A stretch of DNA of 64,000 bases from Promethearchaeia archaeon. Its GTDB lineage: Archaea; Asgardarchaeota; Lokiarchaeia; Sigyniarchaeales; SOKP01. This document shows, one piece after another, positions 1 through 64,000 of the stretch. Positions within the stretch are counted from its first letter, which is position 1; each line of letters starts with the position of its first letter. The notes beneath the pieces were generated by a model. The model saw only the letters and a program-made list of their open reading frames with translations. It did not search any database and had not been told where the DNA came from. The DNA lies in contig JAHQWL010000040.1 in assembly GCA_029856155.1 (NCBI GenBank), positions 125,032 to 189,031 of the forward strand, read 5' to 3'. The position numbers and the translations under genes are program-made.

Positions 1-10482: not shown

Positions 10483-10668
10483 ATGAGCTCAGAAATTAGT
10501 GAAGAAGTTAAGAAAGAAATTTTTGACTTAATTTCGACTCCTGGAATTGAGATTGAAGATATTAGCGAAAAGGTAAACTTAGATTGTGATACAATTATGA
10601 ATATTTTATCTGAAGAATACTTAAAACATGATTTGAATCATGGTCGTAGGCTATGTTGTAGATTTTAA
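10483..10668 (+). CDS. Small hypothetical protein, HTH-like, ending in CCRF
   Basis: 61-aa ATG ORF filling an intergenic gap. Confidence 0.55.
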   Translation: MSSEISEEVKKEIFDLISTPGIEIEDISEKVNLDCDTIMNILSEEYLKHDLNHGRRLCCRF

Positions 10669-10746
10669 TTTAATTCTGGAAAAATTTTTTAATGTTGTTT
10701 TATTCTAAAACTTACTAAGTTTAAAAAAATATTATTCTAAGAAACT

Positions 10747-10820
10747 TAGGACGCAAATTTGTGCGGTTTCAATATAATAAAAATATTGAAATGGAAATAA
10801 ATTGTAATTTCGCGTTCCTA
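10747..10820. repeat. Imperfect long inverted repeat/hairpin upstream of rpl11
   Basis: TAGGACGCAAATT...AATTTCGCGTTCCTA outer stem and inner TTTCAATAT/ATATTGAAA stem. Confidence 0.5.
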
Positions 10821-10872
10821 CCTTTTAGAATATTTTTTAAACCCAGATTTATTAAAAAAACGGTGAGAGTAT

Positions 10873-11440
10873 ATGAGTGAAAAAGGAAAAATTGTTGTAA
10901 AGGCTCTTGTGACTGGTGGGAGTGCTTATATTTAATAATCATTTCGATTAAACCCCAAATGCATCAGGAGGGCCGCCTATTGCATAAAGCGTATCGCTTT
11001 TGTCAAATTAAGGTAAAGGTCCCTCCGTAGGCCCCACGGGCATAAATATAAAAGACGTGGTCGACGAAATCAACAAGCAGACACAGGTATTTAGGGGGTT
11101 AACGGTACCCGTTAGAATTGAATGCGATCCAGAGACAAAGCAATTTGAAATCTTCATTGAAACGCCTTCTACAGCATCATTATTACTGAAAGAAGTTGGT
11201 GTTGAAAAAGGGAGTTCTAGTTGTTCAGAAACAAAAATAGGAAATTTGACACTTGATCAAGTTCAAAACGTAGTGAAGGCTAAAACAGATAAATTTTTGG
11301 ATAAAACAATTAAAGCAGGTATAAAAACAGTGTTAGGTACAGCATTATCAGTGGGGTTAACGGTAGAAGGGCAAGATCCAAGAGCAATCCAAAAAAAAAT
11401 AGATAATGGGGAATTTGATGATATCATAAGAGGTGATTAA
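10873..11440 (+). CDS. rpl11: Ribosomal protein uL11 split by two introns, join(10873..10922,10960..10980,11017..11440), 164 aa
   Basis: Spliced N-terminus [46 protein letters not shown] matches the uL11 signature; GGTGA before ATG 10873; first gene of L11-L1-L10-L12. Confidence 0.92.
10923..10959 (+). other. rpl11 intron 1 (37 nt, relaxed BHB)
   Basis: Central helix TGGG(10917-20)/CCCA(10954-57), bulges AG^T and AA^T, inner hairpin TAATC/GATTA; contains stop and frameshift; junction could slide 1-3 nt on a TGC repeat. Confidence 0.8.
10981..11016 (+). other. rpl11 intron 2 (36 nt, BHB)
   Basis: Outer helix GGAGGGCC/GG(T)CCCTCC, central helix GCCT(10975-78)/AGGT(11011-14), bulges AT^T and AA^A, inner hairpin AAAGCG/CGCTTT; contains in-frame TAA. 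Confidence 0.87.
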
Positions 11441-11446
11441 GAAAAT

Positions 11447-12175
11447 TTGAAAGTCGATGATAAATTATTAAAGAAATCGTTAAACGCTGCTATTAATTTT
11501 TCTATAATGAAGAAAGAAGGATTTAAAGAAAAAGTTAGGAAATTCGACGAGTCTATTGATCTCATAATTAATATTAAAGATATTAACTTAAACGATCCAA
11601 AAAACAGAATTGATAAAGAAATTATCTTATCAAATGAAGTAGTTTCAAATGATAAGCCTAGTATTTGTGTAATTGCGTCAGATGAGATTTTACTAGAGGC
11701 GAAAAAACTTGGGATAGACACTCTAGATTCCAGCGGTTTGATTAATTTGAATAATGAAGAGAAAAAATATAAGAAAAAATTTGCCAAAAAATATGAATAT
11801 TTTGTTGTAGAAGATAAAATGATGAGAGATGTTGCTCGATACTTAGCAAGATTTCTTGGTCCAGTTGGTAAAATGCCAAAACCTTTCCCTACAGGATATG
11901 GGATCATTTCCAGCCCAGAAGATTTAAACGTCGCTTATGAGCGATATAAAAAAATAATTAGGATTCAAATGAAAAAGCAACCAATTATTTTCGCTAAAAT
12001 CGGTAAAAAATCTCTGGACAGGGAGAAGTTATATGAAAATATTAAGGTTGTAGTGAATTTTATTGCTGATCAAATGCCACATAAATTTAACAACTTTAAA
12101 TCTATGTATCTTAAATCTACAATGGGAAAACCCGTGAAAGTGACAGAAGAGTTCCTAAAAAGTATTGAGGTGTGA
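11447..12175 (+). CDS. rpl1: Ribosomal protein uL1
   Basis: RKFDESIDLIIN, LGPVGKMP, YLKSTMGKP; operon position. Confidence 0.93.
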   Translation: MKVDDKLLKKSLNAAINFSIMKKEGFKEKVRKFDESIDLIINIKDINLNDPKNRIDKEIILSNEVVSNDKPSICVIASDEILLEAKKLGIDTLDSSGLINLNNEEKKYKKKFAKKYEYFVVEDKMMRDVARYLARFLGPVGKMPKPFPTGYGIISSPEDLNVAYERYKKIIRIQMKKQPIIFAKIGKKSLDREKLYENIKVVVNFIADQMPHKFNNFKSMYLKSTMGKPVKVTEEFLKSIEV

Positions 12176-12179
12176 AATA

Positions 12180-13073
12180 ATGATTAAAAAAAAACATATA
12201 CCACAATGGAAGATAGATGAAATTAATCATTTAATTGATTTATTTAAAAATTATAAGAACATCGCTGTAATCGATGTTGCTCATATAAACGATATGCAAT
12301 TTCAAACAATGAGGAAAATTTTGAGAGAAAAAGCAATATTTAGGATGTCTAAAAAATCACTTCAATTACGAGCAATAGAAGGGTTTAAAAGTGAAGCTAA
12401 AAAGAAAAACTTAGATGAATTTGCAAATCATATTCCTGGACAATCTAGTCTTGTATTTACAAATATTGATCTTTTTGAATTAAAAAAGATATTTCTTGAA
12501 AATGAGTGGATGGTACCAGCAAAACCCAATGAAGTTACTCCCGTAGATATATGGGTTCCAGCGGGTGATACTGGTTTGCCCACAGGACAAGTAATTAGTG
12601 AATTGAATATGACATTGCGATTACCAACGAGAATTATGAATGATACGATACACGTTCGTGAAGATACAAGAACCCATAAAGCTGGTGATGTAGTTAATGT
12701 TAAGCAAGCAGCAGTTTTAAAAAAGTTGGGAATTACACCAATAGAATCATTGATAAGAATTCACTTTGCGTGGAGCGACGGTGAAATAATCCCTGAAGAA
12801 ATCTTATATATGGATATGGTAAAATTCAGACATGATGTTGCGAGAGCTTATAGAGAGGCACTAGGAATTCTTTTTGACATGCCATTCTATTCAGAGGAAA
12901 TGACGGATGAATATATTCGGAAAGCTGTATCTGAATGTAATACAATAGAAGCAATGATCTTTGGAGAGGGGATCAAGTTATCAGCTGAACCAGAATCTAA
13001 AGTTGAAGAAAAAGAGGCTGAAGAGGAACCCGAGGAGGAAGAAGAAGTTGGTATTGGAGGTCTTTTTGGATAA
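12180..13073 (+). CDS. rpl10: Ribosomal protein uL10 (P0)
   Basis: IPQWK, VPAGDTG, acidic tail ending GIGGLFG; ATG 12180 after SD. Confidence 0.93.
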   Translation: MIKKKHIPQWKIDEINHLIDLFKNYKNIAVIDVAHINDMQFQTMRKILREKAIFRMSKKSLQLRAIEGFKSEAKKKNLDEFANHIPGQSSLVFTNIDLFELKKIFLENEWMVPAKPNEVTPVDIWVPAGDTGLPTGQVISELNMTLRLPTRIMNDTIHVREDTRTHKAGDVVNVKQAAVLKKLGITPIESLIRIHFAWSDGEIIPEEILYMDMVKFRHDVARAYREALGILFDMPFYSEEMTDEYIRKAVSECNTIEAMIFGEGIKLSAEPESKVEEKEAEEEPEEEEEVGIGGLFG

Positions 13074-13148
13074 AAAATTAAGATTTTTTGAAATTTTACT
13101 TAAAATTACTAATATTAAGATAAAAAAATAAAAAAGAGGTTAAATTTT

Positions 13149-13439
13149 ATGGAAAGTATTTACGCTGCCTTATTATTACATAAAGCTGGAGGAAAAATTA
13201 ACGAAGCGAATGTACAAAAGGTATTAACTGCCGCAGGTGCGAAAGTTGATAAAGATCAAATCGTTAAATTAATTGCTGGATTAAAGGAAGCAGATATTGA
13301 TGAAATTATAAAATCTGCTGGGTCTATGCCGGTAATTGCAGCTCCTGCTGGAGGAAAAACTGAAAAAAAGCAGGAAAAAAAGCAGGAAAAAGAAGAAGAA
13401 GTCGAAGAAGAGCCTACGGGGATTGGATCCCTTTTTTAA
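13149..13439 (+). CDS. rpl12: Ribosomal stalk protein P1 (archaeal L12)
   Basis: MESIYAALLLH...acidic tail GIGSLF. Confidence 0.93.
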   Translation: MESIYAALLLHKAGGKINEANVQKVLTAAGAKVDKDQIVKLIAGLKEADIDEIIKSAGSMPVIAAPAGGKTEKKQEKKQEKEEEVEEEPTGIGSLF

Positions 13440-13811
13440 GCACACTAAGAAACAATTCCTTAACTGAGAAAGCAATTTGGCAAATAAAATAATAAATATT
13501 AATAAAAAAATAACAGAAAAGGAAGATTTATATAAACCGATTTTAATTTTAAATTAAATCGTTAGAATTTTATTTAATTAATTTTGGTTTTTATAACATA
13601 AACGACAGATATTTTTTTATTTACTTTTTTTGTATTTTATAATTTTACTGTAAATAAGTAAATCATTATCATATTAGATACATCATTAAATCGCAAACTT
13701 TTTTTAAAATTCTATTTTTTTAAAATTACACTTCAAATTTAAGAATTTGATATTAATAACATAGTGCAATTATCACCAAATATTCAAAAAAACTTACGTT
13801 GCTGATTAAAT

Positions 13812-15299
13812 ATGGCTGGAAAGTTCCTTAAATTCTTCACACCATTCGTAAAAGCAATGCCGGAAATCAAACAGCCGCAGCGTGAGGTTAGTTTTAAAGA
13901 AAAATTCATTTGGACAGCGGTTGTACTTATTATTTATTTAATATTAAGTAATATTCCTCTATACGGTGTAAACCTTGCAGAATCAACTGATTATTTCTAT
14001 TGGTTAAGAGTTATTCTTGCTAGTCAGAGAGGAACATTGACGGAATTAGGTATAGGTCCGATAGTCACAGCGGGTCTTATTATGCAATTGCTTCTAGGGT
14101 CTAAAATAATCAATGTAAATATGGCTGATCCATATGATAGAGCTATGTTTAGTGGAGCTCAAAAAGTGATGGCAGTGTTTTTAACCATTTTCAATGCTAT
14201 AGCATATATTGCGGGAGGAGCATTTGGAAAATTAGGAGGCGCTGATGGAATAGGTATACAGGGAGCATTTTTTATTTTCTTTCAATTACTATTTGCGGGA
14301 ATAATTATAATATTATTAGATGAATTGCTTCAAAAGGGATGGGGTCTTGGCAGCGGAGTTTCCTTATTTATAGCAGCAGGGGTTGCAGGTCAAATATTTT
14401 GGAATTGTTTCAGCTGGGTTCCAGCTCAAGATAATCTTCCTAGAGGGGTTGTTATCGCTTTCTTTACCGTGTTATTTGATGGAAAATCTAGCACAAATCT
14501 AGGGCAGATTTTATTAAGAGGTCCCTTTCCCTCGTTAGTTGGTATAATTACCACCGTCACTATCTTTCTTTTAGTGATTTGGTTTGAATCTACACGCATT
14601 GAAATCCCACTTGCATATCGAGGCTATCGAGGTTTTAAAGGGAAATATCCGATGAAATTGCTTTATGTTTCAAATATTCCTGTAATTTTGGTTAATGCAT
14701 TATATGCCAACGTTTTATTCTTTGGGCAATTGTTCGCGGGTCCGTATTCAGGAATACGAGCTAGTAATGGTGGATTGATTGATGATTTTTGGGTTAATTT
14801 AATAGGTATATTCAAAATTGAAGAAGGGACCGGTACTGTGGGAGGAAACCAACTTATACCTACATCTGGGTTGATATATTTACTTACTCCGCCATTGGGA
14901 ATTGATCAAGTGGCATCAGATCCATTCCGTGCAATCTTTTATCTGGTAGTATTTATTTTTCTTTGCATATTGCTCGGCCGAGTTTGGGTTGAAGTTTCGG
15001 GTCTTTCGCCCAGAGATATCGCAGATCAAATAATAGATTCAAAGATGCAGGTTCCCGGGTTCAGGAGCTCAGCGAAAATAATCGAGCGAATTTTAAAAAG
15101 GTACATCCCGACTTTGGTGATTTTAAACGGAATCATTATCGCGGTGTTAAGTTTTACTGCAGATACGTTAAGGGCTCTAACTTCAGGCACGGGATTACTA
15201 ATTGCTATAGGAATTATCCATAATTATGCCGAGACAATCAGTAAAGAGCTAGCTGCGAGTCAGTATCCAGGCATGCGTGCAATGCTTGGAATGGATTAA
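13812..15299 (+). CDS. secY: Protein translocase SecY/Sec61 alpha
   Basis: GTLTELGIGPIVTAGLIMQLL, KGWGLGSGVSLFIA, YPMKLLYVSNIPVIL. Confidence 0.96.
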   Translation: MAGKFLKFFTPFVKAMPEIKQPQREVSFKEKFIWTAVVLIIYLILSNIPLYGVNLAESTDYFYWLRVILASQRGTLTELGIGPIVTAGLIMQLLLGSKIINVNMADPYDRAMFSGAQKVMAVFLTIFNAIAYIAGGAFGKLGGADGIGIQGAFFIFFQLLFAGIIIILLDELLQKGWGLGSGVSLFIAAGVAGQIFWNCFSWVPAQDNLPRGVVIAFFTVLFDGKSSTNLGQILLRGPFPSLVGIITTVTIFLLVIWFESTRIEIPLAYRGYRGFKGKYPMKLLYVSNIPVILVNALYANVLFFGQLFAGPYSGIRASNGGLIDDFWVNLIGIFKIEEGTGTVGGNQLIPTSGLIYLLTPPLGIDQVASDPFRAIFYLVVFIFLCILLGRVWVEVSGLSPRDIADQIIDSKMQVPGFRSSAKIIERILKRYIPTLVILNGIIIAVLSFTADTLRALTSGTGLLIAIGIIHNYAETISKELAASQYPGMRAMLGMD

Positions 15300-15507
15300 A
15301 TCCATAGTTAAATAGAAAATCACTGATGAAGATTACAGGCAAGAAATAATACTTTAATTCAGATAAAGATTATCTTATCGTCTCAAATTATTTGTGCTAC
15401 ATTTTAAACATTTATTTTAGAGATTCATTCCTCTATAAAGAGAAAAAATTTCAAAAGAACAAGACAACAACAATTATATTAAAAAAAAAGCCCTAAATAT
15501 TCTTAAC

Positions 15508-15939
15508 CTAATAAATTAGGAATTTATTATAGACACACATAGTCATAAAGTCGTCAACATCTTGCTGTGTATCTCCAAAAATTTTCACTGTGTGTCCAGA
15601 ATCAGTTTTTTGAATGTCAACCCGAAATCCAGATTGAAGTGCAATACGTTCAATCATCATAGATTCAATTTTTGAATTATGTCCTTCTAGATGATGCTCT
15701 GCAAAATGATCTCCTTTAGCTAATGTACGACAATGTCCTACTTGGCATGATTTCTCCTCTCCCCTTTGATTTCTATAAGTGCAATGTCCCATATCGGACT
15801 CTGGTTTTTCCAACAAGGTTACAACTCCACTACCTGCTGTCTCGATAAAACAAAATATCAAATCACCAATTTCAGCATTTTTTATTAAGTCGAGCGCAAG
15901 TTGTTTATGTAATTTGGATAAAAACTTACTATATTTCAT
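15508..15939 (-). CDS. Hypothetical His/Cys-containing protein (ATG 15939 preferred over TTG 16083)
   Basis: Open frame MKYSKFLSK...YNKFLIY; no family recognised. Confidence 0.55.
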   Translation of the reverse strand: MKYSKFLSKLHKQLALDLIKNAEIGDLIFCFIETAGSGVVTLLEKPESDMGHCTYRNQRGEEKSCQVGHCRTLAKGDHFAEHHLEGHNSKIESMMIERIALQSGFRVDIQKTDSGHTVKIFGDTQQDVDDFMTMCVYNKFLIY

Positions 15940-16137
15940 TTCCTCTTGAATTGGAGGGCACGCTTGACTGAGTAGGGACTTTGCGGTCTCTTTATCTTGA
16001 TTTACCCAACTAGCCAAAACCCACAATATTTGATGATTCAATTTAAAGTTCTTGGCATTGATAAGTCTCCTGAACCTGATCAAACAGTTTCTGTTGAGAC
16101 CCTAGTTATTTGGTTATTTTTTATAACAGGTTCTCTT

Positions 16138-16368
16138 GCATCGTTTTATTTGCTTTATATTTCAGCTAAGATATTAAAGCAGAAGCTACGAGATAAACGA
16201 AATCTTATCAATTTTTTAAATAATATTGAAGGATTAAAACTGTTTAAGAAGGAATTAGTTAAACGATTTAGGAATGTTGAAAACCTTAGAAAAGCATCAA
16301 AAGAAGAGATTGCTCAAATTGTTGGAAAAAAATTAGCTAATAAAATCTATTTATCTTTAGTTAGCTAG
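16138..16368 (+). pseudogene. Possible remnant of a UvrC-like C-terminal helix-hairpin-helix region
   Basis: KLRDKR...LNNIEG...KELVKRFRNVENLRKASKEEIAQIVGKKLANKIY; an HRF motif lies upstream in another frame. Confidence 0.45.
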
Positions 16369-16535
16369 ATTAGATTTAGACTAATAGTAAAATAAGTCGA
16401 AGAAAGCGTTATTTGTATTAAAAAAATCTTATATTTTCTCAATTAATTAGAATATTTTAAAATTTTAGATAGGTTTTTCTGAAAAGAACCTCATCTGAAA
16501 AGTTTATTACAATTTTAATATAATTAAATATTGAT

Positions 16536-17138
16536 ATGTTGTTTTCAATCTTTCAAAATGCATTTTTGGATTTGATTACCACTCCTCCTGGATCAATGAT
16601 ATTTGTTCTATTGTTAGCTTTAACAACAGCATTAATAAGTGCTCTTTTGACAAAATGGTTGGTAGATACAAAAGAAATAAACCGGAAACAAACACAAACC
16701 AAAGCTCATGAAGAAGAAAAACAAAAGATCATCGATTTGGCTGAAGTAGACCCAGAACGTTATAGAAAAGCTCGAAAAAGATGGGAACGGAAAGATGCTA
16801 TGGTAAAAAAGTCTCAACAAAAAATGTCACTTCAAAGGATGAAACCAACGTGTATAACCTTTGTTCCAATGATTATTATTTTTGGTATTGTGAATACGTT
16901 GTTTAGAGGAGCTCCAGTTGCTCTTAGTCCTATGAATGCTAATGATGTTCCTTTAATAGGAAATTTTATCAGTTCTGGCTCAGTTTGGATCAATTTTACA
17001 GCTTGGTATTTCCTATGTTCATTAGGAATTAATACATTAACACAAAGATTGCTGAAACTTCAGTCACAAGCTTCTGGTGGTATGGGGGGAATGTTTGCAG
17101 GGCAAAAAGCAAAAGCCTTAGAATTTCCTGATGTTTAA
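16536..17138 (+). CDS. DUF106 / EMC3-TMCO1 (Oxa1 superfamily) membrane insertase
   Basis: TM, coiled coil, MKP..ITFVPMI, WYFLCS; usual position after secY. Confidence 0.88.
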   Translation: MLFSIFQNAFLDLITTPPGSMIFVLLLALTTALISALLTKWLVDTKEINRKQTQTKAHEEEKQKIIDLAEVDPERYRKARKRWERKDAMVKKSQQKMSLQRMKPTCITFVPMIIIFGIVNTLFRGAPVALSPMNANDVPLIGNFISSGSVWINFTAWYFLCSLGINTLTQRLLKLQSQASGGMGGMFAGQKAKALEFPDV

Positions 17139-17163
17139 TTTAACATATCTATAGAGAGAAATA

Positions 17164-17296
17164 CGCAACGGGAGGGATTTATTCCTATAAGAAGAGCTTT
17201 CTTATATTTTGAACCCCCGAGTGCATTCACACACTGGCTTTCTGGGTGAGACTTACCACTCCAAGCCAGCGCCGTACCGGGCTAGGCAACCGTTGC
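17164..17296 (-). tRNA. tRNA-Ser(GGA) with two BHB introns (17240..17258 at 37/38; 17179..17208 at 58/59)
   Basis: Acceptor GCAACGG/CCGTTGC, long variable arm, discriminator G; loops TTGGAGA and TTCAAAT restored after BHB cleavage. Confidence 0.9.
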
Positions 17297-17344
17297 ATTT
17301 AAAAAATAAAAATAAAATGTTTATTATGTTACTCTTTATTCTGA

Positions 17345-17617
17345 CTATTTTATTGGGATAGAGATAACTTCCTTCATTTTCTTTTCTAATTTAGCTTTTT
17401 TGATTGCAGTTTCTACCTGTTCATGTGATGCTCCTTTTTTAATTTCTATTGTTTCTGTGATTGGTTCGATATGTCTATAATTTACTCTTCTTCTTCGGAC
17501 TTTTAATCCGTCAATCAGCAAGTAATTTTTATCAATAATATCAACAATTACACAACGATATCCTGCCTCTCTTCCCATAGTTTTAACACATAGTCTACCA
17601 ATATCATATACGCTCAT
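17345..17617 (-). CDS. rpl14e: Ribosomal protein eL14
   Basis: IGRLCVKTMGREAG, VRRRRVNYRHIEP; ATG 17617 after GGTGA. Confidence 0.93.
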   Translation of the reverse strand: MSVYDIGRLCVKTMGREAGYRCVIVDIIDKNYLLIDGLKVRRRRVNYRHIEPITETIEIKKGASHEQVETAIKKAKLEKKMKEVISIPIK

Positions 17618-17757
17618 ATAATTTGTCACCAAATTATTTTTAGATAATTCTTAATTACTGGCTATTTTTAATATCCAGTAAACGTAATTAATTTATAGTA
17701 TTATTATAAATCAATATTAAAATAAAATTTTTATGTTTTTTAAAACTTAAAAGATAA

Positions 17758-18291
17758 TTACAATTTTTTTAATTTTGTAAGAATTTTTTCTACGATATCT
17801 TCGATTGTGAGGTTTTCTGTGTTTATTATAAGATCATATATTCTTTTTAAAGTCTCTTGATCACTCAAATCAATGTCATAGAGACTTTTAAATCGTTCCA
17901 ATTCTGATTTTTCTCTTAATTTAGTTTCTTTTAATTTTTTTTCATAATCTGTATTGTCTCTTTCAGCCATCCGTTTAACTCTGATTTCTAAAGGACATAA
18001 TAATATTATTTTAAAATCCGCTATAGTTTTCAGAATGTGCCCACTTAATTGACTATCAATAATTATATTCCTTTTTTGAGCAATTTTTTCAATTTTCTCA
18101 TCTAGTCTTTCATCAATTTTAGGATTTTTTTCTACATATTTAGTAAATTCTTCTAAAGTCATATTCATTTCTTGCGCTAGATCTCTGAAAGCTTGTCCAG
18201 TACTATAATATTGGATTCCGAGCTTTTCTGCTATCAATTTTCCTATTGTAGATTTTCCAGTTCCATGAAGCCCTGAAATGGTTATTATCAT
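17758..18291 (-). CDS. cmk: Cytidylate kinase (archaeal)
   Basis: ITISGLHGTGKST; L34e-cmk-L14e order. Confidence 0.9.
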   Translation of the reverse strand: MIITISGLHGTGKSTIGKLIAEKLGIQYYSTGQAFRDLAQEMNMTLEEFTKYVEKNPKIDERLDEKIEKIAQKRNIIIDSQLSGHILKTIADFKIILLCPLEIRVKRMAERDNTDYEKKLKETKLREKSELERFKSLYDIDLSDQETLKRIYDLIINTENLTIEDIVEKILTKLKKL

Positions 18292-18394
18292 TGTTTTTAG
18301 TTATTTTAAATTTAAATATTAATTCAATTAAGAAGAATAATATTTATGATTTTTACGATTACAGGAATAGAATCTAAAAAAAATCAGAGAACTA

Positions 18395-18664
18395 TTATTG
18401 AGTCCAAACAGTCTGTTTTATTAAAGTTTGAAGACAATTTGCACAATACCTTCCACTTTCCACTCTATTTGCTCTTCTTGAGGTCATTTGGGTTTTAACC
18501 ATTTTAGCAGGTCGTAATCTTGGAACAGACTGAAGAGGTCTTTTACAAATCGCACAATTTGCTCTTTTGGGTTTTTTTCTCCAATAATGAGTGACATTTC
18601 GGTTCCCAGGTGTGCTTAGTTTTTTTCTTGCTTGAGCTTTAGATCGTAAGCCTGGACGTGGAAT
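18395..18664 (-). CDS. rpl34e: Ribosomal protein eL34 (not in ORF track; probable ATT start)
   Basis: (M)PRPGLRSKAQARKKLSTPGNRNVTHYWRKKPKRANCAICKRPLQSVPR...RANRVESGRYCANCLQTLIK; 89 aa. Confidence 0.92.
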   Translation of the reverse strand: MPRPGLRSKAQARKKLSTPGNRNVTHYWRKKPKRANCAICKRPLQSVPRLRPAKMVKTQMTSRRANRVESGRYCANCLQTLIKQTVWTQ

Positions 18665-18750
18665 AATAATTACCTTATATTTTTTTTCAAGATGATAATT
18701 AAATTATATGATTTTAAATAACAGAGAAAATATTAATTTTATTGTTTTGT

Positions 18751-19374
18751 TTAAGGTTTAAGATTTAATTTATTTTGAAATTCTTTAAATAATTGATATA
18801 AATCATCTATTAATTTTTCTTTTAAATTCATGTCAGATGGAAGATGATCAATTTGTTTTACAGCATTTTGTTGTACTAACTCAACTTTATAAAGAATATC
18901 ATCTAATCCAGGAAATTTAGCCAGTTTATGATTCAATTCATTAAATAAATTAAAAATAAATTCTTTTTTTGTTATACCGTCTAATGTTAAAGCATCCATT
19001 AGTGTTATAAAAGAAGAAGTTATTTCTGAAGTAATGCTTGGCAATTCTAAAAAGGTATGATGTTTAGAGGGGGTGATATTATCAGACAAATTTAGAGTAG
19101 AAACCTTATTAATGAGATCTAATACAGAGTCATATTCTTGAGATAAGTTCATTGTTTTTAGGAGATCTGGGAGGGAAAAGTGGTTTTCTTTTATAGAGAT
19201 ACTTAACTTTAAAAAATTATTCATTGCGCTTTTTAACGCCTTTCTGAAAAAATTATCATTAACTATGCCTTTTTGATATTTATTATTTAAATTTGTTAGA
19301 GATTTAACTAACGCAAATAGTTCAGATTCAATTTTAAATTGCATATCTGAATTGTTATTATTCTTTTCTACCAT
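18751..19374 (-). CDS. Vps28-like (ESCRT-I) protein
   Basis: SELFALVKSL...YQKGIV and SSFITLMDAL recall Vps28 N- and C-domain motifs. Confidence 0.7.
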   Translation of the reverse strand: MVEKNNNNSDMQFKIESELFALVKSLTNLNNKYQKGIVNDNFFRKALKSAMNNFLKLSISIKENHFSLPDLLKTMNLSQEYDSVLDLINKVSTLNLSDNITPSKHHTFLELPSITSEITSSFITLMDALTLDGITKKEFIFNLFNELNHKLAKFPGLDDILYKVELVQQNAVKQIDHLPSDMNLKEKLIDDLYQLFKEFQNKLNLKP

Positions 19375-19439
19375 AGTACAAATAAATATTTAAAATAATC
19401 AAAATTTTTATATAACGTTTGGATTAAAAGTTAATAAAT

Positions 19440-20366
19440 TTAACCAAATAGGGTTGGTCGTAAAAAATAGAAGAATATAGCAACCACAACTCCAATAATA
19501 AATGAAGGGATTAAGACTCGAGTAGTAGAAGAATTACTTAATTCTCTTATAGCTAAGGTCATTAATATAGGTACCCATACAGCTATAGTTAAAGCATCAA
19601 TTATATCTAAGACTGCCCAAGTTTTAGAATTGAACAAGTCATCAAGTACTGCTTGATTAAAAGATGTTAAATTTGTGAGACTAACTGGTGGAAAACCGGC
19701 AAGTACAATCAAAATTTTAATAGCATTCATTAATAAGAACGGTGCAAACGCACATAACATCATTTTGAATTTATATGAACCCTCTATTTGAAGCATTGTC
19801 CCACCTTTATAAATACTAAACGGACTTACTTCTGTTTGTTCATACTTTTCTCTTTGTTCTTTTATTCCTCCAAAGCGCTTTTCTAACTTATCTGTGAATC
19901 CTACAGCGTAATTAGCACCCTTACTAAATAGCCATATTAAAATTCCATAGAATATTACTTGAAAACAAAATCCAAACATGAAAAAAGCACCAAAAAAACT
20001 TAAATTAATGGCGGCCATGATTGGATCGAAAATATCAACACCACTAAAAGTAAAATGTGATAAAAATGCCAAACCCATTAAACCATTTAATAATGAAGAG
20101 AATAACAGAATCAGCCATCCAGGAGCTTTACTTCTTTTATGATTAATATCAAAAAAAGCTTTTGGAGGACTCACGAAAAGATAGAGAATTTTGAAATACC
20201 ATGGATATGGTGCAGACCATTCTGCTTCATATCGTCTAAAGAACCTAATATTCTCAATTCTTTCGGTTTTTAATCTAATACCACAGAAATTGCATGCAAA
20301 ACTATCCGCAGTATTCTCATTTCCACATCTTGGACAACGCTGGAATGCTGCAACTGTCTTGGACAT
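19440..20366 (-). CDS. Zinc-ribbon plus Yip1-like membrane protein
   Basis: N-terminal CPRCG...CNFCG, SPPKAFFDI, about five TM helices. Confidence 0.65.
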   Translation of the reverse strand: MSKTVAAFQRCPRCGNENTADSFACNFCGIRLKTERIENIRFFRRYEAEWSAPYPWYFKILYLFVSPPKAFFDINHKRSKAPGWLILLFSSLLNGLMGLAFLSHFTFSGVDIFDPIMAAINLSFFGAFFMFGFCFQVIFYGILIWLFSKGANYAVGFTDKLEKRFGGIKEQREKYEQTEVSPFSIYKGGTMLQIEGSYKFKMMLCAFAPFLLMNAIKILIVLAGFPPVSLTNLTSFNQAVLDDLFNSKTWAVLDIIDALTIAVWVPILMTLAIRELSNSSTTRVLIPSFIIGVVVAIFFYFLRPTLFG

Positions 20367-20475
20367 TCTTATAAGTAAGTGTTATTAATTTTTATAATAA
20401 TCATATAATAAAATAATCTTATAAAAATTTCTTCAAATTTTTTAACCGAACCATAATTATAACTTTCTTTATATA

Positions 20476-21552
20476 TTAATTTTTATCTAATTCTTGAAGT
20501 TCTATTATAAAATTATTATTATCATGTAAAATTCTATAATTCCTTTTTAAAAACAATTTCATTAGTTCTAAGTTAGTTTTAGTGTGGCTAGTAATCTCAA
20601 GTACTTTTATTCTCGATGATTCCTTAATGAAACCCATAAAAGGTATTAATTGATCGCTTAGATAATTATCCACAGGAATCTCTCTTTTAACATATTTAAT
20701 AAATTCATTAACAGTCCGTTTAGCAAGATTTTCAGAAGTAATATTACGTTCACCAAGTATAGTTCCGGAAGAAATAAAAGCTCCTGTATCAGAACTTGCC
20801 CATAAATATAGCCCCACTCCAGGGCTCAATGAATTTACATATTTGGAACTAATTTCAATATCCATTTTGAGTTCTTTCTTTAATTGTTGTTGAGCGGTTT
20901 TTTTTATTCTTTCACTGACTTCATTTCTTTTTAATTGATTGGCAGTAACTATTTCGCCTTGAATTAATTCAATATTCCCTAATTCAGTTAAAGATATTGG
21001 TCTCAATTTACTTTTAGAAGGATATAGAGTACATTTTACTAAAGCGCCTCCTTTAGGGTAAAAACCATGCTTTTGAATATCAACATCAATTTTAAAGCCA
21101 TGATTTCTAAAAATCTTATAAGTCACTTCATTAAGGTAATTAAGACCAGGAGCCCATTTACCAAATGTACCTCCACCGTTCACAATAATTTCAATTTTTT
21201 CTGGTGTATTGAATCCCAGACAAGCAATTTGAATCGGTTGGAGTAATAATCCTATACTTCCAGCTGTTCCAATTTCAACCCGTACATTATCTTTTATAGA
21301 TTGCCTGGGATTTAAAGTGATTTCTTTAGTTCCAACCGTGCAATTAGATAAATTACTATTTGTTAATTCGGATAAGGTTTTTAATCCAATCAAATGCTGC
21401 AATCTTAGACCTGGTTTAGGTCTATTAGCTCTTATATTTTTTATTCGAATTGGGCGTTTGAATAATATTGAAAATCCCGCTCCTATTCGAAGTATCGCAC
21501 CTCCACCTTCTCCGAAAGAACCATCAATTTCTAAGAATTTAGTTGTTGTCAT
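20476..21552 (-). CDS. rtcA: RNA 3'-terminal phosphate cyclase
   Basis: IDGSFGEGGGAILR, NIRANRPKPGL, GFYPKGG, DQLIPF, TSHTKTN (catalytic His). Confidence 0.92.
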   Translation of the reverse strand: MTTTKFLEIDGSFGEGGGAILRIGAGFSILFKRPIRIKNIRANRPKPGLRLQHLIGLKTLSELTNSNLSNCTVGTKEITLNPRQSIKDNVRVEIGTAGSIGLLLQPIQIACLGFNTPEKIEIIVNGGGTFGKWAPGLNYLNEVTYKIFRNHGFKIDVDIQKHGFYPKGGALVKCTLYPSKSKLRPISLTELGNIELIQGEIVTANQLKRNEVSERIKKTAQQQLKKELKMDIEISSKYVNSLSPGVGLYLWASSDTGAFISSGTILGERNITSENLAKRTVNEFIKYVKREIPVDNYLSDQLIPFMGFIKESSRIKVLEITSHTKTNLELMKLFLKRNYRILHDNNNFIIELQELDKN

Positions 21553-22682
21553 GGAGTATCATTTTTTCCATATAATGATTTAATTCGATTGATACCATTA
21601 AATTTTTCAATTAGCTGAACTACTTCTTTTGGTACTAGTGTTTTCCACTTTTTATCATTCTTGTTGATTAAATTTCTAATATTATTAGCATTGAAATGCT
21701 TTTTAAATATAATGATTTTTTTTTCAACTTTAATTCCCTTATCAAAAAACAATTCTCTTACCCAATCACTATTAGTATAAATTGAATCAAAGTCCCCTAC
21801 AATAGAGATAACATGATCAACCCATTTTTTAGCATTAAAAATATCCTGAATATAATATATTGTATACCGTTGAGAGGAGATACCTCTTTTTTGTAAGGCA
21901 GTCTTGATAAACATTTTTCTTTCATCACTTGAAAATGGATCATTTATAGTATGGGATAATTGAGAGCTACCTATGCCAATTTTAATTTTTTTTTTAGATT
22001 TTAAAATTTGGTTTATAACATAAATATGCCCATGATGTAAAGGTTGAAATCTTCCAATAAAAAGAGCACTTCCATTTTTTTTTTCAATAGATTGTTCTAT
22101 TTTTTTCTCGAAGAGAGATGAAATATTTGCTATTAAGAGTTTTTTCCAAATTTTTTTTGAATAATCTATATATTTTTCATTTTCTAACAGTTTTTCAAGT
22201 TCAGTTTTAGTATAGAATCTACTAAATCTAACATCTAACTCGTTCTGATCCGGGCGTAAAGTAACATTCCAATCAACAATCCCTAAAAAAATGTATGCTA
22301 TTTCATCACTTTCAGTATTTAAATCATAAAATATTACCTTCTGTACTTCTCTTGGAGGAATTCCAAATTCTTCTTCAAGTTCTCTTAACGCATTTTTCTT
22401 AATTTTATTTAGATCTAAATTTATCACCCAATTTATATGTCCAGAAGATGAATCAGTAAAATAGTTTGGGAATGCTCTTTTATTTTTTCCGCGTTTTTGT
22501 ACTAAATATGATATCGTACCATTTGGTGCTATTGATAAAATAAAAAATCTTGTTATTAAATGACTAATATTTTTCTTATGAGCCTCCGTTCTTTCCATTG
22601 GAAAAACATATTTAGAAATCTGACCCGATTGTAAAAATTTTTTATTTTTTTTTTCAATACAAGCCAATATTTCTTTATCCAT
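21549..22682 (-). CDS. Nudix (IDI-like) domain fused to NMN adenylyltransferase
   Basis: SSSGH...ALRELEEEFGI Nudix box; FIGRFQPLHHGH, GIGSSQ, PF...ER NadM motifs. Confidence 0.85.
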   Translation of the reverse strand: MDKEILACIEKKNKKFLQSGQISKYVFPMERTEAHKKNISHLITRFFILSIAPNGTISYLVQKRGKNKRAFPNYFTDSSSGHINWVINLDLNKIKKNALRELEEEFGIPPREVQKVIFYDLNTESDEIAYIFLGIVDWNVTLRPDQNELDVRFSRFYTKTELEKLLENEKYIDYSKKIWKKLLIANISSLFEKKIEQSIEKKNGSALFIGRFQPLHHGHIYVINQILKSKKKIKIGIGSSQLSHTINDPFSSDERKMFIKTALQKRGISSQRYTIYYIQDIFNAKKWVDHVISIVGDFDSIYTNSDWVRELFFDKGIKVEKKIIIFKKHFNANNIRNLINKNDKKWKTLVPKEVVQLIEKFNGINRIKSLYGKNDTP

Positions 22683-22698
22683 CTTAATACACTTCTCT

Positions 22699-23529
22699 CT
22701 ATAATCTTAAAGTTAAAACATCTCCTATTAAAAAACCCAATTTCTTAGATGCGTTTCCTCGATTAATTGAAAGTTCAAGAAAACCAGTTGATCCGACAAT
22801 AAATAAAAATGATTCAATGGGAACACTTGAAAAGTGTGAAGTAAAGAATCCTTTATATGATTTCCCCTTGAATTTAACAAGAATCTCCTGACCTTCATCT
22901 AATATAAATCTGCTATCTTTAATTGTATTATTTACTATTGGGATATTAGTTGTTCCATTTCCAAAAGAGTCAATATATTGAATTGAGCATTGGATAACTT
23001 GATTTTTACTATCAATATCATATGTAAGTTTAAATTCTTGTAATTTATTAAGATCAAAAGTAGGACCGAATTCTTGCAATGGAATACCAGATAATAAATG
23101 TGCACCTATTGGAGCCATAATATCTCTTCCATGAAATGTATTTGAAATTGGTTTATTAAAAAAGATATCATTTTGAATTTTTCTACATTCAGCAATGCTA
23201 TTAGTAAAAATATCGGAGAATATTCCATTGTTAGGTCCGATAAAATAATAGTTTGTTAGTGTTTTTAATACCAAAATTTCTCGAGAACTCCCTACTCCGG
23301 GATCAACAACAATTATAAAAACAGTTTCTTCAGGAAAATACTTATAAGTTGTTTTTAATACATAGGAAGCTTCAATTATTGAATATGGAGCAATATTATG
23401 TGAAAGATCTATTATTCTTATATTGGGATTCACACTTAATATAACTGCTTTCATACTAGCGATATAATGTTGCCCTTTTGAGCCAAAATCAGTTATTAAG
23501 CATATTATTTGTTGATTGAAATCTACCAT
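22699..23529 (-). CDS. SAM hydroxide adenosyltransferase (DUF62, chlorinase/fluorinase family)
   Basis: LITDFG, VVDPGVGS, SNTFHGRDI, IDSFGN, GFLELSIN. Confidence 0.92.
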   Translation of the reverse strand: MVDFNQQIICLITDFGSKGQHYIASMKAVILSVNPNIRIIDLSHNIAPYSIIEASYVLKTTYKYFPEETVFIIVVDPGVGSSREILVLKTLTNYYFIGPNNGIFSDIFTNSIAECRKIQNDIFFNKPISNTFHGRDIMAPIGAHLLSGIPLQEFGPTFDLNKLQEFKLTYDIDSKNQVIQCSIQYIDSFGNGTTNIPIVNNTIKDSRFILDEGQEILVKFKGKSYKGFFTSHFSSVPIESFLFIVGSTGFLELSINRGNASKKLGFLIGDVLTLRL

Positions 23530-23588
23530 TTCAATAAGAAAACAAGGTATTTAATAAGCAATATTTATGAAAAATAAAGAAACTGAAT

Positions 23589-24494
23589 TTATTTATTTTT
23601 TCTATATTTTTGATCGATTTTATAAAAATCTTCTAATGCTTTTGATTTTAATCTATATTCCTCCTCTTTTTCGAATTGGATCAGTTTTTTAGAAATATCA
23701 GCTGCTTTTCTATAAGAAGTATAGGCTGAATGTAAGTCTTCATTTCTAAGAGAATTTCTGGCTTCTTGGATAATCCTTTCCCTTTCTTTAGATAATTCAG
23801 GAATTCGTTGACAGAAATCACTTTTTTCTTTAAGTGAAATAGCTATATCCATTATGTAGAGACTTTCTGCGATTTCAGCTGCTTTATTAAAAAATTTAGC
23901 TGCTTTTTCATAATCTAAAGATTTCATAGATTTTTCAGCTATTTTGTAGTTGTCTGAAATTTTGGTATGTTCTCCATTTTCAATCTTCTGTACAAGATCT
24001 TGAGCGATTTTTCTTTCTTGCTTATCACCACTTAGCATAAATTTAGTGATATTAATAATACTATCTTTTAACGCTTCAGGTTGAAGTATATCAATTAACG
24101 GTTCTAAATGCTCCAAATATACATCCTTTAATATTATTTCAAATTCTTCTCTTGATTTCTTAAGAATATCAAGACTTGGAATCTCAAAAGCTTCTGCCGC
24201 TTCTTTAAGAGATGAACGAAATTTCTCTGGCTTATCGTGCTCATTTAAAAATAACCCTATTATAATTCCAGACGCTTTCCGGGTTATTTTTCCTTTAAAA
24301 TTGTAAATATATGAAAAAATTTGAAGATCCTTTATTTTTAACAAAGTATACTCATTTTTTGAGTGATCAAGATTTAATCTAAGAAACAAATCATTTGAAA
24401 TTTCAAAATCTATTTTTCCTTCTTTAAAGTAATACCCCATTATCTTATAATCAGAATCGGTTGGAAGTAATATTACAAAACTGCCTGATGGCAT
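23589..24494 (-). CDS. Hypothetical protein, alpha/beta N-domain plus helical-repeat C-domain
   Basis: 301-aa ORF; YEKAAKFFNKAAEIA-type repeats. Confidence 0.55.
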   Translation of the reverse strand: MPSGSFVILLPTDSDYKIMGYYFKEGKIDFEISNDLFLRLNLDHSKNEYTLLKIKDLQIFSYIYNFKGKITRKASGIIIGLFLNEHDKPEKFRSSLKEAAEAFEIPSLDILKKSREEFEIILKDVYLEHLEPLIDILQPEALKDSIINITKFMLSGDKQERKIAQDLVQKIENGEHTKISDNYKIAEKSMKSLDYEKAAKFFNKAAEIAESLYIMDIAISLKEKSDFCQRIPELSKERERIIQEARNSLRNEDLHSAYTSYRKAADISKKLIQFEKEEEYRLKSKALEDFYKIDQKYRKNK

Positions 24495-24574
24495 AAAAAA
24501 TTTTACACCTATTTGTCCTATTTGTTTAATTTTATTAAATTAATATAAAACCAAGATAAAAAAATTTTATAATT

Positions 24575-25006
24575 TTAAGATCGACTTGCACTAATAATTC
24601 TATTTGTTTCTTCTCTAATTGAGGAAATTATGTTTAGTAATTGAGCAAAATATAGATTGTCTGCTACTGTTTTCGACGCTTGTCTTATAATCTCTATAGC
24701 CTTCTTTTCTTCTTCAGTTAAAGCTTCAATAGCCTTTTTATCCCAAAGTTCTTTTATCTGTTGGTTAAAATCATCTGAAAGTTCCTGAAGAGTTTTACCA
24801 GATTGAACTCGGAATTGTTTTAAGACTTCTACGATTAATCTAATATTCTCTGTCATAGCAACTGTCTGTTCAGAGAAACTTTGACTCATTTGATTAATTG
24901 CTCCCCTCATTTGGCTAATTTGAGCTATTGTTCCATCTAGTGAAGCCATAATTTGATTTATCTTTTGAATCATTTCTTCAAGTAGTTGTTCTGCCAATTT
25001 TATCAC
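24575..25006 (-). CDS. Coiled-coil hypothetical protein (likely TTG start at 24997)
   Basis: Heptad pattern; resembles the neighbouring gene. Confidence 0.6.
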   Translation of the reverse strand: MIKLAEQLLEEMIQKINQIMASLDGTIAQISQMRGAINQMSQSFSEQTVAMTENIRLIVEVLKQFRVQSGKTLQELSDDFNQQIKELWDKKAIEALTEEEKKAIEIIRQASKTVADNLYFAQLLNIISSIREETNRIISASRS

Positions 25007-25028
25007 CTTATCTTTAATTTAAGATATT

Positions 25029-25442
25029 TTATTCTACTACCTCTTCTTCTTTAATAGATTCTTTAAGGATTTTAACAGAATCGATCGCTTCAGATAATAA
25101 TAAATTTACAGTTTCTTGATTAAGAACACTTTCAGATAGTTTAGAAAAATCCTCAAGCTTTTTAATTAAATTAGTAAGAGCATCTAATCCTAAGCCTTCT
25201 TGAATCACTTTTAATTCCCTAGTTGTTCCTTTTCCAATTTCTTTTACTACATCAATATGTTTAGTTTGAGTAACATTTATCTCACTAGAAAATTCCTCTA
25301 ATTTCAAGGTTAAATTTGTAATTTTTTCTTCAATATTTTGATTAAGGCCATCGAGAGACGTCTTTAGCTCTTGTATTGCTGAACCTAGCTGTGCAATCCG
25401 TTTATAGATATTTTGAAGAAGATCCGTTAACATCTCAGCCAT
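25029..25442 (-). CDS. Coiled-coil hypothetical protein
   Basis: Heptad pattern; 137 aa. Confidence 0.6.
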   Translation of the reverse strand: MAEMLTDLLQNIYKRIAQLGSAIQELKTSLDGLNQNIEEKITNLTLKLEEFSSEINVTQTKHIDVVKEIGKGTTRELKVIQEGLGLDALTNLIKKLEDFSKLSESVLNQETVNLLLSEAIDSVKILKESIKEEEVVE

Positions 25443-25656
25443 AAATTATCAACCTTAAATTTTTTTTATTAATATAATAATATCTCTTTTTATCACTTCA
25501 ATTATAAATATAACAGATTACACCAATAAAAAAATTTTTATCTTTTCGTGGTTTTATTAGATTATATTTACTAACTAGATATATAACCATTGAAAAAGGT
25601 ATTTATATAAAAAATTAGATCGATAACTTATATCTGAGTAAATATATTTCATATAT

Positions 25657-25841
25657 GGGCCATTAGCTCAGACTGGTTAACAAGGTTTTAGAAAAGCTTG
25701 GTCAACAAGCGCAGGTCTTATAAATGACCTACGGACATACAAATGTTTGAAGAAATTGTCCGTATTTTAGTAAAAACCTGAGATCCGGGGTTCAAAATGG
25801 CTTGATTGTCTAAGTCAATCATGAAACTCCCCGATGGCCCA
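25657..25841 (+). tRNA. tRNA-Ile(UAU) with three BHB introns (25680..25706 D arm; 25724..25775 anticodon loop; 25797..25827 T loop)
   Basis: Acceptor GGGCCAT/ATGGCCC, anticodon arm CAGGT-CTTATAA-ACCTG, T arm CGGGG-TTCAAAT-CCCCG; central helices TGGT/GTCA, TTAT/GTAA, TTCA/TGAA. Confidence 0.87.
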
Positions 25842-25971
25842 TATAATTATTTTTTTGATCGTGAAATATCTATTTTACGTTTTTCTTTATATATCTAAAT
25901 ATTACCTTAAAATGTATTGAAGTTATATTATTCTTAAATGTGGTTTAAAAAAATTCTTAAAGAAAAAGTAC

Positions 25972-26655
25972 TTATTTATCTAGAAACGAACTAATCAAAT
26001 CAAGGAGCCACTTCTTTATCTGTGTAAGATTTTTAAGAATACCGGGAACAAGATTATCAGGAAAAGTATGTTCTTGTTCTAGTCTTTGAGCTGTTTCCAT
26101 CCACTTATTTAAAGCTAATTGAACCAAACTGGCACCTTCAGCTTCCATAAATATTGGAACAACAGCTGCTGATTCTCTAGCATCCCCAATAGTAAAATAT
26201 ATTCTTCGGTTTATTCCTTTTAACAATACTAAATTTGCGCATTCATCGAGTTTTCTCTCAACCAAAATGCTTTTTAAAATCTGGATTTTCATTTCTGCAT
26301 CCTTAGAGATATAATTCTCTTTTCGTTTTCTAAGTAGCGGTTGAATGTCTGTTACAACTTTATCACCAGTAGTTCCTTCGCTAAAATATTTAGTAATTTT
26401 TAAAGAATTTTCTAATCCTTCTATTGCAATAAATTTTTTGTCATTCGAATATAAAACTGCTTTAGAACCACCTTGTTCTTCGCTTGAAGATTGTTTTATA
26501 TAAATATTTCTCATAGTCACGGAATTACATGTGTGATATGCGATTTCAAACAATTCTCGAGGGATTAAAGGACTATATGGCTCTTCTATTTGTTTAGAAA
26601 GCCATTGAAAAGTAATAACATTATTAAATTGGTCTAATAGCCTATTTTCCATCAT
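25972..26655 (-). CDS. Hypothetical protein
   Basis: 227-aa ORF; no family recognised. Confidence 0.6.
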   Translation of the reverse strand: MMENRLLDQFNNVITFQWLSKQIEEPYSPLIPRELFEIAYHTCNSVTMRNIYIKQSSSEEQGGSKAVLYSNDKKFIAIEGLENSLKITKYFSEGTTGDKVVTDIQPLLRKRKENYISKDAEMKIQILKSILVERKLDECANLVLLKGINRRIYFTIGDARESAAVVPIFMEAEGASLVQLALNKWMETAQRLEQEHTFPDNLVPGILKNLTQIKKWLLDLISSFLDK

Positions 26656-26778
26656 GAATCTCTTTCTATCGATTTTGTATTGTTCGTATAATTTTTATTA
26701 AAATATAGAACTTCTAGTTTTTATTTATTTTTATTTCTGTTTAAATAGAACATCAAAATATTTGTTTTCAATTTACAA

Positions 26779-28149
26779 TTATTTAATTTGGTTATATGCT
26801 TTTTCAAATCTCTCGACAGCAGAAATGATATCTTTTTCTGATGCTCCAATTGCAGCATTCATTACAATATATGGGGTTGTATAATTGCTACAACATGTTC
26901 CAAATGAGTTTTCTTTTGGGTTATATACTCTTGGTCCTGTTACTCTCAAGTTATACAAAGCTCCACCAAGGGCATACAATTTTTTTTCACTTAGATTTTG
27001 TAATGATAATGCTACAGCAACGGGATTATATACATCAAGAATTCTTTCATTAAGTTTTTTAGCAATTTCCCTTAATTTCTTTTCGAGAATTTCACGATTA
27101 TGCTGTTGTTCTTTGAGTAGTTTTTGATAACCACTTATTCCTAATGATAACATTGAAATTAAAAAATTCACAACAGGTGTAGCTGAGGCACGACCTGCGT
27201 ATGCTTGGCTAATTTTGGTTATAGTCTCTTTTACCGGTGATGCTATTACAGCTCCACCAACAGGAGTAAGGAAATTTTTATCTGTTGATTGAATTATTGC
27301 ATCTACTCTACCTGCATCAAGTGCAGATCGAATTAATTTCATCCATTCTGGGCTTTGCACACCATATGCGTTTATAACGATATGGACAAGATTATTCTCT
27401 TCTGCAAATTTACTAATTTCTTTAATATTATCGTGTTCACGAGGAGGAAAAAAACTTGTAAGTGAGATAATAGCAAAACAGGTATTATCAAAATGATTTT
27501 TTATATCCTCAATCGGAATTCTAACCGCATCACCAAAAATCTGTCCGGGGATAATTTTTGCTTTAAAACCCATTAATTCAATCGCCTTTAAAAGAGATTT
27601 ATGATCTACTTGAGGAAGTAAGACTGTTCTTTTATAATTCAATTTTTTTTCGCTTATATTAGGTTTTAAAGCACTTAATGCTAATGATAAAGACATTCCT
27701 GTACATAACGGGACAACAATTGCTTCCTTAATGTTTGATAATCCAAAATTTCTTAAAATGTCTCGAGCTAAGTAGTTGGAAAGTTTATACATTATCGATC
27801 CACCGGGAGCCTTAGGCTGAGGTGCTGTTAAAAATCCACTTCTTCCCACACCATGACAGAATCCTGCTGATGTTCTTAAATGTAATTTTGAAGCGATTCT
27901 TCCTTCTCTTTCACCTACTCTAGCAGCATTAGTATCTTTATCTGTATCCATATTTGAAAGCGTTTGAAGCAAGAATTCGATTTGTTCATCAATCCAAGGT
28001 TTATTAGGTACAGATCTTTGTTCAAATAATATTTTTAGTGGATTTAAGAACTCATTTAGTACTAATTGTCCTCTATTAAGCATATTTTTTGGAATATTTA
28101 CACTTTCAAAAAAATCAATAATTTTATTAAAGTCAACCATTGAAAACAC
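26779..28149 (-). CDS. spcS: O-phosphoseryl-tRNA(Sec) selenium transferase (SepSecS)
   Basis: VGEREGR, HGVGRSG, QPKAPG, QSTDKNF, YAGRAS; directly downstream of tRNA-Sec. Confidence 0.93.
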   Translation of the reverse strand: MFSMVDFNKIIDFFESVNIPKNMLNRGQLVLNEFLNPLKILFEQRSVPNKPWIDEQIEFLLQTLSNMDTDKDTNAARVGEREGRIASKLHLRTSAGFCHGVGRSGFLTAPQPKAPGGSIMYKLSNYLARDILRNFGLSNIKEAIVVPLCTGMSLSLALSALKPNISEKKLNYKRTVLLPQVDHKSLLKAIELMGFKAKIIPGQIFGDAVRIPIEDIKNHFDNTCFAIISLTSFFPPREHDNIKEISKFAEENNLVHIVINAYGVQSPEWMKLIRSALDAGRVDAIIQSTDKNFLTPVGGAVIASPVKETITKISQAYAGRASATPVVNFLISMLSLGISGYQKLLKEQQHNREILEKKLREIAKKLNERILDVYNPVAVALSLQNLSEKKLYALGGALYNLRVTGPRVYNPKENSFGTCCSNYTTPYIVMNAAIGASEKDIISAVERFEKAYNQIK

Positions 28150-28173
28150 AGTATAACTATTTTTATGATATAA

Positions 28174-28266
28174 TGGCGGCCCTCGAGGGGAATCGAACCC
28201 CTATCCCTCCGCAGGATAACTGGGTTTGAAGCCCAGTGTCAGAGACCACTCCAACCGTCAAGGGCC
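28174..28266 (-). tRNA. selC: tRNA-Sec (UCA), 9/4 fold, encoded CCA
   Basis: 9-bp acceptor GGCCCTTGA/TCGAGGGCC, 7-bp D stem with 4-nt loop, CT-TCA-AA loop, long variable arm, 4-bp T stem, GCCA end. Confidence 0.93.
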
Positions 28267-28357
28267 ATAAATAATAATTATTTCTAATTCAAATTATATA
28301 TCTTTTAAAAAGAAGTTTTTGGTTATAAACAATGATGTAAATCAATAAGCAAAATTA

Positions 28358-29572
28358 TTAAAAAAAATCTGACACTTTTTTCCCTTCTTCAAAAATAGCA
28401 TTAGCTTTCTGCATAATATCAGGAATATCTATTTGTTGTGGACACTTATCAAGGCATTCTCCACATTGAATGCATAAAATTGCTGCTCCATCTACTTCAT
28501 CTCCTTGAGATAATCCTTCTTCTAAAGCTTCTTGCGTTTTTGCCATCCTATCATAAAAGAATGAAATTCTGGTTTTACGTTCCTCGCCCCAATATCCTAG
28601 GTCATTTAATAATCTAAAAACCCATGGAATAGAAACTCCATTTGGACATGGTAAGCAATATCTACAACTAGTACAAGGCACAAGATCAAATTTATCATAC
28701 GCATTACGTAATTCAGAAATCGTTTGCAGTTCGTCTTCAGTTAAACTATTATTAACAGAAAGATTTGCCGATTCGATATTTTCTTTAACTTGTTGCATAT
28801 TGCTCATTCCACTTAACACAACTGAAACTTCAGGATGGCTCCAGACGAATCTTAGAGCCCGTTCAGCCATAGATCTCTTAATTTTTGATTTGCTTAGAAT
28901 ATCTTTAATTTCTGGTTTCTTCCCTAATTTTTTATCTGGAATCGCCAACTTACCACCCCGAATAGGTTCCATGATTATTAATGCAATTTTCTTACTTCCA
29001 GCATATTTAACTCCCTTTGTACCTGCTTGATAATCAACGTCAAGATAATTATATTGAATTTGACAACAATCCCAATCATAATAATCGAGTATTTCTTTAA
29101 AAACTTCAAAATTATCATGGAAGGAAAACCCTGTATATTTAAATAATCCCTTCTCCCTTGCTTCCTCCATTTTTTCAATTAAATTAAAACTTTTAATTTT
29201 CTCTAGTCGATTTTTAGTTAAACCGTGGAAAAGATAAATATCGGGTTTAGTTTGTAATCTTTCAATCTGTTCGTTAAGAAATTTATCAAAATCCTCCCTT
29301 TTCTTAACTAACCAGATTGGTAATTTTGTTGTAAGATGGACTCTCTCGCGATACCCATTTTGAAGCGCTTTTCCCACTATTACTTCACTTTCCCCATTGT
29401 GGTAAGGATAGGCAGTATCGATATAATTTACTCCATTATCTATAGCATAACGAAGCATTTTAATAGCTTCTTCTTCATTCACCGTTGTTTGATCAATCAT
29501 AGGGAATCGCATTGCGCCAAATCCCAGAACAGATACATCCCAACCAAGGGATCCCATTTTCCTATATTTCAT
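28358..29572 (-). CDS. Aldo/keto reductase with C-terminal Fe-S dicluster
   Basis: VSVLGFGAMRFP, DTAYPY, CTSCRYCLPCP, CIQCGECLDKCPQ. Confidence 0.9.
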   Translation of the reverse strand: MKYRKMGSLGWDVSVLGFGAMRFPMIDQTTVNEEEAIKMLRYAIDNGVNYIDTAYPYHNGESEVIVGKALQNGYRERVHLTTKLPIWLVKKREDFDKFLNEQIERLQTKPDIYLFHGLTKNRLEKIKSFNLIEKMEEAREKGLFKYTGFSFHDNFEVFKEILDYYDWDCCQIQYNYLDVDYQAGTKGVKYAGSKKIALIIMEPIRGGKLAIPDKKLGKKPEIKDILSKSKIKRSMAERALRFVWSHPEVSVVLSGMSNMQQVKENIESANLSVNNSLTEDELQTISELRNAYDKFDLVPCTSCRYCLPCPNGVSIPWVFRLLNDLGYWGEERKTRISFFYDRMAKTQEALEEGLSQGDEVDGAAILCIQCGECLDKCPQQIDIPDIMQKANAIFEEGKKVSDFF

Positions 29573-29778
29573 ACTATATTCATAAGTTTTTTATCTTATT
29601 TGATATCTATTATTTTTGCAATATCTATTGTGTACATAGTACAGGTTTTTTTAAAGCTCGCTTTTAAAATAGCAGTAATTTGAATAACGATTTACTAAAT
29701 TTTGAGTGTTTTGCTTTTTATAAATTTATAACTGTTATATTTTTTTAAAATAATTTTTTTAGATAAAGGGAAAATTAT

Positions 29779-29931
29779 ATGAGTATTGATTTGAAATTAA
29801 CAATTGATGCTGAGTTGATAGAATGCCCATTTCTTTCAATATGTGGACTCCCAAAAATTCAATTTTTATGCAAGATTCCCAATTGCAGAAATTGTCCTGA
29901 TTATACTTCCAAATTAGAAAAAATCAAATAG
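29779..29931 (+). CDS. 50-aa Cys-rich hypothetical protein (not in ORF track)
   Basis: MSIDLKLTIDAELIECPFLSICGLPKIQFLCKIPNCRNCPDYTSKLEKIK. Confidence 0.55.
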   Translation: MSIDLKLTIDAELIECPFLSICGLPKIQFLCKIPNCRNCPDYTSKLEKIK

Positions 29932-29954
29932 GAAAACTATTGTTTTTTTACAAG

Positions 29955-30665
29955 TTAAAATTTACTTGTAATTTGGTCTCTATATTTGATATATTCTTTA
30001 ATGAGTTTTATTTTATCAAGCTTAAATCTTTTTAAATTAAGTTCTGAAAGATTATAACCATACACTCTTTCAATAAAATTTGAAATCAGGTAACCTGTGG
30101 CACCCCACACTGTAAAGATTTTTCCATTTTCTTTTTTTGTATAATTAAAATAAAATATAGGAAATTTACTCCCATTAATGTCAACAGCTTGTTCTCTAAA
30201 ATTGATTTTACTTGTGAAAAAATCAATTGGAATTCTCACGATTTCTTGTACTTCTCTGTCATCTTTTACTAATTTTTGATCCTCATCAATAATTCCTACA
30301 AAGGGTGTAATTATGTATCTTGTCATTGTTGGAAAATCATCAAGACACCCTATTATTTTAACTTTATCGGAAGGTACACCTATTTCTTCTTTTGTTTCCC
30401 TAAGAGCAGTGTCTCGTAAAGATCCATCTAATTGAGGGTCAAATTTTCCTCCAGGGAAGGACATTTCACCTCTATGTCTTATCCCCTTATCTGAACGATG
30501 AATTAAAATTAATTCATATGGTTTATCTTTATAGGGAATTATTGAAAAAAGAACAGCTGAACTTGTAAAAAAATTATCTTTTATAGAAATTCTTAGAGGT
30601 GAATCACATTGATATAAAGCTTTTTTTATTATATTTCCATTAAAGATCAAGTTTGCTGAATTCAT
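29955..30665 (-). CDS. CoA pyrophosphatase-type Nudix hydrolase
   Basis: HRGEMSFPGGK...ALRETKEEIG, VWGATG. Confidence 0.9.
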   Translation of the reverse strand: MNSANLIFNGNIIKKALYQCDSPLRISIKDNFFTSSAVLFSIIPYKDKPYELILIHRSDKGIRHRGEMSFPGGKFDPQLDGSLRDTALRETKEEIGVPSDKVKIIGCLDDFPTMTRYIITPFVGIIDEDQKLVKDDREVQEIVRIPIDFFTSKINFREQAVDINGSKFPIFYFNYTKKENGKIFTVWGATGYLISNFIERVYGYNLSELNLKRFKLDKIKLIKEYIKYRDQITSKF

Positions 30666-30751
30666 ATTTGTTTTAGCAAAAATTTTAAGATAATAATAAT
30701 TTAAAAAACATAATATTTTATTCTAATAAAGTTTTTAGCAAGTGGTTAACT

Positions 30752-31054
30752 GTGAAATTTCCAAAGGAGCTTAGAGATAAAAAAGATATAGGTAATTTAG
30801 CTAAAAACAAGACATGTTCGATAAAGGATTGTAGTGAAATTGCTATAAGGTCGCTTTCAGAAAACTCATGGAAAAAATATGTAGAAAAAGCGGGCTTAAA
30901 ATATAATGCGAATTCACGGCATAAGATATTTTTATGTAAAATCCATTACCATCAATCCAATAAATTTAGGAAATCACAAGAAAAGATGTTTCAGAAAAAA
31001 GGATTTTTAGACAATTCAAATGCCGTGAAAAAGGGAAAATGGGGAGATGATTAA
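30752..31054 (+). CDS. Small basic putative Zn-binding protein
   Basis: CSIKDC...LCKIHY. Confidence 0.6.
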   Translation: MKFPKELRDKKDIGNLAKNKTCSIKDCSEIAIRSLSENSWKKYVEKAGLKYNANSRHKIFLCKIHYHQSNKFRKSQEKMFQKKGFLDNSNAVKKGKWGDD

Positions 31055-31176
31055 GGAATTGCAACCATTTGCTCATAAATAGAATTTATTAAACTATACT
31101 GCCCTTGAATAACTCCAATTGTTATTAGTGATATTCCTATTAATAAAATTATAATGGCAATTAATTTATTTCTCAT
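31051..31176 (-). CDS. 41-aa single-TM protein (not in ORF track)
   Basis: MRNKLIAIIILLIGISLITIGVIQGQYSLINSIYEQMVAIP. Confidence 0.5.
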   Translation of the reverse strand: MRNKLIAIIILLIGISLITIGVIQGQYSLINSIYEQMVAIP

Positions 31177-31228
31177 GGTTGTTGTAACTTTTAATATTTC
31201 TTAATAAAAATAGTTTAACCATAAATTT

Positions 31229-32110
31229 CTATTTTGTTAATTTTTCTAATGTGCTAATTTTAGTATTAATTTTTTTCAATTTAAGGTCAAATTCTTTATC
31301 TTTTTCCTTGAATTCATCCTCCGTAAGCTCTTTCGCATGGTATCTACCCTTACTAAGTTTTCTCTCTCCTGATATTTCTGCTTTTTCTAATTTTAAATCT
31401 TGAATCCATAATTTCATCCCTTCTATTAACTCTTCTCTATCAGTTTCTAGCTCAATTTTTTCTTGCTTATATTTTTCTTTTAATTTTTCAAAAGTTTCTT
31501 TATCAACTTTATGTAGTTTATGTTCTCTCGCTAAATTTTCAAGTTGAAATATTTTAGTATCGATATCATTTTGGATCCTTTGAACAATGAAAGGCTCTTC
31601 TAAGTTCTGCTTAATTACGTTCTCTTTTTGTTTTAATTCACTTATTAAGGTTTTTATTGCCTCTAATTTTAAGTTTACTTCTTTTTTAAATTCCATATTA
31701 TAATCATACCTTTCATCTTTCGTTGATTTTGAAATTTCAGTTAATTTGTCAGCAAGAACTTTTTTATTTAATTGAATATCATTATATTCAATATAATAAA
31801 CCATTTGTTCTTTAACTTCTTCAGGAAGAGGTTTTATACCTCTTTTTTCTTTATTTTTTTTGGAAATCTTCTTATCTTTATCTGTTTCTTCCCTATCTAA
31901 AATTCCATCCTTCTGTTCCTCATGCTTTTGTTCTTTTTCTTCTATTTTTTCTTCAACTTTAATTTCTTCTTCCTTTTTTATCTCTTCTTTTCTATCTAAT
32001 CTTTTTGCTGCTTTTGGGATGTCAGTAAGCATTGGTTTACCGCAGATGATACAGTATTTATCTGTTTCTTTTACAGGATTACCACAATAGACACAAAACT
32101 TTGGGCTCAT
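31229..32110 (-). CDS. Zinc-ribbon plus long coiled-coil protein
   Basis: FCVYCG...YCIICG; charged heptads. Confidence 0.65.
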   Translation of the reverse strand: MSPKFCVYCGNPVKETDKYCIICGKPMLTDIPKAAKRLDRKEEIKKEEEIKVEEKIEEKEQKHEEQKDGILDREETDKDKKISKKNKEKRGIKPLPEEVKEQMVYYIEYNDIQLNKKVLADKLTEISKSTKDERYDYNMEFKKEVNLKLEAIKTLISELKQKENVIKQNLEEPFIVQRIQNDIDTKIFQLENLAREHKLHKVDKETFEKLKEKYKQEKIELETDREELIEGMKLWIQDLKLEKAEISGERKLSKGRYHAKELTEDEFKEKDKEFDLKLKKINTKISTLEKLTK

Positions 32111-32274
32111 TACTTCACCATAAAAATATAGTTAGTAAATTATATGTTATCTTAAATTAAAATTATAATTAAAATTAATTGAGTCCGATTTTTGAAATTC
32201 CTTATATTATGTTAAATTTTTAATCAAATTCAATAACAATCTATAAATTTAAGTCATTTTTAATGTAATTAGAG

Positions 32275-33693
32275 ATGGATATTGAAAAGAAAATCCCAAT
32301 ACACATTGGATTGTTTGGACATATCGACTCTGGGAAGACGGCTATAGCAAAAGTAATTAGTGAAATAATTTCTACAGCTGGTATTGATGCACATCCCCAA
32401 AGCAAAGAAAGAGGGATAACAATAGATCTGGGTTTTACAAGTTTTTTATTGGATAAGTATCTAATTACCTTAGTAGATGGCCCCGGTCATGCAGATCTAA
32501 TAAAAATCAGTGCATCCTCAGTAGAAATTATTGATTGCGCTTTAATTGTCATAGATATTAATAAAGGCCCTCAAGTTCAAACGGGAGAGCATCTTGTTAT
32601 GATCGAATCACTTAAAATCGATAAGATCCTTGTGATTCTCAATAAAATCGATCTTTTTACTGGAAACCTTGAAATAGAAATCAATAAAACAAGAGAATTT
32701 TTTGATTCGACCCCTTTCGGTCATGATGTTCCAATTTTTGCTGTTTCTGCAAAAAAGGAAGATGGGTTTGAAGAACTAAAAAATGGAATATTAGAGATGA
32801 TTAATTCATTAAAAATTGAAAGACATAGTGAAGGAGATATTATAATTCCTATTGATCATCATTTCCCTATAAAAGGTATGGGAGCAATATTAACAGGTAC
32901 AATTTTAAATGGAACCCTAAGGTTAAATCAAAATTTAGAGGTATTACCAGTAAATACATCCGGTAGGGTAAAAAACATTCAAATATTCCACCAGAATGTA
33001 GAAATTGCGAAAGCTGGTGACAGAATTGGTGTTAATGTAAAAGGAATAGATTTGAAAAAAGTTTATCGGGGTTGTTATGCTACAAATAACCCAAGTGATT
33101 TTGATTATTGCAATATTATTGAAATAAAGGTAAATAACAATAAACTATTCAAACCCAAGACAAATTTTGGGACACAAGTTCATATTACGATTGGAATGGT
33201 AACAACTACTGGTAAAATTTATCCATATTATGAATTAGATGGAAAAAGAATTCAAACTACAATCAAAAATAAAGATCGAGGGTTTAATGCTTTAATTTTA
33301 TTTAAAGAAAAAGTTCTAATAAGAAAAAAGAGAACAATTATGCTACTTAGTCGATTAGATTTACCTCCTACTACTTTAAGGATATTAGGCTCAGCAGAGT
33401 TATTGAAGATACATAGGAATCCACCTTTCTTTTATAAATACAAAACCAAAAGAGGGACAATAAAAAATCCTGAGCATCCACAAGGAATTATATGCATAGG
33501 ATTGGCGCAAAGCCATATTGGGGCAAAGAAGATTATTGGAAAATTATTAGAATCCCCCTTTACAAAGGTGCTAAATACTTTTGGCACTAAAGGTGCTGTT
33601 ATTGTGGGTGTTGAAAATGAAGACAAGAAGGTAAAAAAAGGAGATTCCGTGTTTCTAAAAGAATTAAGAAGTTATGAACTAAAAAACATTTAA
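32275..33693 (+). CDS. selB: Selenocysteine-specific elongation factor SelB/EFSec
   Basis: GHIDSGKT, ERGITIDLGF, DGPGHADL, NKID, RLDLPPTTLRI, FGTKG. Confidence 0.93.
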   Translation: MDIEKKIPIHIGLFGHIDSGKTAIAKVISEIISTAGIDAHPQSKERGITIDLGFTSFLLDKYLITLVDGPGHADLIKISASSVEIIDCALIVIDINKGPQVQTGEHLVMIESLKIDKILVILNKIDLFTGNLEIEINKTREFFDSTPFGHDVPIFAVSAKKEDGFEELKNGILEMINSLKIERHSEGDIIIPIDHHFPIKGMGAILTGTILNGTLRLNQNLEVLPVNTSGRVKNIQIFHQNVEIAKAGDRIGVNVKGIDLKKVYRGCYATNNPSDFDYCNIIEIKVNNNKLFKPKTNFGTQVHITIGMVTTTGKIYPYYELDGKRIQTTIKNKDRGFNALILFKEKVLIRKKRTIMLLSRLDLPPTTLRILGSAELLKIHRNPPFFYKYKTKRGTIKNPEHPQGIICIGLAQSHIGAKKIIGKLLESPFTKVLNTFGTKGAVIVGVENEDKKVKKGDSVFLKELRSYELKNI

Positions 33694-33733
33694 ATTACTA
33701 AAAATTAATATTATCTTAACAGAGGTGTTAAAA

Positions 33734-34168
33734 TTGGAAAAAGCTAATGATTCTGAAATTGACATCAGCCAAGATATCTTAGATGAATTAATGCGTGCTT
33801 TAGAGAAGTTGGAAGCTTCAACCGATTTGGAAGGAACGGCTGTAGTGTCAAAAACGGGGTTAAGAATTGCTAGTTCTGAAACTGCTGATGTTGTTTGGGA
33901 TATTTATAGCGCCAGTCCTGCTACATTAATTTCCTTAGGGGAAAAAATTAGCCAAGGTTTACAACAAGGTGAATTAAGAGACATTGTTATTAGAGGAACT
34001 AAAGGATATACAATTATTTTGGTTGGATCTGCAGAGAATAATTTTATGTTATTTACTAATTGTAAAAAAGGATACAAGTTAGGGTATTATTTTCACAAGA
34101 TTAGAAAATCCTTTAGAGAAATGGAACCTGTTTTAAAGAAAATTGAAACAAAAGATATGACTTATTAA
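33734..34168 (+). CDS. Roadblock/LC7 domain protein
   Basis: GTAVVSKTGLRIAS...GELRDIVIRGTKGYTII; TTG 33734 after SD. Confidence 0.82.
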   Translation: MEKANDSEIDISQDILDELMRALEKLEASTDLEGTAVVSKTGLRIASSETADVVWDIYSASPATLISLGEKISQGLQQGELRDIVIRGTKGYTIILVGSAENNFMLFTNCKKGYKLGYYFHKIRKSFREMEPVLKKIETKDMTY

Positions 34169-34261
34169 ACCAACTTGTTTATTTTTGGATTTTTGATTTA
34201 TTTAAAAAAGAGAATTGAAGTTAAAATTCAATGTTAATATAATACATCTTTTTAAATAACC

Positions 34262-34654
34262 TTATTCTTTTATCAGCCATTTTACCTCATCTCCGTCATT
34301 TAATGGGTAGTCAGGAGCAGCCATATTTGGCGTATTATTATTAACCATATAAATCCACCCCCCACTAATCCCATCTATTTCATTTACAAATATTCCCCAA
34401 CCAAAATCAACGTATTTAACATCACACCATTTATCTAAAGCATCAAAGGCCGTTGTTTTGCCATTATCTAAAGTAAAATTTTCTTGAGCTTTAATGGTAC
34501 CATTTTTGTAATCAACGATTAAAGAAATGTTGTTAACACTTTCTTTAGGTGGAGTAGTAGGATTATAATTTAATTTGAAATTAACTATTAAAAGCAATGA
34601 AAAACTGGTTATTCCCGCAATTGCTATAAAGAAAAATTTCAATTTTTTATTCAT
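34262..34654 (-). CDS. DUF4430-like membrane-anchored protein
   Basis: TAFDAL, FVNEIDGI, WIYMVN, LNDGDEVKW. Confidence 0.75.
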   Translation of the reverse strand: MNKKLKFFFIAIAGITSFSLLLIVNFKLNYNPTTPPKESVNNISLIVDYKNGTIKAQENFTLDNGKTTAFDALDKWCDVKYVDFGWGIFVNEIDGISGGWIYMVNNNTPNMAAPDYPLNDGDEVKWLIKE

Positions 34655-34696
34655 AGAATGGGTTCACTAATTCAAAAAAAGAAAAATTTTTAATTT

Positions 34697-35509
34697 TTAG
34701 TTTGTTTTTATTTTCTTGCCTAAATTAGAAATCATTACTATTAAAGTTATAGCACTTATAGCACCAAGTAAAAATAAGGGAAACGATGGAATTCCTTGTT
34801 CAGTCTTTTGAAAATTTAATTCATAACCACTTAATTGTATCTCGAGATCAGGACCAAAAATACTCTGAACTTTACTATAGACAAGAATACCAGTTGTTCT
34901 ATCATAAATCATCGTACTATTTTGATTCTTATTATCTTGTTTAAAAGTAAATTCAACTATATAATCATATTCCTTAAAAATAAATTCTCCTGGTAAGAAT
35001 CCCGTATCTAATACCTGTCCTGCAGCTAAGGTTGTTAAGTTTACTAAATTATTAATTTGAATTAGAAAACCAGAATGAAACGAATTATACCCAATAGCTA
35101 AAGATAATCCTGCTTCGCTATTAGATACATTATAGAATGTGGTGTTAGTAACCAACATTCCAGATATATTTTCTATGAAAGATATGTTAATGTAAGGAAT
35201 AGGATTGTTAAAACATGACGCTGATAATGCTAAAGCATCATCCTCATAAAATCCCGTAAAATTAACAACAATCTGACCACCTGAATTTGTAATAGCATCA
35301 CCTCGAGGAACCCAATTTAAATCAAGCCATGTAAATTTTGAATCAAATTGCGTGATATTGTAAATATAAGTTCTATTTAATTCTAATTGTTGGGAATAAT
35401 TTACTGGAATTGTAATATTTGCTCTTGCTGAATTAATTGTTAAAGAGAACAACAATGGAAATACTATAAGAATGATTAACTTTTTGCCTGAAATATGCTT
35501 GAACTTCAC
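34697..35509 (-). CDS. Secreted surface protein with C-terminal anchor (Loki-CTERM-like)
   Basis: Signal peptide, many NxS/T sequons, IPSFP-TM-basic tail. Confidence 0.65.
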   Translation of the reverse strand: MKFKHISGKKLIILIVFPLLFSLTINSARANITIPVNYSQQLELNRTYIYNITQFDSKFTWLDLNWVPRGDAITNSGGQIVVNFTGFYEDDALALSASCFNNPIPYINISFIENISGMLVTNTTFYNVSNSEAGLSLAIGYNSFHSGFLIQINNLVNLTTLAAGQVLDTGFLPGEFIFKEYDYIVEFTFKQDNKNQNSTMIYDRTTGILVYSKVQSIFGPDLEIQLSGYELNFQKTEQGIPSFPLFLLGAISAITLIVMISNLGKKIKTN

Positions 35510-35588
35510 AATAATACACTCCTTTCTTCAGATTCCTTTATAATAATATATAAATACTCTTTATTGATTATTAATAGACAAAGATGTA

Positions 35589-35618
35589 TAGGAAAGTTAA
35601 CCTAGTCTAACTTTCCTA
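35589..35618. promoter_or_regulatory. Perfect 11-8-11 palindrome, candidate operator
   Basis: TAGGAAAGTTA-ACCTAGTC-TAACTTTCCTA, 80 nt upstream of the 35509 gene; related copy at 36331-36360. Confidence 0.6.
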
Positions 35619-35787
35619 ATATATATAAATGATTTTTCTATTTTTAAAGTTTCGAAATTGAATTAAATCTCTAATCTTGGTAATTTGACAATGAATTCAC
35701 AGATCTATAAACTTTATTAATATTTGCCAAATTTGACAAGTAATATTGAATTAGAAGAAATTAAGAGTGTAGAGTAAACTTTTTAAA

Positions 35788-36252
35788 TTAAGGTAAAATT
35801 GTATGCTTTATTTTTTCCTTCAATCCTTGAAGTGCCTTTAACCACGCATTTTCAAAATAGTTACGAGCTTTTTGCCAAACTGGATCCTTTCTCCAGCCAG
35901 TATGGAATAAATGAACAGTTGTTTTATTTGGATGATTGTCATTATGAGAAAAATAGATTATTACATGTGTTAGAGGATCAGCATCATTCATAAAAGATTG
36001 AAAATCAATAGGACCTTTCCAATCAAATGAAAGAAATTTATCTGTTTCAATTCCAGTGACTTTACAACCAATAGTACTATTAATTTCTCTGTTTTCAGGT
36101 TCCCAAAATAGTTCATAATTTCCTCCAACTTTTGGATCTATCTCAGCTTTTTCAGTTAACCAATCCTCTAATAATTCGTTGACAGTAAATAAATTAAATG
36201 CTGTAGAAATATTACAATCTAGTTCTTCTTTAATCAGAATAATGTTCTCCAT
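35788..36252 (-). CDS. SRPBCC/AHSA1 domain protein
   Basis: DPKVGGNYELFW, TTVHLFHTGW, WLKALQGLK. Confidence 0.85.
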   Translation of the reverse strand: MENIILIKEELDCNISTAFNLFTVNELLEDWLTEKAEIDPKVGGNYELFWEPENREINSTIGCKVTGIETDKFLSFDWKGPIDFQSFMNDADPLTHVIIYFSHNDNHPNKTTVHLFHTGWRKDPVWQKARNYFENAWLKALQGLKEKIKHTILP

Positions 36253-36330
36253 ATCAAATTACCTTTTAAACAATTAATTAATTATACTGCACAATATTAT
36301 AAAAGATTTACCTTTAAATCCCTTAGAATT

Positions 36331-36360
36331 TAAAGATTTAAAACTAGTACAAGTTTCCTA
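36331..36360. promoter_or_regulatory. Degenerate second copy of the 35589 palindrome
   Basis: ...AAACTAGTACAAGTTTCCTA; 16 of the last 20 positions match. Confidence 0.45.
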
Positions 36361-36416
36361 AAATTTATAAAATTTAATTTATTTATATTCTTAACCAAAA
36401 TAAAAATGAGATTTAA

Positions 36417-37034
36417 TTGGAATTAGAGTCTGATATAAAAAAACTTGATCAAGAAATATCAAACCATTCAACTTGGCTTGAGAGAAAAACTTTTCGTATA
36501 GTCTTAATTAGCACATTTTCTGCATTAGCAATTGTTTTAGGGTATCTTTTAGCATCTATCCCTAATATAGAATTATTTACTCTAACAATTTTTTTATCTG
36601 GTTTTATACTCGGCAAAAGAGATGGAATGATAATTGGATTTCTAAGTTCATTAATATTCTGTTTTTTTAATCCTTTAGGAGCATCTCCTTTACCACTTTT
36701 AGCTTTCCAAATAATTCATTATTCTATAACCGGATTGTTAGGTGCTTTATTGAGTGATCTTTTACAAAAGAAAAGATCATTTAAATTAGATGACGATTTG
36801 TATCAAATTTCTGTAATGGCTATATTTGCAGGGATTGGGGCATTAATTACTTTGAGCTATCAAATTTTTTCTTCATTAATTTATGTTTTATCTTATTTTG
36901 GTACTATTAGTGAATTCATACCATATTTCCTAACGGGTGCATTATTTACTGCTGTCCATATTATTGGAAATACGCTGGGATTTATTTTTATATTACCTGG
37001 ATTAATCCAGCTAATAAACAAGATGCTCAATTAA
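36417..37034 (+). CDS. ECF transporter S component, CbrT-like
   Basis: IPNIELFT...G...G...G pattern, six TM helices, HIIGN; near DUF4430 gene. Confidence 0.7.
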   Translation: MELESDIKKLDQEISNHSTWLERKTFRIVLISTFSALAIVLGYLLASIPNIELFTLTIFLSGFILGKRDGMIIGFLSSLIFCFFNPLGASPLPLLAFQIIHYSITGLLGALLSDLLQKKRSFKLDDDLYQISVMAIFAGIGALITLSYQIFSSLIYVLSYFGTISEFIPYFLTGALFTAVHIIGNTLGFIFILPGLIQLINKMLN

Positions 37035-37048
37035 AAAGAATTAAAAAT

Positions 37049-37186
37049 TTAAAAAATAGCCAAAAATGCAATAGTTGTTGGCAACATCATTATTAGGATT
37101 AATATAATACAAATTAATAAGCACATTTTTCTCCGATTTGACTCTTCTCCGTCATCATCTGTCTCATTCAGATGTTCTATTTCCAT
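37049..37186 (-). CDS. 45-aa tail-anchored membrane protein (not in ORF track)
   Basis: MEIEHLNETDDDGEESNRRKMCLLICIILILIMMLPTTIAFLAIF. Confidence 0.5.
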   Translation of the reverse strand: MEIEHLNETDDDGEESNRRKMCLLICIILILIMMLPTTIAFLAIF

Positions 37187-37257
37187 CTTAAAATCTCTTA
37201 TATAAATATGTTTTTAAATATTTAATAAAAAAGGAATAATGATGATTTATACTTAAT

Positions 37258-37740
37258 CTAATCTACTTGAGATAATAGCGTAATCTTGCCACCAGCGGCT
37301 TCTACTTTTTCAATAGCCTTTTGAGATGCTTTATTTACCGTTATATTAATTACTTTATTTACTTCTCCTTTTCCCAAAACTTTTTGAATATTAATTTCAT
37401 TCATGTTGATGTTATATGTATTTCCAGATTTTGTCGCTTTATTGTTCAGAACGAAACTATCAATTCTTTGATCTATATCCTTAACATTAATTGCATTAAT
37501 ATTATAAATTCTAACTATATCTTGTGGTCTTTTAAAACCTTTTTTCCCCATTTCCCAATCTGGGTCTGGGAATCCAAGTTCTTTTTGTTTTAAATAATAA
37601 CTTTTTTTACTTTTTTTCCATTGAGTAGTTTTCCCTCTACCAGCACGTTGTCCCGTTTTTCTATGTTGCCCTACTCTTCCATAACCATGAGTACGTCTAC
37701 CTCTCATCTTTCGGACCTTTTTTGGAAATTTCCTTGTAAT
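37258..37740 (-). CDS. rpl15: Ribosomal protein uL15 (probable ATT start at 37740)
   Basis: (M)TRKFPKKVRKMRGRRTHGYG..., KVLGKG, KAIEKVEAAGG; GGTGA 6 nt before ATT. Confidence 0.93.
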   Translation of the reverse strand: MTRKFPKKVRKMRGRRTHGYGRVGQHRKTGQRAGRGKTTQWKKSKKSYYLKQKELGFPDPDWEMGKKGFKRPQDIVRIYNINAINVKDIDQRIDSFVLNNKATKSGNTYNINMNEINIQKVLGKGEVNKVINITVNKASQKAIEKVEAAGGKITLLSQVD

Positions 37741-37757
37741 ACTCTTTCACCTTTTTA

Positions 37758-38282
37758 TTATAACATTTTATGAATTAATTCATTGATATATAGTCCAATA
37801 TTACCAAGCGTTCCTCCTTCCTTATAATGCTTTTTAATAGATCCTCGATGTCCTTTTCGTGGGGGATGTAATCGGAATACTGGTTTAATTTTGTAAATTT
37901 CTTTTTCTCGATATTTTATTTCTCCATTTAGTAATGCTTTTGCTAATTCTTTAAAATTTTTGTAATTGGTTAAATTCTTAATATGCTCCTCTGTTAGTGA
38001 TACATTTCCTTCTACTTTTCCTCGTACTCTTAATAGTCTAATCAAGGTTTTTTCATCAATTTCTCCATAAGCAATATAATCTTTACATTTTACTAACATT
38101 CCTTTATATGAGGGATTACCCCATACAAGCACACCGTGATTTACCTTATGCATTCTTAGCATCTTTAATGTATCTAAAATTTTGCCCTTCATACCTGGGG
38201 CTCCTCTAATACGAACAGCGAAATACAATTTTGGTGTAAATTCTGTTTGTTTTAATTTTGATTTCTTTTTTGCCATAGACAT
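37758..38282 (-). CDS. rpl30: Ribosomal protein uL30
   Basis: AVRIRG, DTLKMLR, FRLHPPRKG. Confidence 0.93.
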   Translation of the reverse strand: MSMAKKKSKLKQTEFTPKLYFAVRIRGAPGMKGKILDTLKMLRMHKVNHGVLVWGNPSYKGMLVKCKDYIAYGEIDEKTLIRLLRVRGKVEGNVSLTEEHIKNLTNYKNFKELAKALLNGEIKYREKEIYKIKPVFRLHPPRKGHRGSIKKHYKEGGTLGNIGLYINELIHKML

Positions 38283-38299
38283 TTAAACACCACTCTTTT

Positions 38300-38914
38300 T
38301 TATATATTAAAGTTAAATTTATGAGCTAGTTTGAGGGCATCAAATGTAGCTTTAACTAAGTTTTCACTTGTCCTAGTATCACCAAAAGTCTTGCTCCAAA
38401 TATCCTCAATCCCACATAATTTTAATACTGGTTTTACTTTATCTGCACAAGCTAATCCTACGCCTACAGGAGCAGGAATAAGTTGAATTCTAACTGAACC
38501 ACATTTTCCTTTAATCTTAAAGGGAATACTATGTGTTCCTCCACAACCACACTCTTTACTTCCACAGCCTCTTAGGACTGGAATAACTGAGAGTTTAGCT
38601 TTATCAATTGCTTTCCTAATTGCAGGTCCAACTTCTCTACTTTTAGCTGAACCGATTCCAATAAAACCATCTGCCCCTACAAGTACAACTGCTTTGAATT
38701 TTGACCGTTGTCCACTTGCAGTCATCTGCTGGACCATTTTTATATCCGTCACAGATTCTTGTAGTTGTGGAAGCAAAATATTAATGATTTCTTTTTCTTT
38801 AACGACTAAATTATTTTGATAAATTTTATCTAATGTAATTAAACCTTGTTGAACAAGTTCACCCAATTTGGTTTTAGGAACCCATTCTTCATCCATATTT
38901 CTTAATCGACTCAT
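38300..38914 (-). CDS. rps5: Ribosomal protein uS5
   Basis: WVPKTKLG, RGCGS, GKCGSVRI. Confidence 0.95.
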   Translation of the reverse strand: MSRLRNMDEEWVPKTKLGELVQQGLITLDKIYQNNLVVKEKEIINILLPQLQESVTDIKMVQQMTASGQRSKFKAVVLVGADGFIGIGSAKSREVGPAIRKAIDKAKLSVIPVLRGCGSKECGCGGTHSIPFKIKGKCGSVRIQLIPAPVGVGLACADKVKPVLKLCGIEDIWSKTFGDTRTSENLVKATFDALKLAHKFNFNI

Positions 38915-38928
38915 TATATTTTCACTTT

Positions 38929-39522
38929 TTAAGTTTTATTTTCAATCTGTTTCAATGAATTCGAAAACATTTGGCTTATTTTCAGTGGATTTAGTTTTTG
39001 CTTTTTCAAGTAACCGGAGAATACCTGTTCATATTTTTCCGGCTCGTTTGATTTTAAGTTTTTTGCGTAATTCTCAATATGAGTACCTTTAATTCTTTCT
39101 TTTAGTTCTTCTGGAAAAAATTCTTCCCGATATGGTATAATCATTCCAGTATCTATTAATCCTTTACAAGCAGCAAGTACTCGATTTTTATGGTAAAAAA
39201 TACCTAGATCAAATATAGCATCTTGAATATTTTTAGTTTTTGCTCTTAAACCTGCTAAATATCCAGTCAAATATGCTGCTGGAATATTTCCGCTATTAGC
39301 ACTCCAACCATACTTTGAGGTTAATTCTTTAGAAAAAGCAGAGATTAAGATATTATCTCCTCCAAATTTAGATTCCACAATTTGAACTCTTATATGATCG
39401 TTTGAAGCTCTTATGACTACTCTTAATTTTCTTGATTTTAATAATTTTAGTCTTTTATGATAATCTGTTTTACCGTCATATCGCCGTCGAAATGATCTTT
39501 TATACCTTGGACCTTTTGCCAT
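38929..39522 (-). CDS. rpl18: Ribosomal protein uL18
   Basis: GPRY...RRR..GKTDY, AAYLTG. Confidence 0.95.
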   Translation of the reverse strand: MAKGPRYKRSFRRRYDGKTDYHKRLKLLKSRKLRVVIRASNDHIRVQIVESKFGGDNILISAFSKELTSKYGWSANSGNIPAAYLTGYLAGLRAKTKNIQDAIFDLGIFYHKNRVLAACKGLIDTGMIIPYREEFFPEELKERIKGTHIENYAKNLKSNEPEKYEQVFSGYLKKQKLNPLKISQMFSNSLKQIENKT

Positions 39523-39525
39523 TTT

Positions 39526-39981
39526 TTAGCGACCTCTTCTTATTAAATCTTTTTCTTTAATATATCTATTTAATTGAGCTACGCTAGTAAACATTCCACC
39601 TTTAGCATTTTTATATAATTTCCGGTAATTTGATATCGTAATTAATTTTCTTTCTCTAAGTTTTTTCAATTCTCGTCTAATTGGCCGAATACGTCTGATC
39701 CAGGCTCTTTTCTTTGGATTTCTTGCATGTTTGGTACCCTTTCTTTTTCCTAATCCTCTGGCTCTTCCTTTTTTCTTCCTGGCATGGTTTATATTTTTCC
39801 TATAATTTGAGATCCCTTTCTTGTATTTTTTCTGTATAACGCCTTGTTTTATTAAATTGCGAATATCTTCTCGAGTGATTGCTAGTGAAATATCTTCGAT
39901 TAAATATGGATCAAAATATACTCTATTCTCTCCACATTTAAGAATGTCAGCTGCCATTCTTCTCTGAGGTTTTAAATTCAT
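39526..39981 (-). CDS. rpl19e: Ribosomal protein eL19
   Basis: QRRMAADILKCG, AITREDIR, GKRKG. Confidence 0.95.
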   Translation of the reverse strand: MNLKPQRRMAADILKCGENRVYFDPYLIEDISLAITREDIRNLIKQGVIQKKYKKGISNYRKNINHARKKKGRARGLGKRKGTKHARNPKKRAWIRRIRPIRRELKKLRERKLITISNYRKLYKNAKGGMFTSVAQLNRYIKEKDLIRRGR

Positions 39982-39982
39982 A

Positions 39983-40474
39983 TTATTTACCCCCTAAAGA
40001 CTCTTCTAATTCGTCAAGATCAATAAATTCATCTTCTTCCACATCAGAAATCGGCGCTTCTACCATTGCTTCTAAACTCTCAATTTCTTTTTGTGATATC
40101 CCAAGATTTAATATTTTAAAACCTCTTTTTTGGCAATAATCTATAAGCGCTATTCGTTTTTTAGCTCCTAATTTGCCAGAAACTTTAATTGCATGTTGTT
40201 TATTATTTAAATTGCTAAAATCTTGAATTGTGGTGACTTTTGCTTCTACATATCCAGATGGATGTAAGCCTCTTATTTTTTTTGGGGTTCGGTATCCTAT
40301 TGTAGGAGATTTAACGCCTGATTTTTCTTTCTTTCTAGTTTGTGAATCAATACCTCTAGCTTTCCTCCATGAATCTTTTACTCTTTTATATCTCCATGAT
40401 TCAACTCGTCTGAATGAAGGTTTTTTCTTATTTATTACTTTTCGTTGTTCTATTAATCTTTTTTCTTGTACCAT
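39983..40474 (-). CDS. rpl32e: Ribosomal protein eL32 with acidic C-tail
   Basis: WRKARGIDS, GYRTP, RGLHPSG. Confidence 0.95.
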   Translation of the reverse strand: MVQEKRLIEQRKVINKKKPSFRRVESWRYKRVKDSWRKARGIDSQTRKKEKSGVKSPTIGYRTPKKIRGLHPSGYVEAKVTTIQDFSNLNNKQHAIKVSGKLGAKKRIALIDYCQKRGFKILNLGISQKEIESLEAMVEAPISDVEEDEFIDLDELEESLGGK

Positions 40475-40489
40475 TATATTTACCTCACT

Positions 40490-41068
40490 TTACGTTATTT
40501 CCCAGATAATTTCGTCTCCAAGCATTTTTTTGTATAGATAGACTCCATCCTGAAATACTCGTGGGTCTTTTTTTCTAATACGACAAGCTCTTTTAACATT
40601 AGCTGCTGCTTGTCCTAATGATTCTTTATCAGGCCCTATAAAAAGCACATCATCTCCATTTACTTCTACTTTTACATTCTCTGGATACTTTGCCTTTCTT
40701 GGGGCTCTTTCTCCTAAGAAATTAATGACGTGAATCTCATTTTTATCTGATTTCACTTCACAATTACAAGGAAAATGTGAGTAGCAAATTTTTGATATAT
40801 ATTTATAATTTGTTTGAACACCAATAATTAAATTATTAATAATACTTACTATAGTTTTAATTAATGCTAGAGTAGCACTTTTTGGAAAATTGGTTGTAAA
40901 GAAAATTTCATTCCCCTTAATTGAGACATTGATACCTCTTACATGAGAGAAGTCCTTCGTAATATTTCCGTTTGGTCCTTTTACTCTAATATGGTGCCCT
41001 CCCTCGAGAGTTACTTTTACACCTTCTGGAATTTCCAATTTATCTTGAAAGAATGCTATTTTAACCAT
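40490..41068 (-). CDS. rpl6: Ribosomal protein uL6
   Basis: YSHFP, NFLGE, DPRVFQDGVY. Confidence 0.95.
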   Translation of the reverse strand: MVKIAFFQDKLEIPEGVKVTLEGGHHIRVKGPNGNITKDFSHVRGINVSIKGNEIFFTTNFPKSATLALIKTIVSIINNLIIGVQTNYKYISKICYSHFPCNCEVKSDKNEIHVINFLGERAPRKAKYPENVKVEVNGDDVLFIGPDKESLGQAAANVKRACRIRKKDPRVFQDGVYLYKKMLGDEIIWEIT

Positions 41069-41090
41069 TTCATTTTTCCCTCAATTTAAT

Positions 41091-41474
41091 TTAATAGATA
41101 TAACATAAAGTGTGGCCACCAATATGCTTTTCTTCTGCTTCTTTAATTGTCATTATTCCTTGATTTGTTGTCAGGATTATTATCCCTAAGCCAGGAGCAG
41201 GTAATAGATTTCTTTCCAACATGTCATATTTTGATACTTTATAATTCAACCTCATTAAACCAGCACACTCATTTATTTTACCTAGTAAAGCGATCTTGAA
41301 TTTCCCCTGTCTTCCATCATCATATCTCTCAAACTCTCCAATATAAGCATGTCTTTGAAATATTCGAAGAATTTGTTGAAGAAGACTAGAAGCTGGACTG
41401 ATTACTACTTCTCTTTTACGTGCTCTTTCAGCATTTTTGAGAGCACAACAAGCATCTGATATTGTTTTTACCAT
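41091..41474 (-). CDS. rps8: Ribosomal protein uS8
   Basis: YIGEFE, LGKINEC, TTNQGIM, IGG. Confidence 0.95.
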   Translation of the reverse strand: MVKTISDACCALKNAERARKREVVISPASSLLQQILRIFQRHAYIGEFERYDDGRQGKFKIALLGKINECAGLMRLNYKVSKYDMLERNLLPAPGLGIIILTTNQGIMTIKEAEEKHIGGHTLCYIY

Positions 41475-41505
41475 ATATTATCACATTTTTTCTTCTTTTA
41501 AGTTC

Positions 41506-41655
41506 TTATTCAAACCTTTTAAATCCAATTTCTTTTCCTATTTCATAAAAACATCTTCTACAAAGATACAATCCGTAACGTCGGATTACACCCCTGTGAG
41601 TATGACATCTTCTACACTCTCTCTGGCCTTTACCGTGATGTTTGCCTTGTGGTAT
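41506..41655 (-). CDS. rps14: Ribosomal protein uS14 (not in ORF track; probable ATA start)
   Basis: (M)[48 protein letters not shown]; between L5 and S8. Confidence 0.92.
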
Positions 41656-41674
41656 CTTTTTTCACCATAATTAT

Positions 41675-42268
41675 TTAAATATATTCTAAATCTAGTTTTT
41701 CTACAATTTCAACCCCAAATTTTTGTATCAAAAAATATTGGGTCTCTTCTCGGGATAAGTAATGATGTTTTGGAACTTTAGTACGAGCTTTTCGTCGAAA
41801 TCTTACTCTCATTCCGGGCCTCACGATCCTTCCTACACAATCTAAGCCCCATATTCCAATCATGTTATCATATTCGATACCGGGGATTGAAATATGTTCT
41901 GTTATTCCAAAACCAAAATTTCCATAATTATCAAAACTTTTTCTTAAAATTTTATTGTTATTTACAATTAATAATTTTTTAAGCAATTTTTCTGCATTTT
42001 GACCTCTAATAGTTACCTTAGTTCCAATTGGACGACCTTTTCTTAAATTAAATTCTTTTATATTTGTCTTTGAAAGTGTCTTAACTGCTTTTTTACCAGT
42101 AATCGTTTCTAAAACGGTAGCAGCCTTCTCTAATTCCTCTCCCCCAAGTCCAACCCCTATATTCAACACTATCTTTTCTAAATATGGTTTTTTCATAGGA
42201 TTTTTCCAATTTTCTTCAAAAATTTTTGAGAGGGCATCGGGTATAATTCTTTTTGTCTTAGTGGACAT
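41675..42268 (-). CDS. rpl5: Ribosomal protein uL5
   Basis: NPM...KIVLNIGVG, IGTKVTIRG, GNFGFGITEHI. Confidence 0.95.
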   Translation of the reverse strand: MSTKTKRIIPDALSKIFEENWKNPMKKPYLEKIVLNIGVGLGGEELEKAATVLETITGKKAVKTLSKTNIKEFNLRKGRPIGTKVTIRGQNAEKLLKKLLIVNNNKILRKSFDNYGNFGFGITEHISIPGIEYDNMIGIWGLDCVGRIVRPGMRVRFRRKARTKVPKHHYLSREETQYFLIQKFGVEIVEKLDLEYI

Positions 42269-42294
42269 CCTTTTCTCACTTTATTGTTTTTTTA

Positions 42295-43050
42295 TTAATT
42301 TTCAATATTAGGTAAATCAATTTCGGAAATACCTTCTCCAATAATAAATGTATAATCATATAATGTTTCTGTATGATCCCCATTGTGCTGAATTGAAACT
42401 GTACTTGCTTTGGGACCAAAACGCTTCAATATGTTAACAATTTTTCCAACTTGTCCGATATTTTTTCCAGACATGATGATACCAATGTTATTTTCTTTAA
42501 ATTTCAATATTTTGGTGATTTCTTGTTCGGGGATAGAAATTTTAAGAACATCCATTCGCTTATATATATCCTCCTTAGGATTTCTAGGATCTTGAACTTT
42601 TATTAATATATTTCTCCCATCATGCAAATTTAATTGAATATGACCCCCCTTCACAGAAGTTTTATTATTTATTCTGCACAATTTATATAAACTCTCTTGT
42701 TCAGGAATTTCATGCAAAATTAAGCCCTGATGAGAATCTGGTAGTATTCTATAATGTTTATTCATTTTTTCAATTGATAATACATCCATTAACCCTACAG
42801 GAAAGGATTTATTCTTCACTATTTTTCCATCGACTTTAAAGTAACCTAAACCAATTAACTTTTTCGCTTCTCTGTGAGTATCAACAATATTGAGAAGATC
42901 TCTAACAATATGAAGAAGTGGTAGGCTAAATCTACTGGGATGTGGTCCAGGAGCAGGTTTTACGAAGAATTTTCCATGTTTTCTTTTAATTTGTAAGAAA
43001 GAAGGAGTATTAAGCCTTTTCACCCTTTTTTGATTACCATGACGAGTCAT
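42295..43050 (-). CDS. rps4e: Ribosomal protein eS4
   Basis: KRLNTP, PGPH, FPVGLMDV, QLNLHDGRN. Confidence 0.95.
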   Translation of the reverse strand: MTRHGNQKRVKRLNTPSFLQIKRKHGKFFVKPAPGPHPSRFSLPLLHIVRDLLNIVDTHREAKKLIGLGYFKVDGKIVKNKSFPVGLMDVLSIEKMNKHYRILPDSHQGLILHEIPEQESLYKLCRINNKTSVKGGHIQLNLHDGRNILIKVQDPRNPKEDIYKRMDVLKISIPEQEITKILKFKENNIGIIMSGKNIGQVGKIVNILKRFGPKASTVSIQHNGDHTETLYDYTFIIGEGISEIDLPNIEN

Positions 43051-43053
43051 TTT

Positions 43054-43482
43054 TTATTTTTCTACCTCTTTTTCTTTTTTTGGAGCTTTTAATTCCTCTT
43101 CATAAAATCCATATAAAGCTTTTCGTTCAATCATATTCGCACGCCATGGATCCATTTTCTTTTCTTTCGCAAATTTAGTAATCACCAAGTTTGCTATATG
43201 AATTGTAGGATGAAATTGAGTTCCATCAGTTTTTTCAAAAGTGCATTCTTTTATCTTGCATCTTTGATTTTTTGTAATCTCGATAACTTCACCTTCAAAA
43301 TCCTTAAATTCACCTCTACATACTCTAACTTGATCCCCAACTCTAAGTGGGAGTCTTTTTATTCCATATTCATCACGAAAAAAATCAGCTAACCTAGTGC
43401 TGAGTAATTTTGAGCGATCATGATTTTTATAATTATACAGAGCTTTCCTTTGTTTTCTTGGTTGTTTTGATTCAACTTTCAT
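43054..43482 (-). CDS. rpl24: Ribosomal protein uL24
   Basis: SKQPRKQRK, GDQVRVCRGEFK. Confidence 0.95.
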   Translation of the reverse strand: MKVESKQPRKQRKALYNYKNHDRSKLLSTRLADFFRDEYGIKRLPLRVGDQVRVCRGEFKDFEGEVIEITKNQRCKIKECTFEKTDGTQFHPTIHIANLVITKFAKEKKMDPWRANMIERKALYGFYEEELKAPKKEKEVEK

Positions 43483-43495
43483 TTTAAAACCTCGT

Positions 43496-43921
43496 TTATA
43501 TTATTAATGAAGATATTGAAGCTAATCTAGGAAACATTTCTGCAGCTTCTCTGGCTATTGGTCCTCGAATTTCTGTAGCCTTTGGATCACCTTCTTTTGT
43601 TACAATGACTCCCGCATTATCTTCAAAACAAAGCCTTGTACCATCTAACCTTCTGTAAATCATTTTTTGTCTAACTATTACTGCTTTTACTATATTTCCT
43701 CGTAATTCGGGTTTCCCTTTTTTTATTGTAACAGTACATACACTTCCAACAGATGCTTTAGGTAATCTTCTTAATCTTGTCTTGAAACCATCTACATTAA
43801 TAATTTGAGCTATTTTTGCTCCAGAATTATCAGCAATAATGATTTTTGATCCATTACATAAACCGTAACTGGTGCGAGGTTTAGTATATGTTTTTCTTCC
43901 TAATTTTCTTCTAGTTCCCAT
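43496..43921 (-). CDS. rpl14: Ribosomal protein uL14
   Basis: ADNSGAK, KKGKPELR, FEDNA, GPIARE; ATG 43921 preferred. Confidence 0.95.
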   Translation of the reverse strand: MGTRRKLGRKTYTKPRTSYGLCNGSKIIIADNSGAKIAQIINVDGFKTRLRRLPKASVGSVCTVTIKKGKPELRGNIVKAVIVRQKMIYRRLDGTRLCFEDNAGVIVTKEGDPKATEIRGPIAREAAEMFPRLASISSLII

Positions 43922-43922
43922 T

Positions 43923-44276
43923 TTATTCCGCACCACGAGAAATTTTTTCTATTACAATAAAAGCTTTTGTTTTAGAAATCTTTCGAGATTCACCAACTCT
44001 TACTAAATCTCCTATATCAATTTCATGATTTAAACAATTTGGTAAATGACACGCTAGACGAGTATTACGGCGCTCATACCTTTGATATTTTTTTACAAAT
44101 TGAACATAATCACGTCTTATAATAACTGTATTTCTTGATTTTTTACTAACTACAATTCCTTTAGTAATTTTTCCCCTAATTCGTGTATTTCCATGATAGG
44201 GACAACATTGATCGTCACATTCCTCTGCTTTTACTTTAGGAGGACTCACTCCTGGAATACCAATATTTCTACTCAT
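43923..44276 (-). CDS. rps17: Ribosomal protein uS17
   Basis: RNIGI, CPYHG, KYQRYERR, ISKTK. Confidence 0.95.
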   Translation of the reverse strand: MSRNIGIPGVSPPKVKAEECDDQCCPYHGNTRIRGKITKGIVVSKKSRNTVIIRRDYVQFVKKYQRYERRNTRLACHLPNCLNHEIDIGDLVRVGESRKISKTKAFIVIEKISRGAE

Positions 44277-44590
44277 TTTATTAACCTTCTCTTCTTCTTT
44301 AAACTTCTTAGTCTATTTACAGGAAGGCCAGTAAGCTTATTTCCTGCAACTTCCACATAATAATATATCTCATCATTCTCGTAGTTTGGAATTTTAAACC
44401 TAAATATATAATCTTTTTTAATATATTTCTTTATTTTATCATTTTTTTCTGTAATTAACATATCTCTTGTTTCATCAATCACAACGCCTATAGGCGAAAA
44501 TTTAATACCATTTAACTTTGATTTTGTTTTAATAAAGGCATAAATGCCTATCAAATCATGGTATATTATAAAATTTGGATTTAACATCAT
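44273..44590 (-). CDS. rnp1: RNase P protein subunit Rpp29
   Basis: HDLIG, GVVIDET, G..L...P..R; position between L29 and S17. Confidence 0.85.
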   Translation of the reverse strand: MMLNPNFIIYHDLIGIYAFIKTKSKLNGIKFSPIGVVIDETRDMLITEKNDKIKKYIKKDYIFRFKIPNYENDEIYYYVEVAGNKLTGLPVNRLRSLKKKRRLIK

Positions 44591-44784
44591 TCCTCTTCTT
44601 TCATCACAGTAAGTATTCTTGCTATTTGTTTTCGTAATAATTTTGCTTTAGCTGGATTATCAGATAGACCCCCACCCGTTTGCATAGAGTATAGCATCAT
44701 TAACTCCTCTCGTAAATTAATCAAATTTCTCTCCCTTTCTCTCTCATCCATTTCTCGTATTTTTTTAGCTGTTAAAATATCCAT
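44587..44784 (-). CDS. rpl29: Ribosomal protein uL29
   Basis: IREM, NP, RKQIARILT. Confidence 0.93.
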   Translation of the reverse strand: MDILTAKKIREMDERERERNLINLREELMMLYSMQTGGGLSDNPAKAKLLRKQIARILTVMKEEE

Positions 44785-44812
44785 ATCTTACCACAATTTT
44801 ATATTATTATAA

Positions 44813-45601
44813 TCATTCTTTCTCTGATTCCTCATGTTCAACTTCAGTAGTAGGAGTTAACGTAATCTCAGAAATTTCTTCTTCATCAACATCATCAAGT
44901 AATTTCTTATCCTCCTCACTTAAAACTCCCTCTTCTTGTTCAATCATATAGTCTACTCTTGTTTTTGCTAATTTTGCTTCCTCTTCTGCTTGAGCTTTAG
45001 TTAATAGATCATCCTTGATTTTAACATCATCTCCCATTTTAGTATTAGCTCGCATAATCTTCACAATTATTCCTAAGACTCCTGATTTCTGTATACATTG
45101 AGCAACACCTTTATCAACTGCTGCTGCTGGTTGACCTGATTTAGACATTGTACCTGCTCTGAATATCTGTGTACGAGCACGTTGTGAAGTAACTTTACCA
45201 GATACAATTATCTCTACACCACGTGCTCCAGCATCCATTACTTTTCTCAATATATAATAACCTGCTCTACGGTAATGGCGTCCTCTATCTAATGAATAGG
45301 CTAATCTTTCTGCCATTATTTGAGCATCTAAATCTGGTTCTACGACCTCTTCGACTTCAATCTGGGGCATTTCTAACCCGAATCGATCTTGAAGGACATC
45401 TGTAATTTCTTGAATTCTCTTTCCCCCTTTACCAATCACTAAACCGGGGCGGGATGTTTTCAGTGTGATTCTTACTCCCAATGGAGTACGCTGTAATTCA
45501 ACGCCTGCAAATCCTGCACGAACTAACTCTGAACGTAGATATTCATTTATTTGCATTAATTTAATTCCTTGTTCAATAAAATTTTTTACTAGAGGACTCA
45601 T
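44813..45601 (-). CDS. rps3: Ribosomal protein uS3 with acidic C-tail
   Basis: RPGLVIGKGGKRI, GARGVEIIVSGK. Confidence 0.95.
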   Translation of the reverse strand: MSPLVKNFIEQGIKLMQINEYLRSELVRAGFAGVELQRTPLGVRITLKTSRPGLVIGKGGKRIQEITDVLQDRFGLEMPQIEVEEVVEPDLDAQIMAERLAYSLDRGRHYRRAGYYILRKVMDAGARGVEIIVSGKVTSQRARTQIFRAGTMSKSGQPAAAVDKGVAQCIQKSGVLGIIVKIMRANTKMGDDVKIKDDLLTKAQAEEEAKLAKTRVDYMIEQEEGVLSEEDKKLLDDVDEEEISEITLTPTTEVEHEESEKE

Positions 45602-45651
45602 TTTCTCTCAATATTCGTTAAATTAATATCTCTATTTTTTTATTAAATTAC

Positions 45652-46131
45652 CTAACTTGGGAATTCGTAAATAACTATTTCTATATGTGAAAGATGTTTA
45701 AATTTTGCCGTGCTACGTCCATGTGATCGTGGAATATATCTCTTTATTATTCTGCCCCTATGTGTTGCGGCATGAATAATCCTGCATAGATCGATATCTA
45801 AACCTTTATATTCTGCATTTGATTCAACAGATGTGAGAATTTCATAAATTCTAGCTGCTGCTTTTTGAGGATATCTTCCCGCATACCATTTAAATTGCGC
45901 TAAATCATTTTTATGAGCGACTTTTTTTTTATGCCTTCTAAAAGGCACTGATTGTTCTATTCTGATTACTTTTTCTAGGTAACTTTTTGCGTGATCTACC
46001 TTCATACCTTTAATTACGGCACAAATTTCTCTTGCATGTTTTGGTTTAATCCTAATATCTCGACCTGATGCCTTTGCTATCCTATCAGCATCGTACTTAT
46101 GTTCTACAAAAGAATAACCCCAAGTAGGCAT
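45652..46131 (-). CDS. rpl22: Ribosomal protein uL22
   Basis: KHAREIC, VPFRR, GRYPQKAA, NAEYKG. Confidence 0.95.
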   Translation of the reverse strand: MPTWGYSFVEHKYDADRIAKASGRDIRIKPKHAREICAVIKGMKVDHAKSYLEKVIRIEQSVPFRRHKKKVAHKNDLAQFKWYAGRYPQKAAARIYEILTSVESNAEYKGLDIDLCRIIHAATHRGRIIKRYIPRSHGRSTAKFKHLSHIEIVIYEFPS

Positions 46132-46157
46132 TTAATATCAACTCAATTTGATTATCT

Positions 46158-46733
46158 TTATTTCAATGGAACATATTTGGAACTCCTTGTTGCTCCAATT
46201 CCCGGAGAACCATGCTGAACTCGTTTACGAGTTAAAGAAAATTCTCCTAAATAATGACCGATCATCTCAGGTTTTATATCAACCATTTCAAAGACTCTTC
46301 CATTGTATACTCCAATTTTTAAACCAACCATTTCGGGAAATATTATCATATCCCTTACATGGGTTCTAGTGAGTAAATCTTTCCCTCTTTTCTTTGCTCT
46401 ATAAGCCCTTCTTAACCTTTCAAGTAATTTCTTTTGTCTTGGAGGTAAACCTCGATTTAATGAACGTCTTGCTCTTGAGGGTAATAATTGTATAAATTGA
46501 TCCATATTCATTTTCTTTAATTCTTCCAATGTATACCCTCTATACTTAAATCTTAACCTATCTAATTCTGCTTCCGTGTCTAAATCTCCTTTTTCTTTAG
46601 ATATTTCTTCTCCCTCTGTCTCAAAATCAGTTTCTACATCTTTCTCTGAATCTGAATCTTTTTCTAAATCATTATTTAATTCTTCTTCTAATTCTTCTGA
46701 TTTTCTTTCATCAGATTGTTCATCCGGAGTCAT
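46158..46733 (-). CDS. rps19: Ribosomal protein uS19 with about 60-aa acidic N-terminal extension
   Basis: [39 protein letters not shown]. Confidence 0.95.
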
Positions 46734-46961
46734 TTTTTAACCAATCTACTTATTCCATTTATATTATTCTGTAATTTTTTTCTCAAATAATTTATTACGA
46801 TGAGGTTTTAAGTGTTCAATAGAATTTTAACTTTTAGGTTAAGCTATTAAAAATCATAAAATTTATAAATGTTAGATGTAAATTTGAAGAGAACCTCACT
46901 TATCTTAATGTCTTAAATAATAATCTGCTTTTTGTCTACTTTTTTCATGATTAAAAAAGAG

Positions 46962-47636
46962 TTATTTATAATGATTTGGATTAAAGACGCGTTGTATATC
47001 ATTCTCATTAAATTTTCCATTCCAATATTCTTTAATCATAACAAATTTGTTTTTTTCTTTATTGGGATTAATAATTGAATGGTAAGTATTTACGGGATTT
47101 TTAAATTTTATTCCTGTTTCTACATAATAATGCACTTTTTTTCCAGTGATAATAATAGGTTTACCATCCAATATTTCCCAAACCTCATTTCTATATTTAT
47201 GAATTTGAATTGAAAGCCCAAATTCTGGTCGAACAAAAATCAAATTATAATCTGGATATGTAAATTTAAAACTATACCACTTTGGAAGCGTATCGATATA
47301 TCCTTCACGTATATTATATCTTTTTATGAATATATCTGATTTTAAATTAATCCTTTGTGAAGATTCATACTTATAAGGATCATAAATAATTTTATGGCTT
47401 GAAATATCGTGATCATAATGGATATATAGTGGATCTTTTCCATTATTTATTATCATGTAACATTTATTTGGACTGATTGTCAAATCTGAATTAGAAATTC
47501 CTTCAGTAATAAAAGATGATCCATTAATTAAGAAAATATCTTTAAAATTACTTTGGTTGATGTCTATACTTAATTCCCGAGAATTATTTTCCCTTAATGA
47601 AGTACTTCTTTCAACGAGAATACATTCTTTTTCCAT
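46962..47636 (-). CDS. Cupin protein related to type II mannose-6-phosphate isomerase C-domain
   Basis: LSIQIHKYRNEVW...HSIIN...ENDIQR. Confidence 0.6.
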   Translation of the reverse strand: MEKECILVERSTSLRENNSRELSIDINQSNFKDIFLINGSSFITEGISNSDLTISPNKCYMIINNGKDPLYIHYDHDISSHKIIYDPYKYESSQRINLKSDIFIKRYNIREGYIDTLPKWYSFKFTYPDYNLIFVRPEFGLSIQIHKYRNEVWEILDGKPIIITGKKVHYYVETGIKFKNPVNTYHSIINPNKEKNKFVMIKEYWNGKFNENDIQRVFNPNHYK

Positions 47637-47650
47637 TTTAATTACTTTTG

Positions 47651-48619
47651 TTATTTCTTATGTAATTTTAATTCTTTTATTTTGTTCTGAACTTCACTAA
47701 AATATGGCATTGATTCTTGAGCACCTGTTCTAGTAACTGCAATTGAAGCTGCTATTGTTGCAAATTCTACCGCATTTATAATATTTTCACCTTTATTCAA
47801 CATACTGGCTAAAACTCCAATGAAACAATCGCCTGCACCTACAGTATCAATAGCTTTAACTTTTGGGGGTGATATTTTAAAAACCTTATCTTTTATTCCA
47901 TCAAAGATTAAGCATCCTTTATTTCCTAAAGTTGTTATGATATATCCTATACCTAGACTAGATATATCCTTTGAAGCTTGAATAATCATTTGGTTTCCTG
48001 CTTTTATTAATGGTTCAAAACCTAAAAGTGAATGCATTTTATAAAGTTCACCTTCATTAGGGATAATTATATCCACCATTTCTAAGACTTCAAGAGGTAT
48101 AGGTTTCAAAGGTGCTGGATTAAGAATTTTAAGACTATTTCCCTTAGAGGCTATAGTAAATATTTCTTGAATTGTCTCAGTTGGAATTTCCATTTGAACT
48201 ACAAGAGAATTTGCATTTTTGATAATTTCTGTTTTAGAACGTATCTCTTCTGGATTTAATCTAAAGTTAGCTCCAGGGGCGACACTTATCATATTTTCCC
48301 CCTTTTTATTAATTAAGATAAAAGCAACTCCACTTGGTTCTTGAGGATCTCTAATTATATGTTCCATATTAATACCTTCATCTATTAATCGAGAGATCAT
48401 CTGATTACCAAATGAATCAATTCCAATCTTTCCTATGAATATTGTATTTGCTCCTGATCTAACTGATGCAACTGCTTGATTCGCTCCTTTTCCCCCCAAA
48501 TACTGCTTAAATATTCCTCCTGTGACCGTTTCTCCCGAATTTGGAAATCTTTCAGAATATATATTTAAATCCATATTACTAGAACCAATTATTAACACAT
48601 ATTCAGCTTTCTGAGTCAT
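47651..48619 (-). CDS. rbsK: Ribokinase
   Basis: GSSNMD, GGKGANQAVA, LNPAP, DTVGAGDCF; ATG 48619. Confidence 0.92.
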   Translation of the reverse strand: MTQKAEYVLIIGSSNMDLNIYSERFPNSGETVTGGIFKQYLGGKGANQAVASVRSGANTIFIGKIGIDSFGNQMISRLIDEGINMEHIIRDPQEPSGVAFILINKKGENMISVAPGANFRLNPEEIRSKTEIIKNANSLVVQMEIPTETIQEIFTIASKGNSLKILNPAPLKPIPLEVLEMVDIIIPNEGELYKMHSLLGFEPLIKAGNQMIIQASKDISSLGIGYIITTLGNKGCLIFDGIKDKVFKISPPKVKAIDTVGAGDCFIGVLASMLNKGENIINAVEFATIAASIAVTRTGAQESMPYFSEVQNKIKELKLHKK

Positions 48620-48700
48620 ACAATCAGCACTTAATCTTAACAAATTTTATGATTTTAATTGTATATATATTTTTTATTTATGGATCATCATAATATTTTA

Positions 48701-48728
48701 TTTTCGATCAATAAGAGTTGATCGAATG
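48701..48728. promoter_or_regulatory. Inverted repeat with 6-nt spacer between divergent genes (operator or dif-like site)
   Basis: TTCGATCAA-TAAGAG-TTGATCGAA, perfect 9-bp arms. Confidence 0.5.
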
Positions 48729-48846
48729 GTTTTAATTTAATCATTTTTTAAAATTCATATTAAGCAAAATTTACGTGCTTAACAAAAATAGAAATTATAT
48801 TATCAAATTAAAAAAATAAATAGGAATATTCTAAGAGGTTATACAT

Positions 48847-49164
48847 TTGGCTAAAGATAAGATTATTGGCGCAATTGTAATGATCGTTGGCATTTTAATC
48901 GCTATTATTTATACATTAGGGTCTGTTGTAGATCTCTACATGGAGGCTGTATTGGGTATTGCTGGTGGGATTGATCTTACTAATTGGTTTTTTGAACTGG
49001 ATTTGCTAAGTTGGGAACTCATGGTAGTTCTACCTATGTGGCTTTTAGTAATTTTAATTTCAATTATTGCAATTTGGATTGGATACAGTATGTTAACCAC
49101 ACCAGCACCAGTTCCACTTGAAGAATTGGAAGAGGAATTAGCTGCTGAAGAAGCTGAGGAATAA
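48847..49164 (+). CDS. Two-TM archaeal membrane protein with acidic tail
   Basis: KDKIIG...WIGYSMLTTPAP.PLEE. Confidence 0.7.
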   Translation: MAKDKIIGAIVMIVGILIAIIYTLGSVVDLYMEAVLGIAGGIDLTNWFFELDLLSWELMVVLPMWLLVILISIIAIWIGYSMLTTPAPVPLEELEEELAAEEAEE

Positions 49165-49279
49165 GTATTAACAAAATTTTTATTTTTTTTTCATTTTAAA
49201 TGTAAATAGAAGTTAATTTCACTTTTTTTAAATATAAAAAGCATGAATTATGATTATTTGATTCTTATATAAAATTTTT

Positions 49280-50392
49280 TTACACTAATATATCTCCTAA
49301 TTTATAGGCACTTATAGTTCCATCATCATGACAGCAAAAAAGGTACTTATTTTCTATAAGGAATTGAATCATATTTATACAAGATTTTTTTTTTTTATTA
49401 AATAATATTTTACCCGTTTTTTCTTCAATAATCATAAGATTCCCATTAGTAGTACCAGCAAAAATAAGAATTTTATCATTAATTACAAAAACTCTGAGAA
49501 CTTCAAAGTTGTATCCTTTTAATTCCCAAAGAATACCAATAGAATCATTTAAGCAAATTAGATTGGAGGTATAATCAATTTTTTCAATAGTTATAGATTG
49601 ATTAAAATGAGCAAATGAATAAGAACTAACAAGTACTTTTTTAAATTTTGGGAATGGGTAAGATACACATTTCCATACATAATCTTTGAATTCGTAAGTG
49701 TTTATTTCTTTTTTTGTTTTTTTATCAATGAAATGTAATTTCTTATCATCTCCACCACATATTATAATACAACCTCTAATTGAATTCAAATAAGAAACAC
49801 AGCGTATTTTATTTGAAAATCTTTTAAACCATAGTAGTTTTCCATCAATACTATTAAAACCTCTAATTGTTCCATCATTTCCGCATGCTAATATTATTTT
49901 TTTATCATCTGTATAGACTATTGCATCTCCTACACCATCTTCAAAAACTTGCCCCCATATTAAATTCCCGTCTAACGGATTCAAAACTCTTATTGTTTTA
50001 TCAAGAGAGAACACAATCAATTCACTAATATTATTATAGTCAATATCATTTATGAGAATTCCACTAATAGAGGCATTAAATTTATGGTCCCATAATAAGA
50101 CTAAATCATAGTTAGAATTACATTTAAATATTCTTAAAATTCCATCCATTCCACCTATAATTATTTCATTATTTCCATCATTGTCAATATCATATAATTT
50201 TATATGCCAAATTGGTAGATTTTTCGAAATAATTTTTTGGTGCATCTGCTTGCCATTTAGCGATAAAATTAGTAATGTTCCAGTTCTAGTATACGCAATT
50301 ATATCTATTTCCCCATTATTATTGATATCTCCTAATTCAATTCCAAGTATAGGTTCAATATATTTAAAATTCCAGATTTCTTTGACTTTCAT
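49280..50392 (-). CDS. Beta-propeller protein (FG-GAP/PQQ-like repeats)
   Basis: Repeated DI(N/D)NDG..EII and DG.L.W motifs. Confidence 0.75.
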   Translation of the reverse strand: MKVKEIWNFKYIEPILGIELGDINNNGEIDIIAYTRTGTLLILSLNGKQMHQKIISKNLPIWHIKLYDIDNDGNNEIIIGGMDGILRIFKCNSNYDLVLLWDHKFNASISGILINDIDYNNISELIVFSLDKTIRVLNPLDGNLIWGQVFEDGVGDAIVYTDDKKIILACGNDGTIRGFNSIDGKLLWFKRFSNKIRCVSYLNSIRGCIIICGGDDKKLHFIDKKTKKEINTYEFKDYVWKCVSYPFPKFKKVLVSSYSFAHFNQSITIEKIDYTSNLICLNDSIGILWELKGYNFEVLRVFVINDKILIFAGTTNGNLMIIEEKTGKILFNKKKKSCINMIQFLIENKYLFCCHDDGTISAYKLGDILV

Positions 50393-50572
50393 GTTAAAAT
50401 GACAATTTTATGTTAAAATATTTAATTTAAATTTAAAAAATAATAAATTGTTGATAATTTTTCTTAATAAAAACGAAATTTATATTTTTTATATTATTAT
50501 CAAAGTTAGGATTATTATAAAATAATCAAAAATGTTGAAATAAGAATTAAGAACAGAAAGGAGTAAAAAACA

Positions 50573-50770
50573 ATGTCCTTTGACATAAAAATAGATAAAG
50601 ATGCTTGCACCGGTTGTGGTACATGCTACGAAGTATGCCCTTCCGAATGCTTTGGTGAACCTGAAGGAGGCAAAGTAAACGTTTTAGAAGAAAACAGAGA
50701 AGACTGTGTTGGTTGTAGAGCTTGTGAAACCCAATGTCCTGAGGAAGCAATAGAGATTATAGAAAATTAA
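50573..50770 (+). CDS. 2x[4Fe-4S] ferredoxin
   Basis: CTGCGTCYEVCP and CVGCRACETQCP. Confidence 0.93.
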   Translation: MSFDIKIDKDACTGCGTCYEVCPSECFGEPEGGKVNVLEENREDCVGCRACETQCPEEAIEIIEN

Positions 50771-51006
50771 ATTTTCTGAACAAGAAGTTATATTTTCTTT
50801 TTTTTATTTTTTCTTTCTAATTTGTCTTTAAAATATATTTCAGTGTATTGAAATATAATAATTTATTTTATAAATTTTTTAATTAAAATATCGCATATCA
50901 AATCCAATTATAATAATAATTAATAATAATATGAAAATTATAAATAAGAGAAATTAAATGTCAATGAAAAAAGTGTATGAGTATCATTAAAAATTAAAAA
51001 AAAGAT

Positions 51007-52134
51007 TTACCATAATAGAATTCTACCACATTTTTTGCATGTCCCCTCATTTACTTGACTATTAATACAGTTTTCATGATATGGAGCTTTACATGCTTGA
51101 CAGACAAATATTTTTCCCTTATTTTCAGTAAAATCATAACCACAATAAATGCATTTACTCAAAAATGAAAAATCAGGACTATTTCCATTTACTTCATTTA
51201 TTTGAGATGTTTCGGTCAATCCAGTTCCTCCTGAAGCGGGTGTTAAGTAGTCAGTTTGTTGAGGAGGTAAAATCCATTGTTCCTCTAAAGGAAGTTGATA
51301 ATCATTCTGTTGTGATTGAGGAGATTGCCAATCAGAGACATATTGTGGTGGTGTTTTTTTTGAAATTCCCATTTTTTGGGAGATTTTCTCATCTAATATA
51401 TTTGTTAAAATCAAAGCAGAGGCATATTTACCTTTAGCTCCACCTTTCTGTAAATGTGTATGACTAATCATATGAATTACTCGACCCCCCTTTTTTCCAT
51501 AATCAAACTCTACTAGAACAGGAGACTCTCCCCACTTATTTTGAATTTCCAATGAACCAATTAGCACTCTAACAGTTTGATGGTTTATAATTTGTATAGG
51601 AAAAGATCTTGTTTCAAGCCACCAGCGAAATTCACTTTTTTTTGTATTTTTAACTGTTTGTTTTTGCCACTTACTTTGTTGAATTTCACTTAATACTCCT
51701 TCTAAGAAGGGGTGATTTGGATCAATAATTTGGCAAGCTACTACAGCATCAGCTGTCTTTGCACGATTCCAACGTATATAACCTGGAAAAATATTTTCTA
51801 TTATACTACGTAGAGCCCAATCAGTTGTGATCAACCATCCACCATTCAATACAAAATCTCTAACTTTTGGATGAGAGGCATATGGGATATCACTTCCTGG
51901 ACATCCAATAAGTACTACATCATAAAGCATGAGATCTTCTTTCATAAATTCTCTCTCTCTGATCACTTTTTTTAATGATGCATACATATGCTCGATTACT
52001 TTCTTAGGTTTTTCATATCTTCCCGTAACAGCTAAGATTTTTCCATGTTTTTCAACAGCTTGTACTACTTCTTTTTTATCTAGTGCTTCCATTTTCCGCT
52101 TCTTTACTTCTGAATATAAATCTTTCCAACTCAT
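51007..52134 (-). CDS. Glutamine-amidotransferase-like fold protein with C-terminal RING/PHD-like finger
   Basis: FVLNGGWLITTDWA; Q/P-rich linker; CxxC...CxxC...HxxC...CxxC. Confidence 0.65.
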   Translation of the reverse strand: MSWKDLYSEVKKRKMEALDKKEVVQAVEKHGKILAVTGRYEKPKKVIEHMYASLKKVIREREFMKEDLMLYDVVLIGCPGSDIPYASHPKVRDFVLNGGWLITTDWALRSIIENIFPGYIRWNRAKTADAVVACQIIDPNHPFLEGVLSEIQQSKWQKQTVKNTKKSEFRWWLETRSFPIQIINHQTVRVLIGSLEIQNKWGESPVLVEFDYGKKGGRVIHMISHTHLQKGGAKGKYASALILTNILDEKISQKMGISKKTPPQYVSDWQSPQSQQNDYQLPLEEQWILPPQQTDYLTPASGGTGLTETSQINEVNGNSPDFSFLSKCIYCGYDFTENKGKIFVCQACKAPYHENCINSQVNEGTCKKCGRILLW

Positions 52135-52230
52135 TTGATAAGCCTTTAAATAAAGTTATAAGGAATTTAGTGTTATTTTATAATTATCATAAATGAAATA
52201 ATATATATATTTTGATTAAAAGGGATAATA

Positions 52231-53727
52231 TTGCTAAATTTAAAAGATTTAGGGCAACCTTCTGAATTTTGGGAATATTTCGAAAAAGTTTCTAAAATTC
52301 CTCGATGCTCTGAGCATGAAGAGAAAATTCGAATCTTCATAAAGGAGGAATCAGAGAGATTAGGTTTTAAGAATAAGATTGATTCTACTGGAAACCTAGT
52401 AATCAGTATCCCACCAAAAACAAAAAAAGCAACAAAAAGTGTTTTACAATGCCATATGGATATGGTATGCGAAAAGAATGAATCTATAATTCATGATTTT
52501 TCAAGAGATCCATTGAAATTAAAAATCGAAGAAATAGAAAACGAAAAATGGCTTACAGCTGAAGGTACTACGTTAGGAGCGGATAATGGAGTAGGAATAT
52601 GTTATATGTTGACTCTAATGAAAAAAATACAGCAGGGAGAATTAGAATTTAATTCCATGGAATTGGATCTACTATTTACTATTGATGAGGAACAAGGTTT
52701 ACGAGGTGCATTTAATATTGATAAAAATTTTATAGATGGAAATTTTCTGATAAACCTTGATTCAGAAGAGGATGATGCGGTAACTATAGGATGCGCTGGG
52801 GGTCTAGTTCATTTCATTGAAATAAAAAAAGATACAATAGATTTAAGTCAAGAGCTTGAAAGTTTCATACCAATAAAGATTTTTATTTCTGGGTTATTAG
52901 GAGGACATTCAGGGGTAGATATTCATTTAGGGAGAGGAAATGCTTTGAAAATCATTGGTCAGCTTCTTTGGAAATTAAATCAAGAATTTTTGATTCATTT
53001 TTGCTCAATAGAAGGAGGTAATAGAACTAATGCCATACCTAGAGAAGTAAAGGCAATCTTTTATATCGAAAAAAATAGATCCTCGGAGATATTATCTTTT
53101 ATAAAGAACAACTTTAATGATATAAAAGTAGTTTTTGATGGGATTGAACCGAATTTAGTTTTATCAATTGAAAAATTAGAAGATTATAACCTTAGTAATG
53201 TATTATCAAAAAAAATTCAAGATAAATTATTAGATATAATGTACCTTATTCCAAATGGACCTATTTCGATGCATCCTCAAATTGAGGGCTTAGTATTTAC
53301 ATCATCTAATTTTGGGACAATAAAGACCAAGGAAAAAGATATAGAAATCAAGTTAAGCCAAAGAAGTTTAAGTGAATATTTTAAAAATGTAATATGGGAA
53401 AAAACCAAAACTCTATTAGAAATGAGTGAATTAGAAATCAATATAAAAAAAGATTCTGATTACCCCGGATGGACACCAAATTTTCAATCCAAACTGTTAA
53501 CAAAATGCAAGGAAACATATAATGAATTATTTAATGAAGACATAAAAATTAAAGCTATTCATGCTGGTTTAGAGTGTGGAATTCTTAAAAAGAAGTTTCC
53601 TCAAATAGAAATGATTTCAATAGGCCCTAAAAATGAAGGTGCACATTCACCAGATGAGCGATTACTTATTAAATCTATAGAAAAGGTTTGGAATATCTTA
53701 ATTAGTTTACTAAGAAATTTGTGTTAA
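52231..53727 (+). CDS. pepD: Aminoacyl-histidine dipeptidase (M20C)
   Basis: LQCHMDMV, TTLGADNG, DEE, NLDSE, GGHSG, IHAGLECG, HSPDE. Confidence 0.93.
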   Translation: MLNLKDLGQPSEFWEYFEKVSKIPRCSEHEEKIRIFIKEESERLGFKNKIDSTGNLVISIPPKTKKATKSVLQCHMDMVCEKNESIIHDFSRDPLKLKIEEIENEKWLTAEGTTLGADNGVGICYMLTLMKKIQQGELEFNSMELDLLFTIDEEQGLRGAFNIDKNFIDGNFLINLDSEEDDAVTIGCAGGLVHFIEIKKDTIDLSQELESFIPIKIFISGLLGGHSGVDIHLGRGNALKIIGQLLWKLNQEFLIHFCSIEGGNRTNAIPREVKAIFYIEKNRSSEILSFIKNNFNDIKVVFDGIEPNLVLSIEKLEDYNLSNVLSKKIQDKLLDIMYLIPNGPISMHPQIEGLVFTSSNFGTIKTKEKDIEIKLSQRSLSEYFKNVIWEKTKTLLEMSELEINIKKDSDYPGWTPNFQSKLLTKCKETYNELFNEDIKIKAIHAGLECGILKKKFPQIEMISIGPKNEGAHSPDERLLIKSIEKVWNILISLLRNLC

Positions 53728-53796
53728 ATTATAAGAATCAATAAAAGACTCTATGAAAAACTTAATAAATTTAATTTAATAATTATTTCATAGTTT

Positions 53797-54303
53797 ATGC
53801 AAAAAGATACATCTATAAAAGAGGACATAATTGGCTCAGAAACAGTTTTAGAAAAAATTAAAAGTAGAACTCCTTGGATTTTTGGAAAATCATTAAGAAA
53901 ACCCAAAATTGGTTTCCCTAAATTGAGACTTCCAAGAATTTCTCTTCCGATGCCATCAAGATCTTTGAGTGTGATAAGTATTTTAATAATTTTGTTCGTC
54001 CTTCAGACAGGGGTTGTTTATTTAATGGTTCGAGAACCTCCTGCTCTAGGATCTAATTCTGCTGGAGACCCCATTTTTATTTATAGTGATGTTCATGAAA
54101 GTTTTATTATTGAAGGTATTGTAGCATCAATATTGATTATTTTTTGTTCAATGGGATTTATTTTATTATATCAAGCATCTAAATATGTATATAATAAAAA
54201 AATGGCAGTATGGATTTTACTAATTGGAGTGGTAATGATTATTATAACTTTTATTTTACTCGAATATATGTTATCTGTGAAGATGGGAACATTATTAAAT
54301 TGA
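53797..54303 (+). CDS. OST3/OST6 (DC2/OSTC-like) oligosaccharyltransferase subunit homologue
   Basis: GVVY...EPPALG...FIIEGIVAS; three TM helices. Confidence 0.68.
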   Translation: MQKDTSIKEDIIGSETVLEKIKSRTPWIFGKSLRKPKIGFPKLRLPRISLPMPSRSLSVISILIILFVLQTGVVYLMVREPPALGSNSAGDPIFIYSDVHESFIIEGIVASILIIFCSMGFILLYQASKYVYNKKMAVWILLIGVVMIIITFILLEYMLSVKMGTLLN

Positions 54304-54416
54304 TATTCAAATACTAGCACCTTTAATATAATTTAACCTCATTATTCAATGATATATCTATTAATAAAAAAAAGAAAAAAGTATTTTAAAAAAATAAAAA
54401 TTAAAAGTATTTTTGG

Positions 54417-54809
54417 TTATTGTGCAAAACTTTTATATGCTCCTTCGTCTAGTAAGTTGCCTTTTTCAGCTTCCCAGTTTGATGGCTCTATTTTAAATAA
54501 CCAAGCAGAGTAAGCATCTTCGTTAATTTTTTCTGGCTCATCCATCAAATCTGAATTAACCTCAATGACTTTACCACTTACGGGTGAGTAAATATCACCA
54601 ACCGCTTTACTTGATTCAACTGTACAATCAATTGGATCGCTTGAAGGTTCCTCTCCATCCATTTTAACTTGTTCAAGTTCAGCGCCTTCAAGACCTTCTA
54701 CATCAACAAAGCTAATTTCTCCAAGCTGCTCTGCTGCGAAAGGTGAAATTCCAACCATTTTTGTCGAATCATCAAACCATTGATGTGTTTTAGTAAACCA
54801 TTTAGCCAT
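54417..54809 (-). CDS. gcvH: Glycine cleavage H / lipoyl carrier protein
   Basis: THQW, VGIS..A...LG, VESSKA (lipoyl Lys), [11 protein letters not shown]. Confidence 0.9.
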
Positions 54810-54938
54810 TTTTATCTAACACCTTTTTAAAAAATTTATGAATTTTAATAATATTGAATTAAATAGTATGTTTTAATTAATTAAGGTAATAATTTAAAAT
54901 TTTATTATTGATTTTTTCAATTACATAATTTAGAAAAT

Positions 54939-55766
54939 ATGGATTCTAAGTTAAAAGATCAACTAAATTTCTATACTGAATTTAAACATTGGTATATTCA
55001 AATAAGAAAGGATTTTAATTTTGACCTTCAAAAGGATTACGAAGCCCGTGATTATCTTTCCCTAGTTCTCTTTAATAAGCATGAAAATTGGCAATTGGAA
55101 AATGTTTTAAATTCATTTAAAGAGAGGATTTTATCAAAACAAGCCCTTCTAGTGTATGGATGCGGTCCATCGTTGGAAAAAACTGTTGATGTAATTTGGA
55201 GGCAAAAAGGAATTAGTTTTTTTAAAAATTTCATTAATTTAACTGCAGACGGCGCTTCAGTTTTATTAAGAGAAAAAGGAATTAACGTTGATGCAATCTT
55301 CACAGATTTAGACGGAATTACTAAAAATGAATTTAAATATGCAAGTTTTAATATCGTTCATGCTCATGGCGATAATATTGAGAGATTAAAGTTTTTTGAG
55401 AGTGAAATCATATCATTCGAAAACGTTATAGGAACAACCCAAGTAGAACCAGTTACAAATATAATAAATACAGGCGGATTTACAGATGGAGATCGAATCT
55501 TCTTTTTTTTACGTCCTTTATTATTATCATTTCATAACTTATTTCTTATAGGAATGGATTTTGGAAGTATCATTGGGAAGTATTCTAAATTAGAGGTAAA
55601 TAGAAATCAAGATGCAAACACTATTAAAAAAAAAAAACTTCTATACGCCATGAAATTAATAAAATGGCTAAAAAAAAAGATTAAAAATAAAATATATTTT
55701 GTTAATTCTGAGTGTATATCTAAAGATTTTGAAAATCTCTCAATAGAGGAATTCTTAAATTTCTAA
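54939..55766 (+). CDS. mptE: 6-hydroxymethylpterin diphosphokinase, MptE-like
   Basis: GCGPSL, ADGA, TDLDG, HAHGDN, GGFTDGDR. Confidence 0.85.
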   Translation: MDSKLKDQLNFYTEFKHWYIQIRKDFNFDLQKDYEARDYLSLVLFNKHENWQLENVLNSFKERILSKQALLVYGCGPSLEKTVDVIWRQKGISFFKNFINLTADGASVLLREKGINVDAIFTDLDGITKNEFKYASFNIVHAHGDNIERLKFFESEIISFENVIGTTQVEPVTNIINTGGFTDGDRIFFFLRPLLLSFHNLFLIGMDFGSIIGKYSKLEVNRNQDANTIKKKKLLYAMKLIKWLKKKIKNKIYFVNSECISKDFENLSIEEFLNF

Positions 55767-55776
55767 TACTGCAAAA

Positions 55777-56607
55777 TTAAATTTTGTAATCTTGGATTCC
55801 CAAAGAAGTTATTTTGTATAGCAATCTTTTTTCAGGAAGAGTTATAGAATTTACTAATTGAACATATCTTTGATTATGTTCTTTATAATCTAAGTACACA
55901 TATTCTGAAAAGAAATGGTTTAACAAATGGTTACCAACGGGTAACACTTTTATCGAAGTATCTTTAATTAAATTAGAAGTTACTTGTGCTGTTGCTATAG
56001 TGATTAAATTAAACTTCATAGTGAGTTCGTTAATTGTAGTTAAAATCCTCATAAAAATATCTTTAGTTTTATTTGTAGAAATCTTTTTATTTGCAATTTC
56101 AGAATTAAAATGGTTATTTATAGTGTCAATAATTAATACATTAATATCATGCTTTTCCAGAAGGCTCTCTAATTCCTGCAATGATAATAAGAGAGCAGAA
56201 TTACTCATAATTTTGGACACAAAAATATTTTTAAGTAATTTGTTATAATCAACTTCTCGCGACATTATGAGTTCATTTAACCGTTCTGGGCGGAAAGTAT
56301 TCTCTGTATCAAAATAAAATATAAGATGTTTATTTAATATTTGAGATCTTTCATTTAAACGAGATGATTGAAAATAGGCTTGAACACATAATTGATGACA
56401 CAATTGAGTCTTACCCGTTTTGTTTCCTCCAAAAATCAAATATTTCTTACCTTGGTAAAAACCACCTCCTATTGTTTCATCAAAATTTTTGGCTCCTGAG
56501 GGTATATTGTATTGTAATTTTTTCAAAAATTGAAAATCCTTTAGAAGTTCTTTTGTTTTAACAATTTGATGCTTATCGATTTCTAATACTTCATTAATAC
56601 TTATCAT
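55777..56607 (-). CDS. RadA/Rad51-family paralogue lacking the N-terminal domain
   Basis: GGNKTGKTQLCHQLCV, DTENTFRPERL, LIID. Confidence 0.85.
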   Translation of the reverse strand: MISINEVLEIDKHQIVKTKELLKDFQFLKKLQYNIPSGAKNFDETIGGGFYQGKKYLIFGGNKTGKTQLCHQLCVQAYFQSSRLNERSQILNKHLIFYFDTENTFRPERLNELIMSREVDYNKLLKNIFVSKIMSNSALLLSLQELESLLEKHDINVLIIDTINNHFNSEIANKKISTNKTKDIFMRILTTINELTMKFNLITIATAQVTSNLIKDTSIKVLPVGNHLLNHFFSEYVYLDYKEHNQRYVQLVNSITLPEKRLLYKITSLGIQDYKI

Positions 56608-56796
56608 TATTTATGATTGAACTTTTTAGTTTAAACACAATTCGAAATTATTAATATAAAATAAGCTACTTAATTATATTAAATCTGAAGAAAAACGAAA
56701 AATTATTTTTAAAATATTCATAAAGATAGGATCATAGTACTAATAATTTTATGAAATTAAATTAACTCTTCAAAATATTTCTAAAAGACTATTAAA

Positions 56797-57408
56797 ATGG
56801 CAAAAAAAAAAAGAGAAGTATGCCCTTATTGTGGTAAAAGTTTTGCTTATTTATCCCGACATAAATGCAAGATTAAAGAGCGTGTTGAAGGCCCTTTAGA
56901 AGAAAAATCTAATGTTGAGAGAAGAATTGAAAGAATTGAGGAAAAAAAAAAGGAATTTAAACGGAATTTACGAAAAGATGAAAAACTAATTCTCAATATT
57001 ATAAACAGGGAAAAAGATATCTTATTTAACAGACTTAAGGAACTTAGTAATAAAGAGCGAAATGATTTAGAAGAAATTTTAGAATTATTAGTGTTGCAGT
57101 CAAAAATAAAAATGAACCGAGAATTGGTTGATGCCTCATGGACGAAACATATTTATGCTCTTGAAGAAATTGATGTGAAAGTAAAAGATCTTAAAATTAA
57201 TAAAAACAGAAAAGATTTCATTTGGAATATGTTTTCTAGACAACCATGCTTTATTTGTCCTTTTCGAGATAAATGCAATGAAACCAATTTAGACCAGTTT
57301 AATCCTCAGCATTGTCCATGGTTAACTGAATGGATTGAAATAACTTCAAAAGGAGAAGAGTATAACATAAACTTTGGTGAAATTGAAGCAAGAATGCAAG
57401 ATGTATAA
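56797..57408 (+). CDS. TFE-beta / RPC34-like protein with N-terminal Zn finger
   Basis: CPYCGK...HKC; winged-helix-sized core; PCFICP...C...NPQHCPWLTEW cluster motif. Confidence 0.65.
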   Translation: MAKKKREVCPYCGKSFAYLSRHKCKIKERVEGPLEEKSNVERRIERIEEKKKEFKRNLRKDEKLILNIINREKDILFNRLKELSNKERNDLEEILELLVLQSKIKMNRELVDASWTKHIYALEEIDVKVKDLKINKNRKDFIWNMFSRQPCFICPFRDKCNETNLDQFNPQHCPWLTEWIEITSKGEEYNINFGEIEARMQDV

Positions 57409-58044
57409 TTATTTTTTTTGTAAACCAATTAGATAAATTTCATTACTTTTTTTTTTAGAAGCTTTTGGTTTATAAGATTTTAAAAATCTAAATAGCAATT
57501 TCATTTCTTTCGCAAATTTATCGAAATCAGACCCTTGGAAAGCTTTAATAATAGCATTACCTTTATATTTTAGATTGTTCTTTACAATTCCTAATATACT
57601 ATAACAGAGTTTAAGTTGTCTAATGTGATCTGTGAATTTATTGCCAATCTTTTTAATAGATGCATCTGATAAGATTAGATCTAATTTAGCTCGAAAGTAA
57701 GAATCAATTTGCTTTTGGATTTCAAGCTTAGTAAGATCTGCTTTAATGGTGCTAACATTTTCGATTGGTGATACTTTCTTAATATCAATACCAATTATTT
57801 TGTAATGATCACGATAATAGAATTGATCTTTATATTTTTCTAAATTTTCTTCAGCAAATTTTTTAGCTACTTGCAACCATGAACCAGGAGCGCATCCTAA
57901 ATCTAATATATAAAAAGCTCTTTTAAAGATATTAAATCGTTTTTGAATGTCGAACAATTTATATGCAGATCTTGCACGGTAACCTTCTTTTTTTGATTGC
58001 TTGTAGAACGGTTCTTGTTTATGCCACTCTCTTTTATTTGTCAT
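57409..58044 (-). CDS. rlmE: 23S rRNA 2'-O-methyltransferase RlmE/FtsJ
   Basis: GYRARSAYKL, DLGCAPGSW, LSD, KPKASKKKSNEIY. Confidence 0.92.
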   Translation of the reverse strand: MTNKREWHKQEPFYKQSKKEGYRARSAYKLFDIQKRFNIFKRAFYILDLGCAPGSWLQVAKKFAEENLEKYKDQFYYRDHYKIIGIDIKKVSPIENVSTIKADLTKLEIQKQIDSYFRAKLDLILSDASIKKIGNKFTDHIRQLKLCYSILGIVKNNLKYKGNAIIKAFQGSDFDKFAKEMKLLFRFLKSYKPKASKKKSNEIYLIGLQKK

Positions 58045-58057
58045 TTTAAATCGATAT

Positions 58058-59278
58058 TTATTCCTGTAATTTATATATAATCTCTTTTATAGTAGGTAAA
58101 TCCAAATCACTTTTTATTGATAAAAAATCAAAATGTGTCCTCGAACACCGATATCCCATTTCTTTAATTTTATCAATTATAACTTCTATTTTCGGAATGG
58201 AGGGAAGTTTTAAACTTTGACATAATTTATGAACGTTATAATAAGAAATAGGCATATTATTTTCTTCAATGGCAAGAGTTAAGAGTTTTTCTATTCTTTT
58301 TTTATTGGGAGATTTAAGATTTCTATTTAAAATAAGTATCTTTTGAATAAAGCTAACATCATGAATTTTACCAATCCATAAAGGTCCAGCATAATCAAGA
58401 ACACCTTTATTATTACATGTTGGACATTCTTTAGGCAAATCTAAAATATTATTTCTAAATGCTGAACGGTAACCACAATTATTACAATGTATAATATAAC
58501 CGAATTTTTCAAAAAAACTAGAAATTTTCTTCTTATTTTTAAATGATAGACACAAAAATCTAATAAAATGGTGAGAGTAGAAAGTTAAAAGGGGAATTAT
58601 TCCTATTTTATTAATATTTGCGATTCGAGAAACGAAGTATATTAAAATACGTGCTCCAATTTCTTTACAATACTCAGTATGCAGAGGTTTTGCTAAATAT
58701 TTCCTGATACATGCATTCGGCCGTACTCCAAATAAGACAGCTGTATCTGTAGCTGTAATACACATTAACCCATTTACCTTTTCTATTGTTTTAAAGGTAG
58801 AGTCCATATAAAGATTGGGTGTTCCAAATGGATCAATTGAAATTATATTTGGTTTTTTGTGTATTTCATCTGAGTTATTTGCAATTTCAGAAAAAAGTAA
58901 ATTTGCGTCCTTATTTGTCACTTTAATTTGCCTAGGATCCTTATCTAAATTATTTAATCTAATATTTTTCTTAATTAGTTTAACTGCTTCAGGATTAATA
59001 TCATTAATAAAGATCTTTTTTATTCTTGTACACTCTTTTAAAATTCTAATAGCACTTAATCCTGATGCTGCCATAGAATCTACAATTATTAACTCATCTT
59101 TTTTAAATAAATCCCTATATGCATTAATAGCTAACGTTGAAATGTCACGATTTATCTCCATTCTCTTATTATAAAAAACATTCATTGATTTCGAAGGGAT
59201 TGATCCGTTATCAATAGTATGAATGTAAAATTCTATTAATCCTTCCTTAATTAAAGTTAGAGCTTTTTTTTTCATCAT
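58058..59278 (-). CDS. trm1: tRNA (guanine-26,N2) dimethyltransferase
   Basis: VFYN..M..NRD, NDIN, IDPFGTP, TATD, GPLWIG. Confidence 0.92.
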   Translation of the reverse strand: MMKKKALTLIKEGLIEFYIHTIDNGSIPSKSMNVFYNKRMEINRDISTLAINAYRDLFKKDELIIVDSMAASGLSAIRILKECTRIKKIFINDINPEAVKLIKKNIRLNNLDKDPRQIKVTNKDANLLFSEIANNSDEIHKKPNIISIDPFGTPNLYMDSTFKTIEKVNGLMCITATDTAVLFGVRPNACIRKYLAKPLHTEYCKEIGARILIYFVSRIANINKIGIIPLLTFYSHHFIRFLCLSFKNKKKISSFFEKFGYIIHCNNCGYRSAFRNNILDLPKECPTCNNKGVLDYAGPLWIGKIHDVSFIQKILILNRNLKSPNKKRIEKLLTLAIEENNMPISYYNVHKLCQSLKLPSIPKIEVIIDKIKEMGYRCSRTHFDFLSIKSDLDLPTIKEIIYKLQE

Positions 59279-59328
59279 TCTATATTAAGATATATAGTTC
59301 AGATATAACTAAAGTATTCTTGCGACTA

Positions 59329-60018
59329 TTATTCAAATCCTTCTTCTCTCAAATTTAAAGTAAATTCATATACGCGGTTTTCAGTCATATTGCTAAATAT
59401 AAATTTTCTTTGATTTAGAGTTTTGGTCTTTTTAATTTTTAAATTAAAATTTACCCAAAACTCCATAACTTTTCCACCACTTTGGACCTCGATAAATTGA
59501 TCATTAAAGTTTTTTCTACTTAATTCATTAACTATTAAAATTTTAATGCTATATATTTCATTTAAATAAGTTAAGTTAGCTAATATTTGATGTAATTTGT
59601 AATTAAGGCTATAATTCTTTTCTTTATTCTCCTGGTTTAATTCTAATCTATATAAATTAGTAATTGAATCAATAATTAGTAATTTTGTTTTGTCTTCATT
59701 ATTTTCTAATTTCTTTAAGATTAAAAATTCTAAATTAAAAATAATATTGTATAAATCCTTAAAATTCATGGGTTTAATAATTGTAATTCTATCAAGAACT
59801 TCTTCTGAACCTTTAGATAAAGATATAAGTTTTTCATAAGGTAAATTGGGTTTTGTATAAATATAAATGACGTTTTCATTATTTTTCGCAGTATTTATGG
59901 CTGTTTGTAAGGCAAAAGTAGTTTTTCCAACACCAAAATCACCCCAAATAGAAAAAATACCTTTAATAGCATTAATTTTTCTTATAATTGCGTTTAATTT
60001 TAATGTTGGAAATTTCAT
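59329..60018 (-). CDS. RadB-like RecA-fold ATPase
   Basis: GDFGVGKTT, LIIDSITNLYR, GG. Confidence 0.75.
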   Translation of the reverse strand: MKFPTLKLNAIIRKINAIKGIFSIWGDFGVGKTTFALQTAINTAKNNENVIYIYTKPNLPYEKLISLSKGSEEVLDRITIIKPMNFKDLYNIIFNLEFLILKKLENNEDKTKLLIIDSITNLYRLELNQENKEKNYSLNYKLHQILANLTYLNEIYSIKILIVNELSRKNFNDQFIEVQSGGKVMEFWVNFNLKIKKTKTLNQRKFIFSNMTENRVYEFTLNLREEGFE

Positions 60019-60061
60019 TTGATTTAATATTTTTAATTTATATTTAATTAATATTTATAAC

Positions 60062-60916
60062 TTGAAAAAAAAAATTTATGTTTTAACAGAGGATTTATCT
60101 TTTTTTTTTCAGTTAAATAAGGAATTAAATCACCGAAATATATCATTTAAAATTCTAAATATTGGGAATAAAATTCCCGAGTTTAACGCTCTACTATTAA
60201 CTACATGTGAGGAATTGGTAAAGTATAATCTGAATAATCTCAGTACTGAAATTGTTGCCTATGATAAGAAAGAAAAGTTTGAAAAATTTCTTATTAAATT
60301 AATCGCAGCGTTTAAAATTGGTTGCAAAGATAGTTATTCAGAATTAACATTTTCAATTGATCCTGGCACAAAAAATATAGGATTAGTAGTTTTCTTAGAT
60401 GATTATTTTTTAATTTCTCAAACAATTTATAACAAAAATGACTTAATCAAAAAACTCAAAGATTATGTTGAATATTTACAAACTAAAGATGAGAATCTTT
60501 TAAAACTGAATTTTAAGTTTGGAAGAGGAGTTCTTCCACTTACACACCATTTGGTTTCTCAAATTTTTAGTAATTTTTATAATAGAAAAAAAATACGTAT
60601 ATTTTTAATTGATGAGTCTAAATCTTCAAAAATTAAAATATGCAATGAAAAAGGGAAGAAAATTCCTAAAGATGAAGCTTCAGCCTTAATTTTAGCTTTA
60701 AGGGACGGAATCGAAGTTAACCAGTATAATTACATGAAAATATTTGACCAGATAAAATCAAGAAAACTGAAAACAAAAACATTTATGAAAGAAAATTCTA
60801 ATAATTGCTATGATTTAACCTTTAATTTGAAAAAATTGGGAGAAAATGTGCTAAGCGGAGAATTTTCTCTAAGTAGAGCTTTAGAAATTTTACATCACGA
60901 TCAAGAGTTAAGCTAA
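60062..60916 (+). CDS. Hypothetical protein with RNase H-like (YqgF-type) motifs
   Basis: SIDPGTKNIGL, IDESKSS, DEASA. Confidence 0.6.
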   Translation: MKKKIYVLTEDLSFFFQLNKELNHRNISFKILNIGNKIPEFNALLLTTCEELVKYNLNNLSTEIVAYDKKEKFEKFLIKLIAAFKIGCKDSYSELTFSIDPGTKNIGLVVFLDDYFLISQTIYNKNDLIKKLKDYVEYLQTKDENLLKLNFKFGRGVLPLTHHLVSQIFSNFYNRKKIRIFLIDESKSSKIKICNEKGKKIPKDEASALILALRDGIEVNQYNYMKIFDQIKSRKLKTKTFMKENSNNCYDLTFNLKKLGENVLSGEFSLSRALEILHHDQELS

Positions 60917-61060
60917 TATTTTTTTTTTTAATAACTAAGAACTGGAATCTTCTTTTAAATCATTTATATACTATCAAATTAGAAATAGATAAAAATTCTT
61001 ATTAATTCTGGTATTTATCTCAAGTATTATCTTATTTACTCTTATTTTCTCTAGATCTAT

Positions 61061-62176
61061 ATGAAACGATTAAAAAGCCTTGATATGTTTCGGGGATTAG
61101 CTATGTTATATATGCTGGTGGGACATATGGTTACATGGTGGCCTGTTCCTGAAGAAAAATGGATTTTAATTAGTTACGTATCTATTCTTTCTACATTAGG
61201 AGCAGTTGGATTTACTTTCATATCTGGAATAAGTACTATGATATCATATAGAAATAGAATTATTAAGCTAGAAAAAGTAGAAAATTTTAGTTATACTCAG
61301 ATCAAATATGAATACTTTTTTAGGGCGACTTTTATAGTAATCCTTGGTTTAATCTATAACATATTTGTAGCGATAATATTCATGGATCCCTCTCAAATAT
61401 GGACTTGGTTCATATTATTAACAATAGGAGTATGTCTTTTAATGTCATGGCCGTTATTAAGGACATCAAAAAAATTTAGATTCTTTTTTGGAGCACTAAT
61501 TTGGATAATTAATCAAATAATTTTAGTTCTATTAACTCCATTTGAAGGGCAGTTTAATTTATACGGCGTTTTATTTCATATTTTATACAATAGTATTGAT
61601 CAAAATATTATACTATCATTTTTTACATTTTTTCTAATAGGAACTGTTATAGGTGACATAATTTATGATTTCTCTCTTATTGATAATGAGTTTGAAAAAA
61701 GGTCGAGTGTTAAAAAAAACCTATTATTCCCCTCATTATTAATAGGGAGTATTCTTATAGTAATTGGATTTTATTTTTTATTACCTTTTTTTTTTACGGA
61801 AGAAATTCTATCAATAAAATCAAATTTATGGTGGTTAATGTATTCTTTAGGGATTGAGATAATTTTAATATCAATTTTCATAACAATTGATGTTTATGAA
61901 GTATTTAAGCCAAAAAAGAGCTATAGGTTCTTATATTATTTTTCTTATTATTCCCTAACAGTCTTTTTATTACAAAATATTAACTATTTCTTTTTTTATC
62001 AATCTTTGCATTGGTATAATCTATGGTTCTTTATTCTAATAACAGTTATATTATATGGACTTTTTTTAAGGTTATTATATAAAAGATGGGGCTCAATTTT
62101 TTCTTTAAAGATCCAAATTGGTCGATTAGCATCAGAAATAACTAAAAGACTTATGAATAAAAAGATGCGATTGTAA
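61061..62176 (+). CDS. Membrane acyltransferase-like protein (DUF1624/HGSNAT family)
   Basis: RLKSLDMFRGLAM...H, F.FISGIS; polytopic. Confidence 0.75.
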   Translation: MKRLKSLDMFRGLAMLYMLVGHMVTWWPVPEEKWILISYVSILSTLGAVGFTFISGISTMISYRNRIIKLEKVENFSYTQIKYEYFFRATFIVILGLIYNIFVAIIFMDPSQIWTWFILLTIGVCLLMSWPLLRTSKKFRFFFGALIWIINQIILVLLTPFEGQFNLYGVLFHILYNSIDQNIILSFFTFFLIGTVIGDIIYDFSLIDNEFEKRSSVKKNLLFPSLLIGSILIVIGFYFLLPFFFTEEILSIKSNLWWLMYSLGIEIILISIFITIDVYEVFKPKKSYRFLYYFSYYSLTVFLLQNINYFFFYQSLHWYNLWFFILITVILYGLFLRLLYKRWGSIFSLKIQIGRLASEITKRLMNKKMRL

Positions 62177-62284
62177 AATTTGATAAAATTTTAAATCGGA
62201 TCAAAATTACATGAAGCTACTTAAAAATATTTTATAAAGATAAATTTTAATTTTTATCTTATTTGATTATTATTAGAAAAATTA

Positions 62285-63457
62285 TTATTTCTTAGGGTAA
62301 TTTAAAAACGTTTTACCCCATTCTGATTGAAGAAATTTCCTTATTCTTCGTTTTCCAATAGTTGGATACCATAACATATCATGAAAAATCATAGATGCAT
62401 ATGTAGGTCCTAGAAAGAAGAGTTCACTTTTAAAAAGAGGATAAAGAAATTGCAAGGGTCCTTTTCTCACCATTTGGTCTCCCCAAATGACTATACTTCG
62501 TTTAACCTTAAAATTCCAATTTACCTTTGAGATATCTTCTCCAATAATTTCAATTTGCTTGAAATCTCCACATCCTAATCCTTCTTCATGAGCCATTCTT
62601 ATTGCTGGTAATTCTAAAGGTTCAAATCCCATCATTTTAGCAACAATAGTATCAACAGCAACTTGATCATACCCCGCTAGAATCATATTCTTAATTCGAG
62701 GTATCATTGTCCTAGGACCTGCACCATCACCACAGACAGTCCCATCTACAACAGCCAGTATATTTGGATGGATTTGTTTTTGGATGATAAGTAAATCTAC
62801 TAATACTTCAGACATATATTGATGTGAAAAATGTCTCCTTTTTGTTAAAAGCCCTCCAAAAGCATTCTTCATAGCGCATGTTATACCTCCTTGTTTCATT
62901 TCTCCACTTGTTTGTTTCAAAGCCCCACCAATAGCTCCAGTATGACCATGAGTTTTCATAGTTGGGAGATGTATTATTGGTTTACCTACATAAAACTTCG
63001 GAATAAGAAACCCTTCGGGAAAAATTTTTGAATCTAAAACATGTAAACTTTTATTTTTAAGGGTAAGAAATTTAGATCTTAGAGATTCGTAAGGTACAAA
63101 AGGGATTCGAGTTAAAGGAACAAACCAAACCCCGTGTTTATCGAAAATTGGACCCCACTTGTTTCCCTTTAATCCTTTTTCTATATTTGTTACTACAGTT
63201 CTATTTTCAGCGGTGAATATTTTCTTTGGATTGTACCCATCTTCCACCATGGTTTTCAATACTCCTTCTACTTGCCATGGTGGGCTAGAACATGCGGGAA
63301 AGAATTTAGACCAGCTTAGATTTAATTTTATTATTATGTTTTCATCTTTACTAAATATTTTTTCATAATTTGTAAGTTGCATTAAATTTTTATAATCATC
63401 CAAGACAGTCTTAGGCGATGTTTTAACAATAAATACTTGAGATTTTTTTGGGTTCAT
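62285..63457 (-). CDS. DUF362 family protein
   Basis: KLNLSW, PTMKTH, AMKNAFG, DQVAVD. Confidence 0.88.
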   Translation of the reverse strand: MNPKKSQVFIVKTSPKTVLDDYKNLMQLTNYEKIFSKDENIIIKLNLSWSKFFPACSSPPWQVEGVLKTMVEDGYNPKKIFTAENRTVVTNIEKGLKGNKWGPIFDKHGVWFVPLTRIPFVPYESLRSKFLTLKNKSLHVLDSKIFPEGFLIPKFYVGKPIIHLPTMKTHGHTGAIGGALKQTSGEMKQGGITCAMKNAFGGLLTKRRHFSHQYMSEVLVDLLIIQKQIHPNILAVVDGTVCGDGAGPRTMIPRIKNMILAGYDQVAVDTIVAKMMGFEPLELPAIRMAHEEGLGCGDFKQIEIIGEDISKVNWNFKVKRSIVIWGDQMVRKGPLQFLYPLFKSELFFLGPTYASMIFHDMLWYPTIGKRRIRKFLQSEWGKTFLNYPKK

Positions 63458-63592
63458 TAGGTGAAAAAAAAAAGAATCATTTAACTTTATTTCTAAATTT
63501 CAATCAATCTATAATTTAAAATATTAAGAATTATTGAAAAATGAAGTAAAATAATAATAGTAAAAATATTAAGTTGATTAGCGATATAAAAA

Positions 63593-64000
63593 CTAATCGG
63601 AAATATATTTCATTCCTTCATAGGATTTACTTTCCTTTTTAAAGGGTAAACATACCATATAATGGTCTCCCCCTAAATGAATTTTTCTAGGGGTTTCTAC
63701 TCCACAGCCTATATGTTTATCTTTATCGGGACATCTTGGGTGAAATGGACAACCTTCAGGGGGATTTATGGGGCTAGGAACATCACCTTCTAATATAATT
63801 CTATTAGTTTTTGAATTGGGATCAAAGGTGGGTCTTGCTGATAATAAAGCTACAGTGTATGGATGCGAAGGATTGTAAAATACTTCCTCAATAGTACCTG
63901 TCTCGACAAATTTACCAAGATACATTACGACTATTCTATCAGCTATATGTTGCACTACACTAAGATCATGAGTGATGAATAGAAATGATAAATTGAATTG
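63593..64000 (-). CDS. Oligopeptide ABC transporter ATP-binding subunit (3' part)
   Basis: [29 protein letters not shown]. Confidence 0.9.

Follow-up and report, generated by a model that had tools for sequence, protein, structure and literature searches.

The gene for ribosomal protein uL11, rpl11, of an archaeon of the Lokiarchaeia is interrupted by two short inserts of 37 and 36 nt, and its message is very probably cut and rejoined at both of them, as BHB introns, by the EndA/RtcB tRNA-splicing machinery. The gene lies in a window, by which we mean the whole 64-kb stretch of DNA analysed, that forms part of contig C44 in an assembly of 4.1 Mb (104 contigs, 97% complete, 29% G+C). The nearest public relatives of the host genome are MAGs of Promethearchaeota (Lokiarchaeia), in agreement with the Asgard-like host that had been proposed from the letters of this DNA. 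All the parts of the locus are on the forward strand. A Shine-Dalgarno-like GGUGAG (10862-10867) can be read in the sequence 5 nt 5′ of the start codon. Exon 1 (10873-10922; 50 nt, that is, 16 codons and 2 nt) agrees with insert-free orthologues and is followed by intron 1 at a site that we call A (10923-10959; 37 nt), which has a relaxed BHB motif and an in-frame TAA at 10933-10935. Exon 2 is a micro-exon of only 21 nt (10960-10980), which codes for (S)ASGGPP(I) and again matches the insert-free orthologues. It is separated by intron 2 at site B (10981-11016; 36 nt), also with a relaxed BHB motif, from exon 3 (11017-11440), which encodes the remaining part of the L11 N-terminal domain (PF03946 positions 17-58), the RNA-binding domain (PF00298 positions 2-69) and the stop codon. 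Genes rpl1 (PF00687), rpl10 for P0 (PF00466 with PF17777) and rpl12 for P1 (PF00428) follow in the same cluster (11447-13439), and all of them are uninterrupted.

When the region is translated in all frames, the frame of unspliced rpl11 ends at the TAA of intron 1, 20 codons in, and stop codons are present in both of the inserts; the rest of the conserved uL11 N-terminus is found in two other frames, first ASGGPPI and then the part encoded by exon 3. Joining of the three exons gives 495 nt encoding a uL11 of 164 aa with a complete N-terminal domain: the Pfam match to PF03946 extends over positions 1-58 of 58 at 73.7 bits with exons 1 and 2 joined, and over positions 17-58 at 48.8 bits with exon 3 alone. 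The identity of the protein is given by matches to both PF03946 and PF00298 and by the position of the gene inside an rpl11-rpl1-rpl10-rpl12 cluster. The original prediction had described a uL11 N-terminus in three pieces, split by stop-containing inserts of 37 and 36 nt whose excision leaves a 495-nt, 164-aa open frame with the junctions GGGAG/TGCATC and GCCTAT/AGGTCC (slashes mark cuts or joints here and below). Coordinates and sequences of the pieces and inserts agree with ours, and the excision was reproduced together with the full-length PF03946 match.

How are these inserts marked in the RNA? In the BHB register, the central helix joins two segments of 4 nt, one of which ends 2 nt short of the 5′ splice site and the other 2 nt short of the 3′ splice site. 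The central helix of intron 1 is made by UGGG (10917-10920) and CCCA (10954-10957), and that of intron 2 by GCCU (10975-10978) and AGGU (11011-11014) with one G-U pair, so that in both introns the predicted cut falls 2 nt past the central helix. Around these helices the two motifs differ. Intron 1 has the bulges AG/U and AA/U and an inner hairpin of AAUC with GAUU; its 5′ bulge AG/U is enclosed by helices and its 3′ cut falls within a larger internal loop, the intron helix being short and imperfect and no exon-exon helix adjoining the 3′ bulge. Intron 2 has an inner hairpin of AAAGCG with CGCUUU, and its 3′ bulge AA/A is enclosed by the central helix and by a 5-bp exon-exon helix between 10970-10974 and 11018-11022, which the MFE extends to 8 bp around one bulged U. 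No intron helix adjoins its 5′ bulge, where the cut falls in an internal loop. Both introns are thus relaxed BHB motifs, HBh′-like in intron 1 and hBH-like in intron 2. The strict hBHBh′ form, that is, two 3-nt bulges each enclosed by helices, is formed by neither of them; it is found in relatives, at site B in L060 and, at another site named D, in L083 and L095. The original prediction had assigned to each insert a 4-bp helix and two 3-nt bulges, of which the helices stand and the strict bulges do not, one bulge being enclosed in each intron.

In contexts of 101 nt, the fold constrained to the BHB form lies above the local MFE by 1.6 kcal/mol for intron 1 and by 1.2 kcal/mol for intron 2. For intron 2, the MFE fold itself already contains the central helix, the 3′ bulge and the outer helix. 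When the whole 5′ region of 188 nt is folded, the motif of intron 1 is about 9 kcal/mol above the MFE. It is to be noted that the micro-exon segment GGAGGGCC has two alternative partners (window 10885-10975): GGCUCUU in exon 1, or GGUCCCUCC in exon 3, with which it makes the outer helix of intron 2. Formation of the two intron motifs may therefore be sequential, which hints at ordered or co-transcriptional processing. Group I and group II introns and curated RNA families were considered too, and Rfam covariance models gave no match at E <= 1 in window positions 10600-11500, where the inserts measure just 36-37 nt.

Comparison with relatives gives an independent view of the gene. Loci of rpl11 were drawn from 40 relatives chosen by kinship and from 80 public contigs, resulting in 92 distinct sequences from many independent studies. 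Inserts of 28-38 nt occur in 41 close relatives at four fixed sites, located in the coding sequence after nt 50 (A), 71 (B), 83 (D) and 100 (C). They are seen alone (A, B, C or D) or combined as AB, AC, AD, BC and ABC, that is, up to three inserts in a gene; our gene is of the AB type and its nearest relative, 94% identical over L11, L1 and P0, is ABC. In another 40 close relatives rpl11 is uninterrupted, and its N-terminal sequence across the sites is that of our spliced prediction except for one Ser/Ala difference. In an alignment of representative genes the inserts appear as clean gaps against the insert-free gene. Thus, the alignment with related rpl11 genes that had been suggested as a check shows orthologues laid out exactly as the spliced product was predicted to be. 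The rpl11 frame is intact in genomes from the other families of this order that were compared, and 112 loci showed no split match for rpl1, rpl10 or rpl12.

The homologous inserts also tell which structure has been kept. Pairs were counted on MAFFT alignments, with the 3′ partner slid by 1-3 columns as the control. In the BHB register, 54 homologous inserts have on average 3.85 central-helix pairs, and 85% of them have 4 of 4; in 24 other registers the average is about 1.5, and 4 of 4 is reached by about 2%. At site A (intron 1; 12 homologues) 99% of the alignment cells are paired, and the first, outermost pair of the central helix varies among UA (7), UG (3) and AU (2), its exon side being the synonymous third base of a Gly codon. 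At site B (intron 2; 12 homologues) 90% are paired, as are 98% in the exon-exon helix, where one pair is AU, GU or GC and is made by two synonymous Gly positions. At site C 93% of the cells are paired and three pairs are altered on both sides. Sliding of the 3′ partners lowers the pairing to 20-59% in all three alignments (A, B and C). One common helix geometry is found although the inserts occupy four sites and all three codon phases.

These patterns bear most directly on the possibility that the inserts are removed or skipped by a process other than EndA/RtcB splicing, such as the hopping of ribosomes over a gap (translational bypassing, known from gene 60 of phage T4) or some unknown deletion at the RNA level. 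The involvement of the enzymes is deduced, and both inserts are short, contain a hairpin and bring an early stop, which gives them a superficial likeness to bypass elements. Translational bypassing requires matching take-off and landing codons, whereas many of the homologues permit one junction placement only and hence have no repeat at the boundaries. Moreover, what is conserved and covaries is a 4-bp helix spaced from either junction by exactly 2 nt, the ruler of EndA, and this single geometry is shared by inserts in every codon phase and at each of the four sites. We regard such a process as improbable.

Even less likely is decay of the 5′ part of rpl11, in which the inserts would never be removed and the cell would make just a truncated L11 or would carry a pseudogene. 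An open frame of 127 aa starting with GTG at 11057 does exist inside exon 3. Its product would miss positions 1-16 of the L11 N-terminal domain and more, and the genome offers nothing in exchange: in a profile search of the whole assembly both L11 domains were matched only at the window locus, so that the intact second rpl11 entertained as an alternative in the original prediction is not present in this 97%-complete genome. In addition, exons 1 and 2 are conserved as protein. Over the first 40 codons, differences from our gene in 41 insert-bearing genes are 754 synonymous to 172 nonsynonymous (4.4:1), as compared with 920 to 199 in the insert-free genes (n = 40), and the micro-exon peptide ASGGPPI is invariant among the close relatives compared. 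Purifying selection acts alike on the upstream exons of genes with and without inserts, and these exons are therefore translated in the insert-bearing lineages. As to an artefact of assembly or binning, the source is indeed a MAG in 104 contigs whose contamination is put at 5.7%, but homologous inserts evolving with compensatory changes stand at the same sites in 41 MAGs assembled independently in different projects, closed chromosomes included, and this explanation can practically be dismissed.

Splicing by the tRNA machinery needs an endonuclease and a ligase. A genome-wide profile search found two EndA paralogues (PF01974) at 103.5 and 72.6 bits. The EndA on contig C13 has its best match, 123 bits, in the catalytic chain of the Aeropyrum pernix heterotetramer (3p1z_B), with the GxxGxPL..KPR segment aligned; we take this segment to be the crenarchaeal-specific (L1) loop, which gives broad specificity. 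The EndA on C52 matches EndA chains more weakly, and its GxxHS motif, inspected by eye, is without the His. RtcB is encoded on C83 (569.7 bits). RtcA, the RNA 3′-terminal phosphate cyclase (PF01137 with PF05189), which is functionally linked to RtcB-type ligation, is encoded in the window itself on the reverse strand (20479-21549), 9 kb from rpl11. The genome encodes a predicted endonuclease capable of acting on relaxed motifs and a predicted RNA ligase. Asgard archaea are reported to have an (alpha-beta)2 EndA carrying the L1 insert, and relaxed motifs to be cut solely by the (alpha-beta)2 and epsilon2 types of EndA (PMC5829648). ARAGORN called 23 tRNA genes in the whole genome, 11 of them with introns, and the only one in the window is tRNA-SeC with anticodon TCA (28174-28266, reverse strand). 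Probably, most tRNA genes are hidden by non-canonical or multiple introns; the low count fits the heavily interrupted tRNA genes of Asgard archaea (bioRxiv 10.64898/2026.10.13.758758).

The EndA/BHB reading of the original prediction is thus supported, as a reading of sequence, by the single copy, the insert-free orthologues, the register, the covariation, the selection and the enzymes. According to the mechanism that we propose, the primary transcript of rpl11 would carry the 37-nt and 36-nt mini-introns, each of which would fold with the adjoining exon into a relaxed BHB motif. The splicing endonuclease, probably a heterotetramer of both EndA paralogues whose catalytic subunit has the crenarchaeal-type broad-specificity loop, would cut at 10922/10923, 10959/10960, 10980/10981 and 11016/11017, each 2 nt 3′ of a strand of the central helix. 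RtcB would then join the three exons, including the 21-nt micro-exon, into the 495-nt frame for a normal uL11 of 164 aa; left unspliced, the message would presumably be translated for 20 codons before termination. Cleavage and ligation, EndA and RtcB as their agents, and the order of intron removal are each what we infer.

Similar inserts are found in other genes of the same genome, all of them forming a hairpin in the BHB register. They are located in rpoN (30 nt; C14:57504-57533, reverse strand), tfs (30 nt; C25:12761-12790, forward strand), the gene for dodecin (31 nt; C71: about 27608-27638, forward strand) and elf1 (31 nt; C83:75370-75400, reverse strand). They have 3-4 central-helix pairs in the BHB register, and their excision restores conserved sequence. 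In both rpoN and tfs the profile match breaks off precisely at the insert, RNA_pol_N being matched up to position 50 of 58 and the TFIIS zinc ribbon up to 27 of 39. In 40 genomes of the genus, the rpoN match covers the full length in 29 cases and stops at position 49-50 of 58 in 8, that of our genome included.

Can such introns be counted over the genome? A genome-wide scan for frame-restoring BHB motifs, as had been suggested at the outset, was made in four versions, all combining BHB geometry with a restored frame and using strict helices, relaxed helices, a codon-usage score or strong inner hairpins, and no version gave an excess over controls with excisions of wrong length. For inserts with the strict motif that lie at least 30 codons from both ends of the open frame, the scan counted 193 against 194-208 in the wrong-length controls, which is a weak bound. 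The signal is swamped by a background that arises from gene ends and adjacent genes in a genome of 29% G+C, and the verified examples are within 10-30 codons of a gene end. The original proposal that mRNA splicing extends beyond rpl11 is supported in part, by the inserts in rpoN, tfs, dodecin and elf1. Three scan candidates in the window, at uL14 (about 43794-43831), Rnp/uS17 (44254-44285) and RtcA (21552-21580), turned out on reading to be intact or adjacent genes. Another interruption in the window is of a different nature. In the CheB gene (9308-10450, forward strand), which codes for a receiver domain and a PF01339 methylesterase domain, one in-frame TAA (9500-9502) falls midway in the receiver domain; past this TAA the reading frame is unchanged, and the length of the domain fits the stop counting as one residue. 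This TAA is not an intron, and it could reflect a pseudogene, a sequencing error or read-through.

Gain and loss of the rpl11 introns can be viewed on a tree. A maximum-likelihood tree was made from L11 (the exon 3 part), L1 and P0 of 79 loci, omitting the loci of other families (L027-L032), the truncated L080 and L106, duplicates, and loci without full L1 or P0. On this tree site A requires at least 12 changes of state, site B 10, site C 15 and site D 2, which are rough figures, many forks being weakly supported and the tree being built from the locus itself. Sister taxa differ in their introns: L004 has none and its sister L013 has C, and of the pair L086 and L108 the former has A and the latter C. 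The patchy distribution of the introns among close relatives is not in doubt. Because inserts at one site can be aligned across the tree, a history of old introns that were often lost precisely, or were exchanged by recombination, fits better than many independent gains.

It is to be noted that all four sites fall within about 55 nt in the Gly-Pro repeat of uL11, where GGN-CCN codons create GGNCC palindromes that serve as exon-exon helices (window 10905-11030; loci L005-L111). These palindromes may be a reason why introns are concentrated in this 55-nt hotspot and why rpl1, rpl10 and rpl12 have none. The inner hairpins at sites A, C and D have in common a loop-stem motif (A/U)UUUCGA, for example AAUCAUUUCGAUU and AAUUCAUUUCGAAUU (window 10940-10950). 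Scores of local alignments of introns between sites are just slightly above those of shuffled sequences, and a common origin of the sites is not established. It might be possible, with a chance that we would call even, that BHB mini-introns are a regular, fast-turnover feature of protein genes in Lokiarchaeia, which settle where codons happen to give the exon half of the motif, undergo frequent gain, spread and precise loss, and tie essential genes, possibly the whole L11-L1-P0-P1 cluster, to the tRNA-splicing machinery.

To which known introns are those of rpl11 related? The closest is the intron of cbf5 pre-mRNA in Crenarchaeota (Watanabe 2002; Yoshinari 2006; Yokobori 2009, PMC2738675), which is likewise short, bounded by a BHB motif and located in an archaeal coding sequence, and which likewise is linked to a hetero-oligomeric splicing endonuclease and is present or absent by lineage. 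It is the sole BHB intron in a coding sequence that was found in the searchable literature (PMC2738675; references in PMC5829648), and the full-text literature yielded no report of BHB introns in protein-coding genes of Asgard archaea. In contrast to cbf5, the case of rpl11 concerns a ribosomal protein gene in an Asgard (Lokiarchaeia) lineage, with two introns (up to three in relatives), a 21-nt micro-exon between them, four sites in about 55 nt, relaxed motifs and a very patchy turnover between close relatives. It is also to be kept in mind that splicing of cbf5 has been shown experimentally, whereas that of rpl11 is deduced from sequence. We place the putative rpl11 introns with the archaeal mRNA intron of the cbf5 type.

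Non-canonical and multiple introns of archaeal tRNAs (Marck and Grosjean 2003; bioRxiv 10.64898/2026.10.13.758758) resemble those of rpl11 in the 4-bp central helix, in the cuts 2 nt away from it on each strand, in the half-motif supplied by the exon, in the occurrence of strict and relaxed forms and of several introns per gene, and in the enzymes implied, which are the same. Unlike tRNA introns, those of rpl11 reside in an mRNA, and their excision must restore the reading frame. A more distant parallel is given by HAC1 and XBP1 of eukaryotes, whose mRNAs are spliced by Ire1 and tRNA ligase or RtcB: in these cases as well, mRNA splicing is independent of the spliceosome, an endonuclease cuts in stem-loops, a ligase of the tRNA type joins the exons, and the full protein depends on the reaction. 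Their splicing differs from that proposed for rpl11 in the endonuclease, Ire1, in the motif recognized and in being regulated by stress.

In this Asgard archaeon, an essential ribosomal protein encoded by one gene copy thus appears to need two BHB splicing events around a 21-nt micro-exon, and the same gene has from zero to three introns in relatives. If this is confirmed in RNA, standard gene callers probably get such genes wrong in Asgard MAGs, and phylogenies based on marker genes as well as estimates of genome completeness would be affected. Confirmation in RNA would also provide a tractable natural system for gain and loss of mRNA introns, and it would mean that the prokaryotes closest to eukaryotes possess split protein genes, with several introns and with micro-exons.

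Follow-up and report, generated by a model that had tools for sequence, protein, structure and literature searches.

How does an archaeal ribosomal protein gene whose frame is interrupted twice near its start yield a complete protein, and what constrains the 21 nucleotides of coding sequence that lie between the two interruptions? The window analyzed here is a 64,000-nucleotide stretch of a Promethearchaeia archaeon genome, and the features described are on its forward (+) strand unless stated otherwise. The rpl11 gene opens the gene order rpl11-rpl1-rpl10-rpl12. Its exon 1 (10873..10922) holds codons 1-17 and ends in phase 2, in the register given by the BHB motif; it is followed by intron 1 (10923..10959; 37 nt, relaxed BHB), a 21-nt micro-exon (10960..10980) that runs from the last base of Ser17 to the second base of Ile24, intron 2 (10981..11016; 36 nt), which is in frame, contains a TAA and has an hBH-type motif, and exon 3 (11017..11440), which matches Pfam L11_N positions 17-58 and L11. 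The next operon gene, rpl1 (11447..12175), is uninterrupted. As the earlier note had proposed in placing a micro-exon between two BHB introns, removal of both gives an intact L11: a 164-aa uL11 with its ASGGPPI motif, matching intron-less relatives through the junctions with no residue gained or lost. In the ORF as conventionally annotated, the L11 N-domain is missing its profile positions 1-16, and rpl11 is present once in this 97%-complete genome. Both introns must be removed because translation would end at 20 aa if intron 1 were kept and at 25 aa if intron 2 were kept.

From sequence comparison we infer, with very high confidence, that the rpl11 inserts are spliced tRNA-type (BHB) introns. 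At the register that restores the protein, the central helix has 4/4 pairs in both window introns, and the predicted cuts fall two bases on from this helix, within 3-nt bulges. The exon strand of the 4-bp central helix of intron 1 (10917..10920) pairs with 10954-10957; a 4x3 internal loop separates it from the exon helix, and the intron helix begins with 1 bp in the window allele. Intron 2, with an inner hairpin at 10986-11000 and its central strand at 11011-11014, has an adjacent exon helix (hBH) whose 3' strand (11018-11026) lies inside exon 3, and is therefore of relaxed BHB form. The strict hBHBh' arrangement, with both flanking helices directly adjacent, is not found in window introns 1 and 2. 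EndA alpha with its Tyr-His-Lys triad, EndA beta and RtcB are all encoded in this genome, one of the two EndA paralogues carrying the catalytic triad, and Asgard EndA is an (alpha-beta)2-type enzyme, which can cut relaxed motifs (PMC5829648).

The same geometry recurs in a family set of 142 non-redundant rpl11 alleles drawn from 150 genomes and 80 metagenome loci. Introns are absent in 77/142 alleles; elsewhere they lie at CDS nucleotides 50 (20 alleles), 71 (25), 83 (5) and 100 (31), all within codons 17-34 and at no other site in the gene. Every one of the 81 introns blocks translation if kept, by frame shift or stop. At least three of the four central-helix pairs are present in 81/81 introns, and all four in 68 (shuffled introns at fixed register: 1.9 expected); this null is lenient, the best of 1-6 protein-equivalent registers being taken, yet carriers share one register per site. 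Outside the family, L11 frames were full length in the genomes searched. Sites 83 and 100 are further intron positions, occupied in relatives and not in the window allele (e.g. L047, L066, L003 and L022). L003, L004, L093 and L131 are three-intron alleles, and micro-exons of 29, 33 and 50 nt also occur. An apparent 60-nt intron in L083 proved to be an N-terminal alignment artefact and was dropped.

Are the codons that form the splice helices free to vary? The micro-exon contacts exon 1 through 10964-74, exon 3 through 10967-74 and intron 2 through 10975-78. It thus lends strands to both introns, as previously noted, and every pairing named there is present: TCA (10964-66) with exon 1 (10910-12), CATCAG (10962-67) with CTGGTG (10913-18), TGGG (10917-20) with CCCA (10954-57), GGGCC (10970-74) and GGA (10967-69) with exon 3 (11018-26), and GCCT (10975-78) with intron 2 (11011-14). 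The exon helix of intron 1 is longer than was seen then, pairing 10902..10912 with 10964-10974 in ten pairs and one G-G mismatch; it has codon fixation, and RNAalifold recovers it together with the central helix, unprompted, as a consensus. Across the 20 carriers 96.5% of its cells are paired, and the mean energy of the exon-exon duplex is -17.4 kcal/mol in carriers versus -6.7 in non-carriers. The codon set GTG13/GGG16/TCA19/GGA20 occurs in 20/20 carriers of intron 1 (site 50), from four genera, and in 1/122 non-carriers (10/10 independent pairs, p 0.002); because this signature was defined from carriers that share haplotypes, with cassette transfer among them, it does not count independent origins and alone cannot separate selection from hitchhiking. 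Six of the ten exon-helix-1 pairs are invariant, and their pairing accordingly has no covariation support. Central helix 1 is 100% paired in the 20 carriers, and its first pair varies (U-A 11, A-U 8, U-G 1), the Gly15 third base covarying with the intron base opposite. Across intron 2, the third bases of Gly21 and Gly25 form A-U in 13 carriers, G-U in 4, G-C in 3 and U-A in 1 and are unpaired in 4, so that they pair in 21/25 carriers versus 60/117 other alleles. Both sites hold compensatory changes, each of which may represent one or few events. We consider it very likely, from these comparisons, that the pairing of splice-helix bases is under selection. The earlier suggestion that splice-site structure constrains the coding sequence is borne out, in that the codon set is absent from intron-less relatives and compensatory changes are seen.

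That suggestion had been framed around GC-rich synonymous codons, and here the outcome is divided. Of the codons listed in the earlier note, 8/9 end in G or C, against a genome GC3 median of 0.21 (post hoc P ~1.5e-5), and the GC3 of codons 25-32 is 0.75, a value reached by 0/77 intron-less alleles. The micro-exon itself is not unusually GC-rich relative to intron-less alleles (GC 0.62 vs 0.59; GC3 0.29 vs 0.21), 33/77 of which are equally high; it is GC-rich mainly because it codes for Ala-Ser-Gly-Gly-Pro-Pro. Among the listed codons, only GGG21, CCG22 and CCC26/TCC27 make a helix contact; in three double-intron alleles TCC27, an Ala to Ser change, makes the helix of intron 2 longer. Codons 37-45, which belong to no helix, carry the GC-ending run further. 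GC richness was rejected as a selected trait, since TCA and GGA, two of the four codons fixed in carriers, have A as their third base and most GC-ending exon-3 codons lie outside conserved helices. As read from the aligned alleles, the constraint is complementarity, not GC content.

A further question is how two motifs can be used when they share a strand. Positions 10967..10974 do double duty, serving exon helix 1 as its 3' strand and exon helix 2 as its 5' strand. In nearest-neighbour models, on which all statements of folding and order here are based and which depend on the folding window, forcing both motifs costs an extra 1.6-5.2 kcal/mol over the sum of each in 6/6 alleles with a 21-nt exon, and the penalty is 0.0 in the eight double-intron alleles whose exons measure 29-50 nt. 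Exclusion is partial, because the models allow both central helices, taken by themselves, to form together. In modelled growing transcripts the probability of central helix 1 is 0.7-0.96 until exon 3 emerges, after which it is mostly lost, and motif 1 is favoured first in co-transcriptional folding in all six 21-nt-exon alleles. At modelled equilibrium, the window allele and L003 favour motif 2 and L097 and L011 favour motif 1. The minimum free-energy fold of the window allele pairs exon-3 codons 29-33 with exon 1; motif 1 is predicted to cost 4.7-7.8 kcal/mol in this allele while both introns are in place, and 0.9-5.7 after intron 2 has been removed. Given this cost, the model leaves an efficient excision of intron 1 unexplained, except if excision takes place during transcription or is assisted by the enzyme. 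Taken together, the models make it likely that the introns are removed one at a time, in an order set by kinetics and by the allele. Ordered splicing as put forward in the earlier note thus survives as one-at-a-time removal, and a fixed order does not, since the preference differs among alleles.

The earlier note had also placed a fold of CTGGTG with CATCAG in the precursor as a competitor of the TGGG/CCCA central helix. On modelling and the RNAalifold consensus we rejected this: the predicted probability of the fold in the precursor is <=0.01 once exon 2 is complete, with a transient maximum of 0.2-0.4 at +10 nt, and the modelled competition is instead that of the two exon helices over 10967-10974. 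The pairing is intact in 14/20 intron-1 carriers, and in the local nicked or ligated product its modelled probability is ~0.8 in most carriers, with the junction in a 6-nt loop; in the remaining carriers the product is predicted to keep the inner exon helix. Its sole covarying pair (U-A 9, A-U 6, U-G 3, unpaired 2), which L030 and L045 break, perhaps goes back to one event. On these models, CTGGTG/CATCAG would be a product state that may aid ligation.

Could the inserts instead remain in the message, the gene being broken or misassembled, or a truncated L11 being read from GTG 11057? A 127-aa ORF does begin at 11057, and L11 is dispensable in some bacteria. We find this barely credible, as an independent metagenome contig (L091) has the same two inserts, the inserts of 65/142 alleles fall precisely on one or more of four positions, show BHB geometry in every case and leave the spliced protein undamaged, and amino acids are preserved in the upstream exons. 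An alternative that accepts splicing is that the codon pattern is the hitchhiking of one ancestral pairing haplotype with no continuing selection. Introns and their flanks do show clear block exchange, the difference between TCA and AGT at Ser19 involves a switch of three bases, for which recombination is the best explanation, and covariation can be shown by few of the invariant pairs. However, intron interiors have diverged (median identity 0.55), one-sided changes preserve pairing (U-G/C-G), and the paired third bases at -11, +7 and +10 from the cut have zero entropy in carriers, whereas the nearer, unpaired third base at +4 has 1.72 bits; the background of 19 four-fold sites has a median of 1.60 bits, with none invariant. 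Hitchhiking alone is disfavoured because it predicts the opposite of this pattern of fixed paired and variable near-junction positions, and we regard it as unlikely. Continuing selection on pairing in spliced introns is the reading retained here. Exon skipping was rejected separately: it is in frame (157 aa), and the outer sites, read from the sequence, have no central helix to join them.

Within this reading, two more specific schemes for the micro-exon appear improbable, at about the same low level. One is a strict obligatory order in which the first excision creates the second site, as in some multi-intron pre-tRNAs. Free-energy-ordered intron removal has been reported for Cyanidioschyzon multi-intron pre-tRNAs (PMC3978253), and in the window allele and L003 motif 2 is dominant at equilibrium and motif 1 becomes cheaper after intron 2 leaves. 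However, each intron also exists by itself, its local structure unchanged, in many alleles, which indicates that neither needs the other; in the models both motifs form, whether the allele has one intron or two, with a preference that depends on the allele, motif 1 being favoured in L097 and L011 and co-transcriptionally first in all six. The other scheme is a regulated switch, in which binding of L11, L1 or L10, or a passing ribosome, would shift the 21-nt exon between two states, select the motif and set L11 output by feedback. Autoregulation is common in ribosomal operons, models make the two motifs mutually exclusive, and unspliced RNA gives only short peptides; were such a switch real, the lineage closest to eukaryotes would offer a prokaryotic example of feedback through splicing. 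A role as a negative regulator has been proposed for the cbf5 intron (PMC2738675). However, the regulated L11 output raised in the earlier note finds no support: with 77/142 alleles intron-less, the pair at sites 50 and 71 that defines the 21-nt exon occurs in only 6, near the 3.5 expected under site independence, near-identical populations differ in their intron sets, and the favoured motif varies among the six. A pattern for the L1 site matched 3/142 alleles, the window allele not among them; the pattern is crude and did not recover the genome's own 23S L1/L11 sites.

A candidate control element upstream is far better conserved and present in all alleles. This three-hairpin RNA element (10714..10791), a candidate leader of rpl11-rpl1-rpl10-rpl12 marked by conservation and compensatory pairs, occurs 80-160 nt ahead of the start in 135/135 relatives (upstream of rpl11, L002-L170), with or without introns. 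Its stems are CTAAG/CTTAG, which never varies and so has no covariation support, CGY/RCG (U-A 66, C-G 65) and a 9-bp AU-rich stem. The element is single copy in the genome and unannotated, and Rfam gave no significant match over 10600-11600, the element included. L1 autoregulates L11-L1 and L1-L10-L12 operons; the window shares the order of L1-regulated operons, and its leader matches no Rfam family. Sequence comparison thus makes the three-hairpin element a better candidate than the introns for operon control, as a possible new ribosomal leader. A 61-aa ORF without a Pfam match (10483-10668) precedes the leader.

What, then, is the micro-exon? We put the probability at roughly 70% that the best explanation overall is a tolerated folding constraint of near-neutral introns, not a built switch. 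[quoted passage not shown] An intron would persist only where synonymous codons build these helices, with purifying selection keeping the paired bases, as the comparison of carriers indicates, and recombination would carry intron and flanking codons from one relative to another as a single cassette. Because the 21-nt exon lends the same eight bases to either helix, the two motifs are modelled to fold and be cut successively, motif 1 dominating while the transcript stops short of exon 3 and motif 2 afterwards. Once intron 1 is gone, the CTGGTG/CATCAG zip would close around the junction.

The case for cassettes is that differences between close relatives cluster around the introns. L003 and L092 have 11 differences in nt 45-72 and zero in nt 1-44 and 73-101, and L153 and L155, 98% identical downstream, differ at 11/13 third bases around the introns versus 6/117 downstream. 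The block pattern is directly visible in these alignments, and recombination is its probable mechanism. On the gene tree, which has 375 columns and many open forks, each site shows 18-23 changes of intron state. At site 71 two dissimilar intron families are present (L034, L098, L100, L101 and L137 versus L001, L018 and L028), and intron identity is unrelated to gene identity (Spearman 0.10), which suggests either that introns were gained independently at a single pre-formed hairpin or that they were widely transferred. As a separate observation, the intron-less alleles L117, L118, L122 and L136 have flanking codons nearly those of the site-71 carrier L120, and L117 differs from L120 at 0/10 third bases, which points to precise gain or loss without exchange of the flanks.

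Why do introns sit where they do? Ranked among 430 junctions of intron-less alleles for a stem closing a 7-nt loop, sites 71 and 83 come 2 and 5, because the Gly-Pro-x-x-Gly-Pro codons are self-complementary, and site 50 comes 427th. Site 50 needs fitted codons, and site 100 uses its own intron stem. Introns thus land where the codons of the protein form an anticodon-like stem (71, 83) or, at site 50, where synonymous codons fitted to the purpose supply one, and codon choice near the rpl11 junctions is not neutral. The site-100 intron has GGC32-ATA33 as its signature, present in 31/31 carriers, and the window allele has this pair at 11038-11049 with no intron there; its nearest relatives, L003 and L092, carry the intron, and the window allele may have lost it recently. 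Precise loss via cDNA would be rare at site 50, whose own signature is seen in 1/122 alleles without the intron, and possible at sites 71 and 100.

The closest known system is the crenarchaeal cbf5 pre-mRNA intron (Watanabe 2002; Yoshinari 2006; Yokobori 2009, PMC2738675), which like those of rpl11 is short, lies in a protein-coding gene and has a relaxed BHB. The two are also alike in a cut, predicted for rpl11, after the second bulge base, in their hetero-oligomeric EndA and in patchy gain and loss (PMC2738675). In contrast to cbf5, with one intron at one position, rpl11 has four positions within 50 nt and at most three introns per allele, with micro-exons of 21-50 nt and overlapping helices, in a ribosomal protein gene of an Asgard lineage; splicing of cbf5 was shown by cDNA, whereas that of rpl11 is deduced from sequence. 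Multi-intron archaeal and algal pre-tRNAs (PMC4090602, PMC3978253) likewise hold several BHB introns in a short stretch that are removed sequentially, and in pre-tRNAs, as in rpl11, introns have been gained repeatedly where the motif can form (PMC4090602, PMC3978253; Asgard census, doi 10.64898/2026.10.13.758758). That census, a preprint, does not mention mRNA, cbf5 or ribosomal proteins. As in pre-tRNAs, the spliced junction at site 71 lies in a 7-nt anticodon-like loop; unlike in pre-tRNAs, the rpl11 helices are written in the codons of a conserved protein. HAC1/XBP1 splicing uses the Ire1 nuclease and two hairpins and is stress-regulated, and an exon-exon zip after cleavage has been proposed for it. 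It resembles the scheme proposed for rpl11 in pairing a protein-catalysed mRNA cut with tRNA-type ligation (RtcB link: PMC10275265); rpl11 differs in its BHB/EndA system and in showing no sign of regulation.

A literature search that had most subscription papers outside its reach returned no report of Asgard mRNA introns, and in the literature searched tRNA-type splicing in archaeal coding sequence is documented for cbf5 only. To what is known of cbf5-type mRNA introns the rpl11 case adds more than one intron, a micro-exon, structural constraint at the level of codons and splice helices that overlap, and here it is a core ribosomal gene, in a lineage related to eukaryotes, that has a multi-exon layout. 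The 21-nt exon offers a compact in vitro test of EndA on overlapping motifs. There is also a consequence for annotation: gene callers truncate L11 in ~45% of the rpl11 alleles of this family. In the window, gene calling starts at GTG 11057 and yields a 127-aa L11 without the N-terminal motif; GTG is the true rpl11 start codon in many relatives.

Other features of the window were recorded in passing. An 11-nt core in intron 2 (10991-11001) is shared with another insert in the window (1769-1779); with five copies in the genome, the match alone is weak. ARAGORN found one tRNA in the 64 kb, for SeC (28174-28266, reverse strand), and multi-intron tRNAs were probably missed. Two tandem ORFs upstream of the operon (7841-8515 and 8570-9196) resemble fumarylacetoacetate hydrolases by eye.
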